Below are positions 1 to 64,000 of a stretch of DNA of 64,000 bases, piece after piece. The notes below the pieces were generated by a model. The model was not told the DNA's origin. It did no database searches and worked only from the letters and a program-made list of their open reading frames with translations. Source of the DNA: Octopus sinensis (taxonomy: Eukaryota); the NCBI RefSeq assembly GCF_006345805.1, contig NC_042998.1, positions 190,278,001 through 190,342,000 on the forward strand. The letters run 5' to 3'. The translations under genes were made by a program, and so were the position numbers. How positions within the stretch are numbered: the stretch's first letter is position 1; every line of letters starts with the position of its first letter.

Positions 1-467
1 CCATAACTTTGCTATTACTTCTATGTATACCAACTTATGTTGTTACTGTCATTTGATAGAGGTGGTGGAATGATGAAATAGTAAAATGGTACCTAAAAAG
101 CCTTGTGGTATTTAATCCATTTTACATTCTGGATTCAAATTCCACTTTGACCAGACTCTACCTTCCATCCCTCAATAAAATAAATACTAGTTATAAACAC
201 TGGGGTAAATTCTATCAAATATACCCCCTCTTCAAATTCCTAGTCTTGTGTTAATGTGATAAATCATTGCCATTTGTAAATTCATAGAGCTGCAACTAAC
301 TTTCCATTTTATTTCTATACAATGACAATGTGTTGGAATGTATACACGCATGTATTTATACACACATACACACATATATGTACATTCTAAACACCTATTC
401 ACACCAACTATTACAGATGGTTTGAGAATAACTTTTAAAATCCCACACAATTTATATGAAAGTTCAA

Positions 468-688
468 CCCTTTATTTAACATTCAAATTACTCTGTGAAA
501 TGTAATACTTATTTATTCATGCTGTTTTGAATTAGCCATACATTGTATTATAGTTTCAAAACATCAATGATATGTGTTTATTTATGAACTGACATTATAG
601 GGAGGTGTAAGATACCTGATCAGGACAATTTCAACATTAAGCTGGTAGAATATTTGTGCCTGATATGGCCAATTTAAATGCTAAAGGA
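468..688. mobile_element. Decayed TTAA-flanked (piggyBac-like) MITE, about 220 bp
   Basis: Similar to the copies at 13643 and 15362; degenerate ccctttag...ctaaagg ends. Confidence 0.6.
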
Positions 689-2862
689 TTAAGTGACAGC
701 AAAACTCAATTCCAAGTTGTGAGGGAAATTGCAATTCACTTTTTGTCAAATTTCTTGTCACCCAAGTCAACAACCCTAGTTTTAATATTTCCACTTTGAG
801 TTCAGTATCTAGAATTTTGACGATGGAATTTCAGATCCAAAGCATAACAATTCAACATGTTCTTACACCAGTTACATGAATGAAATTCTAATTGTTTTTT
901 TTTTAATACTTCTCTGAAGATGTACAGAGTGGAGAAACCATGAAGCTGTGATATATGTAAATATTTCCTAAACTTCAGTATCATGTATGACGCAGATGAA
1001 GGAAATATCTACACCTAAATAGGATACCAGTTTATCACATCTAACATACCAGATGATCTAAACCATTTCCTGAAGTCTAAGTGAATTGAGGCAATGTAGA
1101 GTGAACTGCTATACTCAAAAACACAAGAAAGATTCAGTAGATTAAATTGAATTATCTATAAGAGGTAGTCCAAGAAGGTAATAATACCCATGTTGTGCGT
1201 GTGTGTGTGTCTATGTCAGCAAATGATGTTAACAGTAGTGAGAAACCTGATTAACAGGTGTGTTCAAACAAAAATACCTTGTATAGTATTTATTCCTTCT
1301 ATATCGCATTGATAGTAATTTGTAAATATAGTGAAATAATGAGGTCCATTGGAAACATGTAACCAATGATGTTATTGTACACAAAATGCAAATATAAAAT
1401 TATTATATTCTAAATACATCATATCTGTGCAGCTTAAGCCCAACACATTCCAACAACATTTTGTGTACGAAATCATTAAATATAATAAAAAAAAGACTTA
1501 TGTCAAGCACAAACTCGGAAATGGTAAATTCAATTTCTTATCAAACTGAGCTTACTTTCTTCATTAGCAAAACTAAGAAACAATATAATTAGATAAAATT
1601 AAAACAACTTTATATATCAAGAGATCCAACATTATGAAAATCAGCAGAACAGGAAAACTCAACTTTAAAAAAAAATTCTTGGATAAAAAGGGGATGAAAA
1701 ATAATGAATATTATTTAAAAGCAAATCCTCATTAGAGTTAAACTACAATAGAGTTAAATTTTAATCACAGTGAACATCGTGTGCAAACACTTGATTTTTA
1801 TCTGGCAAATGTCAACAAGGCTCAATGTTCCCATCATGCCTTAGTAGTAGCCATTCTACCAATAATGTTGTAATTAACTTTACATATCATGCAATAGGAT
1901 CAATTTTATGAAACATTCCTGAAATAGTTTTATAGAAAATAGTGGATGCACCTTTGACACTAGCTCACAGAACAACAAGCATCATTTGTATTTAAATGTG
2001 TACTACAGAGGTTGGTCAGTTACATAAATCATGTTAGTGTTTAAATCAGCCAAGTAAGTCCTTACTGTAAAAATACCAAGTGCCCAACATCTTATATCAA
2101 GAACATACTTGCACTGTTTGATGGATAAAGTGAAGAGAAACCTGAAGCAATGTGGAAGAATGAATATCAAGTTCTAATGAACCATTCCCCCATAGGCAAG
2201 GAATCTTGGGAAATGTGTGCATCACCAAACATACAGATGCTGAGAAGAAATAATTTTAGGAAAAAAGACAATTCAACTGTGAAGTATGTGATATCAGTTG
2301 TAGGTATCATGTAATTTTTAAGGAGATCAATATTTGCATCTATACTGAAATCTGCATTGTCGTAGTCACAACAACAACGGTCGGTTGATTTATTGATGGT
2401 ACATCACTTCCAAACGCTCTCTCTCACACACACATATACACTATCAATACTCCAAGAAAGAAAATGGACTGGTTTAACTTCCAGAACTACTTCACACACC
2501 TACACATACAGATATACAGTGGGGGTGGGGAGAAACATTCATGTAGAAAAAAATTTGTAATAATACACTTGTAGTGTCAAGTTGTCAAACAGAGAACTGA
2601 TTACAACGATCAAGTAGAATACAAAACACATTTTAATTGTAGGTGTGTATTTTACTAACACTTCAACCTCCCTCATCATCATCATCATTCAAAAATACCC
2701 ACTGTATATTACTTAGCAGTGTAATTAGACATACTAAATAATAGAGACAATAGATGTGTCTAAAGTTACAAAAAAATATTCAATATTTCTGTCAGGTTAA
2801 TTTTTTGAGACAATTTAAATTCAAATAGTTATCACATCCAATATTCTATTGAATGTGTGTAT

Positions 2863-2863
2863 A

Positions 2864-2897
<34 letters not shown>
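2863..2897. repeat. (TG)n microsatellite
   Basis: Read directly. Confidence 0.95.
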
Positions 2898-2898
<1 letters not shown>

Positions 2899-5099
2899 AT
2901 GCATGCACGCACAAGCCACATGTGAGTGTGCAACATTATTCTATTTCATAAAAATTGAAATAGACACATTGATCTGATTTTGTTGTTTTATCACCAAATT
3001 AAATAGATCAATATTATATTCTTGTTGAACAAATATTTCTGGTACTTTGCCAATATGTCAACAGACAGGAAGACCAATGATATATTGAGAAAAAAATTGA
3101 ATATAGTACTGTATATAGTACTGAATATGAAGCAAAGATGCAGATACTTGGACTAATTGAGAATGACTGCATCAAAAACAGATGATCGGCCAAATTAGTG
3201 CACTTCTGGCACTGGCTGTTCAAACAATGAACTTCATCACGATTATCATTTTACATCTGCTTTCCATACCTCCATGTTTTTGATGGGTTGTCATTGTCCA
3301 AGCCAGTTCTTATTTGGAGTTACTATGCTCCTAGTCATATCAGAGGAATGTACCTAGCTCTTATGCTTTATTTGACATGGTTTATACTCCTGGCTGACCT
3401 TCCTAGCAACATCTACTTTACAAAGAGTACAGGGAACATTTTATCATGGTGTTGCAGCCACTAATAAGAACAATTTCTTATTTGGCTAGTATACTTGATT
3501 CAAACTAATTTCACACTAGTTTTGAAAAACAAGGGTTCTGGCCATACATTTTGTATAATAATGAATGAAAGTCTCACTCTCACATGCCTGCATGAGCGAG
3601 AGTGAAACTTTTCATTCAGAAAATCGTGGTTTTAAAAGTATAGCTCCAACCAAAATTAGAAATTCAGAAAACACTGATAAGATTCTATACTAAACAATAA
3701 ATAGGAAAGTATATTCTCATTATACTTATTGGTAACCCCAAAATGATTTGAACATGCACACTCATGATGTGAAAGTTTCATACAATATTTCAATATTTTC
3801 TAGATCCTTTTTCAACAATTTTTCATACTACCACCTGAACTTCTTTTACTATTACACAAACAACAGCACTGCCACTAGCATCTTTTGAAAGAACAGCATC
3901 TCTGATGTACCTAAGCGGATAGTAAACAAAGAATTAACTTGGATCCTGACAACCCATATAACTCAAGGATGGATGGCAAGTAGATGTACCAACAACAACT
4001 ACTGTAATATCAGCAACAGCAGTATGATTGTTAAAACTGTTCACAGTAACAACAGAAGTACACTGGACAAAACAGCTAAGAAAATGGACATGCTACTGAC
4101 AGTTTTTAAACTGGAAGTCTTTTCTACCATTCCACATATACCATCATTGTTTTACAACTACATTCCATGCAAACACGGGTTGAATGGGTTGCCACAGTCC
4201 AAGTCAGTTCTTATTCAGAGTAACTGCCCTCCCTCCTGGCTTGATTGGAAGACTACAGCTTAATTAAATGTTCTACTTTTATTTCTATGGATGGATACCT
4301 TTCTTAACAGTAACCATTATATTATTGCATTATATTCTCATCATCATCATCGTTTAACTTCCATGTCCCATGCTGGCATGAGTAAGACAATGTGACAGGA
4401 TCTGACAAAACTGAGGACTGCATCATGCTCCAAATGCTAACTCACATGTCCCATGAAACCATAGACCTGCACCTACAAAGTTTCTGCCTGATGAGATAGG
4501 CTCGTTTGACAAGCCTACAAAACAAAGTTGCAAGCTGCTATCAAATCAATATATATAGTATATGCAGTTGTTCATGCTTGCAAACCTCTTCTATTCAGAC
4601 CCACTAATGCTACTTTACCCAAGTGTAAAGTTAGCTTAGCACCAGTCTTGCCACAGGTAATACTGTCACAACACAAGAAGCCAAAAACGAATACTACAAA
4701 GCATCTCAATGCTCTAACAATTCTACCAATTCCATTGCCCTTCTTTGGCACTTCATTTAAGAATCCCAAACAAGTGAAAGGCAATGGTACCTTAAATTCA
4801 GAGTGCAGAGAGTTAGAACAAGTGCTATGAGGTATTCTATCTCCCACTATAGCAACTCTGCCAAACTGCCACCTTACACAACTGTGAAATAGAAGTGGAC
4901 CCTTTTTTTTTTTTTACTTTTCTTGTCAGTCAAATTGGTGTTGGCAGAGTTATGTGCCTTGCTTAATAGCACAATGCAATAGTTTCAGTTAAGACTTAAA
5001 TCATGCAGTTAGTGGTTCAGCACAGAATCCTTACAACCACTGTAGAAATAGAACTTAAGTATTTTATTTTTTAAGGGTCTCTATGTATGAAAACTTAAT

Positions 5100-6130
5100 A
5101 TTCAATATTCCACGAACTGGGTGTCTGGCAAGCACATGTACCAAAACTTTTTGCCTTTGGACTCCACTTGCCCCTCATCTCTTAGATTGGTATCTTCCTG
5201 TCTGTATTGACAGTGCTTTCTGTTTCCCTCTGAACTCTGAAGTTCCCCTGGGGTTGGTTTCATTCCTAATTTTCCTTCCTTCAATGACCAATACACCACC
5301 AGATCCAACAAGGCCATTTTTATGCAGATGACATGACCTTTCAGTCTTCTCTAACTTTCCCAGTCATGCATCATCTGCATGGTCCCTAGACACTTTGCAC
5401 CAAACCTGCATTAATTTCATAAATAGAGATCTTGAGAGCATCCTTCAGTGGTGCCATGCCAACTTTGTCCCTTTTAAGAGCAAAATAAAAATTGAGGAAT
5501 ATTAAGAAAATACCACCTCACCACATCAAATCAGTTGCAGCTAGAGCCCTCAGTCACTCCAAATGCTGGAGCCACACATTGCCGAAGATCTCTTCTGGCA
5601 AAAGCATTGTTTTAGCATAGCTAGGACTATATCCATAAAATTGGCAATTTTCTTCAGGGTCAGAAATTATTTCACTTTACAAAATGTAAGTACTACTCCC
5701 ACATCTGGAATTGTGCTGCAGCAATGAACATAGACAATTTGGACCACATCCAGAGAAGAGTCACTTAACTGACTGACAATCACTCATGAACATGCTCCAA
5801 CCATAGGACCACAGGACATACTGTCTCCTGTTTGTCTTTTCTATTGCTACAATAATGGCCCCCATTTCTCAGAACTGGCTGAACTGAAATGTCTGCCATT
5901 CAGTTACCCCTGTCCCATTCAGCCTTCCACTTCTCAACACTCTTGCTGTACCCATCCCTACTAGCCCCACATAAACCACTTTAAGCAGTCCTTCCTATGC
6001 AAAAAAACTGGCTCTCTGGAACTGTCACTTTGCTCATGTGTTACTATGTTCACTTGCAACAGTTTAAATGGAACATTAACACTGTTAAGCTCACCAATTT
6101 TGGAGGTTACAAGTATTGTTTGCCCCTCCG
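5100..6130 (+). mobile_element. Degenerate CR1/Jockey-type LINE reverse-transcriptase 3' relic
   Basis: Fragments translate to VPLGLVSFLIFLPSMT (like GVPQGSVLSP..FIND), YADD near 5321, NRDLESILQW and DLFWQKH; many frameshifts and stops. Confidence 0.8.
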
Positions 6131-7020
6131 AACTCAGCAAGGAAAATAAAAGTTATTCCTGAGTCTTCAAACTCAAAATGGTTACTATTAATTGTGCTCT
6201 GTAGAGTGTAACACATCTATACTAGTGGGACAATTATTTCTACAGAGAAAGATACGCTATTTAGGATATTTCATAACTTTGGACTATCTCATATCATTTG
6301 CAGGACTCAAAATATCCCTTTTGTAATACATGGTTTAACTCTTTTGTGGTCTGCTTCTGAGCAAAGCACATAACTCAGTCTCCCTCAATGTACATACTTT
6401 CTCATATATAGCATTATATGAATAGTAGAGTGTTATTTGTCAAATGATGAGTAACTTAAGAAGTATACTTTTACCAATATGGGTAATATCAAGAAATATG
6501 ACATCCATACAATAAGAATTTAACTTTTTATCAAATTTCTTGGTGCTCATACGAAATGATGAAACAAATTCTAGTTTTCATAAGAATAGTATTTATTACC
6601 TTAAAATCTCATAACTCCTCCCGTAACTATTCGGTCATTTATTCCTCCCTTCTGCCTCCTACCACCAAGTCTTGTATATGCACTCATCCTGCACCTCTTA
6701 TAGTAACTGTCTCTCTATATCATTCTTTTACTTTCTCTCTCCTTCTCTTGCTATACAAGCAGGACTGGACTGGAGAAATCAACCAACCAGCATTTATATT
6801 GACTATTTTGTACAGATAATTTTTTTTTCCTGCTCCTACACTTGCCTTAAAATTGTTTATAAACATTCTGTGAAATATATTTATATCTCTTATTTATTAT
6901 TATTTTTATTATTTTGAGTGTAAAAGGTGTGTTTTATACACAGTACACAGTAAACAAGACCCTCAGGTATGTAGACGTTAATGTAAATGCTTAATAATTA
7001 CCCCCAACACTTGAACCAAC

Positions 7021-7265
7021 ATCATCATCATCATCATCATCATGCTAGCATGGGTTAGACAGTTCAATTGGGGTCTGTGAAGCCAGAAGGCTGCATCAGG
7101 CCCAGTCTGATCTGGCAGTGTTTCTACGGCTGGATGCCCTTCCTAACGCCAACCACTCCGTGAGTGTAGTGGGTGCTTTTTATGTGCCACCCGCACAGGT
7201 GCCAGCAGAGCTGGCAAACGGCCACGGACGGATGGTGCTTTTTACGTGCCACCGGCACGGGGGCC
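7021..7265 (-). mobile_element. RTE-LINE 3'-end repeat with (GAT)n tail
   Basis: catcatcatc...catgctagcatgggtt...ggatgcccttcctaacgccaaccactcc core, shared with the 3' end of the RTE at 26971-28309. Confidence 0.85.
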
Positions 7266-8116
7266 AACATACATACTATAAACTGAAATATAACAACTGT
7301 GTCAAAAAAAATGTATGTTCAATTGGTAATTGTACTTGACTATGACTATTAGTAATTGTACTTGACTGTGACATACATCTCTGAGAACTTTAAAGCATGA
7401 TCTGAAAATTAACATCAACAAGACAGAAGCACACGTTCAGACAAACCGCAAATCTTCAAGGATAGAAGTTATCAAAATATGGAGTTGAAATGTAGATAAA
7501 CATGACCCAGTTCCCATATTATGCTCATGCAATCAGCCGTAATGCTCATTTGGATGAAGAGATATGAAGAGGAAGATGATAGCAATCACAGCCCCACATT
7601 TGGAAAGAGTAGTTGTACCTTCACCCTTGCTGAGTAGGGTGTGGTATCACAGATGTAAATAAGGAGGGGAAAAATCAAGGACTACATCATACAAAGCCAC
7701 AGAATTGTCATGAAGATATTTTGACTTGATTAAGTCAAAGACCACTGCTATCCAGAATAAAGCTAGACTTCAGCATGAAAGAGATTTCAATCCAACAACA
7801 TTCCTGATTTAAGAAACTCTGAAAGAAAGAAAATCCATTTGTTTTTTCCTTTAATCTGCAAGATAATTTTGAATGCTGGTATAAGTAAATGAGGTTAGAT
7901 AAACGTCAAGGTGAGGTTAATAAAGGTAACTCATGTCAATTATATTCAAGCAGAAAAAGTTCCGGTGAACTAGCAATGTGCAACATGCAAGACAAAGCAA
8001 TAATTATATGCAGCAGGAGTATGTCAGTAAAAGCATGCAGTTAGTAAGAACTCAGTAACAGCCAATGGATTGTATGCAGACTAAAATTTCTACTGAAACA
8101 ATGCACAACCAGATAC

Positions 8117-8226
8117 CTATTTTCAGAAGAGAACAGGGCAAATGTAGGACGTCTCGACAATATTCCGGCTTCGACATCACGAACTTTCAAGTTGTCCACT
8201 GGGAGCATATATTTCTTTTCTTTTTC
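8117..8226 (-). CDS. dnm: Dynamin exon 14 (110 nt): [36 protein letters not shown](R), PH middle part
   Basis: cctttgtag acceptor, gtatct donor; phase 0 to 2. Confidence 0.98.
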
Positions 8227-8578
8227 CTACAAAGGAATCATGTCAAAATATCCAAGCAAAGCCAGTAAATAAATGAAGAAGTTCTGAGAGGAGCAAATTT
8301 CACTCTCATTATGAGAAATAGATTTTTTTTCAATTCACTTGAGAATGGTCTTTATGGTGATAAAAAAAAATTTATGAAAATATCTTATCTAATAAATTGG
8401 GTCATTTTGCATATCTTCAAGAAATTATCTCCATTGAAATTGTTGAAACTAAAAAAAAATTACATAAAAGTATTCTAATTAAACTAAAAGTGAGCTAAGC
8501 TTTCCGAAATCGGCCGAAACTACACCTGATTATATATACACTTTAGATGAGTTGTAGTGCACCTGAGCACTGTACACA

Positions 8579-8579
<1 letters not shown>

Positions 8580-8609
<30 letters not shown>

Positions 8610-8611
8610 TA
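8580..8611. repeat. (TAT)n microsatellite
   Basis: Read directly. Confidence 0.9.
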
Positions 8612-8916
8612 TTTAAAATACAGAGACCATTTGAGATTTTGCTCTGAGATAGTTAGCACCTTCAACATGCAAGGGCTAACTGCATTTACAGAAAGGCATG
8701 GATGGGTTGTTAAGAAAATTTGGTAACCAGAAAAGTAAATACATCAGCAAATTTAAACAATCTAGTGTTTAGTGATATAATATAATACTAATATGATTTT
8801 TCATAGCAAAAACACTTGAATCATTAACATTTTAAAAATTCATCTTGCATGTAACATTGCAGTTATCCCAAAGAATAACTTATTTACTAAGTTTAACACT
8901 TCCAATGCCTTTTATG

Positions 8917-9607
8917 AATAAGGAGTGAATGATATAAAATTACATAGCAATTCACATGTAGCAAATAAAAAACATTATTAGGTGGCATTTTAGTGCATAT
9001 GGCACTCATAAGATGACGATAACTTGCTACTTTGTTATAATTTTAATAATTATGTAAATATTTTTCTCTGTAATGTGTCTGAATTATGAACTAAATGATA
9101 GTGTATAGCTAGAATCAAAAGTCAGCTAATTTTATCCAAAACATAAATAAGGAGTGAATGATATAAAATTACATATCAATTCACATGTAGCAAATAAAAA
9201 ACATTATTAGGTGGCATTTTAGTGCATACGGCACTCATAAGATGACGATAACTTGCTACTTTGTTATAATTTTAATAATTATGTAAATATTTTTCTCTGT
9301 AATGTTGTCTGAATTATGAACTAAATGATAGTGTATAGCTAGAATCAAAAGTCAGCTAATTTTATCCAAAACATAAATAAGGAGTGAATGATATAAAATT
9401 ACATATCAATTCACATGTAGCAAATAAAAAACATTATTAGGTGGCATTTTAGTGCATACGGCACTCATAAGATGACGATAACTTGCTACTTTGTTATAAT
9501 TTTAATAATTATGTAAATATTTTTCTCTGTAATGTTGTCTGAATTATGAACTAAATGATAGTGTATAGCTAGAATCAAAAGTCAGCTTATTTTATCCAAA
9601 ACATAAA
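8917..9607. repeat. Three near-identical tandem copies of a 229-230 bp unit
   Basis: aggagtgaatgatataaaattac recurs at 8921, 9150 and 9380. Confidence 0.97.
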
Positions 9608-11364
9608 TTCTTGAAAGTTGGAAATAGGAGTTATTAAAAGATGTGACAGCAAAAGAACAGAGGCTGTGGGAATATTGGAAAAGATAAGAATTTACATAAA
9701 ATGAGAAGATGGTAAAAGAAACTAATGGGTTATCCAGATAACAATGGAAGTAGAGAGAAATTTTTCGATGATAAAGATAACAAAAGGAGAATTCGGTAAG
9801 AGATATATCTATGAATCATTTTCGCTTGAAATAGTTGGGAAGAGAGCTAGCAAACCATTCCATATATCAAAAAAATAAGCGAAAAGTAACTGGGATAATT
9901 ACAGGCAAAATTTTAGTATCATTCAATAAACAAGATTAGAACAATCAAAGCAGTGAACATGTCCACTATAGTTGGAGAAAAAAAAAAACAAGAAATAGAA
10001 ATGGTCAACAAATATTTCTATTATTATTAAACTATTTTCAGAAATATGAAAAAAATTTTCCAAAATTATATTTAAGACTGATTAGTTTAGACTCTTTAAA
10101 AATCTAAAGGTTTTACATTACCATATCAGTTCTGAAGTACAGAGATGTTGAGAGGTATAACAAATACTACATTGTAGGGTACATTCAAGCACTGTTCTAA
10201 TATAAATACCAATCAAATGTTAGACTGTTAGGTTGGGAGAAACCATAGAAATTAATTCTATTTTCAAAAGAATGAAAGAGGATTTAGTATTAAAAAGTTT
10301 GATTAAATACTTTTAAAAATTCAAAAGTTTTGCCTTTTGTTTTCTTTTTGGGATTTTTTTTTGGGGGGGGGGGTCAGTTTAAACTTTACATATTTCACTG
10401 GAGTTGCAATGTTTACTCGGCAACATTCTTTAAAAAAAAGCTCAACAATATTCAAACTAATCTTTGTGTTAAATTTTCTTAATCTAGAAATATCAAAATG
10501 ACATTACAACTATGATGTACTTTAAAATGCAAGGCAGAACAAAGCTGTATGCAGTCACAACAATCACAATCCGAAGGTGGTCTGTGTCAATTCTTATTTA
10601 GAGTTAATGATTTATTAGATGAGTCAGAGGACAGTGTCTCACTTGTATCTCCCAACATTTTTGGTACATGGTTACTATTGCAAAATACACTTCCAAACAC
10701 CAGCCACTTTACAGAGTGCAAAGTGGTTGACGTTGGTCCTCAGCAAAACTAAAAAAAAGGTCCCCTCTAACTTCTACTGCCTACATTGTGGTGGTAGACA
10801 TTTGCTGTTTATAGATTATTTTCATTTTTCTATTATTTTTTTTAATGGTTTCTTTAATGCAGCTTTGAAATAAAAAAAATAAGAACTTGGAAGATAAAGA
10901 AGAAGAAAAAATAGAGAGATACATTTTGTTGACCTCTACTTTAGAATGCACCATTCATGTTGTGAAAATGTGAAATAGCCATACTGACAGTTCTGAGGAA
11001 TAAAGGGATAAGAAAGCTTCACAAGTTGGTTGAGATATCATGCGCATAAAACTTGGTTGCAATCGTGGAATGATCATACTTTGTTTATATGTATTTGGTA
11101 TTAAAGATTGGTGGATATATTGTAATATATTATTGGGAATCAATGATACAGGATATAGTTCTTTGTAGCTAATTCAAATTCTTGGAATATTTCATCAAAC
11201 TATCCCCACCCCAACTTCCAAGCACCAATAAGCAACCAGTTATGCACTGTGTTCAAAAAATTATATACCTTACACATTTTTTTTTATTTCGAAATATTCA
11301 ATAATAGAGAGAAAATGTGATTGCAGTTAATATAATCAAATTTAATTATAGAAATATACATGCA

Positions 11365-11466
11365 GTAATGTTATGGGAATAGTATTGTTATGGGAATAGT
11401 ATTGTTATGGGAATAGTATTGTTATGGGAATGGTATTGTTATGGGAATGGTATTGTTATAGGAACA
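11365..11466. repeat. 17-bp minisatellite (gtattgttatgggaata), 6 copies
   Basis: Read directly. Confidence 0.95.
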
Positions 11467-13642
11467 CCATTTCTTATAGTCCTTGTCACCTCCATTCTGT
11501 CATCCACTTCCCTCCTTGCACCATCAGGTTGGCAAATGACTCCTGGTGGCTTTCTTCACAAGAATTATGTGCTTGTTGTGGCATGTTCATAGGGGAATAT
11601 AGAGGTATTTTCCTATTGCTTTTGTTTGGATAGTATTTAACAGGACACCATCTCAATGACCAGAACAGCAAAGTTTGCCACATCTGCCTGCAGATTCAGA
11701 ACAAAGAACCAGAACAGATACCATAAAGCATATTATCTAATACTCTAACGATTCTACCAATCCTCCACTCCGGACTGGTACTTTATTTTACTGACCCCAG
11801 AGGGATAAGAGGCAAAACAGACCACTGAGGGAGCTGAGGTCAGAATATAAAAAACCAAATTAGATACCAGAAGGCATTTTATTTGATGCTTTAACAATTC
11901 TGACAATCCACCAACTTTCCCATGTAACTGTATATATCTTTATGAAGTTATGTAATGAGGACATGACAACAGCACCAAAACATTTATCAAAGAAACACAC
12001 AACTCATAATTAAACCATTCAAATTCTTTACAAGTGATAGGTTTCATTTTCTCTAGAGATCTTTCATAGCAGCTACACATAACAAAAACATAACCAAAAT
12101 TGCTATCAAAGCCAAGGTTTTTTTTCATGAAAAATAGAAAATACTTCGACTCTGACAAAAAAATTAAAAAACAATTCTGCCTAACATCCAAAAGAGGATA
12201 ACTAACTGATAAGCATATTTTAACTAATACAAGATATTGTAAAGTCTAACATTTGTAGAGAGCCTAGAAGGTTTAGCTGTGAACTGTTAATGAGCTGAAA
12301 AAGTGCATTCAACCTCCTCCTCTACTGTAACAGTTTTCTTTCTCTGAGTTGATAAAACTGTATACACTCACCCTACCAAACACTCAATGCACCTGCTTTT
12401 CTTCCTCACATCAGACTTATTAAACATTTCGTTCAATCCATTCTCCTTAGTATTCAACCTGCTCATGTTTTGCTCACAAATGTCAACCACCAGTGGAAAT
12501 TCATGCTGGATATCAACCACATCAAACTCACACAAGCTTAGAGGAATCTGCAAAGGCTATGGGCATTCCTTTTCTTTCTCAAACTAAAATAAAAAAAATT
12601 TTCTTTAACAAACCGTATATTTATGCCCAGTTAGACTGACACAAATGATCAATAAGGTGATGCCAGTCATATCAAACCAACATAAAATATGGCAATAAAG
12701 GACCAGTATAAACAATATTCAACATTTCTTGCTTCTTTCTTTAATTAAATTTCTGAAAATTATGCTTTCTAATGAAATTTTTTGTGAGAGTGGGGTATTA
12801 TCATTGTCTCAAAATGATAACTGTACATAATTATCAATAAATTGCTGACAGCAGCATCACACTAAGCCGACAGCAAAACAATTATTTGTTGCCAAGCAGT
12901 AAATGATGATGGCAGAATCTAAATAAAAATCATCCTCATTCCTACTAAGACCTCACTGGGTTAGTGCAGTATCTGAATGTTATGCTAAATAGCTGATGAG
13001 GTTGGAACCTGATCACTCTTTCTTCAAAGCCAAATTACAATTGCACGGAAAAGCAATGTAACCTAATTAACATTCATAACAACCTAATGCTTCACAGTTA
13101 CAAAACAAAAAAAAAAAAACATTTGAGAAAAACAATCCTACAGAATGTTAATATAGACAACCTGTAACAGTTGCTTTCAACAACTGGCAGTAATAATATA
13201 ATAAGTAAGTAGTTCTTGAGCAAGAATGTGCTAAAAAGAAGATTACTCAGTAAACACAGCCAGACAAAAATGCCAGTACTAATGATGTAAAAACACACCA
13301 AAGTCCTTCCGGGGTTTATTTTTTTTTTATCGTTCACTTGTTTCAGACTGTGGCCTTGTTTGAGATTCGTTCTTATACAATATTGTAATTTAAAATTTTT
13401 TTCTGGTCTATATATTTTTATTTTATTTTGTCAACTTGACCTAATTCTTATAACATAAATAATAATAATGTGAGAATTCAGTTAATAAAATTTATGCAAA
13501 AAAAAAAAACTAATTTATATTGCAAGCAGCATTTTAATTTACCAATATGTAAAAAAAAAAAAAAAAATGGTAAATCAAACTGGCAAAGAAGCCTCTACAT
13601 GTTCAGTCAACCTGCTTGAGATAACAGCCAAATCACGCTTAA

Positions 13643-13861
13643 CTCTTTAGCATTCAGACTATTCTGTCAAATATAATATTTATTCATCCATATTGTTTTA
13701 AGCTAATCATGCATTATTCCGTAGCTTTAAGATTTCGATGATGTTATCACCTGTTTTTAGATTGACATTATAGGTTGGTGTGAGATACCAAATCTGGGCA
13801 GTTTAAACAGAAAACAGGTAGATTATTTGGGCCGGATAAGGCCGGTTTAAACACTAAAGGG
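13643..13861. mobile_element. TTAA-flanked (piggyBac-like) MITE
   Basis: TTAA at 13639-42 and 13862-65; ctctttag/ctaaaggg termini; similar to 15362-15592. Confidence 0.75.
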
Positions 13862-15361
13862 TTAAATCACACTTAAACTCTATTATCTTAAAAAAAGGAA
13901 AGGCACATTGGATAACATAGTCCTAAGTCCGAGAAAAAGATTAGATCACTATAATTCAATCAGATTTAACCTAAATAACAATAACAAGTTGATAATTTTA
14001 CTAAAGCCCAACTAAATTCTTATTGTTTTGAAAATTAATTGAAAGACAGATAATGCATTCTAATAAGAAATGTTCCCTGAAAGGTAAATCTGAAGATTAC
14101 TAATATTAAAATATATCAGTAACAAATGTTGGAGATGGCAGAAGTGAAAAAGAAGTGTTTTCTGTTCTTGCTTTGCTTCATTTTCCAAAACTTGAAGGCA
14201 AGTGAAATTCAGTGTATAGAAATTTTTAGCGAGTAGATAAACAATTTACTAAATATTGAAGTGTCATTTGAAAGATTGCTGTAAGATCATATCTGAGAGA
14301 GATGTTTTCGTGCATGTTATTTAGATGGCATTTCAAAACTGAAGAAGTAAATTAGGATGTTATACCGATAAATAAAAATGTGCTGTTTTAATCATTGTGT
14401 AACAGTATCCTCTACTTGAATATGCTTTAGAAAATGAAATTGTGAGAAAATAATCTTTATTTGCCCTGAAGTGGAAAATATAAAGAACTTGTTACTGGAT
14501 ATTATCATCATATTACTAAAGAAAATATATAGAGTTACTATGGGATTTATGAAGAATTTAGCCATTTAAGTATATACACCACACAGTTTGTGAAAATTTA
14601 TCAACTTTTCATGTATTCACGTGCATGCATGCATGAGTGTGTATGTGTGTGTGTGTGCATGTATATACTTTGCAAAGAAAAGGTTGACAGTGACTGTGAA
14701 GTTTCTACTTACTAGCCATCATCGAACTGCAATGTAGTTAGGGTCTCCAAGATTTATATATATATAGTTTTTTTTTTTTTCAATGATGGAGTCACCCAGT
14801 GGATATGCAACTGCACATTCATACAAACATATCCAAAAATATGCATATAAACAGTGTATAATTTCATAAAGATATGCATTAAAAAAAATACATATACACA
14901 TATTCACATTCACACATATACATATATCATCATTTAACATCCACTTTCCCATGCTTATTTTGTTTTCTACAGCTGGATGCTGACAGTGGAGAAAGTGAAA
15001 GGAAAATTTAGTAACCAAATTAACAAATAATTAGAATGCTTACAAGGCCCAACATTTAACGAGAAAAGATTATAAAATACAGTAAAGCATAATAATTTAC
15101 AAAATCAAATCTCTCTATACTACACATTTTAGGCTGGATAACAAATTTTCCATAATACTAGATTTTACTTCTTATGTTATTGCACATTTTAATTACCTCA
15201 GTGTTTATCAAAGAGAAACTTTTTTTATGGTTGTTCGACCTGCTGTAAATGTTTCTCAGATCACACTCCACCAGCTTCATAAAGAACACTTTGGATAATA
15301 TGGTTCTAGGTTCTCTACATGTAGCAAAAAAGCAGGACAATCTTGACTGGAATGCCTTTAA

Positions 15362-15592
15362 CCCTTTAGTGTTTAAATTATTCAGTTAAATGTAATACTT
15401 CTTCATTCAAATTCATCATCATCAACTTGAATTAATCATGCATTATCTTATAGCTTTTGAGGTTTCAATGTTGTGATTGTTTATTTTTAGAATGTCACTG
15501 TAGATTAGGTGTGAGAGGCCAGATATTGCCAGTCTGAATATAAAACATGTAGAATATTTGAGCCAGATATGGCCGGTTTAAACACTAAAGGG
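15362..15592. mobile_element. TTAA-flanked (piggyBac-like) MITE
   Basis: TTAA at 15358-61 and 15593-96; TIR ccctttagtgtttaaa / tttaaacactaaaggg. Confidence 0.8.
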
Positions 15593-16124
15593 TTAAATAT
15601 AGGTCTGCTTGATAAAGACTGACCTGAAGCTGAACAATAACTAAATATATACCTTAGGAGAGTACACTACAAACTAATTCTTATATACACAATAAGAATT
15701 AATGCTACACATCCAATCAATTCATTCACACATTTTTCTTTTACATCAGTAAACATTCCATGAGTTCTTGCCAGCATTTTAACTCAGTGCTTCTCAAATT
15801 ACATATCAAAAATATTTCTATTTCACTGCAAATTTCACAGAAATAAAATAACTTATGTAATATATAGCACACTGTCACAGTATCTCTGACAAAGCAGACA
15901 GTTGATAACAAACATATAACATGTGTCATACTGACACAAAGAAGGAATGGTGACACAATGAAGAAATATCACACGCAACAGACCACTAGCATCAGAAGTG
16001 AGATTCATTACCACTAACATTCTGTAACTGTTATGAATTAATCCATACACAATATTAAGTTCTATATAGAGAAATATTTCAAATATTAAACACAATTAAA
16101 AATAAAAGAATTATATATACATAC

Positions 16125-16238
16125 CTCTTCATCTTTAAACCAAGAGAAAGTTTCTGCTGTCAGGACAAACCAAAAGTCTTTCGATCCACCTTTCATGAAG
16201 CTGATATTGTGCAAGGTCAACCACCCTCGACGTATTAC
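16125..16238 (-). CDS. dnm: Dynamin exon 13 (114 nt): [41 protein letters not shown]-terminal part
   Basis: cattttccag acceptor, gtatgt donor; phase 0 to 0. Confidence 0.98.
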
Positions 16239-16488
16239 CTGGAAAATGAAAGAGCAAAAATAAAAGTAGTAGTTTATTGAAAACCATTCTTAGACCCATG
16301 CAACTTTTAAAATAACATTTCTGCAAGAAAGTTATGCTATACTTCACAATGCCAATACCAACTTGTACAAAATCACAAACTTCACTATATGTATATATGT
16401 GCCTAGTTTTGGCATATGGGTTTATATTGCTGATACCCTAGTATTCATCATTACCACCACCAAATAATACAAAATAAACTGACATATG

Positions 16489-16642
16489 TATTTCTTTACT
16501 ACCCACAAGGGGCTAAGCACAGAGGGGACAAACAAGGACAGACAAACAGATTAAGACGATTACATCGAACACCAGTGCGTAACTGGTACTTAATTTATTG
16601 ACCCCGAAAGGATGAAAGGCAAAGTCAACCTCGGCGGAATAC
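16489..16642 (-). mobile_element. 5'-truncated OR2-like SINE (family B)
   Basis: Matches the 3' part of the copies at 21605, 32964 and 41505. Confidence 0.8.
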
Positions 16643-17049
16643 ATATGTGTTTATATTATAGGCCATCTTGTAACAACTGGGAAGTGGCAATGCTCAATAT
16701 GCAGAAAGGGAGTATGTAGGAATACAATACTGTGAACCCAATGCAAATAATGGGTACATAAAATGCAGTGGGATATTGACAGGTTGAAAGAAAAGGATTT
16801 CATATGCTCAGGAGTGACTAATAGTAAGAGCACCTAAGAAATGAAGTCCCTCAATTATTCATAAAGCTTCTTACATCTAGCTAATAGCTTCCATTATGAA
16901 GGTGACCTAATCAACACTAGAAGTAGGTGCTGAGAAAACACAGAAGCTAGAGTAAGGACATAGTGAAACAATTCAAAGCTATTAATTCTGCTGACAGCAA
17001 AGGTTTCTCTCAACAAGTGGGAAGGCAAAATATACAATACAGTTCTATA

Positions 17050-17205
17050 TTTAAGAGATGAGGAATTATGTACATTATTTACATTTGACGGATATTTGTC
17101 CTCATCATGTTTGTTGTTAACACAACGTTTCAGCTGATATACCCTACAGCCTTCATCAGGCATCTTGGGGAAATTTTGAACCTGGGTTCTCATTCCTAAG
17201 GTATT
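17050..17205 (-). mobile_element. Penelope-like element terminal fragment containing a hammerhead motif
   Basis: Minus strand cctgatgaaggctg...cagctgaaacgttgtg; homologous to 60205-60355. Confidence 0.7.
17119..17164 (-). ncRNA. Minimal type-I hammerhead ribozyme motif
   Basis: Stem I GAUGC/GUGUU, core CUGAUGA(+A), stem II GGCUG/CAGCU, GAAA, palindromic CG helix III, then UU cleavage site. Activity not shown. Confidence 0.6.
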
Positions 17206-17409
17206 TTGTCGCCGTCGTCATTATTATTATTATTATTATTATTATCATTATTATTCAGCAGTCTTCAAAACTTGCACTAAGAATAAATAGGTAAAATTAC
17301 TACCTGTGATGCAGGTAGTTTATTCTATCTCCCTCTGACTTTTAGTTCATGCAATTGAAAAAGCCACATTACTTATGTGATGATCCAATATACACACACA
17401 CATATATAT

Positions 17410-17808
17410 GCGCAGGTGTGGCTGTGTGGTATGAAGCTCACTTCCCAACCACATGGTTCCAAGTTCAATCCCACTGTGTGACACCTTGGGCAAGTGTCTA
17501 CTATATTAGCCTCAGGCCAACCAAAGCTTTGTAAGTGGATTTGGTAAATGGAAACAGAAAGAAGCCCATTGTGTATATATGTATGTATGTATATATCTAT
17601 GTGCTTGTGTCTTTGTATTTGTTTGCCTCACCACCACCACTGCCGGTGTTTTTGCATCCCCGTAATTTAGTGGTTCAGCAAAAGAGACCAATAAAATAAG
17701 TATTAGACTTTAAAATAATAAGTACTAGGGTCGATTCATTCAACTAAAAATTCAAGGCAGTGCCTCAGCATGGCCACAGTTTAATGACTGAAACAAGTAA
17801 AAGATAAA
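17410..17808 (+). mobile_element. About 400-bp tRNA-derived SINE (family A, OK-like), diverged copy
   Basis: A box ggctgtgtgg, B box agttcaatcc, central ccttgggcaagtg, gaaacaagtaaaaga tail. Confidence 0.85.
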
Positions 17809-17830
17809 ATATATATATGTGCATGCATAT

Positions 17831-17832
<2 letters not shown>

Positions 17833-17862
<30 letters not shown>
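17833..17862. repeat. (AT)n microsatellite just downstream of the exon 12 donor
   Basis: Read directly. Confidence 0.9.
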
Positions 17863-17865
<3 letters not shown>

Positions 17866-17871
17866 ACGTAC

Positions 17872-17920
17872 TTGATTCCCTAGTTTTCTTTTACTGGTGT
17901 TTTCAGACTTTTGTTGAGCA
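17872..17920 (-). CDS. dnm: Dynamin exon 12 (49 nt): AQQKSENTSKRKLGNQ, stalk-PH linker
   Basis: gtgttttttag acceptor, gtacgt donor; phase 2 to 0; AQQ...GNQ as in other dynamins. Confidence 0.95.
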
Positions 17921-18457
17921 CTAAAAAAACACAAATAAATAGTATTAGTTTGAAATAAAATATTTTGCTCTGAATTGATAAAACTGATTACACAATAAAA
18001 AAGCTGGTAGCATTTTTGTTTCTATCAACATTATTCGCGACAGGACAAATATATAAACTTAATATATAGGAGAAAATACAAAAAAAAAACAATTAAAGAC
18101 AATCACAACAATGAACAAAAAACACCAGTATTGCAGTGATAACACCTAGAATTGAAGTAAGTAAGATGTACAGCATGTCCTTTACAGCCATGCCCTTCAC
18201 CACTCCCTTTCTCTGTCAAGAGGTGCTTGTCTTGCAAGCTTGTACCACATAAAAAGCATCCGTTTCAGTGTCATGTAAAAAACACCCATTTCACTGACAC
18301 ATAATAAGTGCTCATTTTAGTGTCAGGGAAAAACACCCATGCTTGTTCTATGTGAAGGCACCTGTGCCAGTTCCACATAAACGGCACCTAAGCAGGTGCC
18401 ACATAAGAAGAACCCATGCTGATGCAAGGTAAAAGCGCCCATGCTGGTGTCATATAA

Positions 18458-18840
18458 GGGAAGCACTCCGTCGGTTACGACGATGAGGGTTCCGGTTGAT
18501 CCGAATCAACGGAACAGCCTGCTCGTGAAATTAACGTGTAAGTGGCTGAGCACTCCACAGACACGTGTCCCCTTAACGTAGTTCTCGGGGATATGCAGCA
18601 TGACACAGAGAGTGACAAGGCCGGCCCTTTAAAATACAGGCACAACAGAAACAGGAAGTAAGAGTGAGAGAAAGTTGTGGTGAAAGAGTACAGCAGGGAT
18701 CACCACCATCCCCTGCTGGAGCCTCGTGGAGCTTTAGGTGTTTTCGCTCAATAAACACTCACAATGCCCAGTCTGGGAATCGAAACCGCGATCCTATGAC
18801 CGTGAGTCCGCTGCCCTAACCACTGGGCCATTGCGCCTCC
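18458..18840 (-). mobile_element. About 385-bp tRNA-derived SINE (family C, OR1-like), inserted into an RTE 3'-end repeat
   Basis: Minus-strand head ggaggcgcaatggcccagtggttagggcagcggactc...tcgattcc; 13-bp TSD tggtgtcatataa at 18445-18457 and 18841-18853. Confidence 0.9.
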
Positions 18841-19359
18841 TGGTGTCATATAAACAGCACCCAGCACACTGTGAAGTGGTTGGCATTAGGAAAGGCATCC
18901 ACCCATAAGAATGTGCCAAAACAGACGATTGGAACCTGGCGCAGCTTTCCAGCTGGCCAGCTTCAGTCAAACCATCCAACACATGTCAGCATGGAAAACA
19001 GACATTAAACGATGATAATGATGAAGAAGAAGCAAATGCAAAAACTGTTAATGACAAAACACAACAGCAGGCCTTTGTAAAGTAAACAATAAACTTTCTG
19101 TTTTTGTGGATAATTTTCAAGATAATTTTAGATAGCTTACCACAAGATTTGTTAGAGAAGACAAAACTACAACTGAAACTTGAAATATGCTCATAGCAGA
19201 AAATGACAAGAAACATTTCTAATTGAAAGAGCTTTGTTTCAAGTAATTTATCTCAAACACTAAAATGACTGACTAATCTGACACTCAGCACATCAACCAC
19301 AAGCTCAGTGAGCAATGCAAACAGTGAAAATATTGCTGGAATGCTTTAATTCTTTCATA

Positions 19360-19700
19360 TTTAACATCCACTTTCCATGCTAGCATGGGTTGGACGATTT
19401 GACTGAGGTCTGGCAAACCAGATGGCTGCACCAGACTCCAATCTGATCTGGCAGAGTTTCTACAGCTGGATGCCCTTCCTAACGCCAACCACTCCGAAGG
19501 TGTAGTGGGTGCTTTTACGTGCCACCGGCATAAGGGCCAGTCAGGCGGTACTGGCAACGGCTACGCTCAAATGGTGCTTTTTATGTGCCACCTGCACAGG
19601 AGCCAGTCCAGCGGCACTGGCAATGACCTCGATCGAATGTTTTTTTACACACCACCAGTACAAGTGCTAGTAAGGCGATAAGGGTAAAGATCACACTCAA
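19360..19700 (-). mobile_element. RTE-LINE 3'-end repeat with subrepeated 3'UTR
   Basis: Family core sequence plus gtgccaccggcac subrepeats. Confidence 0.85.
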
Positions 19701-20644
19701 GACTGTAAAAACTTAAACTGCCACCCTACTATATTCATAAGTCCTGTTTGACTTGAAAATAGATTAAAAACAAAGAAAACTATAACTATGGCTACGACCA
19801 AAGACAACTTAAGTAGCATGAATATGTCAATGAAATACCTATATCAATAGGAAATATGTCCTGAAATAATGATTGCTACAAAATTGAATAAGGATAAATT
19901 GAAGGTAACCTAAAAAAAAACAATCTGAGATGGATTGGGTTATTAAAAATTATGAATTGAAATTCAGAAGGGTGGACAAGTTCATGTGCAGTAGGGAGAA
20001 ACTGAATTTAATACTGAAAAATTTCTTTTCTCTCAAATGAAAAGTCTGTTCTGAAATGTTAGATTTCAACATCTCTCCATGATATACAAACTTATCCAAA
20101 CTCACGAAATTCACAAAATACGAGAGGTTGAGTTGAAATGATCAGGTTTGCATCGAAAGAACTAGCAACTTTCTTATATGATAATGTTGATCGATATTAG
20201 TTAATATTCTTTGGCAACATAACCATGGAAGCTTCTAGGCCTCCTAGAAATAGCAGTCACATCTCACTCAAATCACACACAACTGTTTTAAAAAAGGAAA
20301 GAACACAAATAGAAATATAAAGGATAATGATGTCCTCCTAAAGATGCTCCGAAAAAGTTGGGATGGTCATGGCTTGTATGTTTCTGATCATAAGTCTGTT
20401 GGATTAGAATAGACACAGAGCTAAACGCTCCAGTTCACTTTTAGAAAGTATCAAGCTATGTTCTAATAGAAGCAAATGCAAGAGAACATTAATTACTATA
20501 ACTATGATGTATTGTAAGTATTAACTTGAATAAATTTAAATTTGAATCTAAATTTTTTAATTCTTTAGATTTCAATTATAATCATTACTTCAAAACTCTC
20601 AAAATAAAAATTGAATACTAAAATATTAAAAATCATCAACAACT

Positions 20645-21044
20645 AGGTGCAGGAGTGGCTGTGTGGTAAGTAGCTTGTTTACCAACCACATGGTACTGGG
20701 TTCAGTCTCACTGCGTGGCACCTTGGGCAAGTGTCTTCTACTATAGCCTCGGGCCGGCCAAAGCCTTGTGAGTGGATTTGGTAGACGGAAACTGAAAGAA
20801 GCCCATCGTATATATGTATATATATGTATATGTGTGTGTGCGTGTATGTTTGTCCCCCTCGCATTGCTTGACAACCGATGCTGGTGTGTTTATGTCCCCG
20901 TCACTTAGCGGTTCGGCAAAAGAGACCGATAGAATAAGTACTGGGCTTACAAAGAATAAATCCCAGGGTCGAGTTGCTCGATTAAAGGCGGTGCTCCAGC
21001 ATGACCGCAATCTAATGACTGAAACAAGTAAAAGAGTAAAAAAG
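20645..21044 (+). mobile_element. Family A SINE whose tail abuts the exon 11 donor
   Basis: Full A/B box head and tail; near-identical to the copies at 29366, 38185 and 47073. Confidence 0.92.
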
Positions 21045-21052
21045 TAACTTAC

Positions 21053-21210
21053 TTTGCAAAACCAATGAAATCTTCATGGTTTGTATTCATATATGCTAAT
21101 TGAATGTCAACCAAGAGAAGTAAATTATCTTTAGATTTCTGATCACGCTCACGAATAACAGAATTAACAATCCTTTCTGTTTCTTCTCGCAGAAGGGGGT
21201 AACGGGACAT
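21053..21210 (-). CDS. dnm: Dynamin exon 11 (158 nt): [52 protein letters not shown](N)
   Basis: cttttcag acceptor, gtaagt donor; [14 protein letters not shown] motif. Confidence 0.98.
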
Positions 21211-21297
21211 CTGAAAAGTAAGAATATAATATATAGATTTAGGTAAGAATATAATATATAAATTTAAGTCATTAAGAAATGAAAATTAAAATCTTAC

Positions 21298-21436
21298 TTT
21301 ATCAGTACATTTTCTCACTACACTTGTAAGTTCGGAAACAACCATATCAACACATTTTAAAGATGGTTCACGTAATTTTTCAATTTGTTTTTTGACAATT
21401 GTCTCAAAAGCCATGTCTGGTGTGAATAAACCAGTT
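21298..21436 (-). CDS. dnm: Dynamin exon 10 (139 nt): [46 protein letters not shown]
   Basis: tcttctag acceptor, gtaaga donor. Confidence 0.98.
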
Positions 21437-21604
21437 CTAGAAGACAAAAATTAAAAACATTTAGCCTTAAGAAATTAAAAATGATGATATGTTAATATAT
21501 AAAAAAAGAGAGCCTGTATGATGTAAGCTTTTTGAGGTGGGTTTTCTAAATCTTATTTATAACTATGATAGTATCATAGGTTATATGTTTTCAACCAGCT
21601 AATC

Positions 21605-21973
21605 TATTTCTTTACTACCCACAAGGGGTTAAACACAGAGAGGACAAACGGATTAAGTCGACTATATCGACCCCAGTGCGTAACTGGTACTTATTTAATC
21701 GGCCCCGAAAGGATGAAAGGCAAAGTTGACCTCGGTGGAATTTGAACTCAGAACGTAATGGCAGACGAAATACGGCTACGCTAAACACAGAGAGGACAAA
21801 CGGATTAAGTCGACTATATCGACCCCAGTGCGTAACTGGTACTTATTTAATCGACCCTGAAAGGATGAAAGGCAAAGTTGACCTCGGCGGAATTTGAACT
21901 CAGAACGTAATGGTAGACGAAATACAGCTACGCATTTCGCCCGGTGTGCTAACAATTCTGTCAACTCGCCACC
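21605..21973 (-). mobile_element. Family B SINE with an internal tandem duplication of about 155 bp
   Basis: 15-bp TSD ttcaaccagctaatc at 21590-21604 and 21974-21988; the taaacacagagaggac...gctacg block occurs twice. Confidence 0.92.
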
Positions 21974-23023
21974 TTCAACCAGCTAATCAATGAGCTACAG
22001 TATTTATGACTTTGAAAGTGGCAAGAGAGTATCTGTAGCTCATATATTTCATCTGATACTGACATTTGTTTTTCACTAGGATCTGTTTACTTCCAAATAA
22101 TTAAACAACTTATTGATATTTCAGCCAGCTTCAATAAGGGTCATCAATGTCTCAATTTTAACTGTTGCTTATCTACAACTCCAAAGAATGGGTTTACAAT
22201 GCAACATCTTACTATAAACCGCAGTCATGAAACAGAACATCAATTCCGAGATACTTACATTTCAATTCATCAGCCTACTTCTAATAGGAGAGTTTTTTAA
22301 CAAATATCAACCATGAAAATTAACAGTCCATAACAGGACACCAGTTTTCTATTAATCAGCTCAATATCTCCAATGCAGCTACTTACCAAAGTTTGCTTTA
22401 TTTACTACTTCATACAATTTAATTGTATCAGACACCTAGTGAACCATATACAACTCATTTCTCTACAACTACCACACAACCTGCTTTCAATACCTAAAGT
22501 TACAATGTCATCTTTAGCCATCTTACATAAGCACTAAACACTCTCTTCTACATGAAGAGAATTTATTGGTTCTCTTCATGTACTTTTCACCCACCTTGCA
22601 TTCTAACCATTTTCCTATTGCTAAACCCATATTTCCAGTTCTAACTCTGTCATATACATAGCAAAACTTATGTATTGTGACCAATGACTATTCATGCTAA
22701 TAGGTATTCTAGTACACCTGGTGCAACAAGTACATAATCTACTTTTGCTTTCTCATTGTTTGCAATGACTAGATGTTATTGACTCCTTGCTTATTCCTTT
22801 CTAATAAACTGTATCAAAAAATATTGTTAAATGTCTTTAATTACACAATGAAGCTACAAAGATCACTAATTTCACTAAGACTTTTATAAGAAATGTATGA
22901 GATGATACCTTCCAATTGTATTTATTTCTTTGCTGTATAACTTTGTTTTGCAGTAATATTGATCAAGAAAGAAAGATTTAAAAGTTAGTTTGAGTCGATT
23001 AAACGTTTTTAGTTTATACATCA

Positions 23024-23140
<117 letters not shown>

Positions 23141-23446
23141 CTAATAACAAAAAAGGGAAAAGAGACAGCAATTTTAATATAAATATATAAAATATGAATT
23201 ATGAAAACAAGAATGAATAAATGAATATCATAAGCTTGAAAACAAAATACTCTTTTATCGAGCAAAGGTTTTTCATGTCTCCTTTTTTGGCACCAAATTA
23301 TACATTTTCAAAGGTGTATCTCAATGCATTCTTCTTTTGTGCATGCATTCTTAAAGTGAGAGAGATTGTTCCAGAGATGGGAAAGCCTGCAAAGGTCATG
23401 AGCAGCAACCACTTCTTTTTTGTACTTATATTGGTACTTATACTGT

Positions 23447-23630
23447 GCCGGTGGCACGTAAAAAGCACCCACTACACTCGCGGAGTGATTGGCATTAGGA
23501 AGGGCATCCAGCCGTAGAAACACTGCCAGATCAGACTGGAGCCTGGTGCAGCCCCTGGCTTCCCAGACCCCGGTCGAACTGTCCAACCCGTGCTAGCACG
23601 GAAAACGAACGTTAAACGATGATGATGATT
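23447..23630 (+). mobile_element. RTE-LINE 3'-end repeat
   Basis: Family core sequence with gatgatgat tail. Confidence 0.85.
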
Positions 23631-24409
23631 GGTGTTCACCCCCAAGATGAGTTATACCAACTTGAACCAGTCCATAGCAATGCCAACAAGAACTGACTAG
23701 GCATGTCAATCACAAATGTCTGATGCAGAGATTATTAACCAGTTTCAAGTCCAAGGGACAATATCATATAATGCAAGGATTAAATATCAATTCAAAATCC
23801 AACTTAATCATGCTAATCCAGTTTCAGCTGTTCCCCACAAATTTAGGAGGGGAGAGGTATAATCGATTATATCAAGACCAATACCTGCTGGAAGAAAGAA
23901 AGCAATGTTGTAGCTGTTTAACCCCAAGTAAGCCATGATCCAGGAAACCTATGATCAAATACTTTAGAACAGTGAACTGTTCTTCAAGCATAATGTATCT
24001 AGAACCACATTATCTTGAGTCCATCCTTTTTCAAGATGGTAGGGTATTATTCAAGGGAAATTTGGTTGTTATTCCAAGCAGGAGGATCCCTTATTAGTTT
24101 ATTGGACTACATGGAGGGTTCCTTATTGGTTTATAAAAGCTAATCTCAACAGTATTTGACTACTTTTATCACTATCCCATTACACTTCTACCAGAATTTT
24201 CCTAGTTAATATCTTTAACAACAACCAAAACTATCAAAATCTCTCTTCCATAACTCATCCCTCTACCACCCTCTCACTCCTATCACTGATTTCCCTGTCA
24301 CACTCCTGATTATAATCTCCCTTCTTACATCCTCTTTCTCATCAATCTCTCTTAGTCACATTCAGTATTGTTTGCTTCGAACAGAGACACAGATTAAAGA
24401 GGAGTACCA

Positions 24410-24803
24410 TACGAGTGAGATCGTTGCCAGAGCAACAAGCTGGCCTCCGTGCCAATGGCATGTTAAAAAACCCCATTCGAGCGTGATCGTTACCTGCATC
24501 ACCTTACTAGCACCTGTACTAGTGGCACATGAAAAACATTCGAAGCGAGGTCGTTGCCAGTGTCGCTGGACTGGCTCCTGTGCAGATGGCCGTTGCCAGT
24601 ACCGCCTGACTGGCCCTCGTGCCGGTGGCACATAAAAGCACCCACTACACTCTTGGAGTGGTTGGCATTAGGAATGGCATCCAACTGAAGAAACTCTGCC
24701 AGATCAGATTGGAGTCTGATGCAGCCATCTGGTTTGCCAGCCCTCAGTCAAATCATCCAACCCATGCTAGCATGGAAAGCGGACATTAAATGATGATGAT
24801 GTT
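24410..24803 (+). mobile_element. RTE-LINE 3'-end repeat
   Basis: Family core, subrepeats and gatgatgat tail. Confidence 0.85.
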
Positions 24804-25206
24804 AACAATGGTTTCAATCTAAGTGGTTAACAAATAAGTGGAGACAACATAAGGCTGAGAGGACCCTTTAGTCATACCAAAGACATGACAACTCCTCTAA
24901 TGCTAGTATCATGATAAAACGTACCCAATGCACCTTGTAGTTAGTATAAGGAAAAGCATCATAGAACCCGTGCCAAATGTGAAACATAAAAGCAAGACAA
25001 GGTCCTCCAATCTGTGTGAAAGGGGCAGTAACTCCAAATAAGCACAGAGTCGCCTGTAATAACCCAACCAAACAATGCAGGTATGGAAAGCAGATACAAA
25101 ATGATGATCCTGTAATGGGGCATAACTAAGTATCACTAGGTATTTTGACTATCACTCGACCATAATAAAATAAAAATTAAATAAACATTCCTCTCAGATA
25201 TTGAAA

Positions 25207-25600
25207 TCATCATCGTTTAACGTCCGCTTTCCATGCTAGCTTGGATTGGATGATTTGACTGAGGGCTGGCAAACCAGATGGCTGCACCAAGCTCCAATCT
25301 TGATCTGGCAGAGTTTCTACAGCCAACCACTCCGAAAGTATAGTGGGTGCTTTTTACGTACCACCGGCACGGGGGCCAGTCAGGTGGTACTGGCAATGAC
25401 CTCGCTCGAATGTTTTTACATGTGCCACCGGCATAAGTGCCAGTAAGGTGACGCTGGTAACGATCACGCTCAAATGGTGCCTTTTACGTGCCACCGGCAC
25501 AGAAGCCAGTTGCTCTGGCAACGATCACGCTTGGATGGTGCTCTTAGCACCCTACTAGCACGGGGCACAAGTGCCAGCAAGGCAACGCTGGTAGTAAGGC
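25207..25600 (-). mobile_element. RTE-LINE 3'-end repeat, inverted relative to 24410-24803
   Basis: Family core and subrepeats. Confidence 0.85.
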
Positions 25601-26496
25601 GACGCCATTAGAATAAAACATTATACCTCTTTCTCTTTGTATCAATTTATAGGAGTATGGTAATTATATACAAATTTAGTTTGATAGAAACTCAGAGTAG
25701 GGAAGATAAAATACAGGGTACAGATAAAATAAGCAATTTTATATATATAATGCAACATTGTATTAGGAATATACAATTTGTCTCAGTTGGACTAATTGTC
25801 ATTCAGGATATGTAGAGTAATGGCAGCTTCTAAATCAGTTGGTTAGAGATTTTAAAGTTTGATATCCCAATCATGATCAGCACAATAGCCTGGTAGTTAG
25901 TGTCACCAATGAAGATAGGGATCTTGCACAATGTCACGATTTTTTGCCTCTAGGTCAGCTCTCATTCAGCAGACTTGAATATCCTGTTTTACTTTTATAT
26001 ATATATATTTTTTAACAACAGTACATATTAATACAATAGTACATTCTTAACTACGTACATTTCATGTAATACTAAGGGAAGTAACTCGAATAGAGAGAAA
26101 GAAAGAAAGAGAGAGAGAGAGAGAGGAAGTGAGAGACAGCAATAAAGAGATAGATGAAGATAGTGAAGGAAGTGGAAATTTAAATAGAAAGACAGAGGAG
26201 AAGGAATATTATCAAGACAGCAAAGCTTGTGATTTTACTGTATCTTTAGCCATATTCTCTTTCTCTCCCTTCTCCTCCCCCTCTCTCTCTTCATTTGTTT
26301 GGATTGTGTCTCAGTAAATAATTTTGCTACAAGAATGTCAAAAATGCCGAGATCATGTATATATATCAGTGTGTGTGTGTGTGTGTGTGAATGTAAATGT
26401 AAAGGCAAAATGTGAATCAGGGTGTAACAAAGACACAGTCATATCAAATATATTTGTAAATATCCTAAGGTGAGTGTTGCCATTCATTATCACCAA

Positions 26497-26700
26497 CCTC
26501 ACCATTTAACGTCTGTTGTCCATGCTGGCATGGGTTGAAAGGTTTGACTGGGCTGGCACGCTGGAAGACTGCACCAGACTCCAGTCTGATTTGGCAAGGT
26601 TTTCTATGGCTGGGTGCCCTTCCTAATGCCAACCACTCCGAGAGTGTAATGGGTGCTTTTTATGTGCCACTGGCAAGGGTGCCATTTGCACAACACCAGA
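26497..26700 (-). mobile_element. RTE-LINE 3'-end repeat
   Basis: Family core sequence, diverged. Confidence 0.75.
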
Positions 26701-26970
26701 ATCATAGCACAACTAATTAGGGAGAGTGTCATAGCCCAACTAATTAGAGAGAGAGTCATAGCCCAACTAATTAGGGAGAGAGTCATAGCCCAACTAATTA
26801 GAGAGAGAGTCATAACCCAACTAATTAGGGAGAGAGTCATAGCCCAACTAATTAGGGAGAGGGTCATAGCCCAACTAATTAGGGAGAGGGTCATAGCCCA
26901 ACTAATTAGGGAGAGGGTCATAGCCCAACTAATTAGGGAGAGGGTCATAGCCCAACTAATTAGGGAGAGA
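26701..26970 (+). repeat. 27-bp tandem repeat, 10 copies (VIAQLIRER), in frame with the LINE RT
   Basis: gtcatagcccaactaattagggagaga with period 27; ORF 26653..27171. Confidence 0.98.
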
Positions 26971-28309
26971 GTCAGTCTAGACGAGATGCAGTTTGGGTTA
27001 GTGCCAGGGAAAAGCACCACTGATGCTATATTTCTGATAAGACAGCTGCAGGAGAAATACCTGACCACAGATAAACCGCTGTACCTAGCTTTCATTGACA
27101 TGGAGAAAGCCTTTGACAGGGGTCCTCCCATCCCTTACCTAGTGGTCAATGAGGAAACTAGGAATAGATGAGTGGTTAGTGAGAGCTGTACAAGCCATGT
27201 ACAGGGATGCTGTCAGTAAGGTGAGGGTTGGTAACGAGTACAGTGAAGAATTCCAGGTAGGGATCCACCAAGGATCAGTTTTCAGCCCCCTCCTATTCTT
27301 CAAAGTCCTCCAGGCAATAACAGAGAAATTCAAGACAGGATGACCCTGGGAGCTTCTTTCTCTATGCTGATGATCTTGCTCTATTAGCTGAGTTACTATC
27401 AGAACTAGAGGAGAAGTTTCAGGTGTGAAAGCAAAGTCTAGAATTGAAGGACCTTAGAGTCAACCTAGCAAAAACTAAAGTTTTAATAAGTAGGAAGGCA
27501 GACAAACCACAAATCCCTTCAGGAAGTTGGCCCTGCTCAATCTTTAGAAAACGTGTAGGTAGACACTCCATAAGATGTACTCAGTGTAGGCTATGGACAC
27601 ATAAGAGGTGCAGCAATATCAAAAGAAGACAAACTGGGAAGATAGTCTTTGTTTGTGACAAATGCTCAGGAGTAATAAACACTGAAAATGTGCATGACAG
27701 AGTGTAAGTGCCCTGGGAGAAAAGTTGGACTTAAGAAGCATCAGATGTGGTGAGCAAGAGAGACGATTGCACTGGTATGGTCATGTGTTGCAAATGGTTG
27801 AGGACAGCTGTGTGAAAAAGTGTCACACCCTAGCAGTAGAGAGAACTTGTGGAAGAGGTAGACTCAGTAAGACCTGGGATGAGGTGGTGAAGTACGACCT
27901 TCAAACAATGGGCCTCACTGAGGCAATGACTAGTGACTGAAACCTTTGGGATATGCTGTGCTTGAGAAGACCCGGCAAGCCAAATGAGACCATAACCATG
28001 GCCTATGCCTAACTGGCTCCTGTGCCGGTGACACATAATAAATACCATTCGAGCATAGTTGCTGCCAATGCTGCCTGACTGGCTCCTGTGCTGGTGGCAT
28101 ATAAAAAGCACCAACTGATCATAACCGCTGCCAGCCTTCCCTGGCACGTAAAAAGCAGTCTTCTATTAAAGCATGGGGAAATATTACTTTGCTTGGAAAC
28201 AGGTGAGGATTGACAACAGACGAGGCATCTGATTGTAGTAAACTTATCTCAGCAAATTCTGCCTGACTCATGCAAGCATAGTAAAATGAATGTTAAAATG
28301 ATGATGATG
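26971..28309 (+). mobile_element. 5'-truncated, internally deleted RTE-clade LINE (RT pseudogene + 3'UTR + GAT tail)
   Basis: QFGLVPGKSTTDAIF, AFIDMEKAFDR, GIHQGSVFSPLLF, YADD at 27363, a Cys/His finger, RRLHWYGHV and GRGRLSKTW; frameshifts and stops. Confidence 0.95.
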
Positions 28310-28566
28310 TGCCAGTCGCATGTAAAAGGCACCATCCGAACATGGCTGATGCCAGCGCTGTCTTGACTGGCTTCTGTGCCGGTGGCATGTAAAAAGCACC
28401 AACTGATCATAACTGCTGCCAGCCTTCCCTGGCACGTATAAAGCACCCACTACACTCACGGAGTGGTTGGTGTTAGGAAGGGCGTCCAGCTGTAGAAACA
28501 CTACCAGATCAGACTGGAGCCTGGTGCAGCCTCCTGGCTTTCCAGACCCCAGTCAAACCGTCCAAC
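28310..28566 (+). mobile_element. RTE-LINE 3'-end repeat, cut off by a Helentron-like element
   Basis: Family core ends abruptly at tccaac. Confidence 0.8.
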
Positions 28567-28909
28567 GTCATAGTGCTAGTGCATGCATATACAGCTGATT
28601 GCGTGCACACATACACGCGAGTACTGTCCAAATCTCTGACCAATCACATACAGCTAGCTGGCATTCAATTGGCATATCAAGTTTCGAGCATTTTGATTGG
28701 GTTTTGGATAGAAAATTCACAAAAAAGTCACTTTTATTGATATTTTAATGGCTTTGCGGGGTGACTGGGGAAATGTAAAGATGTACACGACCACCCTTAG
28801 ACGGTTTTGAATGACCATAGAAAGTGCGAACCCTCTAACTGAAAAATTGTAGATTTGTATAAAGGACACACACACAGACAGACATTTTGCCATTTATATA
28901 TATAGAGAT
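28567..28909 (+). mobile_element. Helentron/HINE-like non-autonomous element, 5'-truncated
   Basis: Closely similar to 32348-32730; (CA)/(CAGA) microsatellite then ttttgccatttatatatatagagat end. Confidence 0.7.
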
Positions 28910-29365
28910 GTCAAGACAAGGAGATACACACACCCATACAAACATAGAATGGGATCTTTCAGTTTCCATCTATAAAATCCACTCATACGGATTTGGTCAG
29001 CCTATGATTGTAGTGGAAGACACCTGTTCAAAGTGCAACGCAACTAGACTGAAAAATAAAACCATGTACTTGGGAAGAGAACATCTTAACGACAAGCCAT
29101 GTCTGACTCTGAAGATATTCAGAAGAAAAGAGTATCAGTGAACAGGTTGCAAATTTGTGATGAAAGACTGATATTTGATAACATACTATTGAAAAACAAT
29201 AATACAGAGAAGAATATAAAAACATGTGTTTTAAATAGTGAATAATACTACCATTTTGTGATTGCTTTTGCTTCTATACACAATCTCAGATCAAATTACT
29301 TGTCAAATAAGTGCAGCAAAAATTTGGTAACTGATTGAAAAATATATCATAATTGTGAAATATAT

Positions 29366-29755
29366 AGGCACAGGAGTGGCTGTGTGGTAAGTAGCTTGCT
29401 AACCAACCACATGGTTCCGGGTTCAGTCCCACTGCATGGCATCTTGGGCAAGTGTCTTCTACTATAGCCTCGGGCCGATTTGGTAGACGGAAACTGAAAG
29501 AAGCCTGTCGTATGTGTATATATATATATGTATGTGTGCGTATATGTTTGTGTGTCTGTGTTTGTCCCTCTAGCATTTCTTGACAACCGATGCTGGTGTG
29601 TTTACGTCCCCGTCACTTAGCGGTTCGGCAAAAGAGACCGATAGAATAAGTACTGGGCTTACAAAGAATAAGTCCCGGGCTCGATTTGCTTGACTAAAGG
29701 CGGTGCTCCAGTATGGCCGCAGTCAAATGACTGAAACAACTAAAAGAGTAAGAGT
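29366..29755 (+). mobile_element. Family A SINE
   Basis: A/B boxes, central domain and tail. Confidence 0.92.
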
Positions 29756-29810
29756 ATATATATTTTTATATTTCAGTATTAAAATTAATACAAATTATTT
29801 TTAGTATAAG

Positions 29811-29847
<37 letters not shown>

Positions 29848-30045
29848 CTGATTTCATTTCTGGATTTATTTACTGATGATATTTCTATTTCAATTAAGCT
29901 GATACAATTTGGAATGGAATTTTTTGCTAAAAACTATGAATGAAAGGAGCAAAAAAAATAAAGAAATAAACAATGTATAGATAATTTACATTTCAATTTG
30001 ATCCTGGTCAATAAACTAAAATTAAATTAAATAGGAAATATTTAC

Positions 30046-30181
30046 CTTCACAAGTTCAAATGGAAACCGCTCGTGGAAAATTCGGTTAATTTTGGCTCCT
30101 CCTGATAACTCTATGACATTAATTTCGGAGCCAGTTCCTTCTATATTTTTATCAAAATCCACTGAAAATTGCTGTACCATT
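30046..30181 (-). CDS. dnm: Dynamin exon 8 (136 nt): [45 protein letters not shown]
   Basis: attatag acceptor, gtaaat donor; [11 protein letters not shown] stalk signature. Confidence 0.98.
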
Positions 30182-30281
30182 CTATAATATAAAACATATA
30201 AAGATAAAACGTTGTACTGAATAAGAAAGTAGAAATAATTTTTTCTTTAATTCTCTAATGGCAAGAAATCTATATACTAAC

Positions 30282-30476
30282 GTGAGCATAGCCTTGGTTT
30301 TCCGCCCAGGGTCATCTGGGCGGAAATTTCTATATTCTTCAACTTCTTTCTCCATCGAAAGTAACTGAGACTGTAGCTTGTTGCGAAGAGCAGGTAAAGT
30401 GTCTCTTATATGATTAGTCAATTGTTGGTTAAGGACACGCTGAAGATAAGGAGTTCCCATTCTATCAGCCATATGC
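30282..30476 (-). CDS. dnm: Dynamin exon 7 (195 nt): [64 protein letters not shown](T)
   Basis: Within ORF 30182..30499; ttttaaaag acceptor, gttagt donor; phase 2 to 2. Confidence 0.97.
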
Positions 30477-30652
30477 CTTTTAAAAGAGAGATAAAACATT
30501 AAAATTACAGTAATATACTAAGAATACATCAATGTCAGTATAGCAGTTTAGAAATAATAACAGTAAATAAGAGGACAATGATTATCCAAATGATTAAACT
30601 ATACAATAAATAATATGAAAAAATAGAGAATAAGTTTTAAAACAAAAATTTA

Positions 30653-30793
30653 TTAGGTTGTCCCAAAAGTTTGTAAACACTTGCGAAAATTGAATTTTTA
30701 CTCGCCAAGTACTAACAAAAACAACAAAAATTATTCCTCAAAATAAAGACCATTATTTTCCAAGACTTTCTACGAACTTTTGGGACAACCTTA
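30653..30793. mobile_element. 141-bp mariner-type MITE in dynamin intron 6
   Basis: TIRs ttaggttgtcccaaaagtttg / cgaacttttgggacaacctta with TA on both sides. Confidence 0.85.
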
Positions 30794-30827
30794 TAATAGA
30801 AGTATGAGATAGTAATTAGATATATAC

Positions 30828-30936
30828 CTGTAAGATGGATGGCTAAGAAAGAATTTTCTTTCTGCAGCAAGTGCTGCTCGGATATCTTTTTTGCCATCAA
30901 TGTCTTTTTGGCTCCTGTTTACAACTCCAATGTAAC
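30828..30936 (-). CDS. dnm: Dynamin exon 6 (109 nt): [35 protein letters not shown](R)
   Basis: cttcacaag acceptor, gtatat donor; phase 1 to 2. Confidence 0.97.
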
Positions 30937-30984
30937 CTTGTGAAGAAATGAATAAAATAAATTATCAACTTTAATATAGAAACA

Positions 30985-31410
30985 TCATCATCATTATTAT
31001 CATCATCATTGGTTTGACTGAGGACTGGCGAGCCAGATGGCTGCACCAGGCTCCAATCTGATCTGGCATATTTTCTACAGCTGGATGCCCTTCCTAACGC
31101 CAACCACTCCGAGGGTGTAGTGGGTGCTTTTACATGCCACCGGCACGAGGGCCAGTCAGGCGGTACTGGCAACAGCCACACTCAAATGGTGCTTTTTTTA
31201 CATGCCACCTGCACAGAAGCCAGTCCAGCAGCACTGGCAATGACCTCACTCGAATATTGTTTTTCACGTGCCACCAGCACAAGTGCCAGTAAGACAATGC
31301 TGGTAACAATCACGCTCGAATGGTGCTTTTTACGTGCCACTGGCATGGGAGCCAGTCAGCGGCCCTGGCAACGATCAGGCTCGGATGGTGCTCTTAGTGC
31401 TCCACATGCT
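30985..31410 (-). mobile_element. RTE-LINE 3'-end repeat
   Basis: Family core and subrepeats. Confidence 0.85.
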
Positions 31411-31946
31411 GTCTATAAAACAGAAATCCTTTACACTTACTAAGGTGAAATAGTCTCTATTTTTTAATCTTATATTGTAACTAGTGAACAACAACAGTGT
31501 TGGTCATAAGCTTAAAACAGTCCACTCTGTATTTCTAGTGGCAAGACTGACAAGGGAGTCCTTGTAACTCAAGGGATTTCAGTCATAAAGCCCTGAGCTT
31601 TTGGTTGATATACTCAGCAAAAGATATGCATATGCACAAGCTAGTATTATATGCAGGCATACACACACACAAATATATAACAAGTATTTTCAGAGCTTCA
31701 ATCTCACAACTTCCACTTACAAAGTACTGGTGAAGTCAAGACTTTAGTAGAAGACATTTGCTCAAGTTGTCCCATAGTGGGATTTAACCACAAAATTCAC
31801 ACAGTTATGAAGTGAACTTCTTAACTGCATAACCATGCCTGTGCCAATTTACATTTTACATTATTATATGCCAGAAAAACTCCATGCCAGTTCAATCATA
31901 ATAAATCTAAATTATGGAGAGAGAAAACTCATTTAAAGGAACAAAC

Positions 31947-32045
31947 CTCGACGAAGTGGTAATGTACGGTTTTCAAGTATGTCACGAGCATCAGTGCCTT
32001 CATCCATCAAATCTAATTTGGTAATCACTCCAATAGTTCGGACCC
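31947..32045 (-). CDS. dnm: Dynamin exon 5 (99 nt): [33 protein letters not shown]4 motif
   Basis: ttttcag acceptor, gtttgt donor; TKLD motif. Confidence 0.98.
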
Positions 32046-32347
32046 CTGAAAAGAAAAATAAATTAATAACAAACGGTTAAACTGCGAAAAAGCTCAAACA
32101 CTTATTATTGTTGGTGTCGTTATCTTTCACTGTGTTTCTTTACATTCCACTCCAGAACAGTAACTAATAAATTTTTTTTACCAAGGCAAAATGTCTGTTG
32201 AAACAATGAAATTCTACCTACACACATACACACACACACACACACATATGCATGTACATTTTGCAATGTGATAGTTTATCAATTGGAGCAATTGTTTTTA
32301 CAATTAGATACCTTTCTCAAGTAGGAATGGAACCTATTTTATGATCA

Positions 32348-32730
32348 ACTAGCACTATGACCCAGCAACACCGAGTCATCGTGCTAGTGCATGCATATGC
32401 AGCTGCGTGCATGCATACATACATACACACGAGTACTGTCCAAATCTCCGACCAATCACATACAGCTAGCTGGCATTCAATTGGCGTATCAAGTTTCGGG
32501 CATTTTGATTGGGCTTTGGATAGAAAATTCACAAAAAAGTCACTTCTATTGATATTTTTAATGGCTTTGCGAGGTGAATGGGGAAATGTAAAGATGTGCA
32601 CAACCACTCTTGGATGGTTTTGAATGACCATAGAAAGTGCAAGCACTCTAACTGAAAAATTGTGGATTTGTATAAAGGACAAGCACACACACACACAGAC
32701 AGACATTTTGCCGTTTATATATATAGAGAT
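32348..32730 (+). mobile_element. Helentron/HINE-like non-autonomous element
   Basis: Starts actagcactatgacccagcaacaccgagtc; ends with a CA/CAGA microsatellite and tttatatatatagagat; second copy at 28567. Confidence 0.7.
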
Positions 32731-32869
32731 AAAGCAAATTAAAGCAAGCGGAGGTATGAATTATATATTTTGTTCAGGAGCTACAGCACAATGGCTATAA
32801 TAGTCAGAAGTACAACACTTTCATCTCACAGCTGCAGATTTTGGATATTTAAATAAGGTTGAAACAATT

Positions 32870-33745
32870 ATTTTTACTACTGACTGACTGTCCTATTAGT
32901 AGCTACTCATTTATGATGCCGAAACATGTATCACATAGGGATTCCTAATGCTGTACATCCCAGGCGGCGAGCTGGCAGAAACGTTAGCACGCTGGGCAAA
33001 ATGCTAAGCGGGTATTTCATCTGCCGTTACGTTGTGAGTTCAAATTCCGCCGAGGTCGACTTTGCCTTTCATCCTTTTGGGGTTGATAAATTAAGTACCA
33101 GTTATGCACTGGGGGCGATGTAATCGACTTAATACCTATGTCTGTCCTTGTTTGTCCCCTCTGTGTTTAGCCCCTTGTGGGTAATAAAGAAATGTGTACA
33201 TCCCAGCCATCAGGAGGATTTCAGTATGAGGAACCCTGTCCTTCCACATGAGACTGGAGGATACTTTGGAGCAATCAGATATGAGATAATTTCAGTTGTT
33301 TGATCTGGTGCCGATCTGGTGGATACACAAACAGCTCAATAAACAGAGATTTCTATACTTGCTCTAAGGTTCTTGTTCTGAAAAACTTGTTCATTGAGTT
33401 TCCTAAAAGATGCAGAGGCCAAATTGTTCTGATGGAGTATCTCCATCGGGTTGGCCATGTGATTCAAATGCCAGGTAACTAGCTCCTAAAGATGGTCCCC
33501 TTCAGCAAGATCGAGATTAGAAGATCGAGATTTGGACGTCCAAAACTTCATTTTCATGATAATCTTAAGCAGTCTCTCATTTTATGTGGTGTTCCTCCCA
33601 ATCCATTGGCTGAAAATTGGAAGGCATGGAGGTCCATGTGTAATACTGGAGTAGAGTGCTTTGAAACTGAACACAGGAAACTGCATGAAGAGAGGAGGAG
33701 ACATTGTCATAAACCCCCTGTGGCTGTTGTTCAGGGTCAATGAAA
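32870..33745 (+). mobile_element. Decayed RTE (BovB-like) LINE C-terminal relic, interrupted by a SINE
   Basis: Fragments RVGHVIQMPGN, RSRFGRPKLHFHDNLKQSL and LAENWKAWRSMCNTGVECFE. Confidence 0.75.
32964..33193 (+). mobile_element. Family B SINE (OR2-like)
   Basis: 12-bp TSD tgtacatcccag at 32952-32963 and 33195-33206. Confidence 0.92.
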
Positions 33746-33852
33746 GTGACTCTAAACTAATTCTATCTCTCTAAAGACTATTTACTATATTAGCTCTAGT
33801 GATCTTCATCAGAAATAATCTTAATATTCTGAACGAACATTCAGTGTATTTA

Positions 33853-34125
33853 CATCATCATCATCATCAATTAGCATCCACTTTCCAAGCTAGCATGGGT
33901 TGGACGGTTCAACTGGGGTCTGGGAAGCCAGAAGGCTGCACCAGGCCCAGTCTGATCAGGCAATGATTCTACGGCTGGATGCCCTTCCTAACGCCAACCA
34001 CTCCATGAGTGTAGTGGGTGCTTTTTACGTGCCACTGGTACGGAGGCCAGTCGGGGCAGCGCTGGCAACAGCCACATTCGGATGGTTCTCCTATGTGCCA
34101 CCGGCACTGGTATCACAGCTACAAT
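33853..34125 (-). mobile_element. RTE-LINE 3'-end repeat
   Basis: Family core sequence. Confidence 0.85.
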
Positions 34126-34468
34126 TTATAGTCTTTAATATAAAAAAAAAAAAAAAAAAGGTTACCACATGAAGGGTATCTGGCTATAAAATACTGTTAC
34201 AAAATAGTCCCGACCAATTCATGCCAGCATAGTAAAGCAGAATTAAAAATAATGATAATGATGAATACATGACTGAGGGGTGCTAAAGAATAAAGAATAA
34301 AAGGTGATGTTCTTTTTTTTTTTTTAACCACTGAGAAACCATAACTTAGTAACTACAGGAAGCCAAAACCCTTTTACAAAGTTGCAAAAGAGAAATGACA
34401 GGCTTTATTTACCATCCAAAACCTGCCAATTCTTAAACTTGTATCAACATTGATAGGGTAAAACTTAC

Positions 34469-34672
34469 CTTGTAGATCTACTTCTTTAGCAATTTTGAGA
34501 GCATCAGAATTTGCAAGATCTGAGTTGGCTGGTGATACCGCAAGAATGAGACAATTGTCTTTTTGTATAAATTCTAAGAGCATACTTCTAATTTGTTGTT
34601 CAATATCAGCTGGTTGGTCCCCAACAGCCACTTTAGTCATACCAGGTAAATCAATCAAAGTCAGATTGAGAA
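34469..34672 (-). CDS. dnm: Dynamin exon 4 (204 nt): [70 protein letters not shown]3 motif
   Basis: Within ORF 34374..34691; aatttcag acceptor, gtaagt donor; DLPG motif. Confidence 0.99.
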
Positions 34673-34881
34673 CTGAAATTATAAAAATCACAAACCGAAT
34701 ATATGAATAGAATTAAAAGATGGGCAGAAAGTAGAAGAAATGAACAGGAGCAACGGATAAGAAATACACAGGATGCAGAAATAGGTGAAAAAAAAATATA
34801 TAGTACAACTGGATAAACTTAAATATTTGAAGACATTAGAATTAATATGAACTAATACCACTAACAATTCAGTTACGTTAA

Positions 34882-35101
34882 CCCTTTTGTTACTGTATTT
34901 ATTTTGAGATGCTCTGTGTTGCTTTCAATTACTTTAAATATAATGAAGAATTTAGTAAAATAACTTGGTTATCATTCAGCTAGTGTTAGGAGCATAAATT
35001 GTGACTAAGGTTTGGTGGAAGATTTTAATTCAAAACTTATGAAAACAAGACATTTGTACTCAGAGCCAGAGCCAGTTTCAGTCGGGTTGGTAACAAAAGG
35101 G
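34882..35101. mobile_element. TTAA-flanked (piggyBac-like) MITE, second family
   Basis: TTAA at 34878-81 and 35102-05; TIR cccttttgttac / gtaacaaaaggg. Confidence 0.85.
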
Positions 35102-36529
35102 TTAAGGATCTTAAAATCACAGATAATTAAAATGTTTAAGAACAATGGTTAAAAGAACAACAAAAATGAACACGACAAGCTATCAAGAGTTTCTTATATA
35201 AATTTCATATTATGTAAACATTAATTTTACTATATACTTCATTATTTGAAATTTAGGATTAATCTATTACATAACCTAGTATTCCAATGTAAGTGACCAC
35301 ATTTGAGTTTCAGAGATGGTCAGTAAATGGTCAAGGCAGCAATACCTTCTGGATCCAAGATCTAAGTCTGGATCTAAATTTGGTCATACGTGGTGTTACA
35401 ATAAAAATGCTTCATATTATGATGTCTAGCATTTATAACTATTTTGTAAGTATAATCGAAATCCCTTATCCAAAATTCCTGGATTTTAGAATATTTTTAT
35501 TTTTGCATCTATAAAATGGCACAGCTTGCAGATGAGACCCAAATCCAAACCCATTTATATGTCATAATATAGCATATACACATACTCTACATGTAGTTTA
35601 TATAAATTTTTAATTATTTTTTTATACATAATACAATCAGAAAGGTAAGATATCAGACTCTACCTACATTGTCATGATTTGATTAAAAGGTTACAATACA
35701 CATAAACTGGTAGTATTTTATTTTTTACTATACATGTATTACATACAAAAAAGCACTGAACATGATTACAGGTTAATAAAATGAAAACTGTAACAAGTCA
35801 GCAATTATTTTTTTTTTTAAATAATATACAAATAATGATACTCGTCATATCTGTACATTGAGGTGAAATTCAGATCTCATGTAAAAAAATGTTTTGTGCC
35901 TACTGTACAGAAAAACAAAATATGATGATCAATGCCTACAAATTTGAAGCTAAATGCAGCCCCACACATTTCAACTATATCAGGTTCAAGGAATTTGAGA
36001 AAGAGGGTACATGTCATAACGGCACACAACAGTTGTACTTGGTCATGTCAGCAGTCAAAAAAAACTTTCAGATTTTAGAGGTTTCCAGATTTTGGAATTT
36101 CAGATAAAGGGTTTTCAACTATATTAATTGTGTGTACGTATTTTAATGCATAGGGAAGACACATACAAAACTGTTCTGTTGATATGTGTAGCAATTATGT
36201 ATTAGCACTGCTGAAAGAAGACTAAGCAGCCATGATTCCATTGAAGGATGCTTTTAAAGTTTCTATACATGGAAACAGTGTAAGTTGAGCATGAGACGTC
36301 TTAGTTATATGGCTCGAGAAGGAACAACCAACCAATATCCATTGACTGATGTCTAGCATGAGAATGTCCAGGTTAAATTGCTCACCTACAGGCCTTATCA
36401 GTCTCTCATTTATCAACTTTGGTGTACTATGTCTCCTATATTCTGCCTTCTGCATGTTAACAACCTACATAACACATTCCTATGATGTTGATAACAGCCA
36501 TCTTTTCTCCTTAAGCTTCCATAACATAA

Positions 36530-36783
36530 GGGCCGGTTTCCCGGTTTCTTGGGGTATAGGTTCCCCACCTGGACGGGACGCCAGTCCGTTGCAGGTGAGC
36601 TGCAAGATGCAGGAGGAAAGAGTGAGAGAAAGTTGTGGCGAAAGAGTCAGCAGAAGTTTCGCCATTACCTTCTGCCGGAGCTGCGTGGAGCTTAGGTGTT
36701 TCGATCATAAACAAACACATCGCCCAGTCTGAGATTCGAACCCGCGAGTCCGCTGCTCTAACCACTAGGGCCATGTGCCTCCA
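36530..36783 (-). mobile_element. Family C-related SINE variant
   Basis: Shares the head (ggaggcacatggccctagtggttagagcagcggactc) with 18458-18840. Confidence 0.75.
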
Positions 36784-37671
36784 CCTGTCAATGGATATTC
36801 TGATGCAAAGGGCAACAACCATGTTTGAGAGTTATCGTGCGCTACAGAAACTGCACTAGGTACTCAAAGAAAAGGAAGAGATCTAATGTAATAAAGGCAC
36901 AGACTTAATCATTTTACAGATGTTAGAAATAAAGGCAATAGGTCGTGATTGGCACAGTCAGAGAAGCTGTCCTCTGTGTAATGTTATGCTATGAGTTGAG
37001 ACAGATCCCTGTAGGGAGCAAGATAGCGGAATTTGCCAAAACCAGAAGCTTATTATGGAGTACATCATTTGAAAGTAACTGAATAGAGATGGTCAAAGAA
37101 CCAGTTGCCTCGTTTAACTAGAGTGATTGTACAATTGGGGAGTTACATAGAGTAGAAAAGCTTTTGTTATGTGTGTATGTGTGAGTGTAGTTGAAAGCAA
37201 TGCAAGTAGCTTTACCAGCAGAACTATTACAGATTTATCTATGTTGAGTAGTAGTAGGTAGAAGGATTCTCGAAAATCCTTCTAATGAGACATTATCAGT
37301 AACGGATCAGAAAGACTGGATGCAGTTTAGAACAGTGCCCTGCAACCAGTGTGCCATGAGACAATGCCAGGTGTGCTCCAGTGTAACCTGAATATAACTT
37401 TTTCCCCTATACTTTTAGTTACATTTTTAGTTCAGGTGTGCTGCTGAATTTTGAAAAGAATATATGTGTACTGCAAATGAAAAAAGGTTGCAGAGCACTG
37501 GCTTAGGAGACAAGGGACCTGGATGTTTGGCTGCAGTTTGGAAGGCAAAACAATTTGGTTCCCTTTACTTTCTTAATAGTCATTATGAAGTGGTGAGTAA
37601 TTATCTAGTCACTGGTATTGCATGCCTTCTTTATTTGCACTACTGCAATAAAGCTGCATATAAACTACCTG

Positions 37672-37896
37672 GGGTATGGAAAAACGTTAGCACGCCGGGC
37701 GAAATGCGTAGCCGTATTTCGTCTGCGGTTACGTTCCGAGTTCAAATTCCGCCGAGGTCGACTTTCCCTTTCATCCTCTCGGGATCGATAAATTAAGTAC
37801 CAGTTACACACTGGGGTCGATATAATCGACTTAATCCCTTTGTCTGCCCTTGTTTGTCCCCTCTGTGTTTAGCCCCTTGTGGGCAGTAAAGAAATA
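37672..37896 (+). mobile_element. Family B SINE
   Basis: Matches 32964-33193. Confidence 0.88.
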
Positions 37897-38184
37897 AATA
37901 TAAAACTAAGGATATGGCTTCGGTCAGTTGCTTAGCAATCTCAGAGATGAATATTTACTGCTGAAGCAACAGAACTACAATGAGTGAGCTGAAATCAGTA
38001 CCAGACAGAATGTGAGCAGGAGTGTGTTATACAAAAGGAACAGATGAAGTACTTGACATTTTATTAGGAGTGGTCAGATAATCTGTGTTATGGACAAAGG
38101 CTTGGCTTAGAGAAGAGCAAAGTCAAGGGTGTTTAAAGAATTAGTGCACTGATCAAGAATGAGTGGACGATGATTCTAAGCTAT

Positions 38185-38580
38185 ACTCTTTTACTCTCTT
38201 ACTTGTTTCAGTCATTTGACTGTGGACATGCTGGAGCACCGCCTTTAGTCAAGCAAATCGACCCCGGGACTTATTCTTTGTAAGCCCAGTACTTATTCTA
38301 TCGGTCTCTTTTGCCGAACCGCTAAGTGACAGGGACGTAAACACACCAGCATCGGTTGTCAAGCAATGCTAGGGGGACAAACACAGACACACAAACATAT
38401 ATATATATATATATACAACGGGCTTCTTTCAGTTTCTGTCTACCAAATCCACTCGCAAGGCATTGGTCGGCCCGGGGCTATAGCAGAAGACACTTGCCCA
38501 AGATGCCATGCAGTGGGACTGAACCCGGAACCATGTGGTTGGTAAGCAAGCTATTTACCACACAGCCACTCCTGCACCTA
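38185..38580 (-). mobile_element. Family A SINE
   Basis: Reverse complement of the family A consensus. Confidence 0.92.
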
Positions 38581-38888
38581 TGCAGACATTTCACAGCAAT
38601 AAACAAGTTGACCTCTTTATCACTGAAGTCAATGTACACTGATGGATTCTGAAGGATGTGAGAGGTAGGATGAGATGTTCTGATGGTGGGGATGATAGAG
38701 AGTCAAACAACATATGGTAGCTGGAGGGGTCTGAAGTGTACCGAGATACATGAATTTAGAAGAAAAGGATCAGAAGATTTTGTGTTAGATATGTCAAACT
38801 TTAATCCCATTAACATCTGACCTCAGCACAAAGTACAATGTAGGTTACAACTTTAAATTAAATTTGATTTGTATTGATGTCTACTTAC

Positions 38889-39038
38889 CATGTGGGGAAA
38901 ATACTCTAAGATTAATTGGGATATTACTAATCCCTTTGTTGCTGCCGGTAGCACGATCGGTTTCATCTTCGATTTCCTTGCGAACCATGTCAAAATCAGT
39001 GAATTTTTTTCCTTTACAATGAACAAACTCAGCATATT
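38889..39038 (-). CDS. dnm: Dynamin exon 3 (150 nt): [49 protein letters not shown]
   Basis: tatttcag acceptor, gtaagt donor; phase 1 to 1; clear dynamin match. Confidence 0.98.
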
Positions 39039-39689
39039 CTGAAATAAATTTCAAATGCAAAATAATTTCTTAATTTTCACAAAAGTAAAAATATTTTAAT
39101 AAAATATCAACACATTTTAATAAAATATCAACACGGCAGTGCATCAGCAATGGCGGCAGCTCTGAGCTGAAACAAGAAAAACGAAAAAAAAAAAATATAT
39201 ATATAATCATGATTCCCCTCTGAAATGAATATATTTTGGTCATGACAATGATGATGACCAAGATATATTCATTTTCAGGGTAGAATCATCAGGATGTAAT
39301 ATAAAATGGAGAAATGAACGAGATATTATTATTACTTCTGCATGATTAGCTCTTTTGTGACCATATTTCTAAAGCATATAAGTTTTCAATTAATCTTGAA
39401 GATAATCAAAAATTTGGTTGAATTTAATAAATTAACATTTTCAGGATGTTTTAATATAATTGTTATCAGCTGAGAGGTTTTATTAAAGAGAATGGGAAGT
39501 TGTTTCAAGAAGATTGATATGAAATGGGTTAATCAGTTCTAATAAGGCTATACATGTATCATGTGAATGAAGTGACGACTTCATAAATTGAATACTCTCA
39601 CTACAAAATGTAGAATTTTAATTTATCAAATAAGGATGCTTGTGAAGACCTGTTGGGGCAAGTGAAATCAGAATCGAAATTGAACCAAT

Positions 39690-40345
39690 CCTATGACTGG
39701 CACCCGGCAGTTGCCAGTGCCGCTGGACTGACTCCTGTGCAGGTGGCAAGTAAAGAAACACTGTTTCGACCCTGTGCTTGGGGAGACCTATTGAGTCAAA
39801 TACATCAGCATCAAAAATCAATGGAAATTGTTAGTTGTGATCCCTGTGCCGGTGGCACGTAAAAAGCACCATCCGAACATGGCCGATGCCAGTCTCGCCT
39901 GGCACATAAAAAGCTCCCACTACACTCTTGGAGTGGTTGGCGTTAGGAATGGCATCCAGCTGTAGAAACACTACCAGATTAGACTGGAGCCTGGTGCAGC
40001 CTACTGGCTTCCCAGATCCCGGTCGAACCGTCCAACCCATGCTAGCATGGAAAACGGACGTTAAACAATGATGATGATGATGAAGGATAGGTCTTTTTTT
40101 TTTTCAAAATTCTACATCTTTTTAATGCCTATTTTATCAAACAAGAACATCTCCAAGCACATCTATCTCTTGTACTGGTAACATGTAAAAGGCACCCACT
40201 ACACTCTTGGAGTGGTTGGCCTTAGGAAGGGCATCCAGCCAAAGAGATCAAGCCAATGGAATGTGGTGCAGCTCTCTGGCTTACCAGTTCCAGTCAAACC
40301 ACCTAACCCATGCCAGCATGGAAAGTGGACACTAAATGATGATAC
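39690..40345 (+). mobile_element. Two RTE-LINE 3'-end repeats (about 39690-40083 and 40170-40345)
   Basis: Family core with gatgat tails. Confidence 0.8.
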
Positions 40346-41238
40346 AACAGGATTTAATCATCCTTCCACATTACAGTAATTTCTGTACAATTTGTCAAAA
40401 CTAATGAGTCATCTGTCACACACATCAACCAAAGACTTTAAACAACATATTAATATGAGTTAGTGAAGTTAGTCATTTTATAAACTGTGTTGCATTAAAA
40501 CTGTACGTTAGTCTATCCAATGATATAATATATTATACTCTAGGAATTTTGGCAGACTTTAGTTTTCATTGACTATTTTTCACTGCCAAAGAAACAGAAC
40601 ATCACTGTTTGTTTGTTTGTTTTATTTGGGTAGGTGGAGCCAGACTGAAAATTTACTTTGTCATTTTAAATAAATTTTCAAAAATGCTACTAAAACTGCT
40701 GCCATTTATTCTGTTCTGTAATTTATTCCAGCTCTAGAAATAATTAATTCCTTTAGCTAACAAAACTTATTACTTTTATGTGGACCATTACAATAGATGT
40801 ACTTAAATTGTTAATTCCTCATTAACCTACTTTTAAATCCAACAATACTTTTTTGAACTAAGTATGGTTACACTGTCAGTATGTAAATACCTTGTAAGCT
40901 CTGGTGGGGCTTTTCAAAACCAAGGCTTAGCTCTGATTTCGCAGTCTTAAGTAGATGAGAGATAAATTACCTCTGGTATAGGATACTAGTCTGTTGTAAG
41001 TAACATTTTCATATGATCTGGTACCTATTTCTGACTGGTAGGTGGACTATGACAACAAAGGTTTCTGTTCAGAAACATAATTGTAGTGATTTTGAAATGT
41101 TGGTCTACAAGCCAAACAGCTGAATAGAAAAGTTATTATATAATCTTACCGTTACTATTACCTCTATAGTATGGACTAGGTAGCCAAGTAAGGTATTATT
41201 CTTATTGTTACTGCTACCTGTCTGTGTGTGTATATATA

Positions 41239-41370
41239 TATCATCATCATCGTTTAACGTCCACTTTCCATGCTGGCATGGGTTGGACGGTTCAACTGGG
41301 GTCTGGGAAGCCAGAAGGCTGCACCAGGCCCAGTCTGATCTGGCAGTGTTTCTACAGCTGGATACCCTTC

Positions 41371-41408
<38 letters not shown>
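41239..41408 (-). mobile_element. RTE-LINE 3'-end fragment truncated by a (TA)n run
   Basis: Family core followed by (TA)n at about 41373-41408. Confidence 0.8.
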
Positions 41409-41410
<2 letters not shown>

Positions 41411-41504
41411 TATGAAGTCACTACATACAGTGGCACAGAAGTAATTTAAATGGTGATGTATTGCTCTTTTATATAGGATTCATAAGCGAATCCTATATAA
41501 GTGT

Positions 41505-41737
41505 TAAGGCGGCAAGCTGGCCGAATCGATAGCACGCCGGGCGAAATGCGTAGCCATATTTCGTCTACCGTTACGTTCTGAGTTCAAATTCCGCCAAGGT
41601 CGACTTTGCCTTTCATCCTTTCAGGGTCAATAAATAAAGTACCAGTTACACACTGGGGTCGATGTAATCGACTTAATCCCTTTGTCTGTCTTTGTTTGCC
41701 CCTCTATGTTTAGCCCATCGTTGGCAATAAAGAAATA
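41505..41737 (+). mobile_element. Family B SINE
   Basis: TSD of about 21 bp, tatataggattcataag(c/t)gaa, at 41470-41490 and 41738-41758. Confidence 0.9.
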
Positions 41738-42051
41738 TATATAGGATTCATAAGTGAAGACAGACAAAGATTAACAAGAAAAGGAGAGAGGAATGTACTG
41801 AATGCATTGATTTCAAGATTAAAGAGATGACTTTTTCAAGAGACAATCTATAATGCTGGAATTGTGTTGCGGATCTTAAACAAACAATTTATTGCACATA
41901 TGCCTCCATTTTCCTATTCAGCAAGAAAGAGGTACTGGATCAATCTGGTTTCGTCTCAGACTAGTCTACTAGCCATTTTGGTAAGCCTTACTAAAACCCA
42001 AACTAATTTTTATTATAGATTACATGAGATAGCTATGGTACAGTAGTTTCA

Positions 42052-42405
42052 TCATCATCGTTTATTGTCCGCTTTCCATGCTAGCATGGGTTGGACGATT
42101 TTGACTGAGGGCCGGAGAACCTGATGGCCGCACCAGGCTCCAATCTTGATCTGGCAGAGTTTCTACAGCTGGATGTCCTTCCTAACGCCAACCACTCCGA
42201 GAGTGTAGTGGGTGCTTTTTACATGCCACCAGCACGGGGGCCAGTCAGGCGGTACTGGCAATAACCTCACTCAAATCTTTTTACACATGCCACCGGCACA
42301 GGTGCCAGTAAGGTGACATTGGTAACGATCACACTCGAATGGTGCCCTTTTATGTGCCACCGTCACGGAAGCCAGTTGGCTGCTCTGGCAACAATTACGC
42401 TCGGA
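42052..42405 (-). mobile_element. RTE-LINE 3'-end repeat
   Basis: Family core; inverted sister of 43222-43635. Confidence 0.88.
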
Positions 42406-42727
42406 TTATTAGCATTATTAACAAATCAAATTTATCAAAGATAGCATCTATCACCAGTTGAAAATTTTCCTTAGCATTGGGGTGGGGGTGAATAAACTTA
42501 TCATTTTGTGACTGTTTAGTGGGTACATTCTTATTACAATTATTTCTCAATGTATTCCATAAATTGTGATAATCTATTGTCTTATTGTTTGTAAAGATTT
42601 TAATATATTTTGTATTTGGTTGCAATTGACAGTACTGGGACAGTCAGAATTTAATATCTACCATAGGTTACTAAGTATCTTAAAGCCAAATCTCTCAGAT
42701 TCTGCATGCTAATATGTCATTTTTCCT

Positions 42728-43000
42728 TCATACATTTTATTATTACTCATCATCATCACCACCAACACCATCATCAAGGCCAGTTTTCCACTCTGGCATG
42801 GGTTGGATGGTTTGATAAGAGCTGGTTAGCCAGAAGACTGCTGTGCCAAGCTCCACTGTCTTCTTTGGTATGGCTTCCATGGCTAGTTCCCCTTCCTAAT
42901 GCCAACCACATTACAGAGTGTACTGGGTACTTTTTATGTAGCATCAGCACAGAGAGGTCACCAAGTAAGTTGCAAAACAAGATCCCTCAACTGAGGCAAG
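42728..43000 (-). mobile_element. Old diverged RTE-LINE 3'-end repeat
   Basis: Degenerate family core. Confidence 0.7.
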
Positions 43001-43221
43001 GGTAGTACTGAGGGGGCAGCTTTTTGCCAGGTGATGAGAAGCAGAAATAGACGGCTTGCAGTAGAGGAAATACATGGCTACCTCAGCTGGAAAGAGAGGA
43101 GGAGGAGGAGAGCAAGAGAGAGAAGACAGTAAAGATGTGTTGGAGGCATACCCTCAAGTTAGAGGGATGTGTATATAGAGGGCATGAGCTAAATTTGATG
43201 ATTTTTTTTTTGTCTCTTTTT

Positions 43222-43635
43222 TCATGATCGTTACCAGCGTCGCCTTACTGGCACTTGCGCCTGTGCTAGTAGGGTGCCAAGAGCACCATCCGAGCGTGAT
43301 CATTGTTAGAGCAGCCAACTGGCCTCTGTACCTATGGCACATAAAAGGGCACCATTTGAGTGTGATCGTTACCAATGTCGCTTCACTGGCACGTGTAAAA
43401 AGATTCGAGTGAGGTCATTGCCAGTACCGCCTGACTGGCCCCCGTGCCGGTGGCACGTAAAAAGCACCCACTACACTCTCGGAGTGGTAGGCGTTAGGAA
43501 GGACATCCAGCTGTAGAAACTCTGCCAGATCAAGATTGGAGCCTGGTGCAGCCATATGGTTCGCCAGCCCTCAGTCAAAATCGTCCAATCCCTGCTAGCA
43601 TGGAAAGCGGACGTTAAACGATGATGATGATGATG
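43222..43635 (+). mobile_element. RTE-LINE 3'-end repeat
   Basis: Family core with gatgatgat tail. Confidence 0.88.
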
Positions 43636-43984
43636 TTGTTTGACATAATGGTGAACAGTCAACAATGTTGGAGAACATAAAGATTCAAATTGTAGTTGAG
43701 AAAAAGTTAGCTGGTATGGAGGACTGGGGGCCATCTAAATATTCATAAAGAGCTACATAAAAAGTACCCAGTACACTCTGTAATGTGGTTGGCATTAGGA
43801 AGGGGAACTAGCCATGGAAGCCATGCCAAAGAAGACAGTGGAACTTGGCACAGGCATCATGATGATTCAATCTATCAAAATGTCAACATCATGACTGCCC
43901 TTCAATGCTCTGTGAACACTATAAAGGTTGCAAGATGTGACACAAACAGCTCTGCAATAGAGACTATGAAGTTGTGGCCAGCAG

Positions 43985-44410
43985 GAAGGGACACAGCAGA
44001 TGTTCTGACTGCATCCACACACTAGAATTCTTTCCCACAACTTTGAACAGGGCCTTAGGCTCAATTCAGGCAGTTATGCAAAGTTGCTGGAGACTGCAGT
44101 CGATCATCCCCAGCTGGGAATGGTTACTGCTGGAAGGCCATATGTGTAGTAGCAGGATTTGGTTCCTTGCCATACCTTTGAAAAGAGTCAGAAGTGGTTG
44201 TCAGAGAATTTCTGCAACTTCACCAGCCCCAATTTCTGGCCCCCTAATTCTCCCAATTGTAATCCTATGGATTACTATGTACGGGGTGTGGTTAAATCAA
44301 GGAGGCATTCAAAGTGCATTCCTTGGACACAGTGAGGAATGCATGTGCCAGGTTCCAAAGCTGTCTTGAGGTCATGGTGGAAGCTGAGGACAACTATTTT
44401 AAGTAAACTG
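43985..44410 (+). mobile_element. Tc1/mariner transposase relic (catalytic C-terminus)
   Basis: Translates to QQDLVPCHTFEKSQKWLSENFCNFTSPNFWPPNSPNCNPMDYYVRGVV, matching the WPPNSPDxNPxDY motif; disrupted. Confidence 0.8.
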
Positions 44411-44664
44411 TTATCTCCTAGGCATAATCTAATTTATATTTATTTTTTTTTTTTTTTTAAATAATTCTATTTTGGGGTGAGGTGTTGTGTATTCTTTTCT
44501 TTTTATGGAAACTGTTAAATTTAGCTTGAACACATTGTAGGTGAAGTAGTACAGAGGATTGAATAGGACTGGGCAGATAAATTTGCAAGAGAGCAAAAGG
44601 AATGCAGGCGATAGAGTGGAAGGGAAATGCAATTACTATCATCATTGTCGTTGGTGGTGGTGGT

Positions 44665-44666
44665 AC

Positions 44667-44697
<31 letters not shown>

Positions 44698-44700
44698 ATA
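44665..44700. repeat. (TAT)n microsatellite
   Basis: Read directly. Confidence 0.9.
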
Positions 44701-44714
44701 CTTTTTCAAAGTAA

Positions 44715-45050
44715 AGGCACATGGTTCAGTGGTTAGAGTTTAGGCTCACAATCATGAGGTAGTCAGTTCGATTCCCGGACCGGGCTGTGTGTTGTGTTCT
44801 TGAGCAAGACACTTTATTTTACGTAGCTCCAGTTCATTCAGCTGTAGAAATGAGTCGCAATGTCACTGATACCAAGCTGTATCGCCTTTGCCTTTCTTTT
44901 GAATAACATCAGTGATGTAGAGAGGAAAGACAGCATGCATGGACAACTGCAGGTCTTCCATAAACAATCTTGCTTGGACTTGTACCTTGGAGGGTAACTT
45001 TCTAGGTGCAATCCCATAGTCATTCATGACCAAAATGAGTCTTTACCTTT
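44715..45050 (+). mobile_element. tRNA-derived SINE, further family
   Basis: A box tggttcagtggttagag, B box gttcgattcc, then ttgagcaagacacttta. Confidence 0.7.
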
Positions 45051-45379
45051 TTTAAATTTTCCCAAAAAAAGTGCCTTTGTAGATAGGTTGTTTCCATTAG
45101 AGCCATAAAAGCTTGATTGAAATGGACAGGAGAAAGGTGTGGCAAGAGGGAAAAAGAGAGAGAATAGAAAACTGTGTGACCATATGTACTATGTCAGACA
45201 TCATATGATTAATCAGATGTTTGAAGATGAAAAAGGCTAGGTTTTGTCACCATTTTCCCAAGACTATTAAATAAAATGCAATAAATTTGTTTAATATTAT
45301 TTTTGCAACTCCTTTGAATAATATTGCTTTATCTACACTGCATAATTATTCTTAGCTTTTTAATGATCATTACATTCAT

Positions 45380-45730
45380 CATCATCATCATTTAACATGT
45401 TGTCCATGCTGGCATGGGTTGGACGCCTTGACCAGTGCTGGTAAACTGAGGGGCTACACCAGACCCTCGCGTCTGATTTGGCATGGTTTCTACAGCTGGA
45501 TGCCCTTCCTAATGCCAACCACTCTGAGAGTGTAATGGGTGCTTTTATGTGCCACTGGCACAAGTGCCAGCAGTAACACTAGTATCCGTCATGACTATGA
45601 TTTCACTTAATTTGTTGGGTCTTCTACTCAAGCATGACTTATTGCTGAAGGTCTTAGTCATTTGTCATTACCTCCGTGAGGCCCAATGCTTGAAAGGTGC
45701 TTTTTACATGCCACCAGCACAGGGGCTAGT
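45380..45730 (-). mobile_element. RTE-LINE 3'-end repeat, diverged
   Basis: Family core sequence. Confidence 0.75.
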
Positions 45731-45770
45731 TACAACACCGGCATCAGCCACATCTATTTATAGATATGTA

Positions 45771-46323
45771 TTGGGTTGTCTGGAAAGTTCGTGCTGATTT
45801 ATAGTAGCTTACCTTTCGACTTATTTTAGAACATGGTTGAGTCCAGAAAATAGGATTTGACTACACCTCCATTTAGAGCACAGTTTAAGCTATCTTTTCA
45901 TGGAAGAAGGTTTATGTTCCTATAACCTGTGTTAATTATGTAACCCTTTAAAATGGAAGATAAGAAAGTTCATTTTCGGCACTTGATGCTTTGGGAACCA
46001 GACAAAAATTGCTGCAGCTCGGCTGGGATGTGTTACACCACCCTCCATATTAACCAGATATTGCTCCTTCGGATTTCCACTTATTCAGGTCTCTGCAGTA
46101 GTCTTAATGGTAAAAACTTCAATTCCTTGGATGACATAAAAAAATACCTTGATGAATTCTTTGCCATGAAACCACCTCAATTCTGGGAAGAGGGTATTTT
46201 CAAGTTAAAGGAAAGATGGAAATGCATTTGGTTCATATTTGGTTGATTAAAAATGTAATGGCAAGTATTTAGTGACCTTTTTCTTTCCTTTAAAAATCGG
46301 CACGAAGTTTCTGGACAACCCAA
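45771..46323 (+). mobile_element. Internally deleted mariner (Mos1-like) element with both TIRs
   Basis: TIRs ttgggttgtctggaaagttcgtgctgattt / aaatcggcacgaagtttctggacaacccaa, TA flanks; N-terminal MEDKKVHFRHLMLWE joined to C-terminal SLNGKNFNSLDDIKKYLDEFFAMKPPQFWEEGIFKLKERW. Confidence 0.92.
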
Positions 46324-47072
46324 TATATACAGGATATTTGGGCTAAGTTTGATGGTATTTTTTGTTTATATTAAATATGTAATACTAAATACTGATAGGT
46401 TAATTTTTAAGTTGAAGTGTGGGATTTCTATAAAAAACATTAAATATTTTATTGAGATTAGAAATATTAAGAACTGCTTTCAAATACAGAAAATATTTTT
46501 AAATATGAACAAATGAATGAAAAATAAAAGAAAGAATATGAATACTCAAACTGTTCTGTAGAATTAGATTTTGCAACATTTTACAACTATAATCAAAGAA
46601 ATCAGTCTAAGCCAAAAAAACAACCTTTGCATCTGACAAGCTATGATCAGATGATATTAAAAAAAAAAAATTGTACAAAATTCCATTTCATCAAAGCTAT
46701 CAAATTTAAATTCCTTAAAACAAATCTGGCATCAATCCTTACGTCAGTCAATATAGCTCTAAAATTCTGTATAATGTGTCACATTTTAAACATCAAGCAG
46801 GTACTTCACAGTATAAATTTAGTAATAATCAATAACTATATACAGTATTTTGCTTAACATATTCTAACCAACCGTCCTACTGAAATCTCTGCCTATTTTT
46901 ACAGTAATTCTATACAATGGTTATAAATTTATCAAGTTTTTCACATTGTAAAGCACTATACATCATTAGAAACATTTATTCAAGCTACTTTTTTATTGAT
47001 TAAACTTATATTCTTTAGGACATGTAGGATTTTAAGATAAAAATAATGGCAATGAGAATTGTATTTCTCAAA

Positions 47073-47278
47073 TACTCTTTTTACTCTTTTACTTGTTTCA
47101 GTCATATGACTGCGGCCATGCTGGAGCACCGCCTTTAGTCAAGCAAATCGACCCCGGGACTTTTTCTTTGTAAGCCCAGTACTTATTCTATCAGTCTCTT
47201 TTGCCGAACCGCTAAGTGACGGAGACGTAAACACACCAGCATCGGTTGTCAAGCAATGCTAGGGGGACAAACACAGAA

Positions 47279-47325
<47 letters not shown>

Positions 47326-47492
47326 TACGACAGACTTCTTTCAGTTTCCGTCTACCAAATCCACTCACAAGGCATTGGTCGGCCCGGGGCTATGGCAGAA
47401 GACACTTGCCCAAGATGCCACGCAGTGGGACTGAACCCGGAACCATGTGGCTGGTTAGCAAGCTACTTACTACACAGCCACTCCTGCGCCTA
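47073..47492 (-). mobile_element. Family A SINE
   Basis: Reverse complement of the family A consensus. Confidence 0.92.
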
Positions 47493-47739
47493 TGAATATT
47501 TAATGAATATTAAATTTTATAAAAATATAATTAATCGTTAATGAAATGTTCTTGAATTACACTAGTTCTTTATAATCTTATGAAGCATTACATAACCTCT
47601 TCACAGTTTGTGAGTTCAAATTCACTGTAAGCATTATGTTGTGTTTCTGGATATAACATTTCACCCTACATTTGTGACTTATGAACAATTTACATTATTA
47701 TAATTACTTCAATGAAATATTCCATAAACATATACCTAC

Positions 47740-47813
47740 CATTTTTGTTATGAAATAGCTGTAAAACAAGAGGCCGTCTTGTCACAATTCCAGACCCTCG
47801 GGGTAAAAAGTCT
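47740..47813 (-). CDS. dnm: Dynamin exon 2 (74 nt): (R)[24 protein letters not shown](E), switch I / G2
   Basis: tttgcag acceptor, gtaggt donor; translation matches the dynamin G2 motif; phase 2 to 1. Confidence 0.98.
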
Positions 47814-48062
47814 CTGCAAAAATAGAAAAATAAAATTTTACAATGAAGGATAAAAATTATTTTTTATAGTGTAAAAAGTTTCATCAAAGAAAAGAAGGGT
47901 TATAATAAGTAAAACAGGTGAGGGCAGGCAAAAGGAAGGGCATTTGGCTGCAGAAAATCTGTCCCATTAAACTGTCTGACCCATGGAAGCATGGTAAAGT
48001 AGACATTAAAACGAGATTCTCACTAACATATGCACACACACACACACGTAAACATATACATC

Positions 48063-48364
48063 ACTAGCAGTATCGCCCGGCGTTGCTCGGGTTTGTAAGA
48101 GAAATAACTATATAAGCATTTTAGAGAGTTACTTCCCTTATATAATAGCAAAAAAAATGCATTAAAAATGGGGAAAAATTATGGTAATTTTTTTTTAAAT
48201 CGTAGATTCATCGTAGACGCGCACTAATACCCAGAAGGGCTCGATATGAACCACGACTATAAGATACCCGCTTTTGGTTAAACTGCACCGCAAAATGTGG
48301 GAGTAGTTAGGAATCTAAATCGTAGGAGACAGACACTCACACAACTTCACTTTTATATATACAT
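48063..48364 (+). mobile_element. Helentron/HINE-like element, second family
   Basis: 5' actagcagtatcgcccggcgttgctcggg subterminal hairpin; 3' agacagacactcacac...ttttatatat. Confidence 0.7.
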
Positions 48365-48756
48365 CATTAGTGTTTTAGCATTCACTTTTCCATGCTTGTA
48401 AGGATTGGACAAAATTTATAGAGGCAGATTTTTTTTTGTGGTCAGACACCCTCCCTGTCACCAACCCTTATCTGTTTCAAGCAAAGTAATATTCTCTCAT
48501 AACCCAACATGTTTATGCAGAATACTGGAAATGAATGACTTTCATTTATGACAATTATGTGATGTTGTGATCATACAAACACATACACAGAGGCTTCTTT
48601 CAGTTTCCGTTTACGAAATCCACTCATAAGGCTTTGGTTAGCTCAAAGTTATAGAAGATATTTGGGATTGAATTTGAAACTATGTGGTTGGAAAGTAAAT
48701 TTCTTAACCACATAGATGCACCTGCTTATACACACATACATACATGCATGCATCTA

Positions 48757-50047
48757 CAGGGTGTCCCAAAAGTCACTGATGGGTTTCAATTTTTAATAAC
48801 TTCTTTAACTTTACAAATAAATGCATGAAATTTTGATACAATATAAAGGACGTAATGGAAATTAATATGCACAAGTCAAATTTTGCAACATCACTCTTTA
48901 CTCTCTTTTACTTGTTTCAGTCATTTGACTGCAGCCATGCTGGAGCACCGCCTTTAATTAAACAACTCGACCCTGGGACTTATTCTTTGTAAGCCCAGTA
49001 CTTATTCTATCGGTCCCTTTTGCCGAACCGCTAAGTAACGGGGACATAAACAAACCAGCATCGGTTGTCAAGCGATGTTGGATGGGACAAACACAGACAC
49101 ACATACATACACGGACACATACATATATATATATACACACACATATATACAACAGGCTTCTTTCAGTTTCCGTCAACCAAATCCTCTCAAGGCTTTGGTC
49201 AGCCCGAGGCTATAGTAGAAGACACTTGCCCAAGGTGCCACGCAGTGGGACTGAACCCGGAACCATGTGGTTGGTAAACAAGCTACTTACCACACAGCCG
49301 CTCCTGCACCTATATCACATTTGAAAAATGACATTGCTTAAATGGCAGCACACGCGCGCTCTTTCCAAAGCTTGCACCATAACACCCTCAAGAGTTTCAG
49401 ACCTCACTTCTCTGATTTCTCTATTGATGTTCTCCTTCAGTTACACCAGAACTTCCGGTTTGTTGACATAAACCCTCCCTTTCAGATATATCAACAAGAA
49501 AAAAATCTGGGCTAGTCAAGTCTGGGGAATGTGAAGGCCAGTTAACATTGCCATAGCAGAAGATCATTCTCTCTCCAAAGCAATGCTGTAGCAACTGCAT
49601 TGTTTCTCTTGTGGTATGAGCAGTTACCCCATCTTGCAGGAACCATGTGTGAGGTCGACTTTGAATGGCTTTCATGTTCCCCAGACTTGACTAGCCAGGA
49701 TTTTTTCTTGTGGGGATACCTGAAAAGGAGGGTTTGTGTCAACAAACCAGAGACCTTGGTGCAACTGAAGGAGAACATCAATAAAGAAATCAGAGAAGTG
49801 GGCTCTGAAACTCTTGAGGGCATTATGGTGCAAGTTTTGGAAAGAGCACGGATGTGTGAAGCCAAAAATGGCTGCCATTTAAGCGATATCATTTTTCATA
49901 TGTGATATAGTGGTGTTGCAAAATTTGACTTAAGCATATTAATTTCCATTATGTCCTTTATATTGTATCAAAATTTCATGCATTTATTTGTAAAGTTAAG
50001 GAAGTTATTAAAAATTGAAACCCATCAGTGACTTTTGGGACACCCTG
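48757..50047. mobile_element. Fold-back Tc1/mariner element: two transposase 3' ends head-to-head, TA-flanked
   Basis: Termini cagggtgtcccaaaagtcactgatggg are inverted; minus strand encodes LQDGVTAH...WPSHSPDLTSPDFF, plus strand encodes WLSCSPDLTSQDFFLWGYLK...CHLSDIIFHM. Confidence 0.92.
48896..49311 (-). mobile_element. Family A SINE inserted in the left arm of the fold-back element
   Basis: Interrupts catcact|atatcacat, which is contiguous in the right arm. Confidence 0.92.
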
Positions 50048-50803
50048 TATATCATAGTGGCAATCATAACAATTGTATTTGGTAATCATAACAAGTGTAT
50101 TTGACCAACAGGATACTAGAGGAATACCAATGATATTCTCAGTTATCAACCAGTCAATAGAACAAGCAGTGCAATATTAACTAGCTAAATGATATTAGGT
50201 ACTCTGTAATTCTGACAATGTAGCAACATTTGAAAATGTCATGCAGTGTAAATACAAAAGAATATGAACAGTGTTTCATTTAGATTATGCCACCTATGTT
50301 TCAATAGCATGGCTACTTGTCCATAATGTATTACATATGGGATTACATAACACAAATTATATATAAATTACATAACCAAACTATCTCCTCAGGAATTTTG
50401 TAACAGTTGACAGCCTAATTTTGACTGTCAATGGAAGAAATGGTTTGGCTTTGCAATTCATATATCACTGGGGGAGAAAAACACAATTTTCCTTTAGTTA
50501 GATCTGACACTTGCTTCTGATTAACTCGACGTCTGAATCCAAAAATGACCCCAGTTTTTTTCTGTATCACATCAACTTTTTGAGCTACAGGATACCCTCA
50601 CTTTTTCTCAAAAGCCAAAAAGATACAGTACCTAACAAATTTGTGGTTATTTTACAGAATGTTTTAGAAATATACATACAATGGAAAAAAATAAAACATT
50701 GCTTCACTGTAATGTTTGTACAAATTTAACTTATTCACACAAAGGGTGTTACTGGGAGTCAAATTGTATGCAAGGAGTTATGTTAAAAATGTACACTTAT
50801 AGT

Positions 50804-51177
50804 GTGGCATCTTGGGCAGGTGTCTTCTACTATAGCGTGACATCTTGGGCAGGTGTCTTCTACAATAGCCTCGGGCCGACCAATGCCTTGTGAGTGGATT
50901 TGGTAGACGGAAACTGAAAGAAGCCTGTCGTATATATGTATATATATATATGTATTTGTGTGTATATGTTTGTGTGTCTGTGTTTGTCCCCCTAGCATTG
51001 CTTGACAACCGATGCTGGTGTGTTTACGTCCCCGTCACTTAGCGGTTCGGCAAAAGAGACCGATAGAATAAGTACTGGGCTTACAAAGAATAAGTCCCGG
51101 GGTTGATTTGCTCGACTAAAGGCAGTGCTCCAGCATGGCCACAGTCAAATGACTGAAACAAGTAAAAGAGTAAAGAG
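50804..51177 (+). mobile_element. 5'-truncated family A SINE with a duplication of about 30 bp at its 5' end
   Basis: gtg(g/a)catcttgggcaggtgtcttctac(t/a)atagc occurs twice. Confidence 0.88.
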
Positions 51178-51669
51178 AATAGGTTTTCCTGGGATGTTCA
51201 GTCTGGACAATTTCACTTCATGTTCCAGTAACAGTCAGTCATCATGTTTACATCCCATCTACCCTGATACCATTCCTCCATAACCTTCATGTGCAGGGGT
51301 GGGAATATAATTTTCTTTATGTCAACAAGTGACTCATGCAGAATGTTGGGATTACCAGACTTAAGGTCAGATCTTGGAGGTCAATTATTCTCTGCTCAAA
51401 GCTTCTCTCAAGCTCTACAAGCCCTTATGCAGAGAAAGCAGGGATACTTGATGTATCTGCATTGCTGACTAATACAGAAGAATACTATTTTAAGGTCAAC
51501 AACTCAGGAAAACATGGTGAAGCATTATCTTCAAATGTTGGGCCTCATGGAGGCAATGACAAGTGTTCAAGAACCAAGATCTGAGGCGTTCAAGAACCAA
51601 GAAGAGTTGTATGCAATGAAGTCATTGATGATATCAGAGTGAGACAATGCAAGGCAAATCAAACAGCTG

Positions 51670-51695
51670 GTAGTAGTAGTAGTAGTAGTAGTAGT
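51670..51695. repeat. (GTA)n microsatellite
   Basis: Read directly. Confidence 0.9.
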
Positions 51696-54376
51696 TGGTG
51701 GGAGTTGAGTGAGATGTAAAAAGAGAGACACAAGATGAACTTAAGAAGGATAATGAAGAGACATTAGGCCAGGGTAATTAGAAGTGTTCGTTAATGATAT
51801 CTATGTGAAACAAGTGGGTGGTAGGCTCTACATAAATAGATTCAACCACTTTCAGAAAGGAACTAGAATTTTGAGTACAGCCTACACAGCTGGGATAGAT
51901 TAGAGATAGAGAAGTTGATAGATTTGTTCCTCAGCAAGCAATAAGATAGCTAATATGCATGATAGTAAGTTTATCAAAGTAATGTAATAATGTGGTCTGA
52001 AAAACTATTTTCCTCAAGAGGCATTCTTTCTTATTAAATGACAGCTTTATTCCATAGACAAAATGTTCAAAATCCTATTTTTATTTTAAGACATTTTTTT
52101 CTCATTAACAACTCTTTCTTTGCCTTACCTCCCTATCTCCCTTTTTTCTCACAGCCATAAACACATTTGTCTCTTATTCTCATTTTCTATGCACAAAGCT
52201 CATAATTTACTGTATTTACTAAATGACAGGAATCCATAAGCTATGTTTATAAATCAAACTTTGTCATAATAGCCTATATAGTAAGAGGAGGAAAGACAGT
52301 TCCCATGATACTTTTCAGAACCTCCAAGTTTCATGAAAAGAAATCATCTTCAGATTGAAAACCTGACCTGAATACTTGCAGAGTGGGCATCAAATTAAAG
52401 GTACCCAAGGGCAAGGTGGTGTTAAACAGTAATGGATTATGTCTACCACCTGAAATAATATAACAAAATTTAATAAGGGACTAAGAATAATCTCATGCTT
52501 ATTCTAATTATGCACATAAAAATCTTTTCTACCATACAATATTTCTGTTATTATATTTCTGATGCATTTGGACTAGTATCTTTACCTTGGTCGTTATCTT
52601 TCAATCAGTGTACCCTCTGGCTTTCTTCAGATGCCTGACATATTTGGTAACATTGTTCGAATTTTAAACTGAAACCTTTATTAAATCTATGAGAGTAACA
52701 TTAATTCTTCATAACTACAAAGCTGCATTCCACCTGTACCTTTGTCAAATAATGTATTCACCTGTTCCCGTCTCACCATTCCAACACAATTGACTTGGCC
52801 CTATACTTAATTCAATTGTTTTACTCAGAATGTAACCCTCTAGAATTCTTTCTCTGCACATGTGCCAACTTACAGCAAATCCAAATTCTATCTCAATCAT
52901 ATTGACTTCAATAGTTTAGGTCTTGGAAAGGTTGCGGGTAATGACCCTTATCGCATCAAACAATATCTGTCTCAGTTATTGACACAAAAACCAATAAATA
53001 TGGTTAGTCCATCAAATGAACCTACTTGAAACCGATTCTCCATATTCACTCAAAGCTCTTTATATACCATTTTCTGCAATTTGACTCTTCAAAGCTCCAA
53101 GTGCCAGAGTCATTAGCTCATTACACAAACACACCAGTTTCTCAAGGATTCTGCTTAGCATGAGAATTGCTTTGATAAGTACACTTGTCTTCAAGTTTCA
53201 GCTTTAAATACATCTAGCAGCTCTTACCTTCTCAAACTTCTTCCATAGCACAAAAGTGGTGAAATGAGAAATGAAATGAGTGATGTGATATAAAGTGAAG
53301 CAGAAACAAATCAATAAACTGAAAACTGGTCTATTTGAAGAAAAGAGCAGAGTTCTGAATATGGGACAAATGGACCCATATATCCTATGAAAATCAATAT
53401 TTAAAACTTTGTATTTTCAGCTTGCGTTTATCTTCCAACATTTCAGCAAATCAGTGTACAAATAATTGGGAAATATGTAAGAAAACGAATGATGATACGA
53501 GGGTGGGAACGGAGAAAGAACAACAATGAAAAAAAATACAAAAGTGAAAGAGCGAAGAAAAAAATAAATTGAATGAAGAAGTAACGAGGAAATACTATGA
53601 AGTAGAATGAGGAAAAGAAAGGTGAGAGGGCAGTGAAGCAACGGCAAGAAGATAAAGCAACAGGGGCAGATACAGCAAGTAGGGAGGTAGAGAAGTGTAG
53701 TGCAACTGTAGAACTACAGCAGTAGCAAAAGGACAGCAGCTGCTGAGATATGCGACAGCAGAAGCAAAGGCAGCCAGTAAGAAATCACAACAAAATCCAA
53801 CAGCACCAAGTTGGAGCAGAATTGAAATGAAGAAATACATTAATGAGGGAACAGAGTAACTTGGCTCCAGCAATATAAGGAAATACGACAGTTAGATGGT
53901 AATACAGGAGGAGTAAAGGCAGTATATATATATATATAGCAGACTGGTGTTCATACACGTATAATTCATATCTAAAATGTTAAGCACTTATGGATACCTA
54001 GTTACTATTCCTATGCTTAGAATCTGTTCTCATCAAATTTAAGTATGATATTTAACTGTGTTAGACATTAGTAGAACATCTTATCTGTTGGTGGTTAAGT
54101 GATTATGAATTATATATGATACTTATATGTCATCTAGTGAGGTAGTCCTGTTAGTCAGTATCAGAAAACTGCTTATATAAATGGTTAGCTTGGCAGAAGA
54201 GGAGGAGAAGGAGGAGGAGGAGAAATATTTGGTGAAATTCATAATGTGGTAACCCAGTATGCAACAGGTTTCGTTAGAGCGAGCTTTATAAATTATAACA
54301 TATGAGTGCAACATATGGCTATCTATATCAAATCGTTTTAATTTAATGTAATTAGACACAAACACATGCATGTACA

Positions 54377-54380
<4 letters not shown>

Positions 54381-54420
<40 letters not shown>
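54381..54420. repeat. (TG)n(AG)n compound microsatellite
   Basis: Read directly. Confidence 0.9.
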
Positions 54421-54734
54421 TCAAGTTGACTGGAACTACATTTTTTTTCAGTTGGTTTCTTCAAACCAGACTGACTGAAGGAGCTGGTAGGCAAAACTTT
54501 AGTCAACTTGACTTCCACAATAAATTTGACTACTTTTAGTGTGGTGCTAAATTATGAGAGTAAATGTGAAATAGTTATTAAACTTACTTTAAAATGATAT
54601 ATTTTAAACTTTATATACATGTATGCATACATGTCTATATATAAGTGTATACACATACACAAGATATGTACAGACTAAATTGTAAGATATATATAACATA
54701 TAGGATATATACATATATATAAGATATATATATA

Positions 54735-55250
54735 TCATCATCATCATCGTTTAACATCCGTTTTCTGTGTTAGCACAGGTTGGACGGTTCGACCGGGGTC
54801 TGGGAAGCCAGGAGGCTGCACCAGGCTCCAGTCTTATCTGGCAATGTTTCTACAGCTGGATGCCCTTCCTAACGCCAACCACTCCACGAGTGTAGTGGGT
54901 GCTTTTTATGTGCCACCTGCACAGGTGCCAGGGGGGTCTGGCATCGGCCACGATCAGTTGGTGCTTTTAACGTGCCACCATATATATATAGATATACATA
55001 ACATAGAGGAGATATACATAAGTATACAACATACACTTACATATACAATATGTACATTAAACTATGAGATACTATCTTATACAGTGTACATAATATATAG
55101 GACAAACTTGCACTTTTAATGTTAGGAAGGGCATTCAGTGATAGAAACCATGCCAGAATAGACAATGAAGCCTGGTGTGGACCCTGGCCTTACCAGCACC
55201 AGTCAAACCATCCAGCCCATGCCAGCATGGAAAACAGACATTAAATGAGG
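54735..55250. mobile_element. Two RTE-LINE 3'-end repeats in opposite orientation (about 54735-54980 minus, 55120-55250 plus)
   Basis: Family core sequence. Confidence 0.75.
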
Positions 55251-56780
55251 TGTGTATACTAACATGGAATATAAAAATTAATGTATGACACGTTCATTCA
55301 CTGTTTGTTGAGAGCACGACTTGAAAAATCCCTTGCATTCTCTCTTGTCAGAGAGTGTGTTGGCACTGGGAGCAACCAGCTAAAAAACTGCTCAAAGGAC
55401 TTCCCAAGATGACCACCACTCATGAACTCAGAACACACTGATCCAAATGTGACAAAGCATTTCAGTTGATACTCTAGCATTCCACTAATTCACTACCATA
55501 CAGTGATATTTTATTCATGAATCCAAAAGGATAAAAGGCAGAGAACCAGATCAAACATTGCTGGATGCTCTTCCTATAGCTACTTATTCAACTGTGAAAT
55601 AAGAGTGAAACTGGTTTTGTTAGCCAGGCACACAGAGCAAACAGTAAACTTGTTCAAAAGTAGTAAATTAATCAGCTGCCATTAGCATTAAAACCAATAG
55701 TTAAAGTATAATACTACATGTAATGCTAAGAGTATCAAAACATCAACTAGAAATAATTACGCAATGAAATAAAAACATTATTAGTGATTGACAAATATTA
55801 TAATTGTTTCAGCAAGTAAGGCAAGGCCTATGTTTTGCTAATGAGGTCATAACACTACCAAATATGTCCAGAGTTATCTAATGACAAATAGTTTTTTTGT
55901 TTTTTTTACTCGCTTGTATAATTATTTTTAGTTAGTAATTTGATATTCTCTACATTAAATGTAAATACTAACTGAAATCCAGATAACAGGATTTGTAACC
56001 TAGAACCTTAAACTCATGGCACTGTGTCTCCGTAACATATATTATTACTCTTTTGCTATCCTCAATTTCTCTTCCTACACTCAGTGAAATGTCAGAGCTT
56101 AATTATCAAATTCTGTCACACTTTCAATTCAATAGCTAAGTCTAAACTGCATCACAGCATACTTAGATTGTCATCTCTCTAATCCATCTCTTAAATTGAT
56201 AACTTTAAGCACTTTATGCTTCTCATGCTTTTCACTATAAACATAATAAAAGACATATGGAAACAGAAATCTAGGAAGATCAGGCACTTATTCAATAATT
56301 TCAGTTGATGTACATGATTAATACAGAAGTCTAACCTACAGAAAAAAAGGATATTCCTTCTATACTGTACTGAACTCTTTACTGTTACTTTTAACCACAC
56401 ATGGGTCATTCCAAAGTATTTTGTTCACACGAAAATCAAAAATAAAATTTGTTTATTTGGAAAAAATTTCTTTCTCCCATAAAAACCCATGTAATTTACG
56501 CACTTTTTTCACAAAAACAAACTTTAGTGGGTGCATAAATTAGCTGAGTAGATCATTTCCAGAATTTTTTCAGGAATTTTTTTTTTTTTGTTGAAAGATG
56601 ACGTACCATTTGTACCAGAAGTTGACTAATTTAATGTCAGAATAGGTTTTTACAGAGGAAATATGAAGTCAACTTTTATTCATGCTGGATGGTAAAATGC
56701 TTATGTTTCTTGTTTAAATTTACTAAAACTAATTAATGGTTAACTAGTTTTTGAAGTTTAACGTTCATGCTGGTAATCAC

Positions 56781-57405
56781 GGTCTGAACTGTGAAATTTT
56801 TTTCCCACGAGAGTTCTGGACCCCAGTTATGAATTCATTTGTATACAGCCAATCAGAGCTCAACTATCAATCTAGTGTCCACTTAGTCACAAAAATATTC
56901 TGGTTGAGTTCAGTGGAAAATGTGCATTATTGCAAAATCTAACTGTTCTAAACAGGTTAATAGGGGTGACAAATGTGAAATTTAGTGCATAAAGGGGAGA
57001 GCTGTTCACCGATGATGCCATAAGTGTTGCCAATTTGCATAATTTACTAGAAAATGTAAATGAAGTTTCCTAATTTTTTGATCGATTTTGTACATTCCTA
57101 ATTTAAACTGTTGGTGTTGATCTGGAAACATTGTAATCAATATGGTGTTGTGTCATATTGCGCTCTCCTTGCATATATCAATGGGTATATGCAGTACGGG
57201 GGGGGGGGGGGGTTAATGTGGTGCTTATGTGAGACCTGCTATACTGTACTCACAGAGTGACATACACCATTCTATGCCTGACTGGCTGTACTGTAGTAGT
57301 ACACAGTATGTGGATTTTCAAGGTAAACTCTGATAGACTCTATGCAAATGAGTTCATTACTGGGGTCTGAAACTCTCGTGGGGAAAAAAATTTCGCGTCC
57401 AGGCC
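56781..57405. repeat. Imperfect inverted repeat of about 80 bp with a spacer of about 460 bp (old MITE-like element)
   Basis: gtgaaatttttttcccacgagagttctggaccccagttatgaattcatttgtata pairs with tatgcaaatgagttcattactggggtctgaaactctcgtggggaaaaaaatttcgc. Confidence 0.7.
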
Positions 57406-57507
57406 ATATTTTACTGCATCTAACACCGACAACAACATCATAATTCATTCTTGTGCATGTAAAATCACTAAGTGGATATGACTTAGCGTTCCTACAGAAA
57501 CTTTCAT

Positions 57508-57692
57508 CCGGTGGCACGTAAAAAGCACCCACTACACTCTCAGAGTGGTTGGCATTAGGAAGGGCATCCAGCTGTAGAAATTCTGCCAAATCAAGATTGG
57601 AGCCCGGTGCAGCCATCTGGTTCGCCAGCCCTCAGTCAAAATCGTCCAACCCATGCTCGCATGGAAAGCAGACGTTAAACGATGATGATGAT
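57508..57692 (+). mobile_element. RTE-LINE 3'-end repeat
   Basis: Family core with gatgatgat tail. Confidence 0.85.
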
Positions 57693-59145
57693 CTTATATG
57701 ATGTTTAATGTCATTTCACATTCATAACACTTGTAGCATATATATTACCAGTTCTTTTGGTATAGTAGATTTTTGCTATTCTTGTTTATGTCTCCTCACA
57801 GACAAGTATATTCTAACAAGTCACTTCTTAAATTTCACACCCCTCTTGTTCAATAAATACTGAGTCAAACTTGCAAAGCTGTTTATTTCCTCCTTTCAGT
57901 TTTTTATGTTTATTTTAGTGGGTTACCAAACTATCAGTTTGATCCCCACCAGCTAAAATGGTAATGACAAACTTTTAAGTTTGCTTGACATTTTATAAGT
58001 GTGAAAGGGATTAAAATTTCGATACTCTGCATCAATGGTTCTGACAAGAATAGGTGGAAAATCAGAGCTTGAGACAAGAAGACACTTTCGACCAATCAGT
58101 TTACATAATCAGTTTGATTGGTCAACTTCCTGTCAGTCGAGTAAAGTGTCATCAAAGCAACACTGGTGCATATTTATCAGCTTTGTTTTTGTTGATAAGA
58201 ATTATCAACAACTTTTCCTGTGATTGTGATTTGAGAAGGCGTACAGAAGTATGCTAAAGATCGGACATAATCTCTTGTGGGCAAGAAATGTAAAATATAG
58301 TTTATTATAAACAACACACACACTTCATAATTTAATAGCTTTCAATGTGATACCTGTTAAGCAGAAATTATTTTTATTCAATGAAAATTTAATAAAATCT
58401 AATCATAAGTAAGTGAAATTATGCTAAACACAACTAAATTGAAAATCTTTTCCCCCTGGCCTTATCGGCAATTCTGAAAACTTTTGGGTGCGAATTTTAC
58501 ATGAGTAGAAGCTTTTTTTAACATTTTTTATCCTCAAAATCACCTGCATAAACTACATAGGTGCGCAAACTACATGGGATTTTACAGTAATATTTTGCAT
58601 AATGGTCATAGTTTATGAAAACAGGAAAAATGATTCTCAGTCTACTGTTGCTTATGCATAAATTATTACAATTTTCATAATTTCTAATTTTGGCCATTGT
58701 GGAGGAGAATTTTTTTTTTTTTTTTTTTAAGGGTTGTTAGTTCTCACACAAATAGCCAATTCAGAACCTGCATTTCAGAACCTCTGTTTTTAGGCCAGAG
58801 CTACTCAATAACATTTTCAAAATGGCCAGATGTCTTTTTTTTTTTTTGTTCTGTCTAAGGTACATAAGTATTTCTTTGTGGTGGAGGGGGAAATTTTGTT
58901 GCGGAGGGGAAATCTGTTGCGGAAAAAGTGTAAAGTCCAACAGGTCTTATCTAAAGTGGTGATAACAGCTATAGTAGCTTCAATGATATATTTCATTTTG
59001 ATGCAAGTTTAAACCTTCAAGAGAGACTAGCAAATCATAAATACTCAAAAGTGTGTTAAAGTCCAATGAAAATAAGCCTGATGTGGCTTTCTGAACCTGT
59101 AGAATGATCCTTCTGAAATTACAACATTTGGATAAATATGTGGAT

Positions 59146-59527
59146 GGAAGCACTCCGTCGGTTACGACGACGAGGGTTCCGGTTGATCCGAATCAACGGA
59201 ACAGCCTGCTCGTGAAATTAACGTGTAAGTGGCTGAGCATTCCACAGACACGTGTACCCTTAACGTAGTTCTCGGGGATATTCAGCGTGACACAGAAAGT
59301 GACAAGGCCGGCCCTTTGAAATACAGGTACAACAGAAACAGGAAGTAAGAGTGAGAGAAAGTTGTGGTGAAAGAGTACAGCAGGGATCACCACCATCCCC
59401 TGCCGAAGCCTCGTGGAGCTTTAGGTGTTTTCGCTCAATAAACACTCACAACGCCCGGTCTGGGAATCGAAACCGCAATCCTACGACCGCGAGTCCGCTG
59501 CCCTAACCACTAGGCCATTGCGCCTCC
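59146..59527 (-). mobile_element. Family C SINE (OR1-like)
   Basis: Closely similar to 18458-18840; 12-bp TSD ggataaatatgt at 59130-59141 and 59528-59539. Confidence 0.92.
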
Positions 59528-60109
59528 GGATAAATATGTATATATTATGTGTATATTATAGATTGAAACAAGTGGATTGATCAAACAAAAGCCCAATTTA
59601 ATATATATCTGAATGTTGGAAAACTCTACATTTTTAATGGTGACTGTAATTCCAAACCTTTAACAAGTAAACAAAAACCAAAACCCAAAGTGTGACCATT
59701 CAAATGAAAGCTCATGATGAGTTCATTTAAACAGTGGTATGAGTGAGTAATTATAAATCTGAAGTAAAAGCAAAAAAAAACAGTCTTGGCAGTGAAATCA
59801 TGACAGCACAGTTTACTGCATTTTTTTTCTCTTAAATGCCAATGTTTTGCAAGTCTGAGCATGGGTACTAGTTCACCACATTTGTTGCATTATGAGATAG
59901 TGCAAGACAATGTGCTTTCTTCAAAAGGCTGACTTGTGTTTGTGAGTACTCGGGTTCAAACAATGGCTTCTAGTACAGAAAGAAGAAAGAAGTTCAGGGA
60001 GAAAATAAGAAGTGATCCTATCAAACTTGAAGAGCAATAAGCAAGAAGCACTGAGAGAGAAAAAACAAAAGAAGAAAAGAGTCCAAACTGAAAAGAAAAT
60101 AACACCATT

Positions 60110-60355
60110 GGACATATGGCGTAGTGGTTAAGAGCACAGACTACTAACCCCAAGATTCCAAGTTCGATTCCAAGCAGTGACCTGAACACTAATAATAATA
60201 ATGATATCGAAAAAATATCCTGAGAATGAGAACCCAGGTTTGAAATTTCCCCCAAGACACCTGAAGAAGGCTGGAGGGTATATCAGCCAAAATGTTGTGT
60301 TAACAACAAACAAGATGAGGGCAAATATCCGTTGAATGTAAATAATGTAAATAAT
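60110..60355 (+). mobile_element. tRNA-headed SINE with a Penelope-like 3' tail and a mutated hammerhead motif
   Basis: A box ggcgtagtggttaag, B box agttcgattcc, (AAT)n, then gacacctgaagaaggctg...cagccaaaatgttgtgtt. Confidence 0.7.
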
Positions 60356-60476
60356 GAAGTACATACATATATAGAGAGAGGGAGGGGGAGACCAGTGTGA
60401 AATGTTTCTTTCAATCCAACAGTCTTGGAGATTCTGCTCAGAACTAATTCCCACCAAGAAAGATATACACATATAT

Positions 60477-60852
60477 GGCGCAGGAGTGGCTGTGTTCAGG
60501 GTTCAGTCCCACTGCGTGGCATCTTGAGCAAGTGTCTTCTACTATAGCCTCGGGCCGACCAAAGCCTTGTGAGTGGATTTGGTAGACGGAAACTGAAAGA
60601 AGCCCGTCGTATATATATGTATATATATGTGTGTGTGTGTGTTTGTGTGTCTGTGTTTGTTCCCCTAGCATTGCTTAACAACCGAAGCTGGTGTGTTTAT
60701 ATCCCCGTTACTTAGCGGTTCGGCAAAAGAGAACGATAAAATAAGTACTGGGCTTACAAAAGAATAAGTCCCAGGGTCGAGTTGCTCGATTAAAGGCGGT
60801 GCTCCAGCATGGCCGCAGTCAAATGACTGAAACAAGTAAAAGTGTAAAGTGT
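60477..60852 (+). mobile_element. Family A SINE with a deletion in the head
   Basis: ggcgcaggagtggctgtg joined directly to ttcagggttcagtccc. Confidence 0.9.
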
Positions 60853-63689
60853 AATGATAGAGACCAGGATATATACCTACATTGAGGTCTTTTGCCTATT
60901 TTGTAACTGCTAAGTCTCTGTCTGCTAGTCCTCTTGCCTACTTGGTACACACTCATCTATTACCATCTCATCTATTCACCACACTATGCCACCAGCACCA
61001 GGGGAAATTCTAGATCTGTTCACACTGAATCCGCTACCGCTACTTGTAACTCCCTACCCCTTTGCGTAATGAAGGCTTGCAATGGGATCTGCTGATACCC
61101 AATATTACAGCTCCACTGACATCTCTCTCTCTCTCTCTCTCTTACCATTCCTATTCTTATCACTTGTCACCGGCACTCACTTTTTTTTTATTTCTACATG
61201 TCATCCTTATTTCCACCCACCCCAGATTACTCATTATTTCACAACCATTTTAACAATAATCTATTTGCTCTCTCTCTCTCTCTCTCTCTCATTACCAGCT
61301 ACCATTACTAGCTCTCTCATTTCTTTCTCCTCTTCCATACAGTCAACCTAATCACTGTCTTTGCCCATCACATACATCTCTACATTCTCTACATCCTTGT
61401 AACTTAGCAGTTTGGAATAAGAGACTGATAGAATAAGTATCAGGCTTATAAAAAAAATTAAATACTAGGGTCAATTTGTTTGACTAGAGCCCTCCAAGGC
61501 AGTGCCCCAGTATTGCAGCAGTCCAATGACTGAAACAAGTAAAAGAAAAGATATGAGTACATGGCATGGCTAACTAGTTGACAAGTGCACTCCACAATCA
61601 TGTGGTCCCAAGTTCACTTTGATTGCACACCATCTTGGGCAAGTTCTTTTACTAGTCTCCTATCAACCCAAGCCTTGTGAGTAAAATCAAGAAGATAGAA
61701 ACTGCATGAAAGGCTATGCAAAGGACCACCTGTAATTTAAAGAGCCTGCTTTAAAATACAGTGTTATGTTGATTCTATTTCACTAAGAATTATGTTAAGA
61801 ATACAAGTGTTTGTGGAATTCTCAGCCACTGACGCTATAATTCAACGAGTAGGTAGTTCTGCTAATTAAGCAACTGGAATACTCATCAATGAAACCGACA
61901 GCAGATCCAATTACTATATGTGCATATATGTACTCAAGCACATATATTCAAAAATAAAATATACACATACACACGTATAGTCTACTCCTACACATACATT
62001 AGTAACTGCTAAGTCTAAGCATCAGCTACATCAATTTACACCTGTCTGAGAGGGTTCACAAAGGTGATGGGCTCTGTACCTCATCTCCTAAGTAATTTAT
62101 AGATAATAAAAAAAATGACAGAGATGACTTCTTTACCAAGTTATTATTCTCTCAAAAGTTATCTCTCAATAGAATTCAACATTTTCTCACCAACATCTAT
62201 TTCCACTAACGTAACACACCTGTCTCTGCTGCTACTGCAGCAGTCTTTTTTTTTTTTTTTTTTACTCCAAACCAACAAGCACTCAATGCCTCTGCAACTT
62301 CTCCTCTCCTCACCCCAGCTTTGTTACACCCTAAAAACCCTATATCAAATTAAACGCTTTCAAAAATTGCCATCTTCTGGAATTCCAGTTCACACATTTC
62401 TCCATACTGAACTGATTTACAAAAAGTTCAAGCAGAACATCAACTAGGTTGATTCCAGCAATCTGAGATAGCTTACAAAAGGAATGGGTACTAACTCTAC
62501 TTCATTGATTAAATACAAACAATTAAAAATCTTTACGCTCTCTCTAATTACAGAAGTGTCACTAGAGGTTATAGGTTCTGGCATCACTGCGTTAATCTAA
62601 GCAAAAAAATTAATAGAAAATTCAAAAACAGAAAACTACTACCGAATCAGCAAATAGGTTAAGTCTGATGTATTTAACTGAAGATATATATCAAAAGTAA
62701 ATGTCACAATTAGCCTTATAGCCAATGTCTTTGATTGATATACATCAAAGAATGTGCAAATTAAGAGCAGATTATAAGTAGAATTGATAAAAGAAGTGTC
62801 ATATTTCTATGCGTATTTTATAACATTCAATACGCAAACGTACTTGTACATTAGGTAAAATTATAATTGTGTTCTCTATATGAGAAAGATAAAGCCTTAT
62901 CTTTTGAATGTTTGTTTCAATGTGAGCTATATATTATATTAGTTAAAAGAAAAAGAAAATGAATACTTTCAATAAACTTTTCATCAATACTATTATTGAG
63001 TTTATATGAAATCAATGAAACAAGAAATCAATATTTTTGTTATATATGTGTTTAAAATCAATCTTTGAACTTCAGCCAATATTAGATTTGTAAATGAAAG
63101 TTTTCACTTCTTTCTTGTTACTGTCTTCATACCAATAAATCCTTATATGCTGTATCTGTGAGACACATTATAGTGTACTACTGGGAGATTCAAGTCAGGT
63201 TTTATAAGTATCTTAAATAAATACAAGCTACTCATGGAGAAAGATATCAATAATTATATAACATGGAGCTCTATGTTTACCACTATCAGTGAGTAAACTA
63301 TCTCAGTATATTAACATTTGTTTTCCTTTGCTGATATGGCTACAATTCTACTTTCCATTCTTCATGTATCTCACTTCACCTAAAGTTTAACATTTTCACA
63401 TTTGGTTTCACTATTTAGATTAAACATCTTTAAAATTCTATGGTTACTTTGCAACAATCATATATCATCCATTCACATCCTATGTCTATATTTTTTTTAT
63501 ATAACTCAGTTATACTCCCCTTTTCTCAGATGATAGATCACATCTATAATAACATATACTTTTCCCATGCAGCCACTACACAGTCTCTTGATAACTCTTC
63601 TCCCAAGAATGCCTTTAGGGTAATTTATCAAAGAGATTTATTAGAGTATCATCATACCCATTTTTTGACTCCCTATTTCTTACTACATT

Positions 63690-63915
63690 GATGCCGTCGC
63701 CAGAACCGCCTGACTGGCCCTCATGCCGGTGGCACATAAAAGCACCCACTACACTCTCGGAGTGGTTGACGTTAGGAAGGGCATTTAGCTGTAGAAACTC
63801 TGCCAGATCAGAGTGGAGTCTGGTGCAGCCATCTGGCTTGCCAGACCTCAGTCAAGCCGTCCAGCCCATGCCAGCATGGAAAGCAGATGTGAAACGATGA
63901 TAATGATGATGATTG
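63690..63915 (+). mobile_element. RTE-LINE 3'-end repeat
   Basis: Family core with gatgataatgatgat tail. Confidence 0.85.
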
Positions 63916-64000
63916 ATATATTGAAATCCAATGTTACAAATCTGAATTAGCCATGCTTAACTGATACAATTAACTGTCCTGTAAAAAAAAAACATAGTAT

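What the first reader, a model, noticed from the sequence alone, without database searches (positions are those of the whole stretch)
15197..15346. Apparent diverged tandem duplicate of the dynamin PH exon (EKEKK...NTE) inside the preceding intron
Seen: the minus-strand frame ILSKVFFMKLVECDLRNIYSRSNNHKKSFSLINTE is followed directly by donor GAG|gtaatt. It aligns without gaps to exon 14 ([35 protein letters not shown]; identities K4, R16, F29, L31, E35, with the hydrophobic pattern kept). Against human DNM1 as I recall it ([35 protein letters not shown]) I count 9 of 35 identities, including NTE. Possible acceptors: ttccag at 15347 (phase 0, 150-nt exon, in frame with exon 13) or atgtag at 15315 (phase 2). 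Inference: an alternative or mutually exclusive PH exon with altered lipid-binding loops, or its decaying remnant. Caveats: the donor phase (0) differs from exon 14 (2), and a MITE sits just upstream of the phase-0 acceptor.
Basis: partly seen in the sequence, partly recalled or inferred. Interest (0 to 1): 0.72.

Follow-up and report, generated by a model that had tools for sequence, protein, structure and literature searches.

The report
Decayed extra copy of dynamin PH exon
An intron of this dynamin gene holds what is most likely a broken, very diverged extra copy of the neighbouring PH-domain exon; five other invertebrate contigs carry that exon as three intact tandem copies, so this is a modest evolutionary relic rather than a working alternative exon.

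Summary

- **Similarity to the gene's own exon 14:** it is at chance level. Simulated 64-kb windows reach the same score 45% of the time.
- **Similarity to the exon family:** it is better than chance. In an in-register, end-to-end comparison the candidate is the best non-self window of 18,405. Three statistics give window-wide P of about 0.003-0.014.
- **Pfam PH model:** the candidate adds 6.3 bits to exon 13, more than any of 27 controls.
- **Local searches:** hmmsearch, nhmmer and tblastn are all non-significant.
- **Relatives:** five large invertebrate contigs of unknown host carry this exon as three intact tandem copies with matching splice phases. One cDNA-like contig uses the second type.
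- **Function:** the candidate cannot replace exon 14. Its donor is in phase 0, not 2. The only good acceptor reads straight into a stop. The in-frame acceptor is weak and abuts the MITE. The invariant EKxKKYML motif is gone.

Verdict: probably a dead remnant of an old tandem exon duplication (about 0.6). Chance is about 0.2 and a working exon about 0.12. No cephalopod comparison or RNA data could be reached.

The parts
15197..15301 (-). Similarity core of the candidate, 35 codons (ILSKVFFMKLVECDLRNIYSRSNNHKKSFSLINTE). It aligns in register, without gaps, to the dynamin PH exon that encodes strands beta4-beta6.
   Evidence: Best non-self window of 18,405 open windows by profile score, +6.1 bits against a next unrelated score of -8.8. 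It stays on top when stops are allowed. BLOSUM62 scores are 43 against b-type, 35 against a-type and 30 against a vertebrate copy, where the best unrelated windows score 16-21. Simulated P is 0.003-0.014.
15302..15346 (-). They have no counterpart in the exon family.
   Evidence: They resemble neither the end of exon 13 nor the start of the exon family, by direct reading.
15301..15314 (-). AGAACCT AGAACCA, an apparent 7-nt tandem duplication between the good acceptor and the similarity core. Without one copy, that acceptor would be in frame with the core. This is inference only.
   Evidence: Sequence read, frames, and the MAFFT alignment that places catgtag|AGAAC opposite gtttag|GAGAA.
15315..15340 (-). 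Pyrimidine-rich tract plus AG (15316-15315). This is the only acceptor here that looks like the gene's real ones. From exon 13 it reads AGA ACC TAG, a stop.
   Evidence: 15/20 pyrimidines. Real acceptors of this gene are T-rich.
15347..15348 (-). AG of the phase-0 acceptor (ttccag|). It is weak and purine-rich upstream, 9 nt from the MITE end.
   Evidence: 8/20 pyrimidines. MITE boundary.
15195..15196 (-). GT of the donor GAG|gtaatt, in phase 0. It lies 5 nt earlier than the homologous donor of intact copies (…GAG AAT AG|gtaac).
   Evidence: For example, a_L002 reads AACACTGAGAATAG|GTAACA where the candidate reads AACACTGAG|GTAATT.
15357..15597 (.). MITE with perfect 21-nt terminal inverted repeats and TTAA ends, which look piggyBac-like. 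It does not overlap the candidate.
   Evidence: Other copies lie at 13639-13867 and 463-692.
16125..16238 (-). Dynamin exon 13 (VIRRGW…FKDEE), the start of the PH domain. Its donor is in phase 0.
8117..8226 (-). Intact PH exon 14 (EKEKKYML…FALFSSEN + AG). It is 110 nt, with a phase-0 acceptor and a phase-2 donor.
   Evidence: Profile score 87.6 bits.
2224..2328 (-). Possible second relic, here called r2328, in intron 14 (DLLKNYMIPTTDITYFTVELSFFLKLFLLSICMFG). It is closest to c-like copies. No splice sites lie in register.
   Evidence: Second-best non-self window, +2.1 bits. P is about 0.05 by profile simulation and 0.12-0.14 by BLOSUM. It is not a repeat.

Best explanation
The candidate is most likely a pseudo-exon: the decayed remnant of an old tandem duplication of the dynamin exon that encodes PH-domain strands beta4-beta6. 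In other invertebrates this exon survives as three intact tandem copies, here called a, b and c. All three share a phase-0 acceptor and a phase-2 donor, and their lengths are not multiples of three. That is the usual layout of mutually exclusive exons.

In this gene only exon 14 is intact. The candidate keeps the hydrophobic and polar pattern and the C-terminal KKSFSLINTE. It has lost the invariant N-terminal motif and usable splice phases.

If the spliceosome used it, there are three possible outcomes. From the good acceptor the message would carry an early stop. From the weak acceptor, with exon 14 kept, the PH domain would gain a 50-residue in-frame insert. If it replaced exon 14, the message would be frameshifted.

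Shown here: the in-register similarity, the position and strand, the splice-phase defects, and the tandem triplication in relatives. Inferred: common descent, the two small indels that would account for the phase defects, and the absence of function.
For: **1. Similarity to the exon family**
- End-to-end profile score is +6.1 to +6.4 bits. That is rank 1 among non-self windows, out of 18,405 open windows and about 128,000 windows when stops are allowed.
- None of 20,000 shuffles of the peptide reaches that score.
- Markov-3 and Markov-5 simulations of the window give P(max >= observed) = 0.010-0.014.
- In 513 kb of other real DNA the best unrelated window scores 1.3.

**2.
- BLOSUM62 scores are 38-43 against b-type and 31-35 against a-type.
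- P is 0.0075 after choosing the best of 13 references, and 0.0025 for the mean of the 13.

**3. Both halves contribute**
- The N-terminal half is in the top 0.13% of windows and the C-terminal half in the top 0.022%. The two halves are uncorrelated in the null.

**4. General PH model**
- Pfam PH scores 16.1 bits for exon 13 alone, 22.4 with the candidate and 27.4 with exon 14.
- Seventeen shuffles give 16.0-20.2 and ten random intron frames give 15.0-17.9.

**5. Context**
- The candidate is on the gene's strand, in the intron next to exon 14.
- The same exon is triplicated in L001, L003, L085 and L086, with the same a-b-c order and intact AG/GT sites. L002 shows a and b before the contig ends.
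- The cDNA-like contig L005 uses a b-type copy.

**6. Disabling features**.

**7. Ancestral residues**: the candidate carries L10, S20, N33 and T34, which exon 14 of this gene has changed. This fits a duplication older than those changes.
Against: - Local searches are not significant within the window. hmmsearch gives 5-9 bits at E 0.2-4, and several unrelated frames score higher. nhmmer gives E = 5.3. tblastn gives E 0.14-0.4.
- Nucleotide identity to the gene's own exon 14 is at background, 31/105.
- Identity to b-type DNA, 53/105, is only at the top of the null range, where the next window reaches 51.
- A sequence drifting freely for a very long time should not stay recognisable. So either the copy died fairly recently or part of the signal is luck.
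- The candidate lies upstream of exon 14, which looks a-like. No copy lies upstream of a in the five relatives, so orthology to a particular copy is unresolved.
- The hosts of those contigs are unknown.
- The finding was picked by eye, and that selection effect cannot be fully quantified.
Confidence: 0.6

Rival explanations
1. Chance resemblance. An ordinary open frame in an AT-rich intron happens to carry a PH-like alternation of hydrophobic and polar residues, and a GT happens to follow it.
For: - The comparison with the gene's own exon 14 is at chance level, P = 0.45.
- All local profile and DNA searches are non-significant.
- Open frames of 75 codons or more are common here, 125 in the window.
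- The excess of matches at second codon positions (18/35 against 7 and 6 at the first and third) is what selecting on amino-acid similarity would produce anyway.
- Only 3 of the 13 positions where the b-type copy differs from both exon 14 and human DNM1 match the candidate. This is my own count from the sequences.
Against: - Window-wide P is 0.003-0.014 on three statistics, before strand and position are counted.
- No unrelated window in 513 kb of other real DNA comes near the score.
- Both halves score independently.
- The independent Pfam PH model prefers the candidate to all 27 controls.
- The flagged exon is exactly the one that is tandemly triplicated in relatives.
Confidence: 0.2
2. A working, highly diverged alternative exon. 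It could be a 150-nt in-frame cassette from acceptor 15347 that inserts 50 residues into the beta3-beta4 loop. It could be a regulated poison exon. Or it could pair with an unseen downstream exon in a matching phase.
For: - The frame stays open for 75 codons and a plausible donor sits at its end.
- The pattern fits the PH model.
- Similarity is retained at the protein level but not at the DNA level to its neighbour exon 14. That pattern is what long-term constraint would leave.
- The a/b/c clusters show that this exon is used for isoform diversity elsewhere.
Against: - The donor phase cannot join exon 15 in frame.
- The in-frame acceptor lacks the T-rich tract that every real acceptor of this gene has, and it abuts a MITE.
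- The good acceptor gives an immediate stop.
- Residues that are invariant in about 80 dynamin loci (E1, K2, K5, Y6, D11, D17, G21) are lost.
- No protein in the 5.8-billion-sequence collection contains this peptide.
Confidence: 0.12
3. The element comes from something else: the neighbouring MITE or another transposon, or a fragment of a processed dynamin pseudogene inserted in the intron.
For: The intron is rich in repeats.
Against: - The candidate lies outside the MITE and is not repeated anywhere in the window.
- Pfam finds no domain match and the protein search finds no homologue.
- Similarity stops at the exon borders. The flanks resemble neither exon 13 nor exon 15, by direct reading. 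A retrocopy would carry that flanking similarity.
Confidence: 0.03

Closest known systems
Vertebrate Dnm1/Dnm2 exon 10a/10b, a mutually exclusive pair in the middle domain
   Same: Same gene family. Tandem duplication of one internal exon gives alternative versions of one structural segment (PMC2916854).
   Different: The domain differs: middle domain there, PH domain here. Both vertebrate copies are intact and expressed. That paper states that invertebrate dynamins lack that pair. The candidate here is disabled.
Three-copy PH-exon cluster (a, b, c) found here in the ENA contigs behind L001, L002, L003, L085 and L086
   Same: It is the same exon, with the same borders, on the same side of exon 13. 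The candidate aligns in register to the a and b copies at 10-11/35 identity.
   Different: Those copies are intact: AG acceptor in phase 0, GT donor in phase 2, and lengths of 110, 113 and 113 nt. They keep the EKxK[KR][YF][ML]L start. The candidate does none of this, and it sits upstream of the a-like exon, where those loci have nothing.
Tandem exon duplication and its decayed pseudo-exon remnants, a general phenomenon
   Same: A diverged copy of an exon lies in the adjacent intron on the same strand, with broken frame and splice phases. A genome-wide human survey of mutually exclusive exons came up in the search (PMC5740500). I did not read it.
   Different: Nothing in kind. This would simply be a new example.

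Membership tests
PH domain (Pfam PF00169), dynamin beta4-beta6 exon | Significant match of the peptide on its own to a PH or dynamin-exon profile | tested here: not met
   The 50-aa peptide alone matches no Pfam family at E <= 10. The local exon profile gives 5-9 bits, E 0.2-4, within the window.
PH domain (Pfam PF00169), dynamin beta4-beta6 exon | In-register, full-length fit to the exon family beyond composition-matched controls | tested here: met
   +6.1 to +6.4 bits, the top non-self window. P is 0.010-0.014 by simulation, and 0 of 20,000 shuffles reach it. The candidate adds 6.3 bits to Pfam PH when joined to exon 13, above 27 of 27 controls.
PH domain (Pfam PF00169), dynamin beta4-beta6 exon | Nearly invariant start E-K-x-K-[KR]-[YF]-[ML]-L, and D11, D17 and G21 | tested here: not met
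   The candidate has I-L-S-K-V-F-F-M, V11, N17 and R21. About 80 loci keep the motif.
Mutually exclusive exon cluster | Sequence homology to the neighbouring alternative exon | tested here: inconclusive
   Against the gene's own exon 14, P = 0.45. Against the family, P is about 0.003-0.014.
Mutually exclusive exon cluster | Same splice phases as its partner, so that either exon keeps the frame | tested here: not met
   Donor phase is 0 against 2 for exon 14. Only the phase-0 frame is open.
Mutually exclusive exon cluster | Competent acceptor and donor | tested here: inconclusive
   The donor GAG|gtaatt is plausible. The in-frame acceptor has 8/20 pyrimidines. The good acceptor, 15/20, gives a stop. 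No splice-site scoring model was available.
Mutually exclusive exon cluster | Transcripts that contain one copy or the other, never both | not testable with these tools
   No RNA data for this species could be reached. The protein collection holds nothing with this peptide.
Pseudo-exon remnant of a tandem exon duplication | Lies in the intron next to the parent exon, on the same strand, with similarity confined to the exon | tested here: met
   It is in intron 13, on the minus strand. The flanks are unlike exons 13 and 15.
Pseudo-exon remnant of a tandem exon duplication | Disabling lesions: frame, phase or stop | tested here: met
Pseudo-exon remnant of a tandem exon duplication | Intact or decayed counterpart at the same place in related species | not testable with these tools
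   No cephalopod genome could be reached. More distant invertebrate contigs have intact copies, but not at this exact position.
Transposon-derived (exonised MITE) sequence | Overlap with, or similarity to, a repeated element | tested here: not met
   The candidate is single-copy in the window and lies outside the MITE at 15357-15597.

The most novel reading that the evidence does not exclude
The candidate is still used. It would be a very diverged alternative PH-domain exon, or a regulated poison exon, of a cephalopod dynamin. It would be the last working trace of an ancient three-copy PH-exon cluster shared with other invertebrates, giving dynamin isoforms with different membrane-facing loops.
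Probability: 0.1. Interest if true: 0.6.

Novelty: new member of a known kind. Interest (0 to 1): 0.33.

Why it matters
By itself a dead exon copy matters little. Its value is as a pointer. The exon that encodes beta4-beta6 of the dynamin PH domain, with parts of the loops that face the membrane, has been duplicated in tandem and kept as three distinct intact copies in at least five invertebrate contigs. One of the copy types is found in a full-length message.

From my own knowledge, not tested here: several dynamin-2 PH-domain residues changed in Charcot-Marie-Tooth neuropathy lie in this segment. The searches of the held literature returned only the vertebrate middle-domain pair as a mutually exclusive exon set in dynamin.

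If the relic is real, alternative PH domains may once have been available to the cephalopod lineage and were then lost. Dynamin researchers would also gain natural PH-domain variants to compare.

Tried and rejected
- **Candidate frame against the 5.8-billion-protein collection:** no hit at all.
- **Exon 13+14 and b+c exon queries in the same collection:** they returned only fragments, with no cephalopod protein and no spliced transcript of this gene.
- **JGI metagenome scan:** 80 dynamin loci, none from a close relative of the window.
- **Logan contig L004:** it ends about 250 nt after exon 13, too short to cover the candidate's position.
- **Local hmmsearch, nhmmer and tblastn:** all non-significant for the candidate. 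The DNA profile has little power at this divergence. The c-type DNA profile barely detects the real exon 14, at E = 23.
- **Nucleotide identity to the gene's own exon 14:** at background.
- **Open-frame length as evidence:** rejected, because 125 frames of 75 codons or more occur in the window.
- **MITE or repeat origin:** rejected.
- **Retrocopy origin:** rejected, because the flanks show no similarity.
- **Assigning the candidate to a particular copy (a, b or c):** the scores do not discriminate reliably, 31-35 against 38-43, and the gene order does not fit.
- **Structure prediction of a chimeric PH domain:** not attempted. Exons 15 and beyond lie outside the window, and the tool does not accept chimeras.
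- **Taxonomic identity of the ENA contigs:** could not be established.
- **Literature searches for a PH-domain alternative exon in invertebrate dynamin:** nothing found.

Full report
**1. What is at the coordinates**

The minus strand of 15346-15197 reads SRLSCFFATCREPRTILSKVFFMKLVECDLRNIYSRSNNHKKSFSLINTE and is followed by GAG|gtaatt. The stop-to-stop frame is 75 codons long.

It lies in a 7.9-kb intron of a dynamin gene on the minus strand. On one side is the exon VIRRGW…FKDEE (16238-16125, donor in phase 0). On the other is the exon EKEKKYML…FALFSSEN+AG (8226-8117, 110 nt, acceptor in phase 0, donor in phase 2).

A full-length dynamin from a metatranscriptome-like contig (L005) maps to 12 stretches of the window, from 47842 down to 8116. 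Exon 15 is outside the window.

- Identity to exon 14 is 5/35.
- Identity to human DNM1 is 9/35.
- Both acceptors and the phase conflict are as described.
- A MITE occupies 15357-15597, with perfect 21-nt inverted ends. Two more copies lie in the window.

**2. Is the resemblance more than chance?**

The answer depends on what the candidate is compared with.

*Against the gene's own exon 14.* The ungapped BLOSUM62 score is 21. It is the best non-self value in the window, but 45% of simulated windows reach it. A 75-codon open frame is also ordinary here, with 125 such frames in the window.

*Against the exon family.* I built a profile from 35 equivalents of this exon and scored every window in register, end to end.
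- The candidate scores +6.1 bits. The real exon scores 87.6. A second element at 2328 scores +2.1, and everything else scores -8.8 or lower.
- The ranking is unchanged when stops are allowed, which raises the count to about 128,000 windows.
- With the window's own exon left out of the profile, the candidate scores 6.4 bits. P(max >= 6.4) is 0.014 under a Markov-3 null and 0.010 under Markov-5, with 500 simulations each.
- None of 20,000 shuffles of the peptide reaches the score.
- In 513 kb of other real eukaryotic DNA (236,389 open windows) the best unrelated score is 1.3.
- The two halves of the alignment score independently: top 0.13% for the N-terminal half and top 0.022% for the C-terminal half.

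P is 0.0075 after taking the best of 13 references.

*Against the general Pfam PH model.*

| Sequence scored | Bits |
|---|---|
| Exon 13 alone | 16.1 |
| Exon 13 + real exon 14 | 27.4 |
| Exon 13 + candidate | 22.4 |
| Exon 13 + 17 shuffles of the candidate | 16.0-20.2 |
| Exon 13 + 10 random intron frames | 15.0-17.9 |

*Evidence on the other side.*
- Local searches are not significant: hmmsearch E 0.2-4, nhmmer E = 5.3, tblastn E 0.14-0.4.
- DNA identity to exon 14 is at background, 31/105.
- DNA methods have little power at this distance. The c-type DNA profile barely sees the real exon 14.

**3. The decisive context: the same exon is triplicated elsewhere**

Exon-13 frames on large ENA contigs led to L001-L003. 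A search with b-type and c-type exons led to L085 and L086.

- In L001, L003, L085 and L086 the exon is present as three tandem copies in the same order. L002 shows a and b before the contig ends.
  - a: …ESGFFTRHPVFAL..(E)NR, 110 nt
  - b: …MADTGFIKQKKxFAL.NTEQR, 113 nt
  - c: EKEKR[YF]MLPLDGLRL…SSGIFSKKY.F.LFNPDTR, 113 nt
- Each copy has a pyrimidine tract, an AG in phase 0 and a GT in phase 2.
- Their lengths are not multiples of three, which is the usual arrangement for mutually exclusive exons.
- L005, a 3-kb contig with one uninterrupted 867-codon dynamin frame, uses a b-type copy. So at least that type reaches mature message.
- Other genomic loci carry a single copy. Some of these look insect-like to me, from memory of the sequences.
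- The hosts of the five contigs are unknown. Their exon 13 is 89-97% identical in protein to the window's.
- The held literature yielded no report of alternative PH exons in dynamin. The known case is the vertebrate exon 10a/10b pair in the middle domain, which invertebrates are said to lack (PMC2916854).

**4. Can the candidate work as an exon?**

- Up to the donor, only the phase-0 frame is open. The other two frames carry four to six stops.
- Exon 14 hands two bases to exon 15. A replacement ending in phase 0 would therefore shift the frame.
- The real acceptors of this gene all have T-rich tracts.
- The only such acceptor here is tgtcctgcttttttgctacatgtag|, with exon start at 15314. Entered from exon 13 it reads AGA ACC TAG, a stop.
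- The in-frame acceptor (ttccag|, exon start 15346) has 8/20 pyrimidines and sits 9 nt from the MITE end. Used together with exon 14, it would insert 50 residues between strands beta3 and beta4.
- The start of the exon, nearly invariant in about 80 loci (EKxKKYML), reads ILSKVFFM in the candidate.

Two small lesions could account for the phase problems. Both are inference, not shown.
- AGAACCT AGAACCA (15314-15301) looks like a 7-nt tandem duplication. Without one copy, the good acceptor is in frame with the similarity core.
- The 3' end reads AACACTGAG|GTAATT where a-type copies read AACACTGAGAATAG|GTAACA. That is what a 5-nt loss would leave.

**5. Interpretation**

| Reading | Probability |
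|---|---|
| Dead remnant of an old tandem duplication of the PH exon | about 0.6 |
| Chance resemblance | about 0.2 |
| Still-used diverged exon | about 0.12 |
| Transposon or retrocopy origin | about 0.03 |

- **For the remnant reading:** the candidate carries residues that most relatives have but exon 14 of this gene has changed (L10, S20, N33, T34). This fits a duplication older than those changes. It also explains why the candidate resembles distant copies more than its own neighbour.
- **Chance is not excluded:** the element was picked by eye, local tests fail, and only 3 of the 13 positions specific to the b-type match.
- **A working exon is unlikely** for the reasons in section 4, but it cannot be excluded without RNA data.
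- **Transposon or retrocopy origin is rejected:** the element is single-copy in the window and the similarity stops at the exon borders.

One point remains unexplained. A freely drifting copy should not stay recognisable across a deep divergence, so the loss would have to be fairly recent. The candidate also lies upstream of the a-like exon 14, where the five relatives have nothing. Orthology to a particular copy is therefore open.

**6. A possible second relic**

The element at 2328-2224, on the minus strand in intron 14, reads DLLKNYMIPTTDITYFTVELSFFLKLFLLSICMFG.
- It is the second-best non-self window.
- In none of 1,000 simulations did the second-best window reach its score.
- It is closest to c-like copies, at 11/35 identity to P0007.
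- It is not a repeat.
- It has no in-register splice sites, and by BLOSUM its P is only 0.12-0.14.
- I rate it about even.

If it is real, the gene once had copies on both sides of exon 14.

**7. Verdict**

The "working alternative exon" half is not supported. This is an ordinary kind of feature, a pseudo-exon left by tandem exon duplication, in a gene where it had not been noted.

The more interesting by-product is the intact three-copy PH-exon cluster in other invertebrates. Comparison with other cephalopod genomes and splice-junction reads would settle the matter. Neither was available here.

Noticed in passing
L001:14320-16094, L003:14975-16654, L085:7728-10096, L086:6788-10096, L002:15527-18609: The dynamin PH exon (beta4-beta6) is present as three intact tandem copies, a, b and c, of 110, 113 and 113 nt. 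All have AG in phase 0 and GT in phase 2, and the order is the same in every contig. The copies are about 0.5-2.9 kb apart. They sit on five large ENA metagenome-assembly contigs of unknown animal hosts. This looks like an undescribed mutually exclusive exon cluster.
   Followed up: partly
L005:1726-1839 (whole frame covers most of the 3010-nt contig): A cDNA-like JGI contig encodes an uninterrupted 867-residue dynamin. Its PH exon is b-type ([38 protein letters not shown]). So the b variant is used in mature message in some organism.
   Followed up: partly
window 2224-2328 (minus strand): A second weak in-register match to the PH exon lies in the intron downstream of exon 14. It is closest to c-like copies and may be another relic. 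No splice sites are in register.
   Followed up: partly
window 15357-15597, 13639-13867, 463-692: A family of about 240-nt MITEs with perfect 21-nt inverted ends (TTTAACCCTTTAGTGTTTAAA) and TTAA at both ends, which looks piggyBac-like. Three copies lie in the introns flanking exon 14, at 68-73% identity to one another.
   Followed up: partly
window about 26650-27170, both strands: A long open frame is made of a short tandem repeat (…LIRERVIAQLIRERVIAQ… on the plus strand, …LSLISWAMT… on the minus strand) inside a dynamin intron.
   Followed up: no
window about 7049, 31018, 42667, 54697 (plus strand) and 57631 (minus strand): Several open frames share the motif …FLQLDALPNANHS..VVGAF…. This suggests a dispersed repeat family with at least five copies in the window.
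   Followed up: no
window 17869-17937 and 16125-16238, compared with L001:10058-10219: The window (and L004) has an intron between …KLGNQ and VIRRGW…. L001-L003 lack it, and there the two parts form one exon.
   Followed up: no
protein P0027: A protein labelled 'hypothetical protein, partial [Pseudomonas aeruginosa]' by NCBI is an animal dynamin fragment (…[19 protein letters not shown]…[18 protein letters not shown]…). It is probably contamination in that assembly.
   Followed up: no
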